Source of the DNA: Deltaproteobacteria bacterium
GTDB taxonomy: Bacteria; Bdellovibrionota_F; JAHFAK01
Assembly: GCA_023250585.1 (NCBI GenBank)
Contig: JAHFAK010000004.1
Span: 1 to 44,882 of the forward strand
DNA: 44,882 nucleotides
Reading direction: 5' to 3'
Of the stretch, positions 1-44,882 are shown piece by piece. Each line of letters starts with the position of its first letter. Within the stretch, counting starts at the first letter, position 1. A program made the translations under genes and the position numbers. Below the pieces are notes generated by a model that was given only the letters and a program-made list of their open reading frames with translations, did not search any database and was not told the origin of the DNA.

Positions 1-76
1 GTTTTTAGTGGATTCTTCCCGTTGATTTTTGTATAGATGCTCCAGTATTTGTGCTCGTGAAGTTTCCGGAGGGAAA

Positions 77-1117
77 ATGCATACTCAGCAATGCACTACA
101 TGTGGTAAAAATTTTGTTCCTAAATTTAGTTTTCAGAAAGTAGACGCTAACGGAACTCTTACTTTTTACTGTTCGATTTCATGCCGTAATCCGGTTTTGA
201 ATACAAAAGAGTCAAAAATATGTTCTGTGTGTAGTAAGCTGACTCCTATTACTAAGATCAATCAAATCTATAGCGTCAATGGCGCTACTTATTATTTTTG
301 CGATACGACCTGTCGGGCACAATTTCTCGCGAAAAAAGAAGAACCAAAGGAAAAATTTCCATCGACAAAAAGTGCTCGTAAGATTGCAATTTTAAATAAA
401 AAGGGTGGAACCGGAAAAACAACAACAGCATTGAATCTTGCTGCTTCATTATCAATTAAAGGCTATAAAACGCTTCTTGTTGATACCGATTCGCAAGGCA
501 ATATTGCTGCAAGCTTGGGTCTGAAATGGCCACGTACTTTGGGACATTTTTTAGCGGATGGAATCCAGTTTGAGAGTTGTATTGTTTCAAAAGCTCCGAA
601 TTGGGATATCATGCTTTCCGATGAAGATATTGCTCATGTTGAGTTGAATTTAGCTACGGTAAAAGAACGAGAGTTTGTTTTAAAAAAGAAGTTTGAAAAG
701 ATTTCTCCACGTTATGACTTTATTATTTTTGATTGTGCTCCATCACATAGCTTGATGAATAAGAATACTTTGCTTTTTGTTGAAGAACTTATCATTACCG
801 TTTCATGTGACTACTTATCGGTCGTTGGTCTCAACCAAGTACTCAAATATATAAAACATATAAAAGATCTCTATAAACATAATATTAAAATCTTAGGTAT
901 TCTTCCTACATTTTACGATATTAGAAATAATATTGCTAATAGAGTGATCGAACTTTTACGTTCGAACTTTAATGGCAAAGTTCTCGATCCTATACGAATT
1001 AATACGACCCTCCGAGAAGCGCCTCTTTATAAAAAAACAATTTTTGAACATGATCAGCTATCCCGCGGAGCAGAGGATTACCATAATCTCACTGCGCATG
1101 TGATAAGGAAAGCTTAA
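77..1117 (+). CDS. ParA/Soj-family ATPase with N-terminal Cys-rich (TRASH/YHS-like) metal-binding repeats
   Basis: Deviant Walker A NKKGGTGKTTT, LLVDTDSQGN and DFIIFDCAPS motifs. Two CxxC...[YF]CxxxC repeats in the first ~85 aa. Start taken as ATG 77 after GGAGG; the ORF track starts at 29. Confidence 0.85.
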   Translation: MHTQQCTTCGKNFVPKFSFQKVDANGTLTFYCSISCRNPVLNTKESKICSVCSKLTPITKINQIYSVNGATYYFCDTTCRAQFLAKKEEPKEKFPSTKSARKIAILNKKGGTGKTTTALNLAASLSIKGYKTLLVDTDSQGNIAASLGLKWPRTLGHFLADGIQFESCIVSKAPNWDIMLSDEDIAHVELNLATVKEREFVLKKKFEKISPRYDFIIFDCAPSHSLMNKNTLLFVEELIITVSCDYLSVVGLNQVLKYIKHIKDLYKHNIKILGILPTFYDIRNNIANRVIELLRSNFNGKVLDPIRINTTLREAPLYKKTIFEHDQLSRGAEDYHNLTAHVIRKA

Positions 1118-1124
1118 AACTCCT

Positions 1125-2861
1125 CTATGCTCTTCCAAACATTCGCTCGAATTGTCCTAATGTATATTTGATATAGATAGGCCGGCCGTGTGGACATGTT
1201 TGATTATGTCGTGCGTGATCGAGGTCAGCCAGAAGAAGGCGTATCTGTAATTCATTGAGATTTTTATTCGCCCGCAATGAATGATGGCATGAGAGAGTTT
1301 TTAAAATATTCTTTTTGATTTCTTCTGCATTTGTTACAATATCATTTTCTTCAAGTTCTTCATACAGATCTCGGAATAATTTTTCTACATGTGCTTCTAA
1401 AAATAAATTTGGAATAGCAGCAAAGATAAGCTGCTCGTCTTGTATGGCGAGATTGAATCCAATGGTTTGCAGCTCTTCGATAAGACAAGAAATAATTTTT
1501 TTATTGAGATTCTCTATTGGAATAGCAACAGGGAAAAGCAGCTTTTGTATTTTTTTGTCCTGGTTTTTTTCCAGTGTACATAATCGTTCATACGTAATTC
1601 TTTCAGCTGCTGCATGTTGATCCATTAGAATGAGATTATTATCTTTTTCGAGTATGATATACGTGCTATTGTATTGCCCTATAATAGTGCTGTCTGCAAA
1701 GGAAGAAGCCTTTTCTATTGATTCATCAATGACCGGGACATTTTTCTTTTCTTCAATAAAATTCATGTGCATTATTGCTTCTTGAGGTGATTTTTGCGGA
1801 ATAGTCTTGGCATAAAAAGATTGAGATGAAGATTGAAAGAAATTTTGAGCAGCAGTTTGGGTGGGCTTACTATAATAATTTTTGTTAATCAGAGCATGTT
1901 TAATACTTTTATAAATCAGCTGGTATATCTCGTTTTGATTGGAAAATTTTACTTCTTCTTTTCGTGGATGAACATTCACATCAATCCGATGAGGAGGAAT
2001 CGTAATATAAAGAACAGCAATAGGGTATTTTCCATGAGGAATAATATCTTGATAGGCATGCGTAATTGCATGATTGAGAGAAGAATTCCGAATAGTGCGA
2101 TTGTTGACATACGTATATATGCTTTGGCTATTTGATTTCGTAGAATGTGGATGAGAAACATAGCCAAAAAGTTCTATATCAAAGCTATTATGGTGAAATT
2201 CAATAAGATCGTTCTCATTCATGCCAAATATTCGAAGGATTCTTTCTTTGCTTTTTGCTGTACGTGGATAGTGAATATGTTTCGAATCAGCATGGAGTGT
2301 AAATGAAATATTTTCAAACCCGCACACACAATAATTCCATTTAGTAATACAATCTTTTCGTTCTGTCTCTTCACCTCGCAGAAATTTTTTTCGCACCGGT
2401 GTATTAAAGAATAAATCTTCTACAGTGATAGATGTTCCATCTTTACATCCAATCGGTTCACTATGAATAATTTCTCCACCTCGCAAGACAATACGTGTGC
2501 CTAAATCACTATTTTTTTGTTTTGTTTCAATTTTCATTTTTGATACAGCTGCAATAGACGGAAGCGCTTCACCTCTAAATCCCAGTGTTGAAATTGTATA
2601 GAGGTCATGTATATCTTTAATTTTACTTGTGGTGTAACGTTTCAAAGCGAGTAAAACTTCTTCACTACTCATGCCGATGCCGTTATCTTCAATTGTTATT
2701 GATTCAATGCCTGAACTGGTTATTGCAACCGTAATTTCTGAAGCTTCTGCGTCTATGGAATTTTCTACAAGTTCTTTAAGAATAGATGAGGGACGTTCAA
2801 CAACTTCGCCTGCTGAAATTTTATTAATGAGATCTTCGGGGAGAATGTTGATCTTACTCAT
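1125..2861 (-). CDS. mutL: DNA mismatch repair protein MutL
   Basis: KISAGEVVERPSSILKELVENSIDA, GFRGEAL, DVNVHP and endonuclease motifs DQHAAAERITYE and CPHGRP. Confidence 0.98.
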   Translation of the reverse strand: MSKINILPEDLINKISAGEVVERPSSILKELVENSIDAEASEITVAITSSGIESITIEDNGIGMSSEEVLLALKRYTTSKIKDIHDLYTISTLGFRGEALPSIAAVSKMKIETKQKNSDLGTRIVLRGGEIIHSEPIGCKDGTSITVEDLFFNTPVRKKFLRGEETERKDCITKWNYCVCGFENISFTLHADSKHIHYPRTAKSKERILRIFGMNENDLIEFHHNSFDIELFGYVSHPHSTKSNSQSIYTYVNNRTIRNSSLNHAITHAYQDIIPHGKYPIAVLYITIPPHRIDVNVHPRKEEVKFSNQNEIYQLIYKSIKHALINKNYYSKPTQTAAQNFFQSSSQSFYAKTIPQKSPQEAIMHMNFIEEKKNVPVIDESIEKASSFADSTIIGQYNSTYIILEKDNNLILMDQHAAAERITYERLCTLEKNQDKKIQKLLFPVAIPIENLNKKIISCLIEELQTIGFNLAIQDEQLIFAAIPNLFLEAHVEKLFRDLYEELEENDIVTNAEEIKKNILKTLSCHHSLRANKNLNELQIRLLLADLDHARHNQTCPHGRPIYIKYTLGQFERMFGRA

Positions 2862-2931
2862 ATATAGAAGTTACTTAACTAATCTCGTATTGCGAATCAA
2901 TAAAAAAGCATTGTAACAGCTCAGTAAATGG

Positions 2932-3058
2932 GGTAGTAAGGGAGTAGGTAAGTTCTAAAGAAGTATGTATATCGACGTCGCTTCCATAATACTTTTAAGA
3001 ACAGGAAAGCGCGCTCGATATACATACTTCTTTAGAACTTACCTACTCCCTTACTACC
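2932..3058. repeat. Long hairpin element, family 1, copy 1
   Basis: 44-bp perfect inverted arms 2932-2975/3015-3058 around a 39-nt core whose reverse complement matches copy 2 at 37/39. Confidence 0.95.
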
Positions 3059-3112
3059 TGAGGGATTACAAAGCATTACAATTTTTCCTGCAAGATACTA
3101 CACAATTTATGT

Positions 3113-3661
3113 ATGATGAAAACATCTGATATTATCAATCTTCCAAATGTAATTACTTTTTTGCGAGTGCCGTTAGCATTCTTATGGTTAGCTTATTATC
3201 AAGATCATGGCATTCAATTAGGAATTATTGTTGTCATTATTCTCACCGATATTATTGATGGCTATTTAGCCCGAAAGCTCAGACGTGTGACTGACTTCGG
3301 TAAAATCTTTGATCCTATTTGTGATAAATCAATATCGCTCTTCGCATTTTTTTGTTTCTACTTTTTAGGAAAAATTAACGGCGGTCAGTTATTTATATTC
3401 ATTGCTCGAGATGTTTTTATTTTCATGGCAGTGATTTTTTATTTATTATTTTTTAGAAAATACAAAATAAAATGGCGTGCGCGATTTTTAGGTAAGCTGA
3501 CCACAGCCGCGCAATTCCTTGCTATATTTGCCTTTACGCTATCTTATGATTATTTTCTAGAACTTTTCATTCTTGTTTTTGTTTTTTCTTTTTTATCTAT
3601 CATGGATTACTCATTATTTTTTATTTCTTCATTGAAAAAAAGAGAAGTTGTCGCAGAATAA
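3113..3661 (+). CDS. CDP-alcohol phosphatidyltransferase (PgsA-like)
   Basis: NLPNVITFLR and DIIDGYLAR...FGKIFDPICDK signature; hydrophobic. Confidence 0.92.
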   Translation: MMKTSDIINLPNVITFLRVPLAFLWLAYYQDHGIQLGIIVVIILTDIIDGYLARKLRRVTDFGKIFDPICDKSISLFAFFCFYFLGKINGGQLFIFIARDVFIFMAVIFYLLFFRKYKIKWRARFLGKLTTAAQFLAIFAFTLSYDYFLELFILVFVFSFLSIMDYSLFFISSLKKREVVAE

Positions 3662-3766
3662 AATAATTCTTTGGAAATGCTTGTATTTAGATGACATGAC
3701 GGTGTACACGAAAAATATTATTTTGTTTAAATTTACGACAAAAATAAAAATATTGTACAACTTTGT

Positions 3767-3795
3767 TTGACATAGAAAAAAAAATACTTTAAAAT
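3767..3795 (+). promoter_or_regulatory. sigma-70 promoter for the Lys-rich small ORF
   Basis: TTGACA (3767-3772), 17-nt spacer, TAAAAT (3790-3795). Confidence 0.75.
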
Positions 3796-3846
3796 TTGAT
3801 TTATAGAGCGAAGTGCAGACTATAACTTTAAACAAAGGAGGCCATC

Positions 3847-3912
3847 ATGGCAGCTAAGAAAAAAACAAAGAAGAAAGCAACAAAGAAGAAAGCAACAAAG
3901 AAAAAGAAATAA
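3847..3912 (+). CDS. 21-aa Lys-rich small protein MAAKKKTKKKATKKKATKKKK (histone H1/Hc1-like low-complexity peptide)
   Basis: Manual translation; AAGGAGG RBS just upstream, consensus promoter, downstream hairpin; too short for the ORF track. Confidence 0.75.
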   Translation: MAAKKKTKKKATKKKATKKKK

Positions 3913-3948
3913 CGTTGCTTTTTTAAATTTCTGTTAGAACATTTCATC

Positions 3949-4009
3949 AATAAGACAATCCCAACAACTTAATTCTAAATATGAACTTCTTAGGGGTTGT
4001 CTTATTTTT
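3949..4009. terminator. Putative terminator hairpin between convergent genes
   Basis: AATAAGACAATCCC (3949-3962) / GGGGTTGTCTTATT (3993-4006) followed by a T-run; the loop is long. Confidence 0.45.
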
Positions 4010-4024
4010 ATAAGTTTCTTAATC

Positions 4025-6640
4025 TTATTTAAACACATAGACTGCTCCGCTATTAGTCACACTATTATCGCTTTGTGTACCGTTAATACCTGTTGCATTA
4101 CTGTCTTCATTATATGCACCAACAACAATCGTATCACCTGATATTTTTACCTCTATTCCAAAATAATCAGTTGACCCCGGATTAGAAGCTTTTAAATATG
4201 CTCGCTGAGTCCAGGTAGAACCACTGCGTGTAAATACATATGCCGCGCCACATTCACTACAAGTATTATCATTTTGATCTCCATCTATGCCAGTTGCATT
4301 ACTGTCATCAGCATAGGCACCAACAACTATAGTATCGCTTGATATTGCTACGCTCCATCCAAAGTAATCGAACATTTCCAGATTAGAAGCTTTCAGATAG
4401 GCTTGCTGACTCCATGTTGTTCCACTTCGAGTAAATACATATGCAGCTCCACTACCATCTACACTATTACCGCTACCGTCTTCTTGATAAGCACCAACAA
4501 CAATAGTATCTCCTGATATTCCTACACTCCACCCAAAGCTATCATCCGCTTCAGTATTAGAAGCTTTTATATAGGCTTGTTGACTCCATGTAGATCCACT
4601 TCTTGCAAAAACATATACTGCTCCACTATTGCTTGCACTATTATCGCTTGCATTTCCATCAATTCCTGTTGCACTACTGTCTTCGTAACGACTTGCGATA
4701 GCAATAGTATCCCCTGATATTACTGTACTCCATCCAAATTGATCATTAGCTTCAGTATTAGAAGCTTTCAGATAGGCTTGCTGACTCCATGTAGTTTCAC
4801 TGCGGGTAAATACATATGCCGCGCCACAATTAGTCACGCTATTATCGCTTTGATTCCCACCTACTCCGGTTGCATTACTGTCTTCGAAGTAAGCACTAAC
4901 AACAATAGTATCTCCTGATATTCCTACGTTATTTCCAAATTTATCAAATGCTCCAGTATTAGAAGCTTTCAGATAAGCTTGCTGACTCCATGTAGTTCCA
5001 CTGCGGGTAAATACATATGCCGCTCCACTATTGCTTGCACTATTATCAGTTTGATTCCCACCTACTCCGGTTGCATTACTACTTTCTAAATAAGCACCAA
5101 CAACAATAGTATCTCCTGATATTGCTACGCTATTTCCAAAATTATCCCCCGCGCCAGTATTAGAAGCTTTGAGATAGGCTTGTTGACTCCAGGTAGAACC
5201 ACTGCGTGTAAATACATATGCCGCGCCACTATCAGCAGCACTATTATTAGTTGAATCGCCATTGATTCCTGTTGCATTACTGTCTTCGTTATAAGCACCA
5301 ACAACAATAGTATCTCCTGATATTGCTGTGCTATATCCAAAGAAATCAGATGCTCCGGTACTAGAAGCTTTCATATATGCTTCTTGTGCAGTAAGGCCTC
5401 GTGTTACTACAATAGTATATGTTTTTTGAGTGGTTTGATCTTCTGCTGTTACAACAACCGTTATCGTATTGGTTCCTAAATTCATAGTTATACTACTCGA
5501 AGCATTTCCTGAAGTTACACTGCTACCATTGACCGTTATACTTGCTCCAGATTGTTCTTTGGTCGGAGTTACCGTGATTGATGATGTACCTATACCTACA
5601 CTCGCCGTATATGAGGTGATTGCAGCAGAAAATGCAGGAGCTACAGTTCCCGATGATAAAGTTAATGCTGATAGATTTGCATTACTCGATGCAACTACAT
5701 CAGTGATTGTAACACTCACTCCGCTTTCCATTTCACCTGCCGCATTTTTTGTATAGACGAGTAAATAAGTAGCATTAGTTGGAATTGCCGTATTTGCGGG
5801 GATAGCATACGTAAGATTACTACCTGATTTAGCAATTGTTGAGATTGCAGATTGTCCTGAAAGTTTCGTTGATGAATTACTTCCGTAGTATAAAACATAG
5901 TGAGTAATATCAGTTTCATTAGATGCTTTAGTTATGGATACGTTTCCTGCAATTTCATTCGCTGTAATATCCGTATCGGTAAATGAAACTCCCTGGGCTG
6001 CGTATTGCGGTACTGCAACATCTATAATTGCCGTGCTAATAGAAGAGCTCATTTCCCCTACGCTATTTTTAGTAAAGACGAGTAAATAAGTAGCATTTGT
6101 TGGAATTGCAGTATTTGCCGGGATAGTATAGATTAGATTACTACCCGTTTTCGCAATCTCTTTAATAGCACTTTGTCCGGCGAGTTTTGTCGTTGCATTA
6201 CTTCCCCAATATAAAACATAATCGGTGATGTTGTCTTCATTAGCAGCCTTTGTAATTGAAACTGTTCCTCCTAGTTCATTTAAAGTATAATCGCTATCAG
6301 TAAAGGTGATATTCCCTGCTTTATCTTCAGGTAAGGTAGCTGCTTTAGCATTGCTTTCTACGACTGTTGTACTGCTGGTAGTAGTAGTTGTTGTTGTGCT
6401 CTCAGCTGCTACTTCGTCATCTGAAGTAGCTTCCTCATCTTCTGTTGCTTCAGTGCTGTCTGTCACTGCAGCGGTATCTTCTTGGGTTGAGTCTTCTGTT
6501 GTTGTTATACTCGTATCATCATTAGGATCAGGTTGTTCGCTTGTACTACATCCAGGGGTTACACTTCCTCCTCCTAGACATAAACACAGTAAGAATAAAA
6601 AAAGATACGTAAGCAGTGATTTGGTAAGTATAGATTTCAT
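4025..6640 (-). CDS. Secreted/lipoprotein with two Ig-like repeats, a cadherin-like beta-sandwich and a 7-repeat FG-GAP (integrin-alpha-like) beta-propeller
   Basis: Signal peptide with Cys, acidic/Thr linker, two 107-aa repeats, NLSALTLS...YTIVVTR sandwich, and seven YxKASN...FGxSVAISGDTIVVGA repeats. Confidence 0.85.
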   Translation of the reverse strand: MKSILTKSLLTYLFLFLLCLCLGGGSVTPGCSTSEQPDPNDDTSITTTEDSTQEDTAAVTDSTEATEDEEATSDDEVAAESTTTTTTTSSTTVVESNAKAATLPEDKAGNITFTDSDYTLNELGGTVSITKAANEDNITDYVLYWGSNATTKLAGQSAIKEIAKTGSNLIYTIPANTAIPTNATYLLVFTKNSVGEMSSSISTAIIDVAVPQYAAQGVSFTDTDITANEIAGNVSITKASNETDITHYVLYYGSNSSTKLSGQSAISTIAKSGSNLTYAIPANTAIPTNATYLLVYTKNAAGEMESGVSVTITDVVASSNANLSALTLSSGTVAPAFSAAITSYTASVGIGTSSITVTPTKEQSGASITVNGSSVTSGNASSSITMNLGTNTITVVVTAEDQTTQKTYTIVVTRGLTAQEAYMKASSTGASDFFGYSTAISGDTIVVGAYNEDSNATGINGDSTNNSAADSGAAYVFTRSGSTWSQQAYLKASNTGAGDNFGNSVAISGDTIVVGAYLESSNATGVGGNQTDNSASNSGAAYVFTRSGTTWSQQAYLKASNTGAFDKFGNNVGISGDTIVVSAYFEDSNATGVGGNQSDNSVTNCGAAYVFTRSETTWSQQAYLKASNTEANDQFGWSTVISGDTIAIASRYEDSSATGIDGNASDNSASNSGAVYVFARSGSTWSQQAYIKASNTEADDSFGWSVGISGDTIVVGAYQEDGSGNSVDGSGAAYVFTRSGTTWSQQAYLKASNLEMFDYFGWSVAISSDTIVVGAYADDSNATGIDGDQNDNTCSECGAAYVFTRSGSTWTQRAYLKASNPGSTDYFGIEVKISGDTIVVGAYNEDSNATGINGTQSDNSVTNSGAVYVFK

Positions 6641-6906
6641 GATGCCCCCTAAATTTAATTGTACCTAAATTAAGATAGGTACTATCCTTAAATATTAGTA
6701 TATCATTATTTTATTATAAGTGCAATAGAATTAGCTATGAGATACATCACGTCTCCTTGGATAAGAAGACCTTTTGGCTTAATTGCTTGAATTTATTGGT
6801 ATATTTCAATAACATTTATCTGACGATTCTTACATTTTTTTCTTGCATAGAGCGTAATTTTTTGGTAGCTAAAATAAGTTTACTAATATGGTTATGTAGC
6901 TTATGG

Positions 6907-6934
6907 AGGCTTTCTCGAGAAAGCCTTTTTTTTT
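6907..6934 (+). terminator. Intrinsic terminator/attenuator-like hairpin in the nusA leader
   Basis: Perfect palindrome AGGCTTTCTCGAGAAAGCCT followed by a long T-run. Confidence 0.65.
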
Positions 6935-6935
6935 A

Positions 6936-7069
6936 TTAATGAAACTCTACAAACGCCCATCTACGGCGTTAGTCAGTTAAGATCCTCCTTGCGGCGTAAC
7001 TACAATGTACGCCTCAGTCGGCATCTTAACTGACTGCCTTGTATCTGAGCATTTGTAGAGTTTCATTAA
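6936..7069. repeat. Palindromic element, family 2, copy A (MITE/REP-like)
   Basis: 18-bp perfect outer arms TTAATGAAACTCTACAAA/TTTGTAGAGTTTCATTAA, 13-bp inner stem AGTCAGTTAAGAT/ATCTTAACTGACT, central GGCGTA...TACGCC. Confidence 0.85.
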
Positions 7070-7086
7070 AATAATGGAGAAACATT

Positions 7087-8436
7087 ATGTCTGAATTAAA
7101 TAGAATTTTGGATCAGGTTGAAAAAGATAAAGGGATTGATAAAAAAATCCTTATTGAAGCCCTCGAGCTAGCTATGCTTACTGTTGCTCAGAAAAAACTG
7201 GGAACTGCGAGAGAAATTGAAGCTCAGTACAATGAGGAAGCAGGCGAAATAGAACTTTTTGAATTTAAAACTGTTGTTGATAAAGTAGAAAATCCTCAAG
7301 TGGAAATGACTATTAAGGAAGCAAAGGAAATAGATCCAGATGCTCAAGTTAATGATAGCCTTGGAGTTAAACTCGATTCAGCTGAATTCGGAAGAATTGC
7401 AGCGCAGGCAGCCAAGCAAGTTATTATTCAAAAAGTTCGAGAAGCAGAAAGAGATATTGTATTTAATGAATATAAGGATCGCAAAGGAGAAGTTGTTACT
7501 GGAATTTTGCGTCGAGTAGAGCACAAGGATTTAATTATTGATCTAGGAAAAACCGAAGCCGTTCTTCTCGAGGAAGAACAAGTAGCAAAAGAACGCTATC
7601 ATACGGGAGATCGTATTCAAGCCTATATTTCCAATGTTCATAAAATATCACGAGGCCCTCAAATTGTACTGTCGAGAATTCATCCGGGATTATTAATTAA
7701 ACTTTTTGAAACAGAAGTTCCTGAAATTTATGAAGGTGTAATTAAAATAAAAGGCGCCGTACGCGAACCTGGCGATCGAGCAAAGATCGCAGTATATTCA
7801 GAAGATTCGGATGTTGATCCCGTTGGAGCATGCGTAGGGTTAAAAGGATCTCGTGTTCAAAATGTTGTACAAGAGCTACGAGGAGAAAAAATTGATATTG
7901 TTGAATGGGATCCAGATCCTGCAAAGTTTGTATGCAATGCCATTGCTCCTGCAGAAGTTCAAAAAGTAATTATTGATAAAGAAGAAAAGCTCATGCAAAT
8001 TATAGTGGGAGATGATCAGTTATCTCTTGCAATTGGTAAACGTGGTCAAAACGTTCGTCTTGCTGCTCAATTAACTGGTTGGAAAATAGATCTTCATTCA
8101 GAATCACAGGTAAAAAAGAAAACGGAAGAAACGAAGAAAATCTTGCTTAAATTACAGGATATGGACACTGCTCAAGCCGATCTTTTACTTAAACAGGGAT
8201 TTTCCGATGTGCTTGATATACAGGCATTAAGTGATAATGATTTGTCTGATATGTTGGGTATTAGCGTTGATCGTGCTAAAAATATTCTAGAAAATCTTAA
8301 AAAGGTTGTAGAAGAAGAAAAGAATAAAGTTACAAAAGAGCAGGAAGAAAAAGTCACTGAAGTAAAGAATGAAACGGAATCAAAAGAGTCACATTCAGAA
8401 CCTACATCAGTAGAAAATAACGATACCAAAGAATAA
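7087..8436 (+). CDS. nusA: Transcription termination/antitermination factor NusA
   Basis: FGRIAAQAAKQVI, REPGDRAKIAV, DPVGACVG, SLAIGKRGQNVRLA. Confidence 0.98.
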   Translation: MSELNRILDQVEKDKGIDKKILIEALELAMLTVAQKKLGTAREIEAQYNEEAGEIELFEFKTVVDKVENPQVEMTIKEAKEIDPDAQVNDSLGVKLDSAEFGRIAAQAAKQVIIQKVREAERDIVFNEYKDRKGEVVTGILRRVEHKDLIIDLGKTEAVLLEEEQVAKERYHTGDRIQAYISNVHKISRGPQIVLSRIHPGLLIKLFETEVPEIYEGVIKIKGAVREPGDRAKIAVYSEDSDVDPVGACVGLKGSRVQNVVQELRGEKIDIVEWDPDPAKFVCNAIAPAEVQKVIIDKEEKLMQIIVGDDQLSLAIGKRGQNVRLAAQLTGWKIDLHSESQVKKKTEETKKILLKLQDMDTAQADLLLKQGFSDVLDIQALSDNDLSDMLGISVDRAKNILENLKKVVEEEKNKVTKEQEEKVTEVKNETESKESHSEPTSVENNDTKE

Positions 8437-8461
8437 TAGGTACGTGGAGATACAAAAACGA

Positions 8462-11197
8462 ATGGCTAAAATAACAATTAATAGTATTGCGGATAAATAT
8501 AATATTGATCCATCGGTTATTATAAAAATCGCACAGGATTTTAAAATCGATGTAAAGAATGAAAAGAGCTCTATATCTGATATACAAATTAAAAAGATTG
8601 AACGAAAACTTGAGCAGATACAAGAAAGTATTCGTCAAATTACCGGTAAAACTTCTAAGAAAGTCGAAAAAGAAAGAACTGAAGTTGCCGTAAAAACAGA
8701 TAGTGCTTCTCCTCATCGCAAGATAATCAGAAAAAAGTCAGCTTCATCAATTGATACTTCTTTGGTCAAAGCAGAAGAAAATACAATCCAGGAAGTAGGC
8801 CCTTCTCAGGGAGAACTAAAGACTATAGCTGATCTTGATGAAGAGGGATTAAAGCTAACAGAGCAACGAGTTCAAACCTCGGTTATTCGTCGACGGAAAC
8901 GAACAGCTGAAGACATTGAAAAAGAAAAAGCGCACTTTGAAGAAATCCAGGAAGAAATTAAAAAAGAAGATACCAAGAAAGCAGCAGAAAAAATTCCTAC
9001 TTCTGTAGCAAAGCCTTCTCAAGAAATTGCGCCATCAAAGAAGGTTAAAGAAAAAGAAACAAAAGCTAAAGAGAAGAAAGAGACGAGGCTTCGCTTAGAG
9101 GACTTACAAAAGGAAGAAAAAATTTCTACTAAACCAAAAGAGACCGTATCCGTAGTGATTGAATATTCAGGCCCTGAAAAAGAAGAGGTGGACGATAAGA
9201 GCAGGCAAAATCAACTCGATACTGTTGATTCGACAAAAGGTCCTGTATTGTATGACGATGAAAGTGTAAAATTTGATAAATTTAGCGCTGAACAAAAGAA
9301 GATACGGGAGACCTTCCGTCCTGACAAAGGATATCGCGGGCAACAGGGTGAAAGAAAAGTCCGAGAACATTATATTCCAATAGCACGAAAGCATAAATCT
9401 AAGAAAAAAACCATTGGGAAGACCATGATGACAACTCCTAAGGCTTCCAAACGCGTTATAAAGATGTATAACACAATTGTTGTTGGTGAGCTAGCAAAAG
9501 GTCTTCAGGTAAAAGCTAATGAAGTTATTAAAAAACTCTTCGATATGGGAGTAATGGTAACAATTAATCAGTCGATAGATTTTGATACTGCTTCTATTAT
9601 TACCTCTCTTTATAATTATGAAGTAGAAAACGCAACGTTTACCGAACAAGATATTTTAACTACATCTGAAGATAATAAAGAAGATTTAGTCCCGCGTCCT
9701 CCTGTTGTTACGGTTATGGGACACGTAGATCACGGCAAAACGTCTCTTTTAGATTATATTAGAAAAACAAATGTTACTGCGCATGAACAAGGTGGAATCA
9801 CTCAGCATATTGGAGCATACACTGTTACGGTTAATAATAACAAAGAAATTACTTTTATCGATACTCCCGGACACGCAGCTTTTACTTCACTGAGAGCACG
9901 TGGAGTACGTATTACGGATATTGTTATTCTTGTTGTTGCAGCCGATGATGGCATTATGCCTCAAACACGAGAAGCGATTGATCATGCAAAGGCCGCAAAG
10001 GTTCCTATTATCGTTGCTGTCAATAAAATTGATTTACCCAATGCAAATTCTGAACGTGTGAAACAAGGACTAACCGAGTTTGGTCTTGTTCCAGAAGCCT
10101 GGGGAGGAGATGTGCAGATCTGTGAAATTTCTGCAAAAACAGGAATGGGGATCCCGGAGCTTCTTGAATCAATTTTATTACAAGCTGAAGTTCTCGAACT
10201 AAAAGCAAACCCAAAACGAAATGCAGAAGGTGTTATTATTGAATCAAAACTTGATAAAGGACGCGGTCCCGTAGCGACAGTTCTTGTTCGCAATGGTACG
10301 CTGAAAGTTGGAGATAATTTCGTTGTTGGTTCATTGTATAGCAAGATTCGAGCCTTACTCAATGACAAACACTCAAATGTTCCAGAAGCTTTACCAGGAA
10401 TACCCGTTGAAGTGCTGGGACTTCCTGATGTTCCGAATGCGGGAGATATTCTGTCGGTTACTTCTGATGAAAAGTCTGCCAAAACAATAGCTATGCATCG
10501 TTCTAATCAGAATAAAGATGCGAATATCGTTAAAAAAGTTGGAGTCAGCCTTGATGAAATCTATCAAAAAATTGAAGAAGGAAAAATCAAGGATCTTAAT
10601 ATTATTATTAAAGCAGATACGCAAGGTTCGGCAGAAGCATTAGTAAAATCCTATAATGAGCTTTCAACGGATAAAGTAAAAATAAATATTGTTCACACCG
10701 GAGTAGGAGGAATTACGGAATCTGATGTTCTTCTTGCTCAAGCATCCAATGCTCTCATAGTTGGTTTTAATGTTCGACCAGATTCAAAAGCAAAAAACGT
10801 TGGTGAGCAACAGAAAATTGATATTCGGCTTTATGGAATTATTTACGATGCAATTAATGGTATTAAAGAAGCGTTACGTGGTGCGGTTGAACCAGTGAAA
10901 AAAGAAGAAGTAATCGGTCATGTAGAAGTTCGGGATATATTTACTATTCCTAAAATTGGTGTTGTTGCTGGTGGATTTGTACAAGATGGCCGTATTTTAC
11001 GCAGCAGCTTTGTACGACTCATTCGTGATAGTATTGTTATTTATGAAGGAACGCTTCAATCTCTTCGGCGTTTTAAAGATGATGTTCGTGAAGTAGCTGC
11101 GGGATATGAATGTGGAGTTACTATACAAAATTACAACGATCTGAAAGTAGGAGATGTAATCGAATCGTATACGATTAAAGAAGTTCGGGAATTATAA
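8462..11197 (+). CDS. infB: Translation initiation factor IF-2
   Basis: RPPVVTVMGHVDHGKTSLLD, GGITQHIGAY, DTPGHAAF, SLRRFKDDVREV; ATG at 8462 preferred over GTG at 8444. Confidence 0.98.
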   Translation: MAKITINSIADKYNIDPSVIIKIAQDFKIDVKNEKSSISDIQIKKIERKLEQIQESIRQITGKTSKKVEKERTEVAVKTDSASPHRKIIRKKSASSIDTSLVKAEENTIQEVGPSQGELKTIADLDEEGLKLTEQRVQTSVIRRRKRTAEDIEKEKAHFEEIQEEIKKEDTKKAAEKIPTSVAKPSQEIAPSKKVKEKETKAKEKKETRLRLEDLQKEEKISTKPKETVSVVIEYSGPEKEEVDDKSRQNQLDTVDSTKGPVLYDDESVKFDKFSAEQKKIRETFRPDKGYRGQQGERKVREHYIPIARKHKSKKKTIGKTMMTTPKASKRVIKMYNTIVVGELAKGLQVKANEVIKKLFDMGVMVTINQSIDFDTASIITSLYNYEVENATFTEQDILTTSEDNKEDLVPRPPVVTVMGHVDHGKTSLLDYIRKTNVTAHEQGGITQHIGAYTVTVNNNKEITFIDTPGHAAFTSLRARGVRITDIVILVVAADDGIMPQTREAIDHAKAAKVPIIVAVNKIDLPNANSERVKQGLTEFGLVPEAWGGDVQICEISAKTGMGIPELLESILLQAEVLELKANPKRNAEGVIIESKLDKGRGPVATVLVRNGTLKVGDNFVVGSLYSKIRALLNDKHSNVPEALPGIPVEVLGLPDVPNAGDILSVTSDEKSAKTIAMHRSNQNKDANIVKKVGVSLDEIYQKIEEGKIKDLNIIIKADTQGSAEALVKSYNELSTDKVKINIVHTGVGGITESDVLLAQASNALIVGFNVRPDSKAKNVGEQQKIDIRLYGIIYDAINGIKEALRGAVEPVKKEEVIGHVEVRDIFTIPKIGVVAGGFVQDGRILRSSFVRLIRDSIVIYEGTLQSLRRFKDDVREVAAGYECGVTIQNYNDLKVGDVIESYTIKEVREL

Positions 11198-11487
11198 TGG
11201 TTATTGGGGTTTTACGACTGAGCATACGTTTTCATGGAAATAGCTCTTTAAAAGGAAAACAAAGTAAGATCAACAAACTCAAAACTCAAGTACGCAATAA
11301 ATTTAATATTTCGATTGCAGATATCTCTGAAGATGAAACCGACGTTGAATTAGCCGATATTGGAATGGCAATTGTTAATAATGACGGCTCATATGTAAAT
11401 AAAATTCTTGATCATGTGATAAATGAAGTAGAATCATTGTGCATTGGTGATCTTCTGAAACATGAATTCGAAATAATAAATGTGTAA
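11197..11487 (+). CDS. DUF503 (YlxP-like) protein
   Basis: SLKGK...RNKFNISIA motif; canonical position between infB and rbfA. Confidence 0.8.
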   Translation: MVIGVLRLSIRFHGNSSLKGKQSKINKLKTQVRNKFNISIADISEDETDVELADIGMAIVNNDGSYVNKILDHVINEVESLCIGDLLKHEFEIINV

Positions 11488-11504
11488 TGTAACTGATATA
11501 ATGT

Positions 11505-11864
11505 ATGGCTATGAGATCAAATACAAATAGAACAGAACGAGTTAGATATGAATTAAAACGATTTATCGCTTTGCTGTTACAAACTGAGATTAAAGACCCT
11601 CGCGTTAATTTGGTAAGTATCACTGAATGTGTTGTCTCAAAAGATCTCAAATATGCAAAAATTTACTTTACTGTTATTGGTGATAAAGCTAGGGTTGAAG
11701 CAGCACTCGCGGGTTTAAATAGTGCTCGAGGATTTATTAAAAAAAGAATAGGCGAGAGCTTAGAATTGCGTCATACACCAGCTTTGACTTTTTATTATGA
11801 TAGTTCGGTTGAATATGGAGTAAACATTGATCAACTCTTACATAAGGTGAGTCATGAAAAGTAA
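11505..11864 (+). CDS. rbfA: Ribosome-binding factor A
   Basis: RTERV, IKDPRV, VSKDLKYAKIY, LRHTPALTFYYD. Confidence 0.95.
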   Translation: MAMRSNTNRTERVRYELKRFIALLLQTEIKDPRVNLVSITECVVSKDLKYAKIYFTVIGDKARVEAALAGLNSARGFIKKRIGESLELRHTPALTFYYDSSVEYGVNIDQLLHKVSHEK

Positions 11865-12822
11865 AGAATTAGTCCTAGCCGATATTAAAAAAGCCATTCA
11901 AAATAGTAAGCATGCCGTTATAGCGTCTCATAAAAATCCTGAAATAGATTGTATTGCTTCTGCGGTTGTTGTTTCGTTGATTTTTGACAGCTTAAAAAAA
12001 AATTATACGCTCTATAATCCTGATGTCTTACCTTATAATTGTGGATATTTAAAAAATTCTGAAAAATTTAAAAGAGCTCTTCCAAAAGAATACGATCTTG
12101 TTATTGTAGTTGACTGTGGTGAAATTGAGAGAATCGGCGAGGCACATAAAGTAATCCAAGCAAGTAGTGCGACCGTTATTAATATTGATCATCATTTAAC
12201 CAATACAAATTTTGGTCATGTTAACTATGTGGAACCGCAAGCTGCGGCTACATCAGAAGTACTATATGATGTCATGAAACTATTTCCTGAATCGCTTACG
12301 AGAGACATGGCTATAGCTATTTATAGTTCTCTCATGGCTGATACGGGGTCCTTTCGATACTCCAGTACATCGGAAAGAACCTTTGTCCTTGCTGCTGAAA
12401 TGCTCAAAGTTGGAATTAATTCATGGGATGTTTCGGAGAAAATTTATGAAAATCAGCCGCTCAGCAGAATTAAATTAATTCAACTCGCTTTAGGGACCTT
12501 AGCTATAGATAAGTCTAAAAAAATTGGTTCGATTTTAGTGAGCCGCGCTATGATGAAAAAAACAAAAGTAACGTCTGCAGAATGCGATGGACTGATCAAT
12601 TACCCTCGTTCCATTCAAGGTGTAGAGGTTGCTTTGCAATATAGAGAACTTGAGAAAGATCTCTATAAAGTTAGCTTCCGTTCAAAAGGTAAAGTCAATG
12701 TAGCAGAAATTGCTCAATCTTTTGGAGGAGGCGGTCACCGTAATGCTTCGGGTTGTGAACTCAAAGGCTCGCTCGACTCGATAAAAAAGAAACTACTGAA
12801 AGCAATAAAAGAAAAACTTTAA
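11854..12822 (+). CDS. nrnA: DHH/DHHA1 phosphoesterase (NrnA-like oligoribonuclease)
   Basis: SHKNPEID, VVDC, NIDHH, DTGSF, SFRS, GGGGHRNASG. Confidence 0.88.
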   Translation: MKSKELVLADIKKAIQNSKHAVIASHKNPEIDCIASAVVVSLIFDSLKKNYTLYNPDVLPYNCGYLKNSEKFKRALPKEYDLVIVVDCGEIERIGEAHKVIQASSATVINIDHHLTNTNFGHVNYVEPQAAATSEVLYDVMKLFPESLTRDMAIAIYSSLMADTGSFRYSSTSERTFVLAAEMLKVGINSWDVSEKIYENQPLSRIKLIQLALGTLAIDKSKKIGSILVSRAMMKKTKVTSAECDGLINYPRSIQGVEVALQYRELEKDLYKVSFRSKGKVNVAEIAQSFGGGGHRNASGCELKGSLDSIKKKLLKAIKEKL

Positions 12823-12881
12823 AAGGACTTGAGACATGGGAACGAATTCTTCTGCTCGTGTCTCATGCCTTCTTCATTCGT

Positions 12882-13772
12882 ATGCTCCACGGTGTATTAA
12901 ACATACATAAACCAAAGGATTGTACTTCATATGATGTTATTCGTAGTCTTAAAAAAATTCTTCCTCCAAAAACTAAAATAGGTCATGCGGGAACTCTTGA
13001 TCCTCTCGCCGAAGGTGTTTTACCTGTGTGCATTGGTGAAGCAACTAAGATTGTTCCCTATTTACAAAGTGATGATAAAATATATCGTGCTACACTTCTT
13101 TTCGGAAAAGAGACGGATACCCAAGATATTAGTGGGCAGATAATTAATACAAAAAGTATTTCGAACATCACCTCTGCAAAAATCAGTAATATTCTTCCGC
13201 AATTTTTAGGAGAACAACTTCAAATTCCACCGATGTTTTCTGCAGTTAAGAAAAATGGGATTCCTCTGTATAAGCTTGCACGAATGGGTAAAACGATCGA
13301 ACGACAATCACGAAAAGTGATGATTTATAGCATAGAGATAAATCGCATTGATTTACCATCAGTTGTCCTTACTATTTATTGCTCAAAAGGAACGTACATC
13401 CGAACCCTTGCTGATACTATGGGAAAGGCATTAGAAAACTATGCGTGTTTGTCGGAATTGGTAAGGCAGAGGTGTGGAGTATTTACTCTCGACCGTGCTG
13501 TATCTCTCGAGTTATTGAACCGGAATAATTATATGGATTATATTATTCCGCTTGCTTCATCGTTAGAGGGATTTCCCTCTCTTATCGTTTCCGAGAGTGA
13601 CGAAGCGTTCATGCGTAAAACAGGATTAATTCCAAACGATCTCGGCATCGTATGCATTCCTGACCTCATTAAAATTGTAAATGAGTCAAATAATTTGATT
13701 TGTCTAGCTTCGAAGAAGCACGACACTCTACGCATAGAAAGATTATTTAATCTTACAACCCAAACGTCTTAA
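12882..13772 (+). CDS. truB: tRNA pseudouridine(55) synthase TruB
   Basis: KIGHAGTLDPLAEGVL, PPMFSAVK, CSKGTYIRTL; ATG at 12882 preferred. Confidence 0.96.
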   Translation: MLHGVLNIHKPKDCTSYDVIRSLKKILPPKTKIGHAGTLDPLAEGVLPVCIGEATKIVPYLQSDDKIYRATLLFGKETDTQDISGQIINTKSISNITSAKISNILPQFLGEQLQIPPMFSAVKKNGIPLYKLARMGKTIERQSRKVMIYSIEINRIDLPSVVLTIYCSKGTYIRTLADTMGKALENYACLSELVRQRCGVFTLDRAVSLELLNRNNYMDYIIPLASSLEGFPSLIVSESDEAFMRKTGLIPNDLGIVCIPDLIKIVNESNNLICLASKKHDTLRIERLFNLTTQTS

Positions 13773-14877
13773 CTTTTTTCTTAGTATTTTTTGTAAATTC
13801 AGGGTTTAGCTTGCTTGCTTTATTAAGATAAAATTCTGCTTGAGAGTCCTTTTTTTGATATTCATAAATTTTACTCATATTGTAGTATGCTGTCGATATA
13901 AGTGAAGTGCTTTTTGTTATTTTTGTTACCTTGATATAATGAGATAAAGCTTGAGAAGCATATTCGCTCTTCTTTTTTAATTGATACTGATAGAGATATC
14001 CTAAATTCAGATGAGCAATAGCATAATCTTTATGGATCTCAAGCGCTTTTTTGAGCATAGTTTCGGCTTGATCATATTCTTTTTTTTCGCGGTGCCCGCG
14101 AGCAATAAATATTTTGGCTATAAGATTATTGGGATATTTGTTTTCAATCTTGGCGGCGTATTCAAGGAGTTTGTTGGGATTTTTTTCTACTAAATAGACA
14201 AAACAGAGGCAAAGATACGAGGCATATTCAGTAAAATGTGCTTTCCCGATAGCGTTGAGAATTCTTTTTATTCCTTGATTTTTAACATCTTCAAAAAAAG
14301 GCAGGAAGGAATATTTTTCACTTAATTTAGATCTGAAGTATTCATAAAGCCCTATTCCCAGATCAGCTTCGTAAAGCGTCGGATCAAGTTCTTTCGCTTT
14401 TTGAATATGTGTTAAGCCTGTGTATCCCTTTTTGATTACGTCCCACCAACTTTTTTTGCGAGCTTCGAGTAATCCATCAAGACCGTAGCTAGATCCCGAA
14501 ATGAGATAAATCCACGCATCCGCTTTTCCAGAATCAATTTTTTTTTTGATTATTTCTTGCGCTTCTTTTGCTACTTTTCGATATTCTTTTTCAAATGCAA
14601 AATCTTCTTCTTCGACCATTCTCATTTGATAAAGCGCGCTTTGTCCAAATTTTCCCATGGGCGAGTTGGGGTCAATCTTTTCTAGCGCTTTAAAATCCTC
14701 GAGCGCTTCTTCGTACTTTCGATCAAAAAGGTTATCTATTGCACTCATGAGCCTTTTTTCATATTCTTCAGAGTAATAGATATTGTTTTTTATATTTTGC
14801 GCAGAGAAAAGAGGAGATTCAAAAAGCAGTATACTAAAAAACAAAATAGTGATATGAGCGAACCTCATTGGTACCAT
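13753..14877 (-). CDS. Secreted TPR-repeat protein
   Basis: Signal peptide; helical repeats of the A..LG..Y...A...L.P type. Confidence 0.75.
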   Translation of the reverse strand: MVPMRFAHITILFFSILLFESPLFSAQNIKNNIYYSEEYEKRLMSAIDNLFDRKYEEALEDFKALEKIDPNSPMGKFGQSALYQMRMVEEEDFAFEKEYRKVAKEAQEIIKKKIDSGKADAWIYLISGSSYGLDGLLEARKKSWWDVIKKGYTGLTHIQKAKELDPTLYEADLGIGLYEYFRSKLSEKYSFLPFFEDVKNQGIKRILNAIGKAHFTEYASYLCLCFVYLVEKNPNKLLEYAAKIENKYPNNLIAKIFIARGHREKKEYDQAETMLKKALEIHKDYAIAHLNLGYLYQYQLKKKSEYASQALSHYIKVTKITKSTSLISTAYYNMSKIYEYQKKDSQAEFYLNKASKLNPEFTKNTKKKVKTFGL

Positions 14878-14922
14878 ACGAGTATCTTTATAGAATTTAT
14901 TAAAAATTGAAAGGAAAATTTC

Positions 14923-15639
14923 GTGAGTTCAGCAATTATATTAGCAGCAGGTAAGAGTACACGTATGCAATCGGAGCTGAATAAACATTTGCACATGCTT
15001 CATGACAAAACTGTTTTACAACACATTGTGGATACAGTGCAAAGTGTGGTTGATGAACGTATTATTATTGTCGTTGGTTATCAAAAGGAAAAAATCAAAA
15101 AATCTCTAAAAACATTTCCTCATCTTATATTTGTTCATCAAAAAGAGCAGTTAGGCACGGGGCATGCGGTTCGTGTATGCAAAGATGTATTGAATGGTCT
15201 GAAGGGATCCACGTTCATTCTTCCCGGTGATACTCCTTTAATTAAACCACACACATTACAAAAAATGAAAAAAAAATTTACTGAAACTAAATCTTTGATA
15301 ACTCTTTTGGTAGCTTGTGTGCATGAACCAGGTTCGTATGGACGAATTATTCTCAATGAAGCAGGAAATGTTGAGAAAATTGTCGAAGCACGAGATGCAA
15401 CAAAAGATGAATTAGCGATTAATGTGATTAACTCTGGTATATATTTGGCAGATATATCTTTTCTTTTTCAGGCGCTCGAAAATATTACGAATGCGAATGA
15501 GCAACGAGAATATTATTTGACCGATATTGTTGCCGTAGCAGCTCAACAAAAAAGAGTTTCGTGTCTGGTTGTTGATGACGAAAATGAGATTATTGGTATT
15601 AATACCATGAAAGATCTCGAAAGAGTGAAAAATTTATGA
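14923..15639 (+). CDS. GlmU-like nucleotidyltransferase (N-terminal uridyltransferase domain only)
   Basis: ILAAGKSTRM, QLGTGHAV, GDTPLI, YGRII, INSGIY, EYYLTD, GINT; ends at 238 aa with no LbH domain. Confidence 0.85.
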   Translation: MSSAIILAAGKSTRMQSELNKHLHMLHDKTVLQHIVDTVQSVVDERIIIVVGYQKEKIKKSLKTFPHLIFVHQKEQLGTGHAVRVCKDVLNGLKGSTFILPGDTPLIKPHTLQKMKKKFTETKSLITLLVACVHEPGSYGRIILNEAGNVEKIVEARDATKDELAINVINSGIYLADISFLFQALENITNANEQREYYLTDIVAVAAQQKRVSCLVVDDENEIIGINTMKDLERVKNL

Positions 15640-16859
15640 AACAAAGAATATTTCTAGCTCTAGGTTTTATAACTATGTGTGCAATAACTGCGTTTGCTAC
15701 AGGAGAAGCTGTCCATGGAGTGAATTATTCTTTTGCCATTTTTACAACAATTTCAATCGTTTTTGCAGCACTGATTATTGGTTGGGCAACAGAAGCAGCA
15801 CAATTTTATATTTCACAAGGATTAGCTCTTGCAATTTTGGCGTGGATGCAGACGCTTCCTGAATTTGCAGTTGAAGCAGTGTTAGCATGGAATCAAGAAC
15901 GAGAGCTTATGATTGCGAATTTTACAGGATCGTTACGGCTTTTTGCTGGAGTTGGATATCCACTTGTTTTTTTCACTGCATGTATATCGCACTACATTAA
16001 GACAAAAGAAATTAAAAAAGAAATTATCTTTGATCATGAACATTGGGTAGAGGTTTTATCGTTTATTCCCCCATTAACCTATTTTCTCTTTATTTATGTG
16101 AAAGGATCATTGAGTGTCCTTGATGGAATAATTTTGATTTCGTTTTATGCTATTTATTTATTCCTGCTCTCCCGTATTTCTCCAAAAGATGAGGAAGAAA
16201 CTGAGGATTTGGCTTTTGTCGCGCGTACAATCGTGAAGATGAAACCTCGGAATAGAAATGTATCTATTGTACTGCTTTTTTTCATTGGAGGTGGAATCAT
16301 TTTCTTTGTCGCTCATCCGTTTATTGAAGGTATGAAGATGCTTGCCTTTAGTTTCGGTGTGTCGAGTTTTGTTTTTATTCAGTGGTTTGCTCCCTTTGTT
16401 TCTGAATTTCCGGAAAAGATAACCGCATTTAATTGGGCAAGAAAAGTAAAAAAAGCTCCAATTGGAATTATGAATTTTATTTCAAGTAGTGTAAATCAAT
16501 GGACTGTACTTACGGGAATGCTTCCGATGATATATAATATAAGCCTTGGTCGACTTGAGCCGCTTCAATTAACAATGCTTCAGAAGAATGAAATTTTGCT
16601 TACCATTGTTCAAGGCATTTTAGCCTTTTTATTATTGATTGAATTACGTCTTACATTTTATGGGACAGCGGTACTTTTTATTTTATGGTTTATACAATTT
16701 ATATATCCCTCTATTCACTCTGAAATAACGTTGGTGTATCTGGTGTTTATTTTAATCGAAGTAATAAAAATTTCTTATAGACGAAAAATGCCTGCTGCCT
16801 TTTATGGTGCAGCTAAAGCTTCATTGCTGGGATCTGATTCATCGACGCCATTAAAATAA
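15636..16859 (+). CDS. Cation:calcium exchanger (CaCA/Na-Ca exchanger family) membrane protein
   Basis: Two alpha-repeats TLPEFAVE and SEFPEK, multiple TM helices; ATGA overlap with the upstream gene. Confidence 0.8.
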   Translation: MKQRIFLALGFITMCAITAFATGEAVHGVNYSFAIFTTISIVFAALIIGWATEAAQFYISQGLALAILAWMQTLPEFAVEAVLAWNQERELMIANFTGSLRLFAGVGYPLVFFTACISHYIKTKEIKKEIIFDHEHWVEVLSFIPPLTYFLFIYVKGSLSVLDGIILISFYAIYLFLLSRISPKDEEETEDLAFVARTIVKMKPRNRNVSIVLLFFIGGGIIFFVAHPFIEGMKMLAFSFGVSSFVFIQWFAPFVSEFPEKITAFNWARKVKKAPIGIMNFISSSVNQWTVLTGMLPMIYNISLGRLEPLQLTMLQKNEILLTIVQGILAFLLLIELRLTFYGTAVLFILWFIQFIYPSIHSEITLVYLVFILIEVIKISYRRKMPAAFYGAAKASLLGSDSSTPLK

Positions 16860-17215
16860 GTGATGTAATACGTATATTGTGTGCCTTGGGTAATATTCGT
16901 ATCGCTATATGAAGTGCTGTCTTTACTCACTTGAACATATGCTTGTCCTTCTTCTGCCTCGTCTGTTTCATCGGTTTTGAACAATGGAATACGATAAAGA
17001 TTATAACCCGAAATAAGATTTAATGGCATGTCTTCAAGGGGAGTCCAACTTAATGTTACGCTTCCATTTTCTGCAGAGGCGCTTAGTTGTAAATCTATTT
17101 TACTTGCATCATAGAGAGGATTGTCAGGATCAAAGGGACTTGCCGTGGCATCATATTTTTCTTCAAAGCCACACGATAGTATGCATAAAGATATAAGTAC
17201 TAATATCGGCTTCAT
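16802..17215 (-). CDS. Fibronectin type III-domain lipoprotein
   Basis: Lipobox ILSC; VTLSW...GYNLYR...SYSD...YTYYI...ESDPSNE. Confidence 0.75.
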   Translation of the reverse strand: MKPILVLISLCILSCGFEEKYDATASPFDPDNPLYDASKIDLQLSASAENGSVTLSWTPLEDMPLNLISGYNLYRIPLFKTDETDEAEEGQAYVQVSKDSTSYSDTNITQGTQYTYYITYFNGVDESDPSNEALAAP

Positions 17216-17219
17216 GGGG

Positions 17220-17918
17220 TTAGTAATTATAATACGTTAAATATATTGCCTTACGTAAAAGGAAAAAACTTAATTTTGCTTCTGCTTTAATTTTTTTTAC
17301 TCTGAAATATTCATACAGCGTAAGGCCTCCGCTGATTGATCCTAGTCCCAGAAGACTATATGAAACGGTTTTTGATACATTTGAATACGTAACAAACTCA
17401 TTAGCTTTCTTGAGGCTTGTGTCGATTGATTCTTGCGATAACAATAAACGAGAATCAACCATATCGTTGTATGCTTTTTCTTTAAAATAGTAAGAGGCAC
17501 CAAAGGCAATCGCGCTTAAACTCAACGAACTAATGCTTCCAATTTTAAGAATATTATATAATGTATGTGAGGACTTATATTCCTTATAAATAGGGCGATA
17601 TTCTAAAGTAGGTTTATACGTATTTACAGTGCTTTCTTTAATTTCGATTTCTTGTTCAAATGGTTTTGTCCACAAGTTCTCGATTTTCATAAGATATTTC
17701 CCCGGTTTAATCCCTTCAATCTTAATAGGCGTTACGTCGATACGTTCTCCATTTAAATATAAGAGCGAATGTGCTTCTTGCGGCTCGACTTCCAAAGTTG
17801 TGGTCCTATTCCATTGAATTATATCCGGTGATGAGGGGACCTTTTTGCCAGACTCGCTATTTTCTTGAGCCGCAAGAGAGAGACTAAAAAATATGAAAAT
17901 CACAATAGATAGTTTCAT
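17220..17918 (-). CDS. PEGA-domain membrane/secreted protein
   Basis: Signal peptide; LYLNG...TPIKIEGIKPGKY motif; two C-terminal hydrophobic segments. Confidence 0.7.
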   Translation of the reverse strand: MKLSIVIFIFFSLSLAAQENSESGKKVPSSPDIIQWNRTTTLEVEPQEAHSLLYLNGERIDVTPIKIEGIKPGKYLMKIENLWTKPFEQEIEIKESTVNTYKPTLEYRPIYKEYKSSHTLYNILKIGSISSLSLSAIAFGASYYFKEKAYNDMVDSRLLLSQESIDTSLKKANEFVTYSNVSKTVSYSLLGLGSISGGLTLYEYFRVKKIKAEAKLSFFLLRKAIYLTYYNY

Positions 17919-18066
17919 GCTTCTTTTAGTATATCATAAAATTTATACTTTGCAATAATAAAAGTTTATTTAAGCTGTTTATTTTTTAACATATTGATTC
18001 TAATTACTATTTTACTGTGAGCTTTCTCACTGAATTTTAAAAGCTATTAGAGTACTATAAAGTATA

Positions 18067-18095
18067 TTGCTTTTAGTTATTATTTGTGTTATAAT
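18067..18095 (+). promoter_or_regulatory. sigma-70 promoter with extended -10
   Basis: TTGCTT, 17 nt, TGnTATAAT upstream of 18159. Confidence 0.6.
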
Positions 18096-18158
18096 TATAA
18101 ATGGAGAATTATACGACCTTAAACATTTTACCTCTGCAGTGAGGGTAAGGGGAAGGCA

Positions 18159-20711
18159 ATGAAAACACAACATCAAACAAGATTATATATAGTGTATTTA
18201 TTGTTTTTAGCGTCTTGTTCCTCATGGTTACCCTCTACGAATGGAACAAGTGGAGATAGTGATGGTAGTGATAGCACGTCATCTCAGAATCTTATACCCG
18301 TGAGTCTTTCGATGAGCGCACAAACAACTCAAGCAATTGCGAGTGCCATTCCTCAGATTTCACAGGCTTTACCGGCTGCTTTACCGGCGCTGAAAAATAA
18401 ACACATTAAAAAAGAGTCAGATATTGATATGGTTATTATGGCGGCATTATCTATACCGAAATCTCTTGAAGAAATATTAAATAATTCTGAATGTATTCTG
18501 AAATATGATGTTATGACAGCAGAAGATTTTATTAATGGAGGATCCTTTAGTTTGGATCTCTGCGAAGGAACGACATATCATATGTTTGGAATTGCAGGGT
18601 ATGATTCGGTTAATAAAAAGGCAGAAGTGTGGGTAGAGGCTAACATTCCAAAACAAGGACTCATTCTAAAAGGTAAGGATAATTTTAATTTCGGAGAATT
18701 ATCGTATGATAAGAAGGGTGGGTTGAAGATGTCGGATACGGTACTTTCTGATCTTGAAAGTATTGTTAATGATATTGTTGCAAATCAGACATATACCATT
18801 CCTCAGTTTCTTGGAGAGCATACTCTACTCATCAGTAATTCCGGGGCCAGCGTTTCTGCTGAATCTTTTTTAAAACAAGATGAAAATAAAAATAAAAGTT
18901 CAGAGAAGATGGTTGTTTCTCTCTGTTCTCCTAAGGAATTAAGCAATGAGGGAGACATAACCATTATTATGGATAATAAAGATATTATAACAGGCGAATA
19001 CGCAATTACTGACAACGATCAAGTGACTATTGCCATCCAAGAAGAAAAACAAACTCTTGTTAAAGGTTGTAATGAGATTATTGTAACAAAGGCAGTTTTT
19101 AACTGCCAAGATAACGAATGCTCTACATCAGAAGGAGTTATTAAAGAGCTCTCAAAGCTTGAAGGAAACACCTGTAAAAATAAACAGGACAGTTTTAACG
19201 TTGTAAGTAAAGCATTTACAGCAACGAAGAAGTCTTCAGATTGTTTATTGACATCGAGAGCCACCGCGACAGGAACTCAAGAAACATCGCAAAGTTTGCA
19301 GTTTCCTTTAAAAGTTTCAAGTTGCTATGGTTCTCAGGGACCTTCGTGGACATATATAGATTCTTCAAAAATTGGTGGGTACATTGAAAAAATTTTGGGC
19401 AAGAATCCCGAGACAATTCCTCTTAACCTTGTGCTTCAAAATAATGACAATGTAATAAGCTACTCAATTAAAGGAACTGAGATATCTGGTAAGGTAACTT
19501 TAACGGTGGATTCCTATGGGTCTTATGGCTCATATAGCGGAGATTTATCTAATGGTCCTTATGAATTATATCTTTATTCTTATCTTGATTATATTAGCAA
19601 ATCACAAAAAATGTCAGGAAGCTTAGCTATTACTAATGCATCAAAAATGTATTCTTTGGAATCTGACGATGACGTCTATATTTCCTGCATGTTTGCGGAG
19701 GAACCATCCAAGACGCAAGAAATGGATACGTATAGTTATAATGATTATGCGACGGCCACAGAAGACGTGGCCGTCGACGTAGACGTTGCGGGAGAGAAAT
19801 TGACGAGTGATTTATGTGCTTCCTCTTATCAAAGTGGAAACATAAGTGATTTTAGTCAAGCAATGCAAAATGAAATTAATGCTTTGGATTTATTTCTTCC
19901 CGAAGACAGTAAATATTCATTAGGGGTAGAAATCACATCATCAGAGGCATTTACTGCTACTCTAACTGCATCAAATGGAAATACAATCGTACTCAATCAA
20001 GACGATTTTTCTGATACATCTTATTATTCATATACAGGTGGGTGGTCATTGAGCGCTTGGAGTAATTTCTCTTTATCAGATGGATATTGCTACGTAAGTT
20101 TTTACGTAAGTATGTCGAGTTATTCCGGTAAGGAAGAATTTTGGCCAAGTTATTCTATTAGTTGTTCATCATCTTCTGATTGGAGTGACTACTATTATCG
20201 CTATTTAGCTTCGGATAGTTATACATGCTCAACTGCCCAGCAAACTACTACAACTACGACAACTACAACCTATACTGAAACAACGTATTATAATTCTTAT
20301 AATTATTATGGTTATGAGAGTGAAGATAAAGCACAAGAAGATTTTAATAGTGGTAGTGGCAGCGGTACTCAAACCTATCAAGGAAAAATAGAAGCATCTG
20401 CATACTCGTATTCAGGCGGAACATGTAGTGGTTATACCGGCAGTTATGAAGTAGAAGTAAAAATGGACGGTGCAGAGGCTGCAATAAAAATGAAAAAACC
20501 TGATGGAAAGGAAGTATATTATAAAGCAGCTTGTACCGAGTCATATGGCTATAAAAGTTGTAGTTACTATAACTCTAGCCCTTATGATTCAGTATGGTTT
20601 TCTCCACCGTATACCAATAGTTATTATTCCAGCGATCCATATTTCAGCTATTATGGAGAAGTTGATTCTTCATGCAGCGTCAGCGTGTATGGAGCGCTGA
20701 CAAAACAATAA
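18159..20711 (+). CDS. Large lipoprotein of unknown function (Ser/Tyr/Cys-rich C-terminal half)
   Basis: 850-aa ORF, lipobox LASC, purine-rich RBS; no family recognised. Confidence 0.7.
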   Translation: MKTQHQTRLYIVYLLFLASCSSWLPSTNGTSGDSDGSDSTSSQNLIPVSLSMSAQTTQAIASAIPQISQALPAALPALKNKHIKKESDIDMVIMAALSIPKSLEEILNNSECILKYDVMTAEDFINGGSFSLDLCEGTTYHMFGIAGYDSVNKKAEVWVEANIPKQGLILKGKDNFNFGELSYDKKGGLKMSDTVLSDLESIVNDIVANQTYTIPQFLGEHTLLISNSGASVSAESFLKQDENKNKSSEKMVVSLCSPKELSNEGDITIIMDNKDIITGEYAITDNDQVTIAIQEEKQTLVKGCNEIIVTKAVFNCQDNECSTSEGVIKELSKLEGNTCKNKQDSFNVVSKAFTATKKSSDCLLTSRATATGTQETSQSLQFPLKVSSCYGSQGPSWTYIDSSKIGGYIEKILGKNPETIPLNLVLQNNDNVISYSIKGTEISGKVTLTVDSYGSYGSYSGDLSNGPYELYLYSYLDYISKSQKMSGSLAITNASKMYSLESDDDVYISCMFAEEPSKTQEMDTYSYNDYATATEDVAVDVDVAGEKLTSDLCASSYQSGNISDFSQAMQNEINALDLFLPEDSKYSLGVEITSSEAFTATLTASNGNTIVLNQDDFSDTSYYSYTGGWSLSAWSNFSLSDGYCYVSFYVSMSSYSGKEEFWPSYSISCSSSSDWSDYYYRYLASDSYTCSTAQQTTTTTTTTTYTETTYYNSYNYYGYESEDKAQEDFNSGSGSGTQTYQGKIEASAYSYSGGTCSGYTGSYEVEVKMDGAEAAIKMKKPDGKEVYYKAACTESYGYKSCSYYNSSPYDSVWFSPPYTNSYYSSDPYFSYYGEVDSSCSVSVYGALTKQ

Positions 20712-20833
20712 GGGACCTCTAAAAACTATCCATCTACGTGTTGTCCACAAACTCGCAATCCTCACGTATTGGCATATACGCTCCGGTTGCTCATGTGTGT
20801 GCGCCTCGTATCTGGATATTTTTTAGAGGTTCC
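20712..20833. repeat. Palindromic element, family 2, copy B (MITE/REP-like)
   Basis: GGGACCTCTAAAAA/TTTTTAGAGGTTCC ends flanked by TAA on both sides; shares CCATCTACG...CGTA..TACGC...GCCTYGTATCTG with 6936-7069. Confidence 0.8.
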
Positions 20834-20865
20834 TAAAAAACGCAGTTATTAAAGGTGCCCAATAA

Positions 20866-21153
20866 TTACTTTTTCTTAAATAATTGATCGAATTGATTTT
20901 TGATATCTTTTTTATCGACATGATGCAGATGCTCTTTACCTGCGATATATGCAAAAAAGCCACAGAAGTTTCCAACGCTACGATCTGCTATATATGCGCT
21001 ATTAGGTTCTCGACATTGGTTCGTTGCGCCTTCATCATAAAATTTGCAGTTATAACAACATCGTAAATAAGCTCCGCAAAAATCGCAGACATCAAACCGT
21101 GTAGGCTTTACATCGAGATTAACTTCATTATGGCATTTATAACAATAGTACAT
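20866..21153 (-). CDS. Small Cys-rich (zinc-finger-like) hypothetical protein
   Basis: CYKC, CDFC, CCYNC plus two more Cys; start taken as the ATG at 21153 just after the cvpA-like stop. Confidence 0.75.
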   Translation of the reverse strand: MYYCYKCHNEVNLDVKPTRFDVCDFCGAYLRCCYNCKFYDEGATNQCREPNSAYIADRSVGNFCGFFAYIAGKEHLHHVDKKDIKNQFDQLFKKK

Positions 21154-21160
21154 AGTCAAT

Positions 21161-21673
21161 TCACACAATATCTTTTTCTTTAAAATAGATAAATTTCCCT
21201 TCTTGGATACGATCAAAAAGTTGGAAGGGTAGAATTTTTTCCATCATAGTTGTAATGCGAGAATCCCGTACTACTTTTTCTTTAAATTCTGGAGCAGATG
21301 ATGTCATGAAAAAAACAACTATAAGCAAGAGGATACATGCTTTAATAAAACCGAGCGTTGCGCCTAATCCTTTATTAATATTATTCAAAACATAATTTTC
21401 TCCGAGAATTACTTTTTCAGCTAGACCAAATATGAATTTGACTAAGAAATATATAAGAGTTCCAAAGATGATACTTGCTGTCATCATGTAGACCCCACTA
21501 TGGGTACTTTTCCATAGATCAAGAGATGTTACAATTGTTTTTGCAATAGTAGGTCCGAATATTATTGCAAGAATAAACCCTGTAAAGGTGAAAATCTGGT
21601 TAAGAATTCCCTTATAATAACCAATTAAAGCAAATATAAAGATGATGACTAAGAAAGCAATATCTAATATCAT
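21161..21673 (-). CDS. CvpA (colicin V production) family membrane protein
   Basis: LDI...GYYKG...NKGLGATLGFIK...DS pattern; four TM helices. Confidence 0.85.
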   Translation of the reverse strand: MILDIAFLVIIFIFALIGYYKGILNQIFTFTGFILAIIFGPTIAKTIVTSLDLWKSTHSGVYMMTASIIFGTLIYFLVKFIFGLAEKVILGENYVLNNINKGLGATLGFIKACILLLIVVFFMTSSAPEFKEKVVRDSRITTMMEKILPFQLFDRIQEGKFIYFKEKDIV

Positions 21674-21746
21674 AGCTACTCCTCTTTACTTATAAGATGT
21701 TTTTATATAAAATATTGATTGTAAAATAGCAATACAAATCAATTAT

Positions 21747-22847
21747 ATGCAAGACAAACGATTAAAAGTAATTATTAGCGATTTTCATGTCGGTGAAGGC
21801 CATCAAATGGGCATTTATAATAACTATGATGACTTTTACTTTGATGATGAATTTGTGGAATTTCTTGATTATTATTCAAGTGGTCCCTATGAAAGTATTG
21901 ATGTTGAGCTTATTATTAATGGTGACTTCTTTGATCTTCTGAAAGTTCGATATGAAGGTAAGTTTAGTGAACATATTACGCTTCAGGTTGCGCTTGCTAA
22001 GCTCAAACAGTGTATCATTGGTCACCCAAAAGTTGTCAATGCACTCAAAAAATTTCTTGTACAAAAAAATCATACCATAACCTATATTCCCGGAAATCAT
22101 GATATTGAATTCATGTTTCCTGAGGTGGGACAATATTTTACAGAAATAATTGCTCCACATGCGAAAGAAAGGGTGAAGGTTATTAATGATACTGACACTT
22201 ATTTTCTTGAAGGCGGCATTCAAGTCCAACATGGGCATCAGTTTGAACCGGCAAATGCATTTAACTATAGAAAGATTTTTATTACAGACAATGTTCCTGA
22301 ACCCATCCTCGAGCTTCCGTGGGGCAGCTACTATATGCTTAAAGTAGTCAATGGGCTTAAAGATGAAAAGCCATATGTTGATCAAGTTAAACCTATTTCT
22401 TTATTTATTCTCCATGGCTTGCTGCTTGATTTCCGTTTTACAGCGAAATTTATATGGATGACAATTTATCATTTTTTTAGAACCCAATTTGTTCATAATC
22501 CTTTTCGAAAGAATAAACTATTCCAGACGCTTCTTATTGTCTTAACTTCTATTCGTTTTATTCCTGATCTCGAAGGAAATGCACAAAAAATTCTTAAACA
22601 TATTGTAAATATCAATACAATAATTATGGGTCATAATCATAAATTTCGTTACCGTGCTTTTGAAAATAATAAACTCTATGTTAACACAGGTACATGGACT
22701 CGTATGATTAATTTAGGTATTGATGAATTTGGACACGAAATAAAACTCACCTACTGTGTAATTGAATATAACAAAGATGAAAAGCCAAAAATATCACTCG
22801 AAGAATGGCAGGGAACGAGAAGACCTCATAGAAAAGTAAATTTTTAA
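21747..22847 (+). CDS. Calcineurin-like metallophosphoesterase
   Basis: ISDFH, NGDFFD, PGNHD, QHGH, MGHNH, YVNTGTW. Confidence 0.9.
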   Translation: MQDKRLKVIISDFHVGEGHQMGIYNNYDDFYFDDEFVEFLDYYSSGPYESIDVELIINGDFFDLLKVRYEGKFSEHITLQVALAKLKQCIIGHPKVVNALKKFLVQKNHTITYIPGNHDIEFMFPEVGQYFTEIIAPHAKERVKVINDTDTYFLEGGIQVQHGHQFEPANAFNYRKIFITDNVPEPILELPWGSYYMLKVVNGLKDEKPYVDQVKPISLFILHGLLLDFRFTAKFIWMTIYHFFRTQFVHNPFRKNKLFQTLLIVLTSIRFIPDLEGNAQKILKHIVNINTIIMGHNHKFRYRAFENNKLYVNTGTWTRMINLGIDEFGHEIKLTYCVIEYNKDEKPKISLEEWQGTRRPHRKVNF

Positions 22848-22855
22848 AAGACTCT

Positions 22856-24805
22856 TCACCTTTTTTTTCTTTCCATGATTGTATCTATATCAGAACGACA
22901 CGTATGATTGAAATTACAAAATGTGCAGTTTTCTCTATTTTTTCCCGGTGTGGGAATAAATTCGCCTTGGATAATTTTTGTATATATATTCCGAATTCGA
23001 TCTTCTAAAGCATTTTTATTGAATGCTTCATTAAATTCAAATCTCATGCGCTTTATTCCCGTTTCATGGAAAAGGTAATGCGCGTCTCCTTGATTACAAA
23101 CCAATCCGCTCGATTCAAAAATTTGATTAACACCATACATATAGAGTGGAATTTGTAAATATTTTCCTTGAGAGAGAGCTGATTCACTCATGGACTGCTT
23201 TCCTGTTTTATAATCAATGATGCGCAAAAGCCCGTTTTTTCTGTCGACGTCAATTCTATCAATGCGTGCTTTAATAAAAATTGTTTCATTTTTGTTCAAC
23301 GGAATTTTGATGAGATTTTTATTCATTGTAGAGATGGGATATTCAAAATACGTTGGGACAAAATATTCATTCTTCATTTCGCTCTCAAGATATGATCTAA
23401 CTTTAGTTTTAATTTCAGTTTGTACATAGAAAATAATTCCAGGAAGTTTGATGAGTAACTCATGTGAGTGGTGTGCAAAGCTTGAAGAAAGCGCTTCATC
23501 TAATAATCCATCGTATTCTTCAATTTTATTGATGTTGAGAGGAAATAAGCCTTTCTCTTTTAAAAGAGAATACAATTTGTATAATACTTCATGCGTAAGC
23601 GTACCAATAAAATGAGCGGGCGGATAATACTCTTTAATATATTTTTCATGAGTATCGATACCAAGAATATAGCGTAAATAAAATCTATACGGACAATTCG
23701 AAAAATCTTCAAGCATGGTGGGGCTAAAGATGAGGTCATATTTTGTTTTTAAAATATCTTTTATATCAATATTTTTTAACAAACCTAAATACTCATTTAC
23801 TGTTTTTTCTTTATACAATTTTTCATAGAAGTTTTTTTGTATGGCATTGAGTGAATGTTGTGAAGAAATTTCGTTGTGTTCCTCAAAGAGTTTTTTTTCT
23901 GTTTCAATGATTCCATTACCTTTTTGTATACCGTGAAAAGGTGTCAATCCTTTGCCCGCTATATCAAACCGCGAGAATGTTATAATTTTAATTAATTCAT
24001 CGTGAGTAATAAGAGACAATAAATCTTCGGTAATTTTTGCATGAACACCTTCTTCATTGAGGCCTGGAATAAAAATTATTTTAAATTGAGAAGCATTCAC
24101 TGAATTAAAATTAACAAGTGAAACTCCTGCTTTTTGTTCTTGGTTTATAGGCAGAGTTTTTAAGCTCTCTTCAAACGTAGCAAAGAATTCGTCTCGTGTT
24201 CCGATGGTTTCAAGCGATATCATGGTTTTTAATTGATTTGTTAGGAGCTCACGAGGAGTCATATCTTTGTCATCGTAATGTGATAGAAAAAGAGAAAGAA
24301 AATTGTGATACGTATCTTTGTCTTTAAAGAGGTTTAATATATCGATATATTTCTTTGTATATTCAATCATTATACTCATTTCATGATGGCTATATATATT
24401 CGCATTGCTAATCTGCGTAAGGCCATGCATAAAATCAGCAAGTGTCGTAGCTTTAATTTGTTCGTAGATAGAAAAAATATAGTCTTTGCGAATGGGGTGA
24501 TTTTTAGAAATAATAAACTGCAGTAAATAAAATGGATCTTTATCTCGTACGAACTGAAGAAAAGTGAATAATTTTTTACCTTCTTTAGTATCTATAAAAA
24601 ATCTACCAAAGCTATTAAAATAAGAAATTGTTGTATAATCTAATGTATCACGAATAATAGTATATAAAAGATCTTTTTCGGCTACGATAAGAGCCATTTT
24701 AGAAAATGGGATGAGATATTCTTCGTTGTAAGTCCTTATTTTATTTAGGATTATTTCACTTTCATGCACTGGATCGTAACATGATAAAATCAGTGTATTT
24801 TTCAT
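22856..24805 (-). CDS. PD-(D/E)xK nuclease, AddB/RexB-like C-terminal domain with 4-Cys Fe-S motif
   Basis: SPTMLEDFSNCPYRFY, GTLTHEVL, RIDRID, IIDYKTG, QIPLY, CTFCNFNHTC. Confidence 0.85.
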   Translation of the reverse strand: MKNTLILSCYDPVHESEIILNKIRTYNEEYLIPFSKMALIVAEKDLLYTIIRDTLDYTTISYFNSFGRFFIDTKEGKKLFTFLQFVRDKDPFYLLQFIISKNHPIRKDYIFSIYEQIKATTLADFMHGLTQISNANIYSHHEMSIMIEYTKKYIDILNLFKDKDTYHNFLSLFLSHYDDKDMTPRELLTNQLKTMISLETIGTRDEFFATFEESLKTLPINQEQKAGVSLVNFNSVNASQFKIIFIPGLNEEGVHAKITEDLLSLITHDELIKIITFSRFDIAGKGLTPFHGIQKGNGIIETEKKLFEEHNEISSQHSLNAIQKNFYEKLYKEKTVNEYLGLLKNIDIKDILKTKYDLIFSPTMLEDFSNCPYRFYLRYILGIDTHEKYIKEYYPPAHFIGTLTHEVLYKLYSLLKEKGLFPLNINKIEEYDGLLDEALSSSFAHHSHELLIKLPGIIFYVQTEIKTKVRSYLESEMKNEYFVPTYFEYPISTMNKNLIKIPLNKNETIFIKARIDRIDVDRKNGLLRIIDYKTGKQSMSESALSQGKYLQIPLYMYGVNQIFESSGLVCNQGDAHYLFHETGIKRMRFEFNEAFNKNALEDRIRNIYTKIIQGEFIPTPGKNRENCTFCNFNHTCRSDIDTIMERKKR

Positions 24806-24827
24806 TTTTTTATGATATACTTTAAAG

Positions 24828-24958
24828 TGAAGCAGGAGTGGGCGATATATGTTCTTTTTTAATTGTATATCGATCGCGCTTTCCTGTTCTTAAAATTATT
24901 ATGGAAGCGACGTCGATATACAATTAAAAAAGAACATATATCGCCCACTCCTGCTTCA
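24828..24958. repeat. Long hairpin element, family 1, copy 2
   Basis: 46-bp perfect inverted arms 24828-24873/24913-24958 around a 39-nt core. Confidence 0.95.
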
Positions 24959-24966
24959 AGAGCACT

Positions 24967-26604
24967 ATGAATAAAGTCACGGTAAAGATCAACGGGAAAG
25001 TCGAGAGCATCCCAAAATATACAACGATTTTAGAACTTCTTGAAGAGCAAGGAATTAAGTATTTTCCTCATTGTTATGCTGCTCTTGTTAACAACGAGCT
25101 TGTCAGTTTAAGTTATGTATTACATGCCGATGTAGAAATTAAACTTTTAGACTACACTCATACGCTTGGCGTGTCAGTATATAAACGAAGCGTTTCATTT
25201 TTATTGGCACGAGCACTCTTTGAAATGCAGCGAAATACACGTCTTGCCATTAATCATTCCATGGGAAATGCTTGTTATTATGATCTTTTCACTGATGCCC
25301 CAGTTACTGATGAGTTGTTATCAAACATTGAAAACAAAATGAATGAGATTGCGCGGCGTAATGAGCCTATTAAACGGAAAACTTTTACCGTTGAAAAAGC
25401 TAAGGCATTTTTTACTCAACGCGCGTATACTGATAAAGTAAGGCTTTTAGAGCATATGAATAAAGATGACAAAGTCGGAATTTATTCGTGTGGAAAATTT
25501 TATGATTTAGATTATGGGCCGCTTGTCGCTTCAACCGGCTTTATTACTCACTTCGAACTCAAAACCTATGGACAGGGATTTTTGCTCCTCTTTCCAAATG
25601 AGCAGCATTTCCCTCAAATTGCAGAGCTTCAAGATATGCCTAAAGTTTTTCATGTTTTTCAAGAAAGTAAACGTTGGGGAAAAATTTTACAGGTTAATAA
25701 TGTAGGAAAGCTCAATGAGTTTATTGTTAAAGATGATTATCGAGAATTGATTTATATCTCAGAAGCACTTCATGAAAAAAAGATTGCAGAAATCGCTGAT
25801 AATATTGCTGAGCATAAGAATACGAAACTTGTACTGATTGCGGGGCCTTCGAGCTCAGGAAAAACAACATTCTCACAATGGCTTCGTATCCACTTGCGTG
25901 TTAATGGGCTCCGGCCCGTTGTTTTATCGCTCGATAATTATTACATCGATCGTGATAAGAGTCCTCGAAATCCTGATGGATCCTACAATTTTGAAGCAAT
26001 TGAATGTTTGGATTTAGAGTTCTTTAATGCCAATGTTATTGATCTCTTAAAAGGAAAAGAGGTTGAGCTTCCTAAATATAGTTTTAAAGAGGGAAGGCGA
26101 AAATCAAATGGAACCAAACTACGCATTTTTGAAGATCAATTGCTCATCGTTGAAGGCATTCACGGTTTGAATGAAAAACTAACATTTGCGGTTCCGGCTG
26201 AAGCAAAATATAAAATCTTTATTAGTGCGCTTACGCAGATTACAATTGACGATCACAACCGTATTTCAACAACTGATTCGCGACTTATTCGCCGAATTGT
26301 TCGTGATCATCAATTTAGAGCATACAGTGCGCAAAATACCATTAAAGCGTGGCCAAGTGTGCGTCGTGGGGAAGAGCTTTATATTTTTCCTTTCCAAGAA
26401 GAAGCTGATATTATGTTTAATTCAGCACTTTTGTATGAACTTGCAGTTTTAAAGCCGTATGTTCTTCCTTTGCTTGCAGAAATTAAGCAAGAAAGCGATG
26501 AGTATAGTCACGCTAAACGTCTTATGGATTTTTTGAAACTCTTCAAAGACATTCCTTCCGATGAAGTTCCCAATACATCGTTACTCAAAGAATTTATTGG
26601 GTAA
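24967..26604 (+). CDS. Nucleoside (uridine) kinase fused to ThrRS-like N-terminal domains
   Basis: TGS-like start; IAGPSSSGKTT, SLDNYY, VEGIHGLN, RRIVRD, FNSALLYEL. Confidence 0.88.
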   Translation: MNKVTVKINGKVESIPKYTTILELLEEQGIKYFPHCYAALVNNELVSLSYVLHADVEIKLLDYTHTLGVSVYKRSVSFLLARALFEMQRNTRLAINHSMGNACYYDLFTDAPVTDELLSNIENKMNEIARRNEPIKRKTFTVEKAKAFFTQRAYTDKVRLLEHMNKDDKVGIYSCGKFYDLDYGPLVASTGFITHFELKTYGQGFLLLFPNEQHFPQIAELQDMPKVFHVFQESKRWGKILQVNNVGKLNEFIVKDDYRELIYISEALHEKKIAEIADNIAEHKNTKLVLIAGPSSSGKTTFSQWLRIHLRVNGLRPVVLSLDNYYIDRDKSPRNPDGSYNFEAIECLDLEFFNANVIDLLKGKEVELPKYSFKEGRRKSNGTKLRIFEDQLLIVEGIHGLNEKLTFAVPAEAKYKIFISALTQITIDDHNRISTTDSRLIRRIVRDHQFRAYSAQNTIKAWPSVRRGEELYIFPFQEEADIMFNSALLYELAVLKPYVLPLLAEIKQESDEYSHAKRLMDFLKLFKDIPSDEVPNTSLLKEFIG

Positions 26605-26677
26605 GGACTGAAACGTGCCCGGCAACTTTCGGTCGATTTTCCGACAAAAAGGTACATGCATTTAATCGGTATTTATT

Positions 26678-26742
26678 AACCTTAAATTAAGATAATATTA
26701 CCTTAATTTAAGGTTGACAATGTTGTAGTCGATTGTTATGCT
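26678..26742 (+). promoter_or_regulatory. Palindromic operator plus sigma-70 promoter (leaderless)
   Basis: AACCTTAAATTAAG/CTTAATTTAAGGTT (26678-26715) overlapping TTGACA, 17 nt, TATGCT; ATG follows after 6 nt. Confidence 0.8.
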
Positions 26743-26748
26743 ACATGT

Positions 26749-27078
26749 ATGTTTGATAATTTATTTGGTAATACAACCGTAAGTAAACTATTGCTTTTCA
26801 TCGCTCGTTTTGGTGAAGGGTATCCTTCTCAAATCGCAAGAAATTTTGATATTACGGTTAGTATGGTTCAACAACAGTTAGATCGACTGGAAACAGGAGG
26901 AATACTGGTGAGTCAACTAAAGGGAAAAACAAGAATGTATACAATGAGTCCTCGGTATCCTTTTAAAAAGGAACTGTTGGCATTATTACATAAGGGGTTA
27001 GATAGTATACCAAAAAAAGAAATAGATGTTTATTATTCTAAAAGAATGCGACCTCGTAGAAGAAAAAAACCTTTATGA
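26749..27078 (+). CDS. Winged-HTH protein (putative antitoxin/regulator)
   Basis: YPSQIARNF...VQQQLDRLETGGIL...GKTRMY wHTH pattern. Confidence 0.8.
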   Translation: MFDNLFGNTTVSKLLLFIARFGEGYPSQIARNFDITVSMVQQQLDRLETGGILVSQLKGKTRMYTMSPRYPFKKELLALLHKGLDSIPKKEIDVYYSKRMRPRRRKKPL

Positions 27079-27617
27079 AGATAACGCAAAAAACTTCGTT
27101 AAAGCAATTAGCCGTTATTGTTTGTGATCATTTAAATAAAGAAGGTATAGAGGCTGTATTGTCAGGAGGAGCAGTAGTTACCATTTATTCAAAAGCGTTA
27201 TATCAGTCATATGATCTTGATTTTATAACCTTTGCTGATCGAAAAAAAATACAAAAAGCAATGGAGAAGCTTGGGTTTAAAAAAGAAAAAGGCCGTTATT
27301 ACACACATCCAGGAACAAAGTACTTTGTTGAATTTCCTCCAGGACCATTGGCTATTGGCGAAGAAATTGTCAAATCATGGTCAACTATGAAAACTAAATC
27401 AGGAAAATTATTCTTACTCACACCAACTCAATGTATTATGGATAGATTATGTGCTTTTTATCATTGGAATGATTATCAATCTTTGGAACAAGCTATACTT
27501 GTAGCAAAAAAACATAAAGTTACTATGAGTAAGATTAAAAAATGGTCTCTGAAAGAAGAGATGAATGAGAAATTTGAAATATTTCGAAAAAAGTTGGGAT
27601 TCCAATTGAAAAGGTGA
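27075..27617 (+). CDS. Pol-beta-superfamily nucleotidyltransferase (AbiEii-like putative toxin)
   Basis: LSGGAVV...SYDLDF motif; ATGA-coupled to the HTH gene. Confidence 0.7.
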   Translation: MKITQKTSLKQLAVIVCDHLNKEGIEAVLSGGAVVTIYSKALYQSYDLDFITFADRKKIQKAMEKLGFKKEKGRYYTHPGTKYFVEFPPGPLAIGEEIVKSWSTMKTKSGKLFLLTPTQCIMDRLCAFYHWNDYQSLEQAILVAKKHKVTMSKIKKWSLKEEMNEKFEIFRKKLGFQLKR

Positions 27618-27768
27618 CAATCAACATTCTGTCAAAGGGAGTCAGTCGCATGTGACTGTCACTTTTTCATTTGATTTTACGCTACCATTTTTGGTGACAT
27701 AGTAATTACAGTGTGCTGATCATAACAAGGGAGGATTGATTTATTTTCAAAAGAGATAGCCTTCTTAA

Positions 27769-28908
27769 TTATCGTTGGGTAATGGGAATATATTTTTTAC
27801 CTTCTTCTCCGATATACAGAGCTTTTGGTCTAAAGATTCGATTATCTTCCCATTGCTCGCGTACATGTGCTGCCCAACCCGAAACCCGTGCTATTGCAAA
27901 GATTGGAGTAAAAAGAATTGGATCAATTCCAATGCTATTGAGTAATATTCCTGAATAGAAATCTACGTTAGGATAAATTTGTTTGCCTTTTTCAGTCATC
28001 CTTGTGACAAAATATTCCTCGAGTTTTTCTGAAATTATCAATCGTTTTTTTGAGAGTTCATCTTTTGCAAATGCTTTGAGTGATTTTTGTAGAATAGTTG
28101 CACGTGGATCTTTTACTTTATATACACGATGGCCCATTCCGCTAATTTTCTTTTTTCGAGCGATAGCTCCGTCAATCCATTTTTCAACGTTTTCTATTGA
28201 GCCAATTTCGTCAATCATTTGTAATACCTTTTCATTCGCCCCGCCGTGAAGAGGTCCGAAAAGCGATCCTGTGGCTGCGGAAATAACACTACTCACCGGG
28301 GGAAGGCTTGAGGCTACTACTCGTGCTGTAAAAGTTGATGCATTTAAGCTGTGTTCCATATGGAGGATTAAAATTTTATCAAATATTTTTTCTTCTTCTT
28401 TTGGTGGTTTCTTTCCTGAAAGCATATATAAAAAATTACCTGAAAAGCTTAACTGAGGATCAGGTGTAATTACTTCTTGTTGCTTCATGATTCGATAGTG
28501 ACTTGCAACGAGAAGGGGTGTTTGTTCAATATATCCAATCAGAGTTTCGATAAACTTTTCTTTGTATGTGCTATCCCATATTCCACCGAGAGCGGCATAC
28601 GATGATTGTAATGCTTTCATCGGATGTGTATTTTTTGCAAGGTACTTTTGAATAGTCAATACTGAAGGTTCAAGCTTTCTATAGCGTTTTGCGAGGATTA
28701 AAAATTCACGTAATTCTTTTTCATTGGGAAGTTTTCCATAGAGTAGAAGATATGCAACTTCTTCATACGTAGCAGACTCAGAGAGATCAAAAATACTATA
28801 GCCATAATAGCTTAAATCACCTTTGACTCCATCAACTTTACAAATTTTGCTTTCTGCCGCAATAACGCCTTCGAGGCCTTTTGCGAAAGGTATCGTTTCT
28901 GTACTCAT
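27769..28908 (-). CDS. gltA: Citrate synthase (type I)
   Basis: GLEGV, HSLNASTF, GPLHGGANE, GMGHRVYK, YPNVDFYSG. Confidence 0.93.
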   Translation of the reverse strand: MSTETIPFAKGLEGVIAAESKICKVDGVKGDLSYYGYSIFDLSESATYEEVAYLLLYGKLPNEKELREFLILAKRYRKLEPSVLTIQKYLAKNTHPMKALQSSYAALGGIWDSTYKEKFIETLIGYIEQTPLLVASHYRIMKQQEVITPDPQLSFSGNFLYMLSGKKPPKEEEKIFDKILILHMEHSLNASTFTARVVASSLPPVSSVISAATGSLFGPLHGGANEKVLQMIDEIGSIENVEKWIDGAIARKKKISGMGHRVYKVKDPRATILQKSLKAFAKDELSKKRLIISEKLEEYFVTRMTEKGKQIYPNVDFYSGILLNSIGIDPILFTPIFAIARVSGWAAHVREQWEDNRIFRPKALYIGEEGKKYIPITQR

Positions 28909-28910
28909 GA

Positions 28911-30161
28911 TTAATTTCCTCGAATATTTTTTACAATTCTGTCTGCAAATTCCGAAGTCTTTGCGCGAGTAGCACCCGACATGGAACGTTCTAAATCATA
29001 CGTGACATATTTTTGCCCAATTGTTTTTTCAAGACCTGAAATAATAAGTCGTGCCACTTCTTGCCAGCCAATAAATTCAAACATCAGTGCTCCTGAAAGA
29101 AGAACAGAAGAAGGATTGATGATATCCTGATCCGCATATTTAGGTGCAGTACCATGAGTTGCTTCGAACATTCCCATATCATCTGAAACATTTGCTCCTG
29201 GCGCAATTCCGAGTCCTCCAACTTGTGCAGCACAAGCATCTGAAAGGTAGTCGCCATTTAAATTTGTTGTCGCAATAACGCTATACTCGTGAGGACGCAA
29301 CAATATTTGTTGGAACATGTTATCGGCAATACGATCATTGATTACTATTTTTCCTTTTGGAAGTTTTCCCTCATATTTAGCGTGCAGATCATTTTCCGTA
29401 ATAAGCATATCTCCAAATTCTTTACGTGCAAGCTCATAGCCCCAATTCATAAAGGCACCCTCAGTGAATTTCATGATATTGCCTTTATGAACAAGCGTTA
29501 CAACTTTTCGATTGTTGTCAATTGCATATTGAATTGCTTTTCGAATAAGGCGTTTTGATCCAAATTCAGATATCGGTTTAATGCCTATGGCCGATGCTTC
29601 TCGTATATCTTTACCGCAAGAAATAATTACATCGCGTATTTTATTTGCTTCTTTTGAACCTGCTGCCCATTCAACTCCCGCATAGACATCTTCGGTATTT
29701 TCACGGAATATAACGACATCAAGCTTTTCAGGAGTTTTTAGAGGTGATGGTACACCGGAAAAATAACGAACCGGACGAACACACGCATACAAATCAAGTT
29801 GCTGTCTCAGTGTAACATTAATACTGCGAAAACCTTCTCCAACTGGTGTTGTGAGTGGGCCTTTGATCGCAACTTTAAATTCTTTAATTGCTTGTAAGGT
29901 ATCTTCGGGAAGCCATACGTCTTTGCCATAAACACTACATGCTTTTTCGCCAGCATATACTTCTAGCCATACAATTTTTCGTTCATTTTTATAGGCTTCT
30001 GCTGTTGCGGCGTCGAATACTTTCTTCGAGGCTTTCCAAATATCTCGCCCGCTGCCGTCACCTTCTATAAAAGGAATGATAGGATTATTGGGGGTTATGC
30101 ATGTGCCCTTGGAAATGGTAATTGCTGTCCCTGCTTGGGGAGCGGTAATTTTATCAAACAT
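28911..30161 (-). CDS. icd: NADP-dependent isocitrate dehydrogenase
   Basis: [49 protein letters not shown]. Confidence 0.97.
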
Positions 30162-30231
30162 AATTTGTTCCTTTTCTGTGTATGTATAGGATGGAAATAT
30201 ATAAAAAAGCTAGCTGATTTTTGCCATGAGA

Positions 30232-30615
30232 TCAACTCGAAAGTTTATCGTATATTTTTTTACTCAAAGTATAGTAAGTATGGAGACGGTCGTATAGTTG
30301 CTGAGCTAATTCTTCTGAATAAATATGAACTGACATATTTCGATCATCTGCCATACGGAGGCATGTTTCGATTTCCTCGTCACTTAGTTTGATAATATTT
30401 TTAATTTCACGAAAGCATGAGCGAGGCGAAGATACTTGAATCTTTTCGATCTCGCTTAAGTAGACTTTAATTGTTTTAGAGAGAAGTTCGTAGGTAAATT
30501 GAAAGCGTTGAATAGCCGCATCTCGTGCTATTTCAGAATAGGGACACTTAAGAACTTCTTCGAATTTTTTAAGAGCACTTTCCAATTGTATTAATTTTTC
30601 ACTGAGGTAAGCCAT
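30232..30615 (-). CDS. HEPN-domain protein (HI0074-like nucleotidyltransferase substrate-binding)
   Basis: RDAAIQRFQFTYEL and RNMSVHIY (RxxxxH HEPN motif). Confidence 0.88.
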   Translation of the reverse strand: MAYLSEKLIQLESALKKFEEVLKCPYSEIARDAAIQRFQFTYELLSKTIKVYLSEIEKIQVSSPRSCFREIKNIIKLSDEEIETCLRMADDRNMSVHIYSEELAQQLYDRLHTYYTLSKKIYDKLSS

Positions 30616-30887
30616 AGTATTTTTTCTTTAAAAACCTTGTTTTTAAATATTTCATCAACAGTATTAAAATCAATGACATCAACCGTATACGGTATTGTGG
30701 AATTCTCTAATGCTTCCCGTATAGCGCTTAGTCTATTTTTGTCAATTATTCCATCGATAATTCCAACATCAATATCATGAAATTTATTTTGACTAATACT
30801 TGAACCAAAAATAAATATACGCGTTTTAGGGCTAAGATGTTGAATAAGGATATTTTTAATTTCATCCTGATATTTTTTTTGCAGCAT
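30591..30887 (-). CDS. Minimal nucleotidyltransferase (MNT) antitoxin
   Basis: FIFGS...DIDV...VDVID; overlaps the HEPN gene. Confidence 0.88.
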   Translation of the reverse strand: MLQKKYQDEIKNILIQHLSPKTRIFIFGSSISQNKFHDIDVGIIDGIIDKNRLSAIREALENSTIPYTVDVIDFNTVDEIFKNKVFKEKILWLTSVKN

Positions 30888-30975
30888 GAATTAAGTATAG
30901 AAAAGAGAGTTTAGAAAGACAATAAAAATTGGTTTTGAACTCATTAACTTTTTTCTTTGCTTATTAATGTTACTC

Positions 30976-32316
30976 TTACTCCTTTATTAAATAAAACATT
31001 CCACCGGTTATTTGTGCAAGTTCTTTCATTTCGTCTTCGACTTTTTTTTGTAATTTTATGCCAAGGATTGAAATACTAATGCCTTTTTGTTGAGCCAGAG
31101 TTACAACAGCGTGAGCGGCAGATTTACTCATCGTGTCCTCTCCATCAGTTAAAACAGAAATTCTGGTGCCGTTTTCAATTTGGAGCATGAGACTTTCCAG
31201 AGCAGCATAGAGAGGAGTAGACCCATCAGGGGTTACCATACTTAACGAGCTCTGGCATCGGCATCTCGCCGGGTAGATACGGACGTTAAATTGTTTGATT
31301 GATTGTCTAAAATAGTATACTTCAGCATGTTGAGGGAATCGATACCTCTCTACTTCCTGCCATTTTTCAGCTTCCATCATAGAACCTGAGCTATCGATCA
31401 AAAAAATATCGGTATTTTTTTCGAGAAATCGTAAACCTCTGGCCAAAGCAGATCTTTCAGGAATAATGGTTACTCTGCGATCGTTTTGATAGTTTTCTTT
31501 GCTCGTTTCGTTTGCCTTTGATTCTCCGTAAGAAACAGCGGTAATATTTTTAAATCCTTGCCCACGTAGATAGGCACTCACACTATCAATTCTTTGTTGG
31601 CTTAATATTCCATTCAATTCGGTAGCTCCACGTGGATCACAATAACCTTCAATTACAAATGAATCTCTTGCAGAGAGTTCGGTAGTATATTTTAGGATAT
31701 CACTTATATCATTAACCCCTAGGGTACTTTGTGCTGTGGGAAAGTAGATGGATAATTCATTATCTTCAATACTATTTTTTCTTTCATCTGTTGATGATCT
31801 TGATAATTCAGCTGGTTCAAAGGAAATGATTTTTCCATAAGGACTTTGTAAATTTGTTTGCAGCTTTTCTTTAGTTCTTTCCGTAATACGACAAACATTG
31901 GCATATTCAGTGTAAATAGTATTAATCGGTTCTTTTTTTGGTTTTTGCAGGGATAGAATTATTTCTTCTATTTCCTTTTTAGTTGTGGGTGTGTAGTCAC
32001 CTTTGACTATATTATTGAGAGCTTCCATTATTTCTTTTTCCGTAAAGACAGTTCCGGTATCAAGATGATAGATAGCGATGTCAGGGTTTAAAAAAACAAA
32101 GGCAAGCCGATTACCAACCTTTACCTTGAATCCATCGCATTTACATTTTTTTAATTTGCTTATGACTGTTTTATGTATTGAATTAGAAATTTCTACTTCT
32201 CGTACTTTTTCTTCTTGTCCTTGAGCGTACGCAATACCTAATGACAACATTAACAAACAAAAAGATACTTCTAATAATTTTTTCTTAATAACCCCCATAA
32301 TATCTCCTTTATGCAA
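30976..32316 (-). CDS. Secreted OmpA-C domain + von Willebrand A domain protein
   Basis: Signal peptide; IEGYCD...LSQQR...SYGE...DRRV; MIDAS DSSGSM, TPLY, LTDGED. Confidence 0.8.
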   Translation of the reverse strand: MHKGDIMGVIKKKLLEVSFCLLMLSLGIAYAQGQEEKVREVEISNSIHKTVISKLKKCKCDGFKVKVGNRLAFVFLNPDIAIYHLDTGTVFTEKEIMEALNNIVKGDYTPTTKKEIEEIILSLQKPKKEPINTIYTEYANVCRITERTKEKLQTNLQSPYGKIISFEPAELSRSSTDERKNSIEDNELSIYFPTAQSTLGVNDISDILKYTTELSARDSFVIEGYCDPRGATELNGILSQQRIDSVSAYLRGQGFKNITAVSYGESKANETSKENYQNDRRVTIIPERSALARGLRFLEKNTDIFLIDSSGSMMEAEKWQEVERYRFPQHAEVYYFRQSIKQFNVRIYPARCRCQSSLSMVTPDGSTPLYAALESLMLQIENGTRISVLTDGEDTMSKSAAHAVVTLAQQKGISISILGIKLQKKVEDEMKELAQITGGMFYLIKE

Positions 32317-32325
32317 GCTTTTGTT

Positions 32326-33093
32326 TCATTGCTTTTTCATTTTTAATGTTTCGATGAATTTTTTATTTTCTGCAATGAGTTCTTGGAGTCTTTTTATAAC
32401 TTTTTGAGTATCAATTCCGTATTTTTTAAAGACTTTATAGGTATAAGGGTCAATTGTTTGATCTGAGGTAAGTAATAAAAAATGTTTGTTGATTAATTCA
32501 AGTCGATCAGTAGAAACGACATTCACCAAGGTTTTAATTCTTCCAGGATTACCTTCTTTTAAAGCTCCAATGAATTCTGGCTCAGTTTCTATAAAGGTAT
32601 TTTGTAACTCATGCATAACGGCGTAAAGCAATAAACCAAAATCAGAAATCAGTGTACTACTCAGAGTAAATCCACGAATATAAAGAGGAGGATTAGAATC
32701 CTTTTCTTGTAGTGTATATGAATACATAAGATAGGGAACAGGAGAGAGCTCTATGTTTTTTAAATGTTCCTTTCCCATGGTTTCTCGTATTGTTGTAATC
32801 GATTTTTCGCTTGTAACAAGAACGGACAATTTAGAAAATTTTCCAAGCGTTCCTTTGCATGACCCAGTACCGAGGACCAACTGGAATGCAGTCTTAATAA
32901 TATCTTCCAAACCTTTTGGTTTTTCTATAGATGTTTCATCAAGAGGAGTTTTTTCAAAGAAATTAACCTCTAAAGAAGGACAGCCGGTTTGATCATCCTG
33001 CTTTTGAACTTGATCTTGAGACGGGATGGCTGCTAAGGCCAGATTGAAATTTATACAAAGAACCAAAATAGATAGTTTTATTTTTGTTACCAT
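32326..33093 (-). CDS. Secreted hypothetical protein
   Basis: Signal peptide ending ALA-A; AAGGA RBS; 255-aa ORF. Confidence 0.65.
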   Translation of the reverse strand: MVTKIKLSILVLCINFNLALAAIPSQDQVQKQDDQTGCPSLEVNFFEKTPLDETSIEKPKGLEDIIKTAFQLVLGTGSCKGTLGKFSKLSVLVTSEKSITTIRETMGKEHLKNIELSPVPYLMYSYTLQEKDSNPPLYIRGFTLSSTLISDFGLLLYAVMHELQNTFIETEPEFIGALKEGNPGRIKTLVNVVSTDRLELINKHFLLLTSDQTIDPYTYKVFKKYGIDTQKVIKRLQELIAENKKFIETLKMKKQ

Positions 33094-33141
33094 ATCAATC
33101 CTTTCATTTCTTTTGTAAATGTCTCATACAGAAAAATGAAC

Positions 33142-33156
33142 GCAAAAAGCGTGCCA
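33142..33156 (-). promoter_or_regulatory. sigma-54 (-24/-12) promoter
   Basis: Minus strand TGGCACGCTTTTTGC matches TGGCACG-N4-TTGC; about 50 bp upstream of 33093. Confidence 0.75.
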
Positions 33157-33304
33157 ATGTATTGAAAAAATAACCAACTGAATTTATTAGTGTTTTTATT
33201 TATGAATTACTTGTCGTTTAGATTTATTGCGACTTTTAAGAGATAATATTGGGACAAAATCGCCTTAAATTGAAACATTTAACGGTAAGTCCTCCGTATC
33301 ATGT

Positions 33305-34444
33305 TTAAATATATTCACCAGACCATAGATTTTCAATAAATAATTTCCATGAAATAATTTTTATCCCAGCAACGGTGCGAGGCTCTTTTTCTAAACATAC
33401 TAAGACACAATTTTTTACTGGCCCGTCTTCTTTTAAAGCTTTAAGAAAACGAAGATCTCCTTCATGGACACGATCAGAGCCCTTGATTTCAATTGCCAGT
33501 TCTTTATCTCCTAGAATAAAATCAACTTCTTGCCCTGTGCTTGTTCTCCAGAAATAAATAGGCACATCCGGATTTTTATAAGTTATATAAGCTCTAAGTT
33601 CCATTAATATATACTGCTCAAATGATTTACCAAATTCCATAGTTTTTAAAGCAGGTTTTCGTTTTGCCAGATAATTTGTAACTCCAACATCAAACAAATA
33701 AAATTTTTCCGTAGTAATCATTCTCCTATCTTTGGATTTGCCCCATGGCTGAATTCTGAAACCAATATATGTATCTTCGAGAATATCGAAATAAGTTCTT
33801 ACAACCTTATGTGAAACACCTGTGTCCCTTGCAATATTAACATAATTAATCAGTTCGCTTGATGTAATGGCTGCAACTCTTAAAAATTCTGAGAAAGCGG
33901 GCAAATTTTGAATTAATCCCTCTTGTGCTATTTCTTCTTTCAGGTAATCAAAAATATATGCTCTTAAATCTTCAATTGGACTAGGGGACAAAAAATGAGG
34001 TGGCAGCAAACCAGAAATCATGATTTTTTCTAAATCAAATCCTGAAACTTCTACTAAAGAAAGTGGCAACATTACTCTCCGCCAAGCGCGACCACCTAAA
34101 AGGTTAGAATGACCTCTTTTTAATTTTCTTGCACTCGATCCTGTAAGCAAAAATGATATTCCACTGTTTTCAATTAACCAATGCACTTCATCTAAAATTG
34201 CGGGAATTTTTTGAACTTCATCTATGACTATTAATCCTTTATAATCTTGATGTCTTTCTCTTAATAACGAAGGCCGAGAAGCATATTCGGCAAAAACATC
34301 TGTTTTAAGAAAATCAATTAATAGAATATTTTTTAGATTATGATTGATCCAAAAAGTTTTTCCAACTTTACGAGGTCCCCATAAAAAGGCAGATTTATTT
34401 TCTGGAAGATTAAGCTCGAAAAGTCTTTTGATAATTTTACTCAT
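33305..34444 (-). CDS. AAA+ ATPase with DUF4143 (COG1373-type)
   Basis: GPRKVGKT, IDEVQK, LTGSS, KFYLFDVG, FWRT..GQEVDF, IEIK. Confidence 0.9.
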   Translation of the reverse strand: MSKIIKRLFELNLPENKSAFLWGPRKVGKTFWINHNLKNILLIDFLKTDVFAEYASRPSLLRERHQDYKGLIVIDEVQKIPAILDEVHWLIENSGISFLLTGSSARKLKRGHSNLLGGRAWRRVMLPLSLVEVSGFDLEKIMISGLLPPHFLSPSPIEDLRAYIFDYLKEEIAQEGLIQNLPAFSEFLRVAAITSSELINYVNIARDTGVSHKVVRTYFDILEDTYIGFRIQPWGKSKDRRMITTEKFYLFDVGVTNYLAKRKPALKTMEFGKSFEQYILMELRAYITYKNPDVPIYFWRTSTGQEVDFILGDKELAIEIKGSDRVHEGDLRFLKALKEDGPVKNCVLVCLEKEPRTVAGIKIISWKLFIENLWSGEYI

Positions 34445-34449
34445 AAGGT

Positions 34450-34479
34450 AAATTTATCTAGATAAATTTGCTATGTCAA
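34450..34479 (-). promoter_or_regulatory. sigma-70 promoter with overlapping 20-bp palindrome (leaderless)
   Basis: Minus strand TTGACA, 17 nt, TAAATT, 6 nt, ATG; palindrome AAATTTATCTAGATAAATTT at 34450-34469. Confidence 0.7.
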
Positions 34480-34508
34480 GAAATTTATCCGTCGACTTTT
34501 CTAGTATT

Positions 34509-36068
34509 TTATAGAGAAGCTGTTCTTTTTTTGAATTCTCTTTCGAGCTGTTGGGCGGTTTGATTAAATTTATTTTTGTCCTTCCAGGTATCAATTGGAT
34601 TCAAGAGCTCTGGCGGGACGCCGTCACAGGTTACGGGATACGATAAACCAAAAATGGGGTCGGTTTTGAAGGTTGCATCAGAGAGTTCACCGGAAAGAGC
34701 CGCATCGATCATCTTGCGAGTATATTTAATATGAATTCGTTCGCCTTCGCCGTAGGGTCCTCCGGTCCAGCCGGTGTTGACAAGCCAGCATTGCGCTTTA
34801 TGTTTTTCAATTTTTTCTTTAAGCATGTGGCCATATTTTGTAGGTTTATGAACCATAAACGGAGCGCCAAAGCAGGTTGAGAAAGTCATTTCTACATCAG
34901 ATTTCATATCTCGCTCAGTGCCTGCAATTTTTGCCGTATAACCCAAAAGGAAATGCTCTACTGCTTGCGCGGGCGTAAGTTTTGAAATAGGAGGAAGAAC
35001 ACCAAATGCATCGCAGGTAAGCATAATGATATTTTGTGCATGACCTCCTCGTTCTTCAGGAATAATATTTTTATTAAATGAAATAGGGTATGCCCCGCGA
35101 GTATTCTCTGTATAACTATTATCATCAAGGTTAACAATTCTGGTTTCATCATTCATGACGACGTTTTCTAAAACAGTTCCAAACATATGGGCGCATTCAT
35201 AAATATCGGGTTCTCGTTCTTTGGAAAGCTTAATCATCTTAGCATAGCAGCCACCTTCGAAATTGAATACACCATTTTCGCCCCAGCCGTGTTCATCATC
35301 ACCAATCAATCCACGCTGTGGGTCTGCTGAAAGACTTGTTTTGCCGGTGCCTGATAAGCCAAAGAATACTGCGGTATCTCCAGTTTTTCCTACATTGGCA
35401 GAACTATGCATGGTAAAGACTCCTTTTAACGGGAGTAGATAGTTAAGAATGGTAAAAACACTTTTTTTAATTTCTCCTGCGTAGCATGTCCCACCAATAA
35501 GAATAATTTTTTTCGCAAAATTAATAATAACAAATGCCTTTGATCGTGTCCCATCACGGGTAGGAGCTGCTTCAAATCCATTGCAGCTTATGATAGTAAA
35601 ATCGGGAGTATAATTACGGAGTTCTTCCTTTTTATTGATAGTAATAAACATATTTTGGGCAAAAAGGCTTTGCCATGCTCGGTCGGTAATAACGCGTATA
35701 TTCATTCGATATGAAGGATCTGCGCATACATAGAGGTCTTGTACAAATGCATCTTTACCCTCAAGATACTGAGTTACTTTCGAGTAGAGGGCGTCGAATT
35801 TGTTTGTCTCAAAAGGTATATTTACTTTACCCCAATCAATAGTATTTTCAGAAGTTGGTTCTTTAACTATAAATTTATCTTGTGGAGATCTTCCCGTATA
35901 AGGACGAGTGTCGACGACTAAGGGACCGGCATATGAGATTTTAGCTTCCCCGCGTTTAGTCGTTTCTTCATAAAGTTCAGCTCGAGAAAGGTTATAAAAT
36001 ACATGATGAGTATTTTTAATACCTATCCCTTTAAGTTTTTCTCGGATTTCAAAAGGGTCGCGATGCAT
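34509..36068 (-). CDS. pckA: Phosphoenolpyruvate carboxykinase (ATP)
   Basis: TGRSPQDK, YAGEIKK, FFGLSGTGKT, IGDDEHGW, FNFEGGCYAK. Confidence 0.97.
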   Translation of the reverse strand: MHRDPFEIREKLKGIGIKNTHHVFYNLSRAELYEETTKRGEAKISYAGPLVVDTRPYTGRSPQDKFIVKEPTSENTIDWGKVNIPFETNKFDALYSKVTQYLEGKDAFVQDLYVCADPSYRMNIRVITDRAWQSLFAQNMFITINKKEELRNYTPDFTIISCNGFEAAPTRDGTRSKAFVIINFAKKIILIGGTCYAGEIKKSVFTILNYLLPLKGVFTMHSSANVGKTGDTAVFFGLSGTGKTSLSADPQRGLIGDDEHGWGENGVFNFEGGCYAKMIKLSKEREPDIYECAHMFGTVLENVVMNDETRIVNLDDNSYTENTRGAYPISFNKNIIPEERGGHAQNIIMLTCDAFGVLPPISKLTPAQAVEHFLLGYTAKIAGTERDMKSDVEMTFSTCFGAPFMVHKPTKYGHMLKEKIEKHKAQCWLVNTGWTGGPYGEGERIHIKYTRKMIDAALSGELSDATFKTDPIFGLSYPVTCDGVPPELLNPIDTWKDKNKFNQTAQQLEREFKKRTASL

Positions 36069-36100
36069 ACCGCCCTCCTTTTCTGTTGAATGTGATTAAT

Positions 36101-38101
36101 TTAAATGTTCTTTACTACTTCTTTATTAAGAACTGATGGTGATTCGATAAAATCACTTTCAGAAGGTTCTTTCATGGTTGAGAGAAATTCTTTTTGGATA
36201 GTGTGCGGTAACAGCGAACGTATCGTTTTGCAGATACGTTCTGGATCAAGCCCAATTTCTTTTCTCAAGATGGATTGACTTCCATGCTCGATATAACGAT
36301 CTGGAACACCAAAACGTTTTACCGGGACTGCAATACTTCCATGGGTATCATTTAATAGTTCAAGAATTGCTGATCCAAATCCACCGGCAAGTACATTTTC
36401 TTCTACGGTTACGATGAGTTTTGCGTCTTTTGAAAATTTGAAAATTAATTCAGTATCAAGAGGTTTTACAAATCGCGCATTGATAACAACGGTATTGATA
36501 TTTTCTTTGTTGAGAAGCTCTGCCGCTTCAAGGCTTGGCTGAACCATATGACCGAGTGCGATAATAAGAACATAATCTTTATTTGAATCCATTTTAATAA
36601 CTTCCCCTTTTCCAATAGGAATGTTTTTAAATGATTCATCCATTGGTATTCCAAGTCCTTCGCCACGTGGATAACGAATTGCTTTCGGGCCTTCAAACGT
36701 CGTTGCGGTATAGAGCATATGTTGGAATTCATTTTCATCTTTTGGTGACATGACAACCATATTGGGAAGCTCTCGTAAATAGGTAATGTCGAAAACTCCA
36801 TGATGAGTCGGCCCATCATCACCTACAAGTCCAGCACGATCCATGGCAAAACATACATTGAGTTTTTGAAGACAGACATCATGTACAAGTTGATCAAAAG
36901 CACGCTGTAAAAAGGTTGAGTAAATGCATGCAAATGGTTTTATTTTTTGAAGTGATAAACCCGCAGAAAAAAGCACCGCATGTTGTTCAGCTATTCCTAC
37001 ATCATAAAAACGTTCGGGAAAGGCTTCGGCAAATTCTTTCAAGCCCGTTCCTTCTTTCATCGCAGCGGTAATCGCAACAACTTTGTCATCCATTTTGGCA
37101 AGTTTTTGTAATGTATTACCAAGCACTTTGGTATAGGTAATCTTCGCATTTTTTTTAGGAATAGCCTTGCCTGTTTTTCGATCAAATGGAGTAAATGCGT
37201 GGCATTTTAATGGGTCACCTTCTAAGAACTCGCATCCATGGCCTTTTTCAGTAACTACATGAAGAAGAATCGGACCTTTGAGTCCTTTAATATCTTTTAA
37301 AGTTGTAACTAATGTTTCAAGCTTGTGTCCATCAATTGGCCCAATATAACGTAACCCTAAACATTCAAAGAAAAGGCCAGGAGAAAAAATTCCTTTAATA
37401 GCCTCTTTACTCTTTTTGGCTACGGCATAAATTTTATCACCAAATGTAGGAATCGATTTCATCAAATGTTTTACTTCCTCACGGACGAGATTCATGTAAT
37501 GTCCTGTTGTCGCACGGCTAATAAATGAGGAAAGTGCGCCTACATTTGGAGAAATACTCATTTCATTATCATTGAATATAATAATAATATTTCTGTTCAG
37601 TTCGCTGACATTATTAAGACCTTCATACGCAACACCGCCCGTCAATGCTCCATCACCAACAACTGCTATAGTATATGATGAATCACCGTTGAGGTGTTTA
37701 GCTTCTGCAAGTCCTAATGCACTGGATATTGCAGTGCTTGCATGGCCTGCGCCAAAGATATCATGTTCGCTTTCATCACGTTTGCAAAATCCAGCAATCC
37801 CTTTATATTGTCGGAGTGTTTTGAAATCTTCGTATCGTCCGGTTAACAGCTTATGCGGATATGCTTGATGAGATACATCCCAAAAAATATTATCTCGAGG
37901 AGAATCAAATAAGTAATGTAAAGCGAGGGTCAATTCAACAACACCAAAGCTTGCTCCTACATGGCCTCCGGTTTGCGAAACAACGTCGAGAATATATTCA
38001 CGAATTTCTGATGCCAACATTTCAAGATTAGGAATATCTAAACTTTTTAAATCCTGGGGTACTTTTATGTCTGAAAGTGGGATGTGTTTTTTTGTTTGCA
38101 T
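36101..38101 (-). CDS. dxs: 1-deoxy-D-xylulose-5-phosphate synthase
   Basis: WDVSHQAYPHK, GHASTAIS, GDGALTGG, DVGIAEQHA, DGPTHHG. Confidence 0.97.
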   Translation of the reverse strand: MQTKKHIPLSDIKVPQDLKSLDIPNLEMLASEIREYILDVVSQTGGHVGASFGVVELTLALHYLFDSPRDNIFWDVSHQAYPHKLLTGRYEDFKTLRQYKGIAGFCKRDESEHDIFGAGHASTAISSALGLAEAKHLNGDSSYTIAVVGDGALTGGVAYEGLNNVSELNRNIIIIFNDNEMSISPNVGALSSFISRATTGHYMNLVREEVKHLMKSIPTFGDKIYAVAKKSKEAIKGIFSPGLFFECLGLRYIGPIDGHKLETLVTTLKDIKGLKGPILLHVVTEKGHGCEFLEGDPLKCHAFTPFDRKTGKAIPKKNAKITYTKVLGNTLQKLAKMDDKVVAITAAMKEGTGLKEFAEAFPERFYDVGIAEQHAVLFSAGLSLQKIKPFACIYSTFLQRAFDQLVHDVCLQKLNVCFAMDRAGLVGDDGPTHHGVFDITYLRELPNMVVMSPKDENEFQHMLYTATTFEGPKAIRYPRGEGLGIPMDESFKNIPIGKGEVIKMDSNKDYVLIIALGHMVQPSLEAAELLNKENINTVVINARFVKPLDTELIFKFSKDAKLIVTVEENVLAGGFGSAILELLNDTHGSIAVPVKRFGVPDRYIEHGSQSILRKEIGLDPERICKTIRSLLPHTIQKEFLSTMKEPSESDFIESPSVLNKEVVKNI

Positions 38102-38112
38102 ACATCTACTCC

Positions 38113-39006
38113 TTAATAATCGCGTTGTATAATGAATTCAGCTATTTTTTCAAGTATTGTTGTATCAGCATCGATCTTGCGAAGAGAATCGATAGCAATT
38201 CTTAAACATTCTTTTGATTCGATTTTAGATGCTTCAAGGCCTAAGAGTTTAGGAAAGGTAGTTTTCTCTTTTGCTATATCACTTTTTTGATCTTTGCCGA
38301 TTTTTTTACTGCCTTCAATATCAAGTACATCATCTTTTATTTGAAATGCTAAACCAATTGATTGCCCAAAATGTGCTAAATGTTCTTTTGTCTTTGCATC
38401 TTTGCCGGCAAGGGTTGCCCCAATAAGTACTGACGCTTCAATGAGTTTGCCGGTTTTTAACGTGTGAAGTGTCTTGAGTTTATCTAATGGTATATCTTTT
38501 GCTTCATAGAAGAGATCAAGAACTTGACCTCCAACCATACCATGATATCCAGAGCCATGTGACAAGAGTTTAATACATTCAATTTTGATTTCAGCATCAA
38601 AATATGGACATGAGGCAATTTGATTAAAAGCTTCGGTTTGAAGAGCATCAGAGGCAAGAAGAGCTGCTGCTTCACCAAATTGTTTATGATTTGTTGGGTT
38701 CCCTCGCCGTAAATCATCATCGTCCATACAGGGTAAATCATCTTGCATAAGTGAATAGCAATGAATGAGTTCTAAGCTTGCAGCAATTTGAATTGCATGT
38801 GTTGAATTATTTCCAAAAGCCTCGTAAGTGGCAAGACATACTATAGGACGAATTCTCTTTCCGTTTGCGAGGAGGCTATAGTGAATACTCTCGATTAATT
38901 GCTGTAAATCATGAATCCGTGTTCCAAAAATTTTTTTTAAGTGAATATCTATTACTTCCTTCTTGATTGCTAGGTAGGAAGTAATAGAGAAAGGGTTAGT
39001 TGGCAT
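38113..39006 (-). CDS. ispA: Farnesyl/geranyl diphosphate synthase
   Basis: GKRIRP, DDLPCMDDDDLRRG, FQIKDDVLD. Confidence 0.93.
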   Translation of the reverse strand: MPTNPFSITSYLAIKKEVIDIHLKKIFGTRIHDLQQLIESIHYSLLANGKRIRPIVCLATYEAFGNNSTHAIQIAASLELIHCYSLMQDDLPCMDDDDLRRGNPTNHKQFGEAAALLASDALQTEAFNQIASCPYFDAEIKIECIKLLSHGSGYHGMVGGQVLDLFYEAKDIPLDKLKTLHTLKTGKLIEASVLIGATLAGKDAKTKEHLAHFGQSIGLAFQIKDDVLDIEGSKKIGKDQKSDIAKEKTTFPKLLGLEASKIESKECLRIAIDSLRKIDADTTILEKIAEFIIQRDY

Positions 39007-39220
39007 CAGGGAAGTCCTCTTCTTTTACTTCTCCATTCGCAGCCGTTTGTAAAATGGTAATTTTTTTTGATGTTGCATCAAGAATAGCATTACACTCATT
39101 TACAAGCTTAATTCCCAGTTCGTATTTTTTAATAGATTCTTCAAGATCGAGTTCATCTTTTTCCAGGAAACTTACGATTGATTCAAGTTCTTTTACTTTT
39201 TCTTCAAATTTTGACGCCAT
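38996..39220 (-). CDS. xseB: Exodeoxyribonuclease VII small subunit
   Basis: FEE...LESIV..LE..ELDLEESIKKYELG; canonical position before ispA-dxs. Confidence 0.92.
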   Translation of the reverse strand: MASKFEEKVKELESIVSFLEKDELDLEESIKKYELGIKLVNECNAILDATSKKITILQTAANGEVKEEDFPDAN

Positions 39221-39323
39221 AATTTTTTCAGAATCCTTAAGAAAAAACTTTTAGTGTATCTATTTACAGAAGTCAATTTTTCTTGATGATCTGTATAGTA
39301 GACATCATTTAGAGACAATTGCT

Positions 39324-40691
39324 TTACTTCTGAGTCAGTAATTCAAAATATTTTACAAATGCTTTGACGCCTCCTTGAATTTGCTCCCAGGCAAAGGATT
39401 CATCTGGCCCATGGTAACCATCTGAAGGAAGGCTAAGACCCATAAACAGAATTGGTTTTTGGAGTATTTTATCCATTGAGGCAACTGCACCTATGGATCC
39501 TCCTTCGTGAACTTCTGCTGGGCTTATACCAAATGCAAAGTGTAAAGCTTCTTTTATTTTATTCCGCAAAGGAAGATCTCTCGGAGCTGCATAGGGTGCC
39601 AGTACAGCTTCTTTAATAACTTCAATATCAGGATTGAGCTTGTGAATATAATTTTTAAATAAAGTGAAGATTTCATCGGGATTTTGAGGTGGAACTAAAC
39701 GGAAGCTTACTTTAGCTTCCCCCTGTGGAGGGACAACCGTTTTTACTCCTGCTTCTTGATAGCCTCCGGCTATTCCATGGACTTCAAAGGTAGGCATGGC
39801 CCAAATTCGTTCGACAACATCGGAAAGTTTTTCATATCGTAAGTGTGATAATCCAAGGGCTTTTTTAAAATTTTCAACGGTAAAGCCTGATTGTACAAAA
39901 TGTTCTCGTTCTTCATCACTAATTCTTGTCCATGTTTTTTCGAAGCCAGGAATGGTAATATTTCCCGTTTTTGCATCAAAGCACTGCGAAATTACTGCGA
40001 TGAGTTCTGCGAGTGGATTTCGTGCTGCCCCGCCGCCTACACCCGAATGAACATCTTTTGCGCCTGTTTGCAATTTCATAATAATGGTAAGAAGGCCTCG
40101 TAAACCCATAGTGACTGAAGGTTTACCGCGATCAATCCAAATAGTATCGGATACAAGAATGGAATCCGCTTTAATAGTGGTTTTTGCTTTCTCAAGAAAT
40201 TCCATAAAATGGGGGCTTCCAATTTCTTCTTCGAGTTCCCAAATGAATTCAATATTGATCGGCAGTTTCAGTGCTCGTGCAATTTTTGCTGCCCAGAATG
40301 CAGTCATGGCAGGACCTTTATCATCGGTTGTACCACGTGAATAGAAACGACCTTCATGTTCGGTAAACGTAAAAGGTTCGCGCGTCCATCCATCTTTACC
40401 TTTTGTTGCAGGCTGGACATCGAGATGATTATAAATTGCCACGGTAGGAGCATTATCGCTGTAATGAAAATGTCCGAATACGATGGGATTGCCTTTCGTC
40501 GCATATACCGTAACTTCGGCGCCGGCTTGTTTTAAAAACTCGCGTGCAATGCGAGCTGTTTCTTCAATATCTTTTTTGTGTTCAGGATGTGAACTAATTG
40601 AAGGGCTCTCGACTATTTTTTTATAATCAGCTAAAAATACTTTTCGTTCCTTTTCAATCAATTCATCAATACGTTTATGATCAATACCCAT
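39324..40691 (-). CDS. M20/M25/M40 family metallopeptidase (dipeptidase)
   Basis: YNHLDVQP, RGTTDDKG, EEEIGS, GGSI, HGPDE. Confidence 0.92.
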   Translation of the reverse strand: MGIDHKRIDELIEKERKVFLADYKKIVESPSISSHPEHKKDIEETARIAREFLKQAGAEVTVYATKGNPIVFGHFHYSDNAPTVAIYNHLDVQPATKGKDGWTREPFTFTEHEGRFYSRGTTDDKGPAMTAFWAAKIARALKLPINIEFIWELEEEIGSPHFMEFLEKAKTTIKADSILVSDTIWIDRGKPSVTMGLRGLLTIIMKLQTGAKDVHSGVGGGAARNPLAELIAVISQCFDAKTGNITIPGFEKTWTRISDEEREHFVQSGFTVENFKKALGLSHLRYEKLSDVVERIWAMPTFEVHGIAGGYQEAGVKTVVPPQGEAKVSFRLVPPQNPDEIFTLFKNYIHKLNPDIEVIKEAVLAPYAAPRDLPLRNKIKEALHFAFGISPAEVHEGGSIGAVASMDKILQKPILFMGLSLPSDGYHGPDESFAWEQIQGGVKAFVKYFELLTQK

Positions 40692-40712
40692 ATAGACTCC
40701 TTTGTATATGTT

Positions 40713-40826
40713 ATGAGAGGTTATATATTCTTTTTTTGTTTTATATCGATCGCGCTTACCCCGTTCTTAGTATTTTTATGGAAGCGACGTCGATATAAAA
40801 CAAAAAAAGAATATATAACCTCTCAT
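40713..40826. repeat. Long hairpin element, family 1, copy 3
   Basis: 37-bp perfect inverted arms 40713-40749/40790-40826 around a 40-nt core homologous to copies 1 and 2. Confidence 0.95.
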
Positions 40827-40939
40827 TGAGCAGCTTCTACATAAATTATCTATATTTTTCTTGCAATTCTTTTTTTATCAATTTAATTACACAATAACTA
40901 CTGCGTGAAATGAAACATAATAAGGAGGCATTTCATTAA

Positions 40940-41868
40940 ATGAGTAAAAAAGGTTATACCCTCATGATCATTCCTGATAAAGGCACCAGAACAATAAAAA
41001 ACATTTCTCTTTCTCCTCGTATTATTACAATGCTTAAGCTTTCAGGCATACTGATAGGCTTTTGTCTTTTGGTTTCACTATTCGCTATATATCAAGGTTT
41101 GGAATATAAAAACGGATATGATCGAGTAAATAACGAGAATAAAGATCTCCGTGAAAATGTTGTGGCAATTCAGTATCAATTAAAGTCGATTGAGCGATCA
41201 TTTAATCGCATTAATGAATTTTCTAAAAAAGTAAAAATGTTAACAGACCTCGATAATGATTCTAAACAGCTTATGGCAATTGGTCCGTTAACCGAAGAAG
41301 ATGAATTAGCAATGTCTTTGCAAAAAAAAAAGTTTTAGAGGGATCGGTTCTTCCAAAAATTGATCATCTTATTGATCGTGCGAACGATCTTAATACTATT
41401 TCAGTTAATCTGTCAGAAAAATTAAATGGCTTGTATAATAATCTTAAAAATCGCGAAAAACTCTTAAAAGCTCTTCCAACGCTCTGGCCATCAAAAGGTT
41501 GGGTAAGTTCTGGTTATGGTTATCGGGAGAGCCCATTTACTGGAGCCGTTGCCATGCATGATGGGTTAGACATTGTTGCATCTGTGGGAGATAGCGTCTG
41601 TGCTCCTTCAGACGGCGTTGTATCTTTTACTGCTGAATTACCTGCCTATGGAAAAATACTCTATATTCAACATGGATATGGCATTGAAACTCGTTATGCT
41701 CATTTAAGTGCGATTTTGGTAAAAGCAGGACAGAAAATTCATCGAGGAGATAAGATTGCCCTCATCGGAAATACCGGGCGAAGTACGGGCCCACATTTGC
41801 ATTATGAAACACGAGTGAAAGCAGTGCCAAAAAATCCGCTGAGCTTTATCTTGGAAGAAATGCAATAA
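40940..41868 (+). pseudogene. M23-family peptidase (TM/coiled-coil + LytM domain) split by a -1 frameshift at an A10 run
   Basis: 40940-41338 encodes the TM and coiled-coil N-half; the -1 frame is open 41305-41868 with HDGLD, YAHL and STGPHLHYE; may be a slippage-expressed gene or a sequencing error. Confidence 0.7.
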
Positions 41869-41870
41869 CA

Positions 41871-42281
41871 TTACTTCTTCCATTCGAAACCACATTCACG
41901 ACAGCGCCATTTTTTCTTGAGATAGGGAATAGGGAAAGTCAAAAGAAGCCATGATAAAAATGCAATCCGTTTGGAAAATTTTTCAAAGCTTGTATTCTCT
42001 GAACCACACTGAGGACATTTTATAATATCATATTCATTTTCCGTGAGCTCACCTTTGTAATTTTCATTAAGAATTTCTTTAGCTCGATCTTCGTCTTCTT
42101 TGCGTACAAGAAGTTTTGCTCCACCTACTGCGCCAGAGAGAAGCCAATTCATACTTACAATGTTTTCATTTGAAATAAAAACTTCGATGCTATCCGCCTC
42201 CAACCTCGTTTTTGCAAGTTGTGCTTCTATTACTTGACTAAATGTAGCAATAGTCACCAGTTGTTCTTTTGAAGTTTTCAT
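41871..42281 (-). CDS. DUF2007-like (putative signal-transducing) protein with C-terminal zinc ribbon
   Basis: EAQLAKTRLEADSI...LLVRKEDEDRAKEIL; CPQC...CREC. Confidence 0.75.
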   Translation of the reverse strand: MKTSKEQLVTIATFSQVIEAQLAKTRLEADSIEVFISNENIVSMNWLLSGAVGGAKLLVRKEDEDRAKEILNENYKGELTENEYDIIKCPQCGSENTSFEKFSKRIAFLSWLLLTFPIPYLKKKWRCRECGFEWKK

Positions 42282-42324
42282 ATTGTAAAGTACCCTACTT
42301 TATTTTATATATAGAATATCTTCT

Positions 42325-43230
42325 ATGAAAAAACAAGAATTTGGCTATCTCGTATTATTATTCCTTACTGCATTTGTTTGGGGAGCTACATTTATTCTTG
42401 TTAAATGGACTGTTTCTGAAATGGATGTGTATTATTATCTTTTTTTAAGATTTTTCGTGGCATTTGTCTCACTTCTTATTTTTTATCCAAAGCAATTTTT
42501 TCGTGTAGATAAAAAAACTATTCGATCTGCTTTTATTTTAGGGGTACTTCTATTCTCTGCGTATGCAGCTCAAACGGAAGGATTGCGTTTTACCCCTGCA
42601 ACTCATTCAGCGCTGATTTCAGGGCTCTATTTAATTTTTATTCCTTTTTTTTCATTTCTGTTGTTGCGTCAACATGTTCCACTGCCCGCGTTTTTTGGTG
42701 CGCTAATTTCTTTTGTTGGCCTCTATTTTCTTACTCAATATAGTTATACAGGAATTAATGTCGGTGATGGATTAACGCTTTTGTCAGCGTTTATTTATAC
42801 CTGGCATATATTATTTACCGGTAAAGTTGCGAAAGAACATTCTATTCGAGCACTCGTGCTCTGGCAGTTTTTCTTTATAACTCTTCTGAGTGGCAGTATT
42901 GCCGCTGCAAAAGGAGAATTTATTTTTACCTTTTCTTCTTTAGCACTCCTCACAATTTTTATTACAGGAATTTTTGCAACGAGCTTTGCTTTTATTATTC
43001 AAACTGCAGCACAGCGGATTATTGAACCAACGAGAATTGGAATCATCTTTGCTCTTGAAGGTGCGATAGGCGCATATTTTGCCTGGGCCTTTGGGGGTGA
43101 GACACTTTCATTCATTTCATTCATGGGGGCATGTTTCATGGTTTTTGGCGTTATGATATCTGAATTATCAATGTTTTTTTTCATACTCTGTCGTAGGGGG
43201 AAAAAGATACTATGCATGAAACCTTTATGA
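42325..43230 (+). CDS. DMT/EamA family transporter
   Basis: VWGATF...RF, about ten TM helices, GD.LTL. Confidence 0.9.
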   Translation: MKKQEFGYLVLLFLTAFVWGATFILVKWTVSEMDVYYYLFLRFFVAFVSLLIFYPKQFFRVDKKTIRSAFILGVLLFSAYAAQTEGLRFTPATHSALISGLYLIFIPFFSFLLLRQHVPLPAFFGALISFVGLYFLTQYSYTGINVGDGLTLLSAFIYTWHILFTGKVAKEHSIRALVLWQFFFITLLSGSIAAAKGEFIFTFSSLALLTIFITGIFATSFAFIIQTAAQRIIEPTRIGIIFALEGAIGAYFAWAFGGETLSFISFMGACFMVFGVMISELSMFFFILCRRGKKILCMKPL

Positions 43231-43682
43231 GAATGGCAATTGAAAAAGCACGGGAGGGAATAAAAAAAGACCAGAGTCCCTTTGGAGCGTGTATTGTTGG
43301 GAATAACGAAAAAGTGGTAAGTATCGCTCATAATGAAGTGTGGCAAACAACTGATAGTACAGCCCATGCTGAAGTACAAGCAATTCGATATGCATGCAAA
43401 AAATTAAAAACAATTAATTTGTCTGGCTGTTCATTGTATTCTACATGTGAGCCTTGTCCTATGTGTTTTAGCGCTATTCATTGGGCACGAATTGATACAA
43501 TTTATTTTGGAGTTCACATTGAAGATGCACAAAAAACAGGTTTTAATGAGCTGAGCATTTCAAATGAATCTATGAAATCGATGAGTGGAAGCACTATAAA
43601 AATTTATTCTGGTTTACGTGCCGACGAAGTCAAAAATCTTTTTGCAGAATGGATGAAGAATTCCAATAAAAAGACGTATTGA
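43212..43682 (+). CDS. Nucleoside/guanine deaminase (cytidine-deaminase fold)
   Basis: PFGA, AHAE, EPCPMC. Confidence 0.9.
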   Translation: MHETFMRMAIEKAREGIKKDQSPFGACIVGNNEKVVSIAHNEVWQTTDSTAHAEVQAIRYACKKLKTINLSGCSLYSTCEPCPMCFSAIHWARIDTIYFGVHIEDAQKTGFNELSISNESMKSMSGSTIKIYSGLRADEVKNLFAEWMKNSNKKTY

Positions 43683-43710
43683 AGGGGTAGAGAATATATC
43701 TGCACCCCTT
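43682..43710. terminator. Putative hairpin between convergent genes
   Basis: AAGGGGT...ACCCCTT inverted repeat directly after the stop codon. Confidence 0.4.
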
Positions 43711-43721
43711 AGAGCATCATT

Positions 43722-44426
43722 TTATGATTGGCTTTTGATTCTTTGTAATTCAGATTCAAAATATTCTGGGCTACGACTCTTAGCTTTTTTCCCATTAATA
43801 TAAACCATTGGAGTTCCGGTAACGTCTGCATTTCTGCCGTCCGTAAAATCTTTATTAATTTGTTCATTAACCGCTTCGTCTTTAAGATCTTTTTCGAACT
43901 TCTTCATATTGAGGCCAATTTTTTTTGCGATAGAATTAATTGTTGTAGGAGAAAGATCCCTTTGGTTTTTAAAGAGTTCATCATGCATTTGCCAGAATTT
44001 TCCTTGACGATGAGCTGCAAGAGCCGCGAGAGCTGCAGGACGAGCATTTTGATGGAAGCTTAAAGGAAATTGTTTAAAAACAAGTTTAACATCTTGTTGG
44101 TGTTTATTAACAAAGTCCATGAGAGCAGTAGCTGCTTGACCACAAAATGGACATTGAAAATCAGAAAATATCACCATGGTCATTTTTGCGTCTTTACCAC
44201 CTGTAACAGGGCTTCCTTCTGTAGGAATCGTATACTCTTTGTCAAAGTCTATTGGTGGACGTTCTGGCATTTGAGGCCGTGTAACTTGTTTGGTGATTTC
44301 TCCTACTTTTTTTTCGAGAGTTTCAACCTTTGTTGAAAGTTCATCAACCTTTTTTTCAAGCTTTGCTGTACAGCCTACAAGAGAGAATGCGAACAGCATA
44401 ATAAAAACATAAGAAAACTTTTTCAT
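43722..44426 (-). CDS. DsbA-family thioredoxin-fold lipoprotein
   Basis: Lipobox LVGC; FSDFQCPFC, FPLSFH, GTP cis-Pro motif; AGGAGG RBS. Confidence 0.9.
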   Translation of the reverse strand: MKKFSYVFIMLFAFSLVGCTAKLEKKVDELSTKVETLEKKVGEITKQVTRPQMPERPPIDFDKEYTIPTEGSPVTGGKDAKMTMVIFSDFQCPFCGQAATALMDFVNKHQQDVKLVFKQFPLSFHQNARPAALAALAAHRQGKFWQMHDELFKNQRDLSPTTINSIAKKIGLNMKKFEKDLKDEAVNEQINKDFTDGRNADVTGTPMVYINGKKAKSRSPEYFESELQRIKSQS

Positions 44427-44558
44427 AAAACCTCCTGAATATTTTATTTTAAAACAATACGTAAGTTTACACTCTCTAAATGAAAAATCAAATATACAAA
44501 TTTTACAAGTTTAAGTAATGGTCAAAAAGGAGAGATTGTAAGCAAATGAATAAAAAAA

Positions 44559-44634
44559 TCGGGGTGAGAGGATTTGAACCTCCGGCCCCCTGCTCCCAAG
44601 GCAGGTGCGCTAAACCAGGCTGCGCTACACCCCG
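44559..44634 (-). tRNA. tRNA-Pro (TGG), CCA not encoded
   Basis: CGGGGTGTAGCGCAGCCTGG...CCTGC-CTTGGGA-GCAGG...GGTTCAAATCC...CACCCCGA. Confidence 0.96.
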
Positions 44635-44799
44635 TAAAATATATGGTATGAATATAAAAAAGGCCTACCGAAAGCGATAGGCCCAGTGCTAAAACTATAT
44701 CCTTAAACAAAGGATTCACCATTTTTACTTGGTTGCCTTCTGAATTTCAAGAAAATTTTCTATAAAGCTCTCTTGACAATTATAAAGAGCGAGATAAAA

Positions 44800-44882
44800 A
44801 TGAGTACAAGAACAAAGAAATTTAGTATGGATTACAATAATTTACTTGAATTTGCCCTCATATCATTTACCTCTATATTTGG
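44800..44882 (+). CDS. 5' end of a probable membrane protein (possibly MarC family), truncated by the window edge
   Basis: Open frame MSTRTKKFSMDYNNLLEFALISFTSIF (second ATG at 44827) downstream of TTGACA. Confidence 0.4.
   Translation, partial: MSTRTKKFSMDYNNLLEFALISFTSIF

What the first reader, a model, noticed from the sequence alone, without database searches (positions are those of the whole stretch)
2932..3058. Dispersed hairpin family with a conserved asymmetric core and copy-specific perfect arms (copy 1; family overview)
Seen in the sequence: three elements within 45 kb (2932-3058, 24828-24958, 40713-40826) share the core TATATCGA-kCGCGCTT..GTTCTTA..TTATGGAAGCGACG-TCGATATA, with copy 1 in reverse orientation. 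The 39-40 nt centre is nearly invariant (37/39 between copies 1 and 2). The 37-46 bp arms differ strongly between copies, yet each is a flawless Watson-Crick inverted repeat with no G-T pairs. The core extends the stem with fixed unpaired bases (TCGA-t-CG-CGC-t-TTCC / GGAA-GCG-a-CG-TCGA). All three copies lie between divergently transcribed genes. Established knowledge: defined extrahelical bases in ssDNA hairpins are how integron attC sites (IntI) and REP/IS200-IS605 ends (HUH TnpA/RAYT) are recognised. Inference: this is a non-autonomous DNA-hairpin element whose core is a protein recognition site and whose arms are actively re-homogenised (one arm copied from the other). It may be an undescribed mobile or regulatory system. 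No cognate enzyme is in the window.
Basis: partly seen in the sequence, partly recalled or inferred. Interest (0 to 1): 0.88.

Follow-up and report, generated by a model that had tools for sequence, protein, structure and literature searches.

The report
Palindromic mobile repeat with conserved core
The three hairpins belong to a family of about 80 small non-coding mobile repeats in an uncultured groundwater bacterium whose long arms stay perfectly paired while drifting apart between copies, a neat natural case of self-correcting palindromes rather than a new kind of system.

Summary
The window holds three long hairpins that share a 39-40 nt asymmetric core. The 2.24 Mb source genome, a groundwater metagenome bin, holds about 78 copies.

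About half are intact 156-161 bp miniature transposons (MITEs) with terminal inverted repeats and 8-bp target duplications. Window copy 1 is one of these (2913-3069, duplication AAAGCATT). The rest, including copies 2 and 3, are bare hairpins without recognisable termini, often wedged between a stop codon and the next ribosome-binding site.

Seven of seven syntenic sites tested are empty in the only congener. One site is occupied there, with the core inverted.

Arms differ strongly between copies: type B outer arms are 37-39% identical, against about 30% for flanks. Within a copy, only 33 of 2804 arm pairs mismatch. Four symmetrised cores, chimeric copies and cores lying in both orientations point to arm-to-arm copying (template switching or gene conversion) with spacer inversion, both described processes.

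No link to a HUH enzyme, an integron or an Rfam family was found. Why the core stays conserved is unresolved.

Verdict: a new variant of a known kind, close to Correia, REPIN and bcr1 elements. Interest is moderate.

The parts
2913..3069 (-). Copy 1: complete 157-bp MITE (type A), with its core on the minus strand. Long terminal repeat end at 2913-2931, short end at 3059-3069.
   Evidence: Sequence read. Terminal motif GTAACAGCTCAGTAA found at 2913. Same architecture as the nine copies of 156-161 bp.
2905..2912 (.). Left copy of the 8-bp target-site duplication AAAGCATT of copy 1.
   Evidence: Read directly. The identical octamer lies at 3070-3077.
3070..3077 (.). Right copy of the 8-bp target-site duplication AAAGCATT of copy 1.
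   Evidence: Read directly. In the congener G001 the intergenic gap here is 38 nt, against 204 nt in the window (from coordinates). That fits 157 + 8 inserted bases.
2932..2975 (.). Copy 1, arm (44 nt). Perfect complement of 3015-3058.
2976..3014 (-). Copy 1, 39-nt asymmetric core, read on the minus strand. It consists of a bulged CG-rich inner stem and an 18-nt loop.
3015..3058 (.). Copy 1, second arm (44 nt).
24828..24873 (.). Copy 2 (type B, no recognisable termini), arm (46 nt). Perfect complement of 24913-24958.
   Evidence: Contigs of public groundwater runs join this arm both to its unique left flank and to the left half of the core.
24874..24912 (+). Copy 2, 39-nt core.
24913..24958 (.). 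Copy 2, second arm (46 nt).
40713..40749 (.). Copy 3 (type B), arm (37 nt). Perfect complement of 40790-40826.
40750..40789 (+). Copy 3, 40-nt core of the TTACCCCG loop variant.
40790..40826 (.). Copy 3, second arm (37 nt).

Best explanation
These are copies of a non-autonomous, almost fully palindromic MITE family, the commonest repeat of this genome.

**Shown**
- Intact copies (type A) are 156-161 bp long. They have terminal inverted repeats starting GTAAY..CTCAGTTA and 8-bp target duplications.
- The bare copies (type B) are insertions of about 137-159 nt whose ends no longer resemble the termini.

**Inferred**
- Intact copies were moved in trans by a DDE-type transposase that the assembly does not hold.
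- After insertion the termini and arms drift. A change in one arm is copied onto the other, by polymerase template switching within the palindrome or by gene conversion between the arms. Each copy therefore keeps a perfect stem of 37-47 bp while copies diverge from each other.
- The same process, or recombination between the arms, inverts the asymmetric 39-nt core (flip-flop) and occasionally erases its bulges.

**Unexplained**
- The core and the inner 20 nt of the arms evolve far more slowly than the rest. I think the likeliest cause is a constraint on the core as a binding site, either for a host factor needed for transposition or for a host protein. This may be reinforced by exchange between copies.
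- When co-transcribed inside operons, the stems would be double-stranded RNA substrates. That is by analogy only.
For: **Family size**
- 74 hits within 3 mismatches in the own genome, against 0 for the reversed control. 78 copies were analysed.

**Mobility**
- The terminal motif occurs 117 times in G000, with control 0.
- All 9 copies with both termini recognised are flanked by direct repeats. Five match 8/8, one 7/8 and one 6/8. Two match only 3/8 and 1/8 in the fixed register, but by eye are 7-nt repeats displaced by one base.
- A second repeat family shares the termini but has another interior, also with 8-bp duplications.
- 7 of 7 syntenic sites are empty in congener G001: 5 type B and 2 type A. 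Five were read at sequence level and two were inferred from coordinates.

**Arm copying**
- 33 mismatches in 2804 arm pairs. 50 of the 69 copies with ungapped stems of at least 33 bp are perfect.
- Own arms show 0.33 mismatches per 33 pairs, against 14.7 for arms of different copies.
- Pairwise identity in type B falls outward: core 0.90, inner arm 0.71, outer arm 0.37-0.39, flanks 0.29-0.30.
- 4 of 78 cores were made symmetric by a three-base replacement, three in one direction and one in the other.
- Some copies are short-short or long-long at their termini.

**Inversion**
- Among 34 type A copies with both ends typed, the core lies 20:14 relative to the asymmetric ends.
- On a tree of ends plus arms this needs 12 changes, no fewer than shuffled labels (mean 11.2).
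- The one orthologous copy in G001 has the core inverted.

**Exchange between copies**
- There are chimeric copies whose two arms belong to different subfamilies.
- 26 of the 33 mismatches lie within 13 nt of the core (my hand count).

**Published mechanism**
- Template switching between inverted repeats gives both arm homogenisation and spacer inversion (PMC8604942, abstract and passages read; PMC8794818, abstract start seen in a listing).

**Context**
- sbcD was not found above its cut-off in a genome that is 96.7% complete. MutL is encoded beside copy 1.
Against: - No transposase that could move the element was found. There was no IS66, IS256 or ISL3 match and no multi-copy ORF family. Other DDE families were not searched.
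- Type B copies have no demonstrable termini or target duplications. Their descent from type A-like elements rests on insert size and residual arm similarity.
- Perfect pairing could equally be kept by selection rather than by a copying process. The data do not separate the two.
- Core orientation and arm perfection are read from a short-read assembly. Only k=31 contigs of the runs could be laid, and they break inside the arms. Flips cannot make new 31-mers when arms exceed 31 nt. A random-looking orientation is also what an assembler's arbitrary choice would give if its word length were shorter than the arms. Against collapse, the assembly does show 33 arm mismatches.
- The tree has no strongly supported branch, so a single flip is not excluded statistically.
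- The G001 contig and the metagenome contig that show the occupied site may be one data set.
Confidence: 0.68

Rival explanations
1. The hairpins are kept by selection at the RNA level. Once co-transcribed within operons, the 40-bp stems would serve as RNase III processing sites or exonuclease barriers that set the relative stability of neighbouring cistrons. Pairing would then be preserved by ordinary compensatory substitution.
For: - 36 of 68 classifiable copies lie between co-directional genes.
- Type B copies often fill the whole gap: 7-24 nt to the upstream stop and 2-26 nt to the next start in most cases.
- In five cases the insertion sits exactly between the stop codon and the ribosome-binding site or start, so these copies must be transcribed through.
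- Correia elements bind RNase III and are cleaved by it (PMC2649163, abstract and passages). bcr1 keeps its RNA structure by compensatory changes (PMC3184786, passage).
Against: - The asymmetric core shows no orientation preference relative to transcription: 19 same, 17 opposite, p = 0.87.
- Wobble pairs are not clearly favoured: 13 G-T against 7 A-C mismatches.
- Stems are perfect Watson-Crick, far beyond what RNA function needs.
- 7 of 7 tested sites are empty in the congener, so no locus needs the element.
- Three-base symmetrisation of the core looks like a single templated event, not stepwise compensation.
Confidence: 0.14
2. One reading: a single-strand DNA hairpin element whose bulged core is recognised by a structure-specific enzyme (a HUH/RAYT transposase, or an integron-type or other recombinase). 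That enzyme would move the element and rebuild its arms.
For: - The bulges are conserved in 74 of 78 copies, although the arms around them are homogenised.
- The inner stem shows a compensatory pair change in two copies (C111, C158). One variant core has a co-varying inner stem (C44:6416).
- The genome is rich in RAYT-like genes and REPIN-like palindromes.
- A small sister family has the same design with another core (6 copies: 5 found, one more).
Against: - Intact copies have terminal inverted repeats and 8-bp target duplications, which HUH and integron systems do not make.
- None of the four Y1 genes is adjacent to a copy; the nearest is 4.2 kb away. The C47 and C32 genes are flanked by other palindromes, and the IS200-like gene by other hairpins.
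- The conserved part is at the tip of the stem, not at its base as in attC.
- The three tyrosine recombinase matches look like ordinary Xer-type genes (not examined further).
Confidence: 0.07
3. The cores are domesticated host sites, for example for a nucleoid-associated, methylation-related or regulatory protein that binds the two CG-rich 8-bp palindromes (AGCGCGCT and CGACGTCG). The mobile element merely spreads them.
For: - The core is about 90% identical between copies whose outer arms are near random.
- It is CG-rich in a 36% GC genome.
- Orientation does not matter, as expected for a duplex site.
- One copy is retained at an orthologous site where the flanking gene is only 74% identical.
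Against: - 7 of 7 other sites are empty in the congener.
- No candidate protein is known, and there is no association with particular gene classes.
- Exchange between copies could keep the core uniform without any function (chimeric copies).
Confidence: 0.09
4. Assembly artefact: fold-back chimeras, or collapse of the arms during assembly.
For: - The genome is a short-read bin with 164 contigs, 51 runs of 100 N and one copy interrupted by N.
- Several copies lie at contig ends.
Against: - About 78 copies lie in different unique contexts with the same core.
- Contigs built separately from four public runs of one study tile flank, arm and core on both sides.
- An independently assembled congener and a metagenome contig carry the core and an arm.
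- Arm mismatches are represented where they exist.
- Intact target duplications fit real insertions.
Confidence: 0.02

Closest known systems
Correia repeat enclosed elements (CREE/NEMIS) of Neisseria
   Same: - About 150-157 bp long, non-coding, in a hundred or more copies.
- Terminal inverted repeats around a directional conserved core that holds a host-factor (IHF) site.
- Frequent positions 5' of genes and inside transcripts, where the stem is an RNase III substrate.
- Presence or absence varies between relatives (PMC2649163, abstract and passages).
   Different: - The duplication here is 8 bp. From memory, not from a call, Correia elements use a TA target.
- Here the whole element is one long stem whose arms differ between copies yet pair perfectly.
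- The core is a bulged CG-rich hairpin tip. I saw no IHF consensus by eye.
- There is no sequence similarity.
REPINs (REP doublets forming hairpins) with RAYT transposases
   Same: - Dispersed intergenic hairpins of about 100 nt.
- Compensatory changes on the two sides of the stem are common (PMC3116915, passage).
- Vertical persistence.
- This genome also carries REPIN-like families next to RAYT-like genes.
   Different: - In REPINs the arms (the REP sequences) are the conserved part and the spacer is variable. Here it is the reverse.
- REPINs make no target duplication and flank their RAYT gene. Here intact copies have 8-bp duplications, and no copy flanks a Y1 gene.
bcr1 of the Bacillus cereus group and ERIC/IRU of enterobacteria
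   Same: - Repeats of about 125-155 bp with direct-repeat flanks and non-conserved genomic distribution.
- bcr1 is transcribed, and its structure is kept by compensatory changes (PMC3184786, passage).
   Different: - bcr1 has 5-bp direct repeats.
- The passages I read do not describe a conserved asymmetric loop or its inversion.
- The ERIC details are recalled, not read.
Template-switch homogenisation and spacer inversion of inverted repeats (quasipalindrome correction)
   Same: A single mechanism gives arm homogenisation, multi-base replacements, growth of the repeat and inversion of the spacer (PMC8604942; abstract starts of PMC8794818 and PMC13100816). All of these are seen here.
   Different: - The described cases mostly have arms of 7-20 bp and spacers of a few bases.
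- Here the arms are 37-47 bp around a 39-nt spacer, in about 78 copies of one mobile family. The effect is therefore visible as family-wide concerted evolution.
Integron attC sites
   Same: - Imperfect hairpins in single-stranded DNA with defined extrahelical bases.
- A variable stem between conserved parts.
   Different: - attC conserves the base of the stem (the R and L boxes, recalled) and lies in cassette arrays beside intI.
- Here the tip is conserved and copies are scattered singly.
- Intact copies have transposon termini.

Membership tests
MITE (miniature inverted-repeat transposable element) | Terminal inverted repeats | tested here: met
   - Type A ends read GTAAY..CTCAGTTA / TAACTGAG..RTTAC.
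- The motif occurs 117 times in G000, with control 0.
- Not met for type B copies, including window copies 2 and 3.
MITE (miniature inverted-repeat transposable element) | Target-site duplication of fixed length | tested here: met
   - Of the 9 copies with both termini recognised, 5 match 8/8, one 7/8 and one 6/8.
- Two are displaced by one base.
- Window copy 1 has AAAGCATT on both sides.
- No clear duplication in the five type B sites read.
MITE (miniature inverted-repeat transposable element) | Small, non-coding, many copies | tested here: met
   - 113-161 bp long, about 78 copies.
- Short reading frames through the element are not conserved in frame or length.
MITE (miniature inverted-repeat transposable element) | Insertion polymorphism (empty sites in relatives) | tested here: met
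   7 of 7 syntenic sites are empty in G001. One site is occupied.
MITE (miniature inverted-repeat transposable element) | A related autonomous element whose transposase shares the termini | tested here: not met
   - No pair of termini encloses a transposase gene.
- No IS66, IS256 or ISL3 match.
- No multi-copy ORF family.
- The genome is 96.7% complete and repeats may be unassembled. Other DDE families were not searched.
REP/REPIN-RAYT system | Repeats flank the cognate RAYT gene in inverted orientation | tested here: not met
   - The Y1 genes at C32 and C47 are flanked by other palindromes.
- The C69 gene is flanked by none.
- The C13 gene (IS200-like) is flanked by other hairpins.
REP/REPIN-RAYT system | Conserved arms (REP) with a variable spacer; no target duplication | tested here: not met
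   The reverse pattern holds here: core 0.90 identity, outer arms 0.37-0.69. Intact copies have 8-bp duplications.
IS200/IS605-derived palindrome-associated elements | Subterminal hairpins like those of a resident IS200/IS605 | tested here: not met
   The hairpins beside the only IS200-like tnpA (C13) have a different sequence.
Integron attC | Conserved boxes at the stem base, in a cassette array next to intI | tested here: not met
   - Conservation is at the stem tip.
- Copies are single and scattered.
- An integron integrase model was not searched. There are three generic tyrosine recombinase matches.
Any Rfam family | Match at the family's gathering score | tested here: not met
   - The whole window gives only a tRNA.
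- Permissive scans give only generic long-hairpin (microRNA precursor) matches below threshold.
Intrinsic (bidirectional) terminator | Short GC-rich stem, small loop, T run after the stem | tested here: not met
   - No terminator-like site falls in the elements.
- The loop is 18-19 nt.
- In type B the T run lies in the 5' arm.

The most novel reading that the evidence does not exclude
The bulged, CG-rich hairpin tip could be the recognition module of an unknown structure-specific protein that acts on the extruded or single-stranded hairpin. That protein would itself drive core flipping and resynthesis of one arm from the other, a nick-and-copy or rolling-hairpin-like step. The hairpin module would then be a self-maintaining unit that merely rides in a transposon. 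The sister family with another core and the same design would be a second specificity of the same system.
Probability: 0.1. Interest if true: 0.85.

Novelty: new variant of a known kind. Interest (0 to 1): 0.45.

Why it matters
- **A replicated natural experiment.** About 78 copies in one genome record the same process, concerted evolution of the two arms of a palindrome together with inversion of its spacer. Such events have mostly been inferred one at a time.
- **An unusual conservation pattern.** It is the inverse of the usual one for MITEs. The centre is kept while the termini decay. That singles out a 39-nt bulged hairpin tip as a candidate binding site that can be tested directly.
- **Effect on operons.** Insertions of about 140 nt of perfect stem sit exactly between the stop codon of one gene and the ribosome-binding site of the next, and in one case between overlapping stop and start codons. 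This makes the family a probe for how operon expression tolerates or uses such structures.
- **Practical point.** These hairpins break short-read assemblies of this lineage. This is an inference from the copies lying at G000 contig ends and from the G001 contig that starts inside the loop.

Tried and rejected
**Readings considered and rejected**
- **Small peptide gene.** The 5' arm looks like a ribosome-binding site plus ATG. Frames and lengths differ between copies and 9-10 of about 35 copies per class lack the ATG. Rejected.
- **Outer arms copied from local flanking DNA.** Rejected because type B outer arms keep similarity to the type A consensus, and because the insertions carry extra non-palindromic bases on both sides.
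- **Promoter or terminator.** No consensus site lies inside the elements.
- **Preference for divergent promoters.** 23 of 68 copies are divergent, against 249 of 1712 intergenic gaps. But divergent gaps are far longer (median 198 nt against 16 nt for tandem), so this is not evidence of function (using my own crude ORF-based gene calls).

**Searches that led nowhere**
- **Wider distribution.** Of 61 genomes scanned, only G000 (77 hits) and G001 (1 exact hit at a contig start) stand out. The other 12 genomes have 1-2 hits with 2 mismatches, no more than the reversed control.
- DNA search of G001-G003 with a whole copy gave only that one hit and chance matches.
- An arm motif is not enriched in G001: 8 hits against 11 for the control.
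- The viral contig scan gave 0 hits.
- The metagenome scan gave 2 stretches. One is the same sequence as G001:C178. The other is a chance match inside a coding region.
- No RNA holder was listed among the sequencing runs, so expression could not be examined. No contig spans a whole hairpin.
- The core's summed depth, about 200 times the flank, is not a copy number.
- The site of window copy 2 could not be compared in G001, which gave only a partial match.
- At copy 3, the G001 orthologue of the peptidase gene has no hairpin within 541 nt, but its neighbour gene differs.
- I spent the single genome-contig scan on a housekeeping protein. It only showed that the nearest named records are uncultured Clostridia or Bacillota bins at 52% identity or less. 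The termini could therefore not be sought in that collection.
- A formal covariance model and the count of structure pairs were not run. The pair counts are from my scripts.
- Supplements of the papers were not opened. Those of PMC2649163 list the individual Correia elements and may bear on the comparison.
Full report
**1. What is in the window**

They are the three longest inverted repeats of the window. Their shared 21-mer occurs three times, against 0.01 expected.

Each consists of two arms of 44, 46 and 37 nt that pair without a single mismatch. The arms surround a 39-40 nt core.

As single-stranded DNA the core continues the stem through TCGA. Next come a one-base bulge (G or T), then CG, then five or six more pairs interrupted by a bulged T or A on the 5' side and a bulged A on the 3' side. 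The stem ends in an 18-19 nt loop (z-scores -15.5 to -19.3). Rfam has no family for them.

**2. The family**

The window is contig C156 of a 2.24 Mb, 164-contig, 35.8% GC genome. The sequencing runs that hold the window come from groundwater metagenomes.

The core motif occurs 74 times within three mismatches, and the reversed control never. With a looser rule I collected 79 candidates. One had no left core and was dropped, and 78 were analysed.

Two forms exist, about 40 and about 38 copies by my pattern rule. At least two or three copies are misfiled either way.

*Type A.* This form is flanked by terminal inverted repeats, GTAAY..CTCAGTTA(ATGGGGGAG) at one end and its complement at the other.
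- One end usually lacks a 9-nt stretch that the other has, so the element has a short and a long end.
- Nine copies in which a strict pattern found both termini are 156-161 bp long, and all are flanked by direct repeats. Five match 8/8, one 7/8 and one 6/8. Two score 3/8 and 1/8 in the fixed register, but by eye are 7-nt repeats shifted by one base.
- Window copy 1 is such an element. It spans 2913-3069, with AAAGCATT at 2905-2912 and again at 3070-3077.
- The same termini enclose a different interior in a second repeat family, again with 8-bp duplications.
- The terminal motif occurs 117 times in this genome, with control 0.

*Type B.* This form, to which window copies 2 and 3 belong, has no recognisable termini. 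Its inner arm carries a T run where type A has an A run. Its outer arm is different in every copy.

**3. Insertions, not fixtures**

The lineage is isolated. Among the genomes offered as relatives there is one congener (G001, 81% complete, 250 contigs), one genome of the same order and one of the same class. Orthologous genes of G001 are 70-82% identical at the DNA level.

I compared eight sites where both flanking genes lie on one G001 contig, or where a G001 contig reaches the site.
- Seven are empty in G001. Five are type B (C14:14116, C44:13054, C35:4889, C75:14438, C55:4675) and two are type A (window copy 1, C50:4129).
- At the five type B sites I read the sequences. G000 has about 137-159 extra bases there. 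These are the hairpin plus 7-19 and 8-16 non-palindromic bases on its two sides.
- The insertions lie exactly between the stop codon of one gene and the ribosome-binding site or start codon of the next. In one case the congener has overlapping stop and start codons (TAATG).
- For the two type A sites I inferred emptiness from match coordinates only. At copy 1 the gap is 38 nt in G001 against 204 nt here, which equals 157 + 8 + 39.
- The eighth site, G000:C117:39627-39743, is occupied in G001. There a contig begins inside the loop and continues through an arm into the orthologous gene (74% identity). A metagenome contig has the same sequence and may be the same data.

The terminal motif was not found in G001 (0 hits, control 2).

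I read this as a family that entered before the two species split and expanded mainly in the G000 line. Type B would be the older copies whose ends have decayed. Insert sizes close to the 157 bp of type A fit this, as does residual similarity of type B outer arms to the type A consensus (9.6 against 7.8 matches in shuffles). It is not proven.

**4. The arms**

- Over all 78 copies, 33 of 2804 arm pairs are mismatched: 13 G-T, 7 A-C and 13 transversion pairs.
- Of 69 copies with an ungapped stem of at least 33 bp, 50 are perfect: 30 of 36 type A and 20 of 33 type B.
- The other nine have length differences in the T/A runs, are chimeric, or are truncated.
- Pairing the left arm of one copy with the right arm of another gives 14.7 mismatches per 33 pairs, against 0.33 for a copy's own arms. 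Only 0.5% of cross pairs have one mismatch or fewer.
- Between type B copies the core is 90% identical, the inner 20 nt of the arm 71%, the rest of the arm 37-39% and the flanks 29-30%. For type A the figures are 92%, 82% and 62-69%.
- The 5' arm is G-rich and C-poor on both strands (G 37-41%, C 5-8%). I cannot explain this beyond descent from GGGAGTAGG.

The outer arms have therefore drifted almost to randomness while staying complementary. That needs either very efficient selection on pairing or a process that copies one arm from the other.

Three observations favour copying.
- Four cores have lost their asymmetry by a simultaneous three-base replacement. In three (C66, C87, C113) the left side became the exact complement of the right. 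In one (C58:1056) the reverse happened.
- Some type A copies have two short ends or two long ends. The 9-nt difference between the ends has been erased, which lengthens the perfect stem to 47 bp.
- The mismatch rate does not rise much with divergence: 0.6% in type A against 1.3% in type B.

Template switching of the polymerase within inverted repeats is described as doing exactly this (PMC8604942). Its abstract and text also name the second consequence, inversion of the spacer.

**5. The core flips**

Type A elements have two independent asymmetries, the short and long ends and the core.
- Among 34 copies where both could be typed, the core lies one way in 20 and the other way in 14.
- On a maximum-likelihood tree of ends plus arms, the orientation needs 12 changes. 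That is as many as shuffled labels need (mean 11.2; 407 of 500 shuffles as low). Both orientations occur within the best-supported subgroups (SH-aLRT 82-89). No branch is strongly supported, so the tree alone does not exclude one flip.
- At the one orthologous site, G000 and G001 have the core in opposite orientation.
- In co-directional gene pairs the core is 19 times in the sense of transcription and 17 times against it.

*Caveat.* Flipping a spacer between perfect arms longer than the word length creates no new words, so the k=31 contigs I could lay are blind to it. I could not see reads. If the original assembler's words were shorter than 37-47 nt, orientation would be arbitrary. The 10-N and 100-N gaps suggest a scaffolding assembler whose largest word usually exceeds that. 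That is my recollection, not a result.

**6. Exchange between copies**

- Several copies are chimeric. Their two arms belong to different subfamilies, with the break at or beside the core (C140, C55:21033, C61, C12, C14:6633).
- By my hand count, 26 of the 33 mismatches lie within 13 nt of the core. Many of them sit at positions that distinguish subfamilies.
- Core variants (TTTCCTG or TTACCCCG; loop centre AATAGTA, AAAATTA and others) are shared across types.

Recombination or conversion between copies, seeded in the only long identical stretch, may help keep the core uniform. It offers a neutral explanation for the outward gradient of divergence. I cannot separate this from purifying selection on the core.

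**7. What the core might be**

- It contains two different CG-rich 8-bp palindromes, AGCGCGCT on one side and CGACGTCG on the other. Their imperfect complementarity gives the bulges.
- Two copies change one inner pair on both sides (GCGTGC with GCAAC). One variant core (C44:6416) has a co-varying inner stem while keeping GTTCTTAA in the loop. The fold therefore matters, or is itself homogenised.
- The core is not a promoter or terminator by consensus and not a conserved peptide.
- By analogy with the IHF site in the core of Correia elements, thought to help bring the ends together (PMC2649163), a host-factor site needed for transposition is my preferred guess. It remains a guess.

**8. Enzymes**

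- The genome has four matches to the Y1 transposase family. One is an IS200-like tnpA (C13). Three are longer RAYT-like ORFs (C32, C47, C69).
- None is adjacent to a copy. C47 and C32 are flanked by their own palindromes, which form separate REPIN-like families. C13 is flanked by other hairpins and C69 by none.
- No IS66, IS256 or ISL3 transposase was found, and no multi-copy ORF family at 60% identity.
- Three tyrosine recombinase matches exist. One is about 0.6 kb from an N-interrupted copy on C44. I did not examine them further.
- sbcD is not found above its cut-off. Absence of that hairpin nuclease would fit tolerance of long palindromes, but this is inference.

**9. Verdict**

It is wrong in its proposed relatives.

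The closest known things are Correia elements, REPINs and bcr1. The mechanism for the arms and the flips is the published template-switch process.

What is unusual is the scale and clarity: about 78 copies, arms of 37-47 bp that have drifted to near randomness yet pair perfectly, a conserved bulged tip, frequent inversion, and insertion into the tightest intercistronic gaps. I rate it a new variant of a known kind, of moderate interest.

Noticed in passing
G000 contigs C75:17387-17506, C163:5898-6011, C100:13800-13909, C101:3366-3473, C6:5487-5595, C25: A small sister family (6 copies) has the same design. A conserved asymmetric centre (GCTTCCTCTTATAAAACTTCACTGAGCA) sits between perfect arms of 38-46 nt that differ in every copy and are again G-rich at the 5' end.
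   Followed up: partly
G000, e.g. C14:27182-27342, C15:415-570, C42:13216-13373, C62:5099-5254, C82:1686-1843, C93:2428-2585: A second MITE family carries the same terminal repeats and 8-bp duplications as type A. Its interior is a different palindrome (GGATCCCGTGGTCAAGCC...). One copy (C61:23134) joins a type A end to this interior.
   Followed up: partly
G000, many contigs; RAYT-like ORFs at C32:7088-7747 and C47:4479-5186: The genome holds 69 further perfect inverted repeats with arms of 20 nt or more. They fall into several families. Two of them (ACCGAAACGTGCCCGGCAACTTTCGGTC and CAAAAGGTGGGGACCGACATATGAA) also flank the two RAYT-like genes, so they look like REPIN-RAYT systems.
   Followed up: partly
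G000:C13, about 3440-3760 (downstream of the IS200-like tnpA at 3003-3437); also C61:2807 and C140: Another short element, with ends like GAGGTGTGAAAGAATC, appears to be inserted inside a terminal repeat of the MITE, splitting TAACTGAG from CTGTTAC. This would be a nested insertion.
   Followed up: no
window 24803-24830 and 24959-24969: Copy 2 fills 131 of the 161 nt between two divergent ORFs: a PD-(D/E)XK nuclease-family gene and a uridine-kinase-like gene. Only 22 and 8 nt are left outside the hairpin, and no consensus promoter was found there. Where these genes' promoters lie is unclear.
   Followed up: no
window 1125-2861 (minus strand): The gene next to copy 1 encodes MutL, so mismatch repair is present in an organism whose palindromes look mismatch-free.
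   Followed up: no
G000 whole genome: No sbcD match reaches the model's cut-off: best 30.8 bits against 77.65, in a genome that is 96.7% complete. sbcC was not searched.
   Followed up: partly
G000:C44:6416-6532: This copy has typical type B arms but a diverged core. Its inner stem has changed on both sides (GCGTGGTT with AACCACG), while the loop keeps GTTCTTAA.
   Followed up: no

Follow-up and report, generated by a model that had tools for sequence, protein, structure and literature searches.

Integron attC sites are imperfect palindromes of 60-140 bp that are packed closely between the stop codon of one gene and the gene that follows and are recognised as folded single strands, a recognition in which unpaired bases matter. 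Their outer boxes are conserved and their middle is variable, and they form one-directional cassette arrays adjoining the integrase gene. The flip/flop terminal hairpins of parvoviruses have an asymmetric palindrome centre that occurs in both orientations. Compensatory changes are often seen in REPINs, which are hairpins (PMC3116915, in part), and the REP families and their transposases have been surveyed (PMC3733652, in part). MITEs fold into long stem-loops that may be co-transcribed, and some of them carry promoters or alter mRNA decay (PMC3184786, in part). A literature search aimed at repeat classes in general, rather than at the lineage studied here, returned no paper on the element described below.

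The window that we analysed is a stretch of 44,882 nucleotides from a Deltaproteobacteria bacterium (GTDB Bdellovibrionota_F; contig JAHFAK010000004.1 of assembly GCA_023250585.1). It contains an inverted repeat of 131 bp, with arms of 54 nt each (94% complementary) separated by 23 nt, in the 161-bp gap (24806-24966) between two divergent genes (Table 1). The arm and ORF coordinates bear out an earlier note made from this DNA, which had described a 131-bp element in a 161-bp divergent gap, with its right arm stopping 8 nt before the kinase ATG. The TATCAT that this note had placed six nucleotides before the nuclease ATG was also found, the minus-strand sequence being TATCAT-AAAAAA-ATG. The first ATG of the nuclease ORF is 22 nt away from the left arm. 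The kinase start at 24967 is supported by orthologues in two related genomes, which align from residue 2-4; a homology search with residues 1-260 of the nuclease returned only the protein itself, and with a true start further downstream, the divergent region would exceed 161 bp.

The fold of the element is far above chance level, amounting to -89 kcal/mol as RNA (-26.3 +/- 3.6 for 200 shuffles; z -17.7) and to -59.3 kcal/mol as DNA (z -17.8 vs shuffles). Its presence in the assembly was assessed with per-run contigs from four metagenome runs of one study, a layout in which rare forms are invisible. These contigs enter both arms from the flanks and none of them skips the element. They end 30 nt into each arm without spanning the hairpin, as expected because a repeat breaks k-mer assemblies, and short run contigs link the copy-specific outer arms to the core. 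Because the four runs may include the source sample, this support is not independent.

Table 1. Coordinates of the hairpin, its parts, its neighbours and the other family copies in the window
Feature	Position	Strand	Basis or remark
Uridine kinase gene with N-terminal TGS/SAD domains, 545 aa	24967..26604	+	Pfam PRK, tRNA_SAD; NCBIfam udk
PD-(D/E)XK (AddB-like) nuclease ORF, 649 aa, putative start	22856..24805	-	start taken as first ATG
Whole hairpin element, B-type family copy	24828..24958		inverted repeat; RNA and DNA folds
Left arm	24828..24881		outer ~25 nt copy-specific, G-rich (GGAG); inner part TTCTTTTTTAATTGTATATCGA common to the family
Conserved asymmetric apex	24866..24920	+	TATATCGATCGCGCTT, 23-nt AT-rich loop, AAGCGACGTCGATATA
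Right arm	24905..24958		ends 8 nt short of the kinase ATG
TACAAT, -10-like hexamer in right arm	24919..24924	+	weak -35 TTATTA 17 nt away; 8/12 matches, relaxed scan
TGATATACT, candidate extended -10-like motif	24813..24821	+	pattern match only; directly upstream of the hairpin
TGATAAAAT, second TGnTAnnnT motif	24782-24790	+	pattern match; complement contains the TATCAT of the earlier note
Family copy 1, A-type, between mutL and pgsA	2932..3058	-	inside a MITE with terminal inverted repeats
Family copy 3, B-type	40713..40826	+	21 nt upstream of dipeptidase ATG, directly before AAGGAG

What appeared to be a bespoke regulatory palindrome is one insertion of a repeat family. The 18-mer GGAAGCGACGTCGATATA had 73 matches (at most 2 mismatches) in the 2.24-Mb genome, while the reversed control had none, and a looser core pattern found 75 loci, 66 of which are unbroken hairpins of at least 100 nt. 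The loci (105-134 nt, with a hairpin unit of about 115-130 nt) are short, non-coding and numerous in the genome, as in MITEs; they occur in any orientation between housekeeping genes, spread over about 50 contigs. Few further copies are hidden in contig breaks, because only 1 of 328 contig ends is near a core half. No reading frame is common to the family, since the two loop variants differ by one base. The window itself holds three copies, the first of them inverted (Table 1).

In all copies the apex (about 55 nt) consists of TATCGA(G/T)CGCGCTT, a loop of 23-24 nt with two main variants, and AAGCGACGTCGATA. Its GC-rich boxes, AGCGCGCT (or the variant TCGCGCT) and CGACGTCG, stand face to face around the AT-rich loop; the copy at 24828-24958 has TCGCGCT in place of AGCGCGCT. 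Three apex positions of this copy, TCG opposite ACG, are never paired, and this fixed 3-nt mismatch is unpaired in 72 of the 75 copies. Both boxes are 8-bp palindromes, CGACGTCG being found 67 times inside elements and 11 times outside, and AGCGCGCT 44 times inside and 16 times outside, where 7.6 occurrences were expected for each. Avoidance of restriction sites was considered as the origin of the GC-rich palindromes and discarded, as GACGTC outside elements was merely two-fold below expectation, which is unremarkable.

The stem is free in sequence and constrained in pairing. Across the 75 copies, stem positions 1-37 are 84-99% Watson-Crick paired; from position 3 onwards, most of them show 2-4 pair types, and pairing is at background level beyond position 39. 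Sliding the partner column by one led to a drop in pairing at most positions and to no change in the A/T runs of the inner stem. Forty-two copies (A-type) have an inner stem of the form TTCTCAAAAAGTATTTC, and 31 copies (B-type), including the one at 24828-24958, an inner stem of the form TTCTTTTTTATTTTC. The outer stem of the 31 B-type copies carries 0.1-0.8 bit per position, yet is 90-100% paired; positions outside the stem carry 0.07-0.37 bit, and the per-position bits revealed no conserved terminal inverted repeats in this set. The A-type copies are carried in a larger MITE with the terminal repeats GTAAYnnCTCAGTTA, and these ends are common to this carrier and to a second abundant repeat family. 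Outer 14-mers of the A-type recur at up to 28 loci, which indicates recent bursts, and those of the 33 non-A-type copies are locus-unique. Flank transduction was rejected as the origin of the variable outer stem, as the non-A-type 14-mers are unique and the 8 extra matches were intragenic chance hits, and so was copying of the outer stem from the target, of which the filled and empty site pairs described below gave no sign.

On both strands, the outer stem of B-type copies is G-rich in its 5' arm (G 211 vs C 65). GGAG-like motifs are found in 21 of the 31 copies and CTCC-like motifs in none. The arrangement GGAG-N4-9-ATG is present in 13 of the 33 non-A-type copies (31 B-type and 2 unclassed) and in 23 of the 42 A-type copies. 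A conserved peptide encoded in the arm was rejected, as the frames differ between variants and the ATG is absent in 24 of the 75 copies.

Like REPINs, the family consists of non-coding extragenic hairpins of about 100 nt, with tens to hundreds per genome and long persistence in the lineage, of which one part is conserved in sequence and the rest is held in length and pairing only (PMC3116915, in part). In REPINs, however, it is the ends that are conserved and the spacer that varies (PMC3116915, in part), whereas the present family has a conserved apex and variable ends. It also differs from REPIN/RAYT systems in that no Y1/RAYT-like gene of the genome is flanked by the element, and no unpaired GTAG tag was seen at the element ends. 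With ERIC/IRU, Correia/NEMIS, RUP, Nezha and Chunjie it shares a size of 100-170 bp, an intergenic and non-coding location and presence or absence between relatives, and with stem-loop MITEs a stable RNA/DNA hairpin that sometimes lies in operons and is co-transcribed (PMC3184786, in part, for both); ERIC, Correia and RUP were set beside it by description only. The A-type copies are genuinely carried by a MITE with terminal inverted repeats, but the 31 B-type copies have neither conserved ends nor a clear target duplication, so that the classical MITE mechanism probably does not apply to them. Unlike attC sites, the copies are dispersed between housekeeping genes with no fixed orientation, and it is their outer parts that vary. 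The resemblance to parvovirus hairpins concerns the outcome only: measured against the asymmetric ends of the A-type carrier, the apex has one orientation in 21 copies and the other in 16 (5 of 42 unclassed), and the copy near pheS is inverted between two species. Such flipping would be explicable by recombination between arms or between copies, and rolling-hairpin replication is without support. The family is distinct from the known repeats compared here in its conserved apex and free ends, in the lack of terminal repeats in the B-type, in having no linked Y1 gene and in its location at gene junctions.

Copies were found in every class of gap. Gene calls were crude ORFs with the first start codon, so that distances to starts are lower bounds. 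Twenty of 70 copies lie between divergent genes, 34 between tandem genes and 7 between convergent genes, while 5 are at a contig edge and 4 inside a called ORF. Because the 61 classed copies match the share of intergenic bp in each class (31% divergent, 55% tandem, 14% convergent), divergent promoter regions are not preferred. Operon spacers are occupied as well (atpG|atpD, tsf|pyrH, mnmE|maf, hslU|purA and phoH2|murJ), and so are the 3' ends of operons. One copy lies upstream of rpsB and one behind tsf, and there is one at either end of tmk-holB-PSP1-tatD. Where two copies enclose genes, these are housekeeping genes.

The B-type hairpins fit tightly into their gaps. In tandem and convergent gaps they begin 2-25 nt after the upstream stop codon, with one exception (median about 10 nt), and the room left beside them in tandem gaps is at most 51 nt in 17 of 19 cases. 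Among element-free tandem pairs, gaps of 30 nt or less make up 4.3% of the intergenic bp but 61% of the pairs. The tight fit at tandem gaps indicates that the family lands or survives at gene junctions, and not anywhere in intergenic DNA. Near-complete filling of the gap is the general B-type pattern; with 30 nt left over, the copy at 24828-24958 leaves the least room of the seven B-type copies in divergent gaps (109-318 nt in the other six). The orientation of the apex is indifferent to that of the tandem genes around it, 17 copies pointing in the same direction and 17 in the opposite one (hand count). A link between apex orientation and replication strand, as judged from local GC skew, was also considered and rejected (29/17 vs 9/11; the odds ratio of about 2 was judged non-significant by eye).

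Few relatives of this lineage have been sampled: a single congener (G001; 250 contigs, 81% complete) and two more distant genomes, one sharing the order and the other the class. Dxs proteins beyond these relatives are at most 55% identical and come from assorted phyla. Proteins of the source genome are 59-94% identical to those of the congener. Eight junctions were compared with the latter, and the element was polymorphic: 6 were empty, 1 was filled and 1 had a different hairpin, the empty share being biased upward if filled sites break the contigs of the congener. At B-type sites, tsf and pyrH overlap (TAATG) in the congener and are separated by 142 nt in the source genome, and the spacers of mnmE|maf, hslU|purA and atpG|atpD measure 1, 10 and 8 nt in the former vs 138, 150 and 144 nt in the latter. 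The congener has no element in the dipeptidase leader, also a B-type site, and both species retain the AAGGAG that precedes the ATG. At the A-type site between pgsA and mutL, the gap is 88 bp without the element and 251 bp with it. The different hairpin, at phoH2|murJ, is unrelated and has a stem of 16-17 bp.

The filled site is a half-copy at a contig start, adjoining the pheS orthologue (protein 87.6% identical); in the source genome, a full copy lies 7 nt behind the pheS stop codon. The apex is identical at 20 of 20 positions in the congener and is inverted relative to the gene, while the outer stem differs. As a precise loss restoring TAATG is improbable, the empty sites indicate that the insertions occurred in the present lineage and that the family is, or was, mobile. 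The inserts measure about 136-143 nt, which is 20-25 nt longer than the perfect hairpin, and have no conserved flank. No clear target duplication was seen in four filled/empty pairs, in which the flanks have diverged strongly between the two species. The nuclease-kinase junction fell outside this comparison, as the nuclease gene is cut at a contig start and the kinase, like rapZ, was not found in the 81% complete congener.

We also looked for an enzyme that might mobilise the family and for relatives elsewhere. The transposase search covered one family, PF01797 (Y1_Tnp), whose profile found four loci in the genome, with no element within the approximately 1.5 kb fetched on either side. A separate palindrome of the GTAG type adjoins one of the Y1-like genes. 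An exact-pattern scan gave 0 matches in a collection of genome contigs and 0 in viral contigs, and 2 in metagenome contigs, both of them GC-rich chance hits without a hairpin. Blastn of the element against plasmid and phage collections gave no match, and forty other genomes had single chance matches at most, the congener excepted. Weak matches in genome G002 were rejected as family members because they are not palindromes of the same kind, and short left-box patterns did no better than a reversed control in genomes G001-G003. The genome, metagenome, viral, plasmid and phage collections thus contained no sequence relative outside the genus.

We consider it somewhat probable (about 0.6) that the family is a mobile, non-autonomous foldback repeat with the apex as its recognition element, and the best reading is that of genus-restricted selfish palindromic DNA of the MITE/REPIN kind. 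A trans-acting enzyme would recognise the apex in duplex or hairpin DNA form and would move or copy the unit. Complementarity of the arms would be maintained in the DNA itself, through the requirements of this enzyme, through template-switch correction within the palindrome or through both, and the apex would be flipped by recombination between arms or between copies. The copy at 24828-24958 would have inserted into a short gap preceding the kinase gene, which it now nearly fills, and is most likely a passenger in the kinase leader. The kinase mRNA would then probably start at an upstream promoter and have the hairpin as its leader, or it may start weakly in the right arm; as a side effect, the hairpin may alter mRNA processing or translation.

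Evidence on the upkeep of the stem came from its mismatches, which occupy 222 of 2775 cells, some of them resulting from indels. An RNA stem under selection should tolerate G.U pairs and not A.C pairs, so that the similar counts of G.T and A.C (43 vs 47 overall; 9 vs 10 on the sense strand of tandem genes) speak against RNA. In three copies, the left box is the exact complement of the right box and the mismatch is gone, which is direct evidence that an arm can serve as the template for its partner; in E. coli, template switching is a well-established source of mutations at quasipalindromes (PMC7202029, in part). Apex orientation, mismatch types and arm copying all favour upkeep at the DNA level. 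Blind correction from arm to arm would erase the 3-nt mismatch, which survives although the rest of the stem is perfect; there is some selection on each copy or on the sources. The retention of this mismatch in 72 of 75 copies, together with an apex identical across species, indicates that something reads the apex sequence, be it the mobilising enzyme or a protein of the host. The family offers a clean natural experiment on how long palindromes in a bacterial chromosome are kept perfect: the apex is invariant in about 70 copies, the stems are free in sequence and not in pairing, the mismatch resists homogenisation, the centre flips, and insertions split overlapping or closely spaced genes (tsf|pyrH, atpG|atpD). 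If an apex-reading enzyme could be found, it would be a case of DNA movement that depends on structure rather than on terminal repeats.

Selection on the copies could equally be read as a host function, and the identity of the apex in species with 59-94% identical proteins would also fit purifying selection for a host role. In such a reading, the palindromic apex boxes would be sites for a dimeric DNA-binding protein (a nucleoid organiser, an insulator or a global regulator), the long arms would extrude the site or present it in hairpin form, and copies would be selected at operon boundaries. This accounts for an apex that is near-invariant in about 70 copies and in the congener while stems drift, for two 8-bp palindromes that are rare outside elements, for the 17:17 orientation, as expected of a double-stranded DNA site, for the lack of a G.U bias and for the copies that bracket rpsB-tsf and tmk-holB-PSP1-tatD. 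However, the same conserved genes and junctions function without the element in the congener, its distribution tracks intergenic bp and no gene class, and 42 copies are carried by an ordinary MITE that shows recent bursts, so we consider a host DNA site unlikely.

The G-rich 5' outer arm is left unexplained by a constraint on structure only. A further possibility is that the family is a hairpin replicator of an undescribed kind, recognised through its asymmetric apex and not through its ends and placed shortly behind stop codons at gene junctions, essential operons included, where its insertion would be harmless in either orientation. As the 5' arm offers GGAG-N4-9-ATG and the 3' arm CAT...CTCC on both strands, terminating ribosomes could start anew within the arm and open the stem, and the gene downstream would still be translated. 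We regard this possibility, too, as doubtful.

A role at the RNA level appears rather improbable. The stem of 45-55 bp would be an RNase III site, a 3'-end stabiliser, or a hairpin-only terminator or insulator that uncouples neighbouring genes. The great stability of the RNA hairpin (-89 kcal/mol) would suit such a role, as would the position of the B-type copies just past upstream stop codons in tandem and convergent gaps, and those in intercistronic operon positions must be transcribed there; ERIC-like MITEs modulate mRNA decay (PMC3184786, in part). Against it, G.U does not exceed A.C on the sense strand, and the conserved apex occurs in both orientations (17:17), so that an RNA loop would present two different sequences. 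Moreover, 20 of the 61 classed copies lie between divergent genes, and a terminator in atpG|atpD or directly before the kinase ATG would be harmful. No intrinsic terminator was predicted in 24600-25200; there is no T-run behind the stem, and one T-run lies inside the left arm. Rfam gave nothing at or above the gathering threshold over the window but one tRNA, and at E<=1 it returned sub-threshold models of plant and animal microRNA precursors on both strands of the hairpin, because these are generic long stems.

Transcription at the locus was considered with a sigma-70 scan (-35/-10 hexamers at 16-18 nt spacing), the negative results of which are weak because the lineage's own consensus may differ. 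At the tool threshold, no sigma-70-like site was found in 24806-24966, and one was found inside the nuclease ORF (24765-24738, minus strand). The family as a whole is poor in such sites: with the same criteria on both strands, the 66 full copies had 7 sites, as compared with 20.1 +/- 4.9 in mononucleotide shuffles, that is 0.11 per copy vs 0.51 per 117 bp of other intergenic DNA (five-fold poorer). The TACAAT of the right arm (Table 1) has a mirror image at 24867-24862 on the minus strand, both hexamers facing outward, having poor -35 partners and lying below the tool threshold.

With 8 nt between the arm and the ATG, the kinase transcript has to begin within the element or to cross it. The earlier note had concluded this for both flanking genes; it stands for the kinase, the start codon of the nuclease being uncertain. 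The note had gone further, proposing that the element supplies or controls bidirectional transcription, and several features would agree with this: the right arm and the kinase ATG are too close for a promoter to fit between them, a hairpin of this stability 8 nt before the AUG should hinder initiation, which would favour a start in the right arm, both arms carry an outward TACAAT, the two strands of the conserved loop read TATTAT and CATAAT, and Correia elements of Neisseria carry promoters (PMC3184786, in part). We nevertheless consider this very unlikely, as the element is an unexceptional copy of a family with about 70 members, which are present in all gap classes, including convergent gaps and the inside of operons, the gap has no above-threshold site (by a consensus that may not be the lineage's), the family is depleted in promoter-like sites, TACAAT is possible solely with the inner-stem variant TTGTATA of few copies, congener junctions are empty, the apex orientation is 17:17, candidate extended -10 motifs precede the element, and a mis-called nuclease start would allow its promoter to avoid the element, the site at 24765-24738 being promoter-like.

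A promoter inside or beside the hairpin is conceivable, and annotators should not read promoters or operators into 24828-24958 without RNA data. For the preferred reading, a passenger in the kinase leader, the motif at 24813-24821 is a candidate promoter for a kinase transcript that would read through the hairpin; motifs of the TGnTAnnnT form occur at 1.4 per kb per strand genome-wide.

Over the hairpin core (window 24872-24915), the per-run contigs of three metagenome sequencing runs (X1-X3) had a summed depth that exceeded the flanking depth by a factor of about 170-240, a value that pools all copies, and possibly those of related organisms, and is therefore not a copy number; the assembly contains about 75 copies. 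Most of this summed depth carried G rather than T at position 24896, G being the commoner loop variant of the hairpin family. The gene downstream of the hairpin (24967-26604) encodes a fusion protein that combines a uridine kinase with two N-terminal domains of threonyl-tRNA synthetase, TGS and the second-additional domain. Equal-length orthologues of this fused kinase, sharing 51-52% identity, were found in the same order and the same class.

B-type sites, whose hairpins lack conserved ends, were compared with the only congener genome (G001). Between phoH2 and murJ, our genome (G000) has a B-type copy, whereas the congener has a different hairpin (TAGCGTATAGTGAAGAA...TTCTCTACTATACGCTA), which may be an independent, terminator-like structure or the leftover of an older insertion. 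Furthermore, in three of the five cases compared, the gene upstream of the insertion site ended with TAG in G000 and with TAA in the congener. This difference might bear on the exact integration point of the B-type element.

Features outside the hairpin family copies (L numbers, retrieved stretches with their own coordinates; C numbers, contigs)
Feature	Location	Remarks
GC-rich inverted repeat, 26 nt, starting TGTAGGGGCGACC	L115:1678-1765 (G000:C69)	adjoins Y1_Tnp-like ORF
Perfect 23-nt inverted repeat AAAGGTGGGGACCGACATATGAA	L116:1247-2103 (G000:C47)	on both sides of an 811-bp stretch
phoH2|murJ junction, congener	L141:3040-3420 (G001:C155)	63-nt spacer with hairpin, 16-17-bp stem
TAG (G000) versus TAA (G001)	e.g. 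G000:C75:14421-14566 against G001 (L124)	tsf, mnmE, phoH2
Palindrome, 45-nt arms, no spacer, 71% complementary	window 34415-34504	between PEP carboxykinase gene and ORF 33305-34444
Second repeat family, example sites	G000 C10:2120-2320, C14:27181-27340, C117:35721-35830	none in window

The palindrome near the PEP carboxykinase gene does not belong to the hairpin family, and the TGTAGGGGCGACC repeat is likewise unrelated to it. Together with the neighbouring Y1-transposase-like gene, the latter looks like a GTAG-type REP and RAYT pair. The stretch between the AAAGGTGGGGACCGACATATGAA repeats contains a weak Y1_Tnp match, and the whole unit may be a small insertion sequence.

The terminal repeats GTAAYnnCTCAGTTAATGGG of the A-type hairpin carrier were also present in a second abundant repeat family of G000, the interior of which differs from that of the carrier and is GC-rich, with paired GGATCCCGYGGTCAAGCCRCGGGATGAC boxes. 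These boxes had 78 matches in G000, which corresponds to roughly 40 elements.

Follow-up and report, generated by a model that had tools for sequence, protein, structure and literature searches.

Complementary arms and an invertible centre in a new palindromic repeat family of an uncultured groundwater bacterium: probable DNA-level copying between arms

The hairpin at positions 40713-40826 of the stretch of DNA analyzed here (hereafter the window, 44,882 nucleotides) is one of about 80 copies of a non-coding palindromic repeat family in the genome of an uncultured groundwater bacterium. Its arms are probably kept complementary, and its centre flipped, by DNA-level re-copying between the arms, such that the arms drift while the centre is held by other means; we place the probability of this reading at roughly 0.65. 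The window is contig C156 of a 2.24-Mb, metagenome-type assembly of 164 contigs (35.8% G+C, 96.7% complete).

A repeat search of the window located the two arms of this hairpin, termed copy 3, at 40713-40757 and 40782-40826 (45 nt each, 93% complementary and separated by 24 nt) and returned two like hairpins at 24828-24958 and 2932-3058, which belong to copies 2 and 1, respectively. The outer 33 nt of the left arm (40713-40745) plus the core motif TCGA, 37 nt in all, are the reverse complement of the right arm, of which the outer part (40794-40826) is the perfect complement of 40713-40745. The outer end of the left arm is purine-rich, and the arm sequence is variable from copy to copy. The left core half, TCGATCGCGCTT (40746-40757, plus strand), pairs with the right core half, AAGCGACGTCGA (40782-40793, plus strand), save for a 3-nt internal loop, and these three core positions (TCGATCGCGCTT versus TCGACGTCGCTT) are the only non-pairs in the hairpin. 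Enclosed by the core is a 24-nt loop of the ACCCCG variant, ACCCCGTTCTTAGTATTTTTATGG (40758-40781, plus strand), the asymmetry of which orients the element. Folding of copy 3 as single-stranded DNA gave −42.1 kcal/mol (z = −13.6), and none of 200 shuffled sequences folded as well.

Copy 2 (24828-24958, plus strand) is a short element like copy 3, with 42-nt perfect arms and a core, and fills the spacer between two divergent ORFs. The initial annotation had set a 30-nt stretch of the inner arm of copy 3 beside its counterpart in copy 2. Both 30-mers proved correct, with five differences at positions 2, 8, 18, 19, and 22, and direct comparison of the opposite arms revealed the same five differences there, so the reported mirroring of every substitution is exact. 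The accompanying statement that no G-T pair occurs holds for the arms but not for the core, the internal loop of which contains one possible T:G pair. The core had been described as slightly drifted with its bulge pattern retained; both core halves are identical in copies 2 and 3, and the loop differs (TCCTGTTCTTAAAATTATTATGG in copy 2).

Inspection of the whole genome with a regular expression built on the two core halves gave 78 hits, which fall at 75 loci. With nhmmer, a centre profile added six loci, two with diverged but internally compensated cores, one symmetrised, one interrupted by Ns, and two truncated. The architecture is constant and comprises a left core half TCGA(G/T)CGCGCTT, a loop of 22-24 nt, and a right core half AAGCGACGTCGA (exact in 66 of the 78 regex hits), with arms of 30-43 nt, mostly 33-35 nt, on either side. 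The left-half form present in copy 3, TCGATCGCGCTT, accounts for 14 of the 78 hits and TCGAGCGCGCTT for 40. The core is a 12-bp GC-rich stem, and its 3-nt internal loop is the same throughout the family save for four symmetrised copies; the orientation of an element is set by this internal loop together with the loop, both of which are asymmetric. Loop and core variants are common to the two subfamilies, long (A) and short (B), into which the copies fall. In the outer 14 nt of the arms, the 5′ arm, read on either strand, is G-/purine-rich and often carries GGAG or GTAG, and the 3′ arm is CTCC-rich, a bias that holds even in short copies with otherwise unalignable outer arms. A small ORF running toward the loop (GGAG...ATGTTC in many arms) was considered and rejected, as neither frame nor stop is conserved, loops of 22-24 nt shift the frame, and the ATG is absent from many short copies. 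The outer arms were also rejected as guides to other loci, there being few extra 13-mer matches, mostly to other copies of the family.

A crude rule assigned 39 copies to the long form and 36 to the short form, at least two of those filed as short being really long. The long form consists of the hairpin within a chassis of unequal ends, GTAATCCCTCAGTTATT... and ...AACTCCCCCATTAACTGAGCTGTTAC, which are not mirror images of each other. Of the 33 long copies with both ends visible, 20 are bounded by perfect direct repeats, usually 8 nt and no shorter than 6 nt. Copy 1 (2913-3069, minus strand) is of this form, with chassis ends GTAACAGCTCAGTAA... and ...GGATTAC, and its core is oriented opposite to those of copies 2 and 3. 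An 8-nt target-site duplication, AAAGCATT (or AATGCTTT when read on the opposite strand), borders it at 2905-2912 on the left and 3070-3077 on the right. The corresponding site in the collinear genome of a sister species (G001) is empty, measuring 38 nt (contig C91, 3826-3863; L057) as opposed to 204 nt here. Because this collinear site is empty, the long subfamily is a true mobile MITE, and it has therefore moved after the split of the two species.

Around the short copies, including copies 2 and 3, no recognisable chassis ends, terminal repeats, or target duplications were seen. As judged from simple ORF calls and a crude classification of gene context, the 36 copies filed as short are distributed over tandem (23), divergent (8), and convergent (2) gene pairs, with 2 more at contig edges and 1 inside an ORF; for comparison, spacers between neighboring ORFs genome-wide number 1170 tandem, 234 divergent, and 245 convergent. 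The short copies fill tight spacers, typically lying 7-25 nt from each flanking ORF, and a hand count of core orientation relative to flanking tandem genes gave 12 in the same and 11 in the opposite direction. Their outer arms are nearly as different from copy to copy as unrelated sequence and have a GC content of 0.45 and a purine content of 0.69, versus a GC content of 0.29 in the flanks. No hairpin accompanies the sister-genome ortholog of the gene to the left of copy 3, where synteny is also broken, and not all short copies are therefore ancient. Synteny between the two genomes breaks exactly at the copy 3 hairpin in the window: the ortholog of the left-hand gene is on G001 contig C5 and that of the right-hand gene on C190, with different neighbors (40692-40712 and 40827-40940 compared). 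The motif ATTTTTCTTGCAATT, in the promoter region upstream of the right-hand gene, is conserved in the sister genome.

The initial annotation proposed that mismatched and co-varying arm positions be counted over all genomic copies. Across 75 copies, the arms form 2575 Watson-Crick pairs, with 47 mismatches and 8 gaps; pairing is perfect in 50 copies, and at least one mismatch or gap is present in 25. Two interrupted copies, on C61 and C140, contribute 15 of the 47 mismatches, and their exclusion leaves 32 mismatches and 8 gaps in 2565 positions. This constancy of pairing accompanies extensive sequence change. Arms differ by 27% between copies of the long subfamily and by 49% between copies of the short subfamily, versus only 3.3 and 2.0%, respectively, within a copy (gaps counted), and the left arms are distinct in all 75 copies. 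Off-consensus cells are mirrored in the opposite arm in 236 of 281 cases in the long subfamily and in 440 of 465 in the short. Length changes behave in the same manner: depending on the copy, the arm contains an A or T homopolymer run of 2-8 nt, and in 70 of 75 copies the runs in the two arms are equally long. The mismatches comprise 12 G:T or T:G, 11 A:C or C:A, and 24 others; wobble pairs make up less than 0.5% of pairs, and G:T is not enriched over A:C. The many uncompensated mismatches or G-U pairs that had been named as evidence against templated copying were thus not found.

Mismatches are most frequent in the first 10 nt outside the core (23 of 40), and those near the core are often alleles common in other copies, as in the copies on C14, C12, and C55 (GAATTTCTA versus GTATTTATA). 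In the long subfamily, diversity is 0.22-0.25 in the inner arms, 0.24-0.25 in the non-palindromic ends, and 0.02-0.09 in the loop and core; these values derive from gapless slices, in which the arm figures are somewhat inflated by register shifts.

The centre of the element was found to lie in either direction. Two long copies, on C146 and C7, have ends and arms that are identical bar one or two letters, and the 47-nt centre of one is the reverse complement of that of the other. Among the 39 long copies, with the unequal ends as reference, 17 have the centre facing one way and 12 the reverse; the remaining 10 were unscorable, 4 having two short ends and 6 having one end unread. On a tree of the 29 scored copies, built from ends and arms with the centre excluded and weakly supported (17 of 26 inner branches open), orientation takes 12 changes, which is the maximum possible with 12 minority states. 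When orientations were shuffled on the tree, the 10 values listed, of 200 run, spanned 8-12 changes. Centre orientation is random on the tree of long copies. The core internal loop has been symmetrised in four copies and in both directions, to CGTCG at three loci and to GCGCGC at one, and compensated changes are found within the core itself (TCGA to CCGA/TCGG and CGCTT/AAGCG to TGGTT/AACCA).

A single locus is shared with the sister species, and the orthologous evidence is that of one copy, present in the sister assembly with a single arm. The G001 copy lies at a contig end and is cut in the loop (C178, 1-60; L002), and its partner arm was not found in the G001 assembly. The flank of this copy aligns to C117 of the present genome at 74% identity, and the C117 arm is about two-thirds identical to that of the G001 copy, having diverged by about a third. 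Both arms are nonetheless perfect in the present genome. The gene-proximal core half is AAGCGACGTCGA in G001 and AAGCGCGCTCGA here.

Template switching between the arms of an inverted repeat is reported to homogenise the arms and invert the spacer (PMC8604942). In a second report, template switching is proposed to create and fix perfect stems, to preserve them, and to account for compensatory changes that look simultaneous (PMC8794818), and a third reviews recombination and template switching as routes to concerted evolution in inverted repeats and tests this for short proteobacterial repeats (PMC5941160). Because arm homogenisation and spacer inversion together are the published signature of template switching or recombination, the mirrored changes and the inverted centres described above support arm-to-arm templated copying rather than independent compensatory point mutation, as the initial annotation had suspected.

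The observations can be accommodated by a model in which one arm is repeatedly re-copied from the other at the DNA level, so that exact complements would persist and a mutation in one arm would be either erased or mirrored. Such copying would likely proceed by template switching of the polymerase inside the hairpin as it is replicated, or by recombination between arms, and the centre flip would be an outcome of the same copying events. The arms could then drift at about the rate of the surrounding sequence, never looking mismatched. The constancy of the centre would have a separate cause, be it selection for function, exchange between copies, or both. We infer the copying mechanism, its action in place, and the cause of centre conservation from these patterns; repair of the hairpin is a further candidate process beside template switching and recombination, and some of the copying possibly took place at the birth of a copy. 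Fold-back copying outward from the core would predict the opposite of the near-core excess of mismatches. Read together, these mismatches and the variants common to both subfamilies hint at an exchange of centres between copies, to which selection on the centre is an alternative. The internal loop survives inside the hairpin in all but four copies, and therefore selection or a mechanistic boundary must be added to the copying. Drift and arm copying alone also do not explain the G-/purine-rich outer arms of the short copies, the diversity of which may stem from a source other than in-place drift.

Three other explanations for the matched arms were weighed. In the first, the hairpin would function as RNA, perhaps as a long double-stranded signal that directs the processing or stabilisation of operon transcripts, with selection fixing compensatory point mutations. 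The 23 of 36 short copies that lie between tandem genes, typically 7-25 nt from the ORFs, are probably transcribed; other intergenic palindromic repeats affect mRNA processing; and the G-rich stem base and conserved loop suggest constraint. An RNA stem should, however, tolerate G-U and purge A-C, and the near equality of the two (12 versus 11), with wobble at less than 0.5% of pairs, runs against this expectation, as does the near absence of one-base homopolymer bulges, which would be nearly cost-free in a 45-bp RNA stem. The asymmetric centre faces with and against transcription about equally (12:11), and the paired arms are as diverse as the unpaired ends, even though a two-step process passing through a harmful intermediate should slow paired sites. 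No Rfam family was matched at threshold, the sub-threshold matches being to eukaryotic microRNA precursors on both strands, as any long hairpin might give. At gathering scores, only a tRNA was found in the window, and at E values up to 1 only generic hairpin look-alikes appeared. A terminator-like tail was not found, a scan of copies 2 and 3 yielding no terminator-like site, and a promoter scan gave no hit inside the hairpins; the one hit returned is beyond the end of copy 3 (40854-40881, minus strand), and shuffled sequences gave at least as many. Selection on an RNA is thus a distinctly unlikely source of the matched arms. It is highly improbable that the perfect arms are an artefact in which a de Bruijn assembler merged arms sharing canonical k-mers into one consensus. 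The assembly is indeed of metagenome type and in 164 contigs, and both independent k = 31 contigs and contigs of the sister assembly end within hairpins. The same assembly nevertheless retains mismatches or gaps in 25 of 75 copies and arm-specific sequences that are distinct in all 75, and the whole hairpin, at 114 nt, is shorter than a usual read. Furthermore, independent k = 31 contigs from two runs extend 30 nt from unique flanks into each arm of copy 2 (24828-24857 and 24929-24958), stopping inside the arms, with no differing letter. The collapse of the two arms, raised in the initial annotation as a possible undoing of its interpretation, is accordingly unlikely. The stretch is present in contigs of four runs from one groundwater study, none of them recorded as RNA; for copy 3, none differed inside 40713-40826 among the matches listed, and pieces covering copy 3 were not among them.

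It is also conceivable, but unlikely, that the arms were made perfect when each copy was born, through a single-stranded folded intermediate of the REPIN/RAYT kind or through snap-back priming, so that only one arm was inherited. The most conserved part of the element is a hairpin that is imperfect and whose internal loop is fixed, a feature of the sort recognised by HUH single-strand transposases. Three RAYT-like proteins and one IS200-type TnpA are encoded in the genome, the short subfamily has no target duplication, perfect pairing starts right at the core, and every copy has an arm sequence of its own. Set against this are the four Y1-transposase loci, which have no family core, arm, or terminal-repeat motif nearby, and the RAYT-like proteins, which score 65-70 bits against a cut-off of 80 bits. 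Terminal repeats and 8-bp duplications, as found in the long subfamily, are usual for double-strand cut-or-copy transposition; the two ends of that subfamily do not mirror each other, and the locus shared with the sister species displays in-place divergence and a flipped centre. A separate proposal, that the outer arms are copies of the local flank produced by palindrome extension, is not favoured, given that their G-/purine-rich make-up is unlike the flanks and that arm length is nearly fixed at 33-35 nt. Re-copying between the arms at the DNA level is the reading that we prefer.

The genome was inspected for enzymes that might mobilise the family. The three RAYT-like tyrosine transposase genes encode 217 aa (L028, 1210-1863, minus strand), 189 aa (L029, 1450-2019, minus strand), and 224 aa (L030, 1384-2058, plus strand), and all three products match model NF047646 at 65-70 bits, below its 80-bit cut-off. 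No family motif was detected at these three loci, and no RAYT gene flanked by the repeat was found. The RAYT-like genes are single-copy, and one is flanked by small hairpins of another repeat (...GAAACGTGCCCGGCA...) that is also present on C20. Likewise, three DDE_Tnp_1 and four Y1_Tnp loci carry no family core, arm, or end motif, and a search of the genome for an IS110-type transposase gave no hit. The IS200-type element on C13 was rejected as a source, its ends being unrelated to the core. A full-length element combining the family ends with a transposase was not found in the 164-contig, 96.7% complete genome and may be unassembled. We regard it as improbable that the conserved centre is the recognition and nicking site of a RAYT-like or other enzyme that primes fold-back synthesis outward. 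Were this the case, a programmed rebuilding of one arm would free the arms to vary and flip the centre, and the family would be a mirror-image counterpart of REPINs.

Comparison with known systems indicates that both the process that matches the arms and the kind of repeat, a MITE- or REPIN-like hairpin, are already known. The quasipalindrome template switch of the Ripley model has two signatures, homogenised arms and an inverted spacer, both of which are seen here (PMC5941160, PMC8794818, and PMC8604942). The mirrored multi-site changes, the mirrored indels, and the lack of G:T intermediates also fit that process. Unlike the published cases, the present one involves about 80 copies of one family with arms of 33-43 nt, no event has been reconstructed on a tree of orthologues, and the centre resists both drift and correction. 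REPINs, hairpin-forming REP doublets associated with RAYT genes (PMC3116915), are the closest repeats so far described; they resemble the family in being multi-copy intergenic hairpin repeats of roughly 100 nt, and RAYT-like genes are present in this genome. In REPINs, the outer REP 16-mers are conserved and the middle is variable (PMC3116915), whereas the present family has the reverse arrangement of a conserved middle and variable arms. The family further differs from REPINs in that it flanks no RAYT-like gene and in that its long subfamily has terminal repeats and 8-bp duplications.

Among bacterial MITEs, those that form long hairpins include the Correia, ERIC, and Nezha-type elements. In common with these, the family is short, non-coding, multi-copy, and intergenic, and the long subfamily additionally shares terminal inverted repeats, 8-bp duplications, and an empty site in the sister genome. 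Short copies such as copy 3 differ in having no recognisable terminal repeats or duplications, and no transposase with matching ends was found. The attC sites of integrons are, as here, imperfect hairpins in which unpaired bases mark the strand and sequence varies while structure is kept. In attC, the conserved boxes are located at the stem base and not at its top, and the arms of the present family are perfect rather than bulged.

The family constitutes an unusually clean natural data set on how long perfect stems stay paired while their sequence changes, with some 80 copies in a single small genome, mirrored substitutions and indels in the hundreds, an absence of wobble intermediates, and a randomised orientation of the centre. 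The data set comes from a deep, uncultured lineage that is remote from the model organisms in which template switching was worked out, and it supports DNA-level arm copying rather than stepwise compensatory mutation. Hairpins at tight operon junctions may also affect transcripts. The more interesting question concerns the role of the invariant, asymmetric centre, which is a candidate protein-binding or processing site.

The distribution of the family is narrow. A scan of 40 relatives' genomes with a 16-mer, one mismatch allowed, gave one match in each of three; that in G001 is a real copy of the family, and the other two carry one mismatch each. In the sister genome, the left-core pattern gave only chance-level hits. 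Three hits of the two-part core pattern in genome contigs were rejected as chance, all being in coding sequence of unrelated high-GC genomes, and the same pattern gave no hit in metagenome contigs. An 18-mer search of metagenome contigs gave 17 hits, of which only one (L047) is real, and this is the half copy already seen in G001. The known range of the family is thus confined to this genus, represented by two genomes, and, having no Rfam match and having been found in this genus only, it is a new repeat family.

Side observations were also made on the chassis of the long subfamily. The same chassis ends (GTAAYNGCTCAGTTAATGGG...) also enclose another cargo, which is unrelated, is made of GGATCCCGTGGTCAAGCCACGGGAT-type hairpins, and comes in long and short versions (C14:27181-27342, C48:15297-15403, and C153:8779-8870), and a near-empty chassis of about 43 nt occurs, for example, on C60 and C101. 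From these arrangements, the chassis looks like part of a modular MITE system with exchangeable middles. At several sites (C42 at ∼20577, C82 at ∼8743, C61 at ∼2856, C140 at ∼140, and C12 at ∼222; also L027, 1160-1460), a sequence GGTGTGAAGAAATGAAGAGAGAGCTCC...CTGTCATTGCGA... abuts the chassis directly after ...GGGAGTAGG or ...CTCAG. This sequence also adjoins the IS200-type TnpA on C13 and has the look of an IS200/IS605-type element with a fixed insertion site in the MITE chassis. The copies on C61 and C140 have badly mismatched arms because this IS200/IS605-like element interrupts them.

The hairpins are a recurrent cause of contig breaks in the genus. Two independent assemblies of the sister organism (G001 and L047) end at the same loop position of the family copy. 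In the present genome, a run of Ns lies within the loop of the copy at ∼11640 on C44, and Ns are found just inside a chassis end at ∼9020 on C164.
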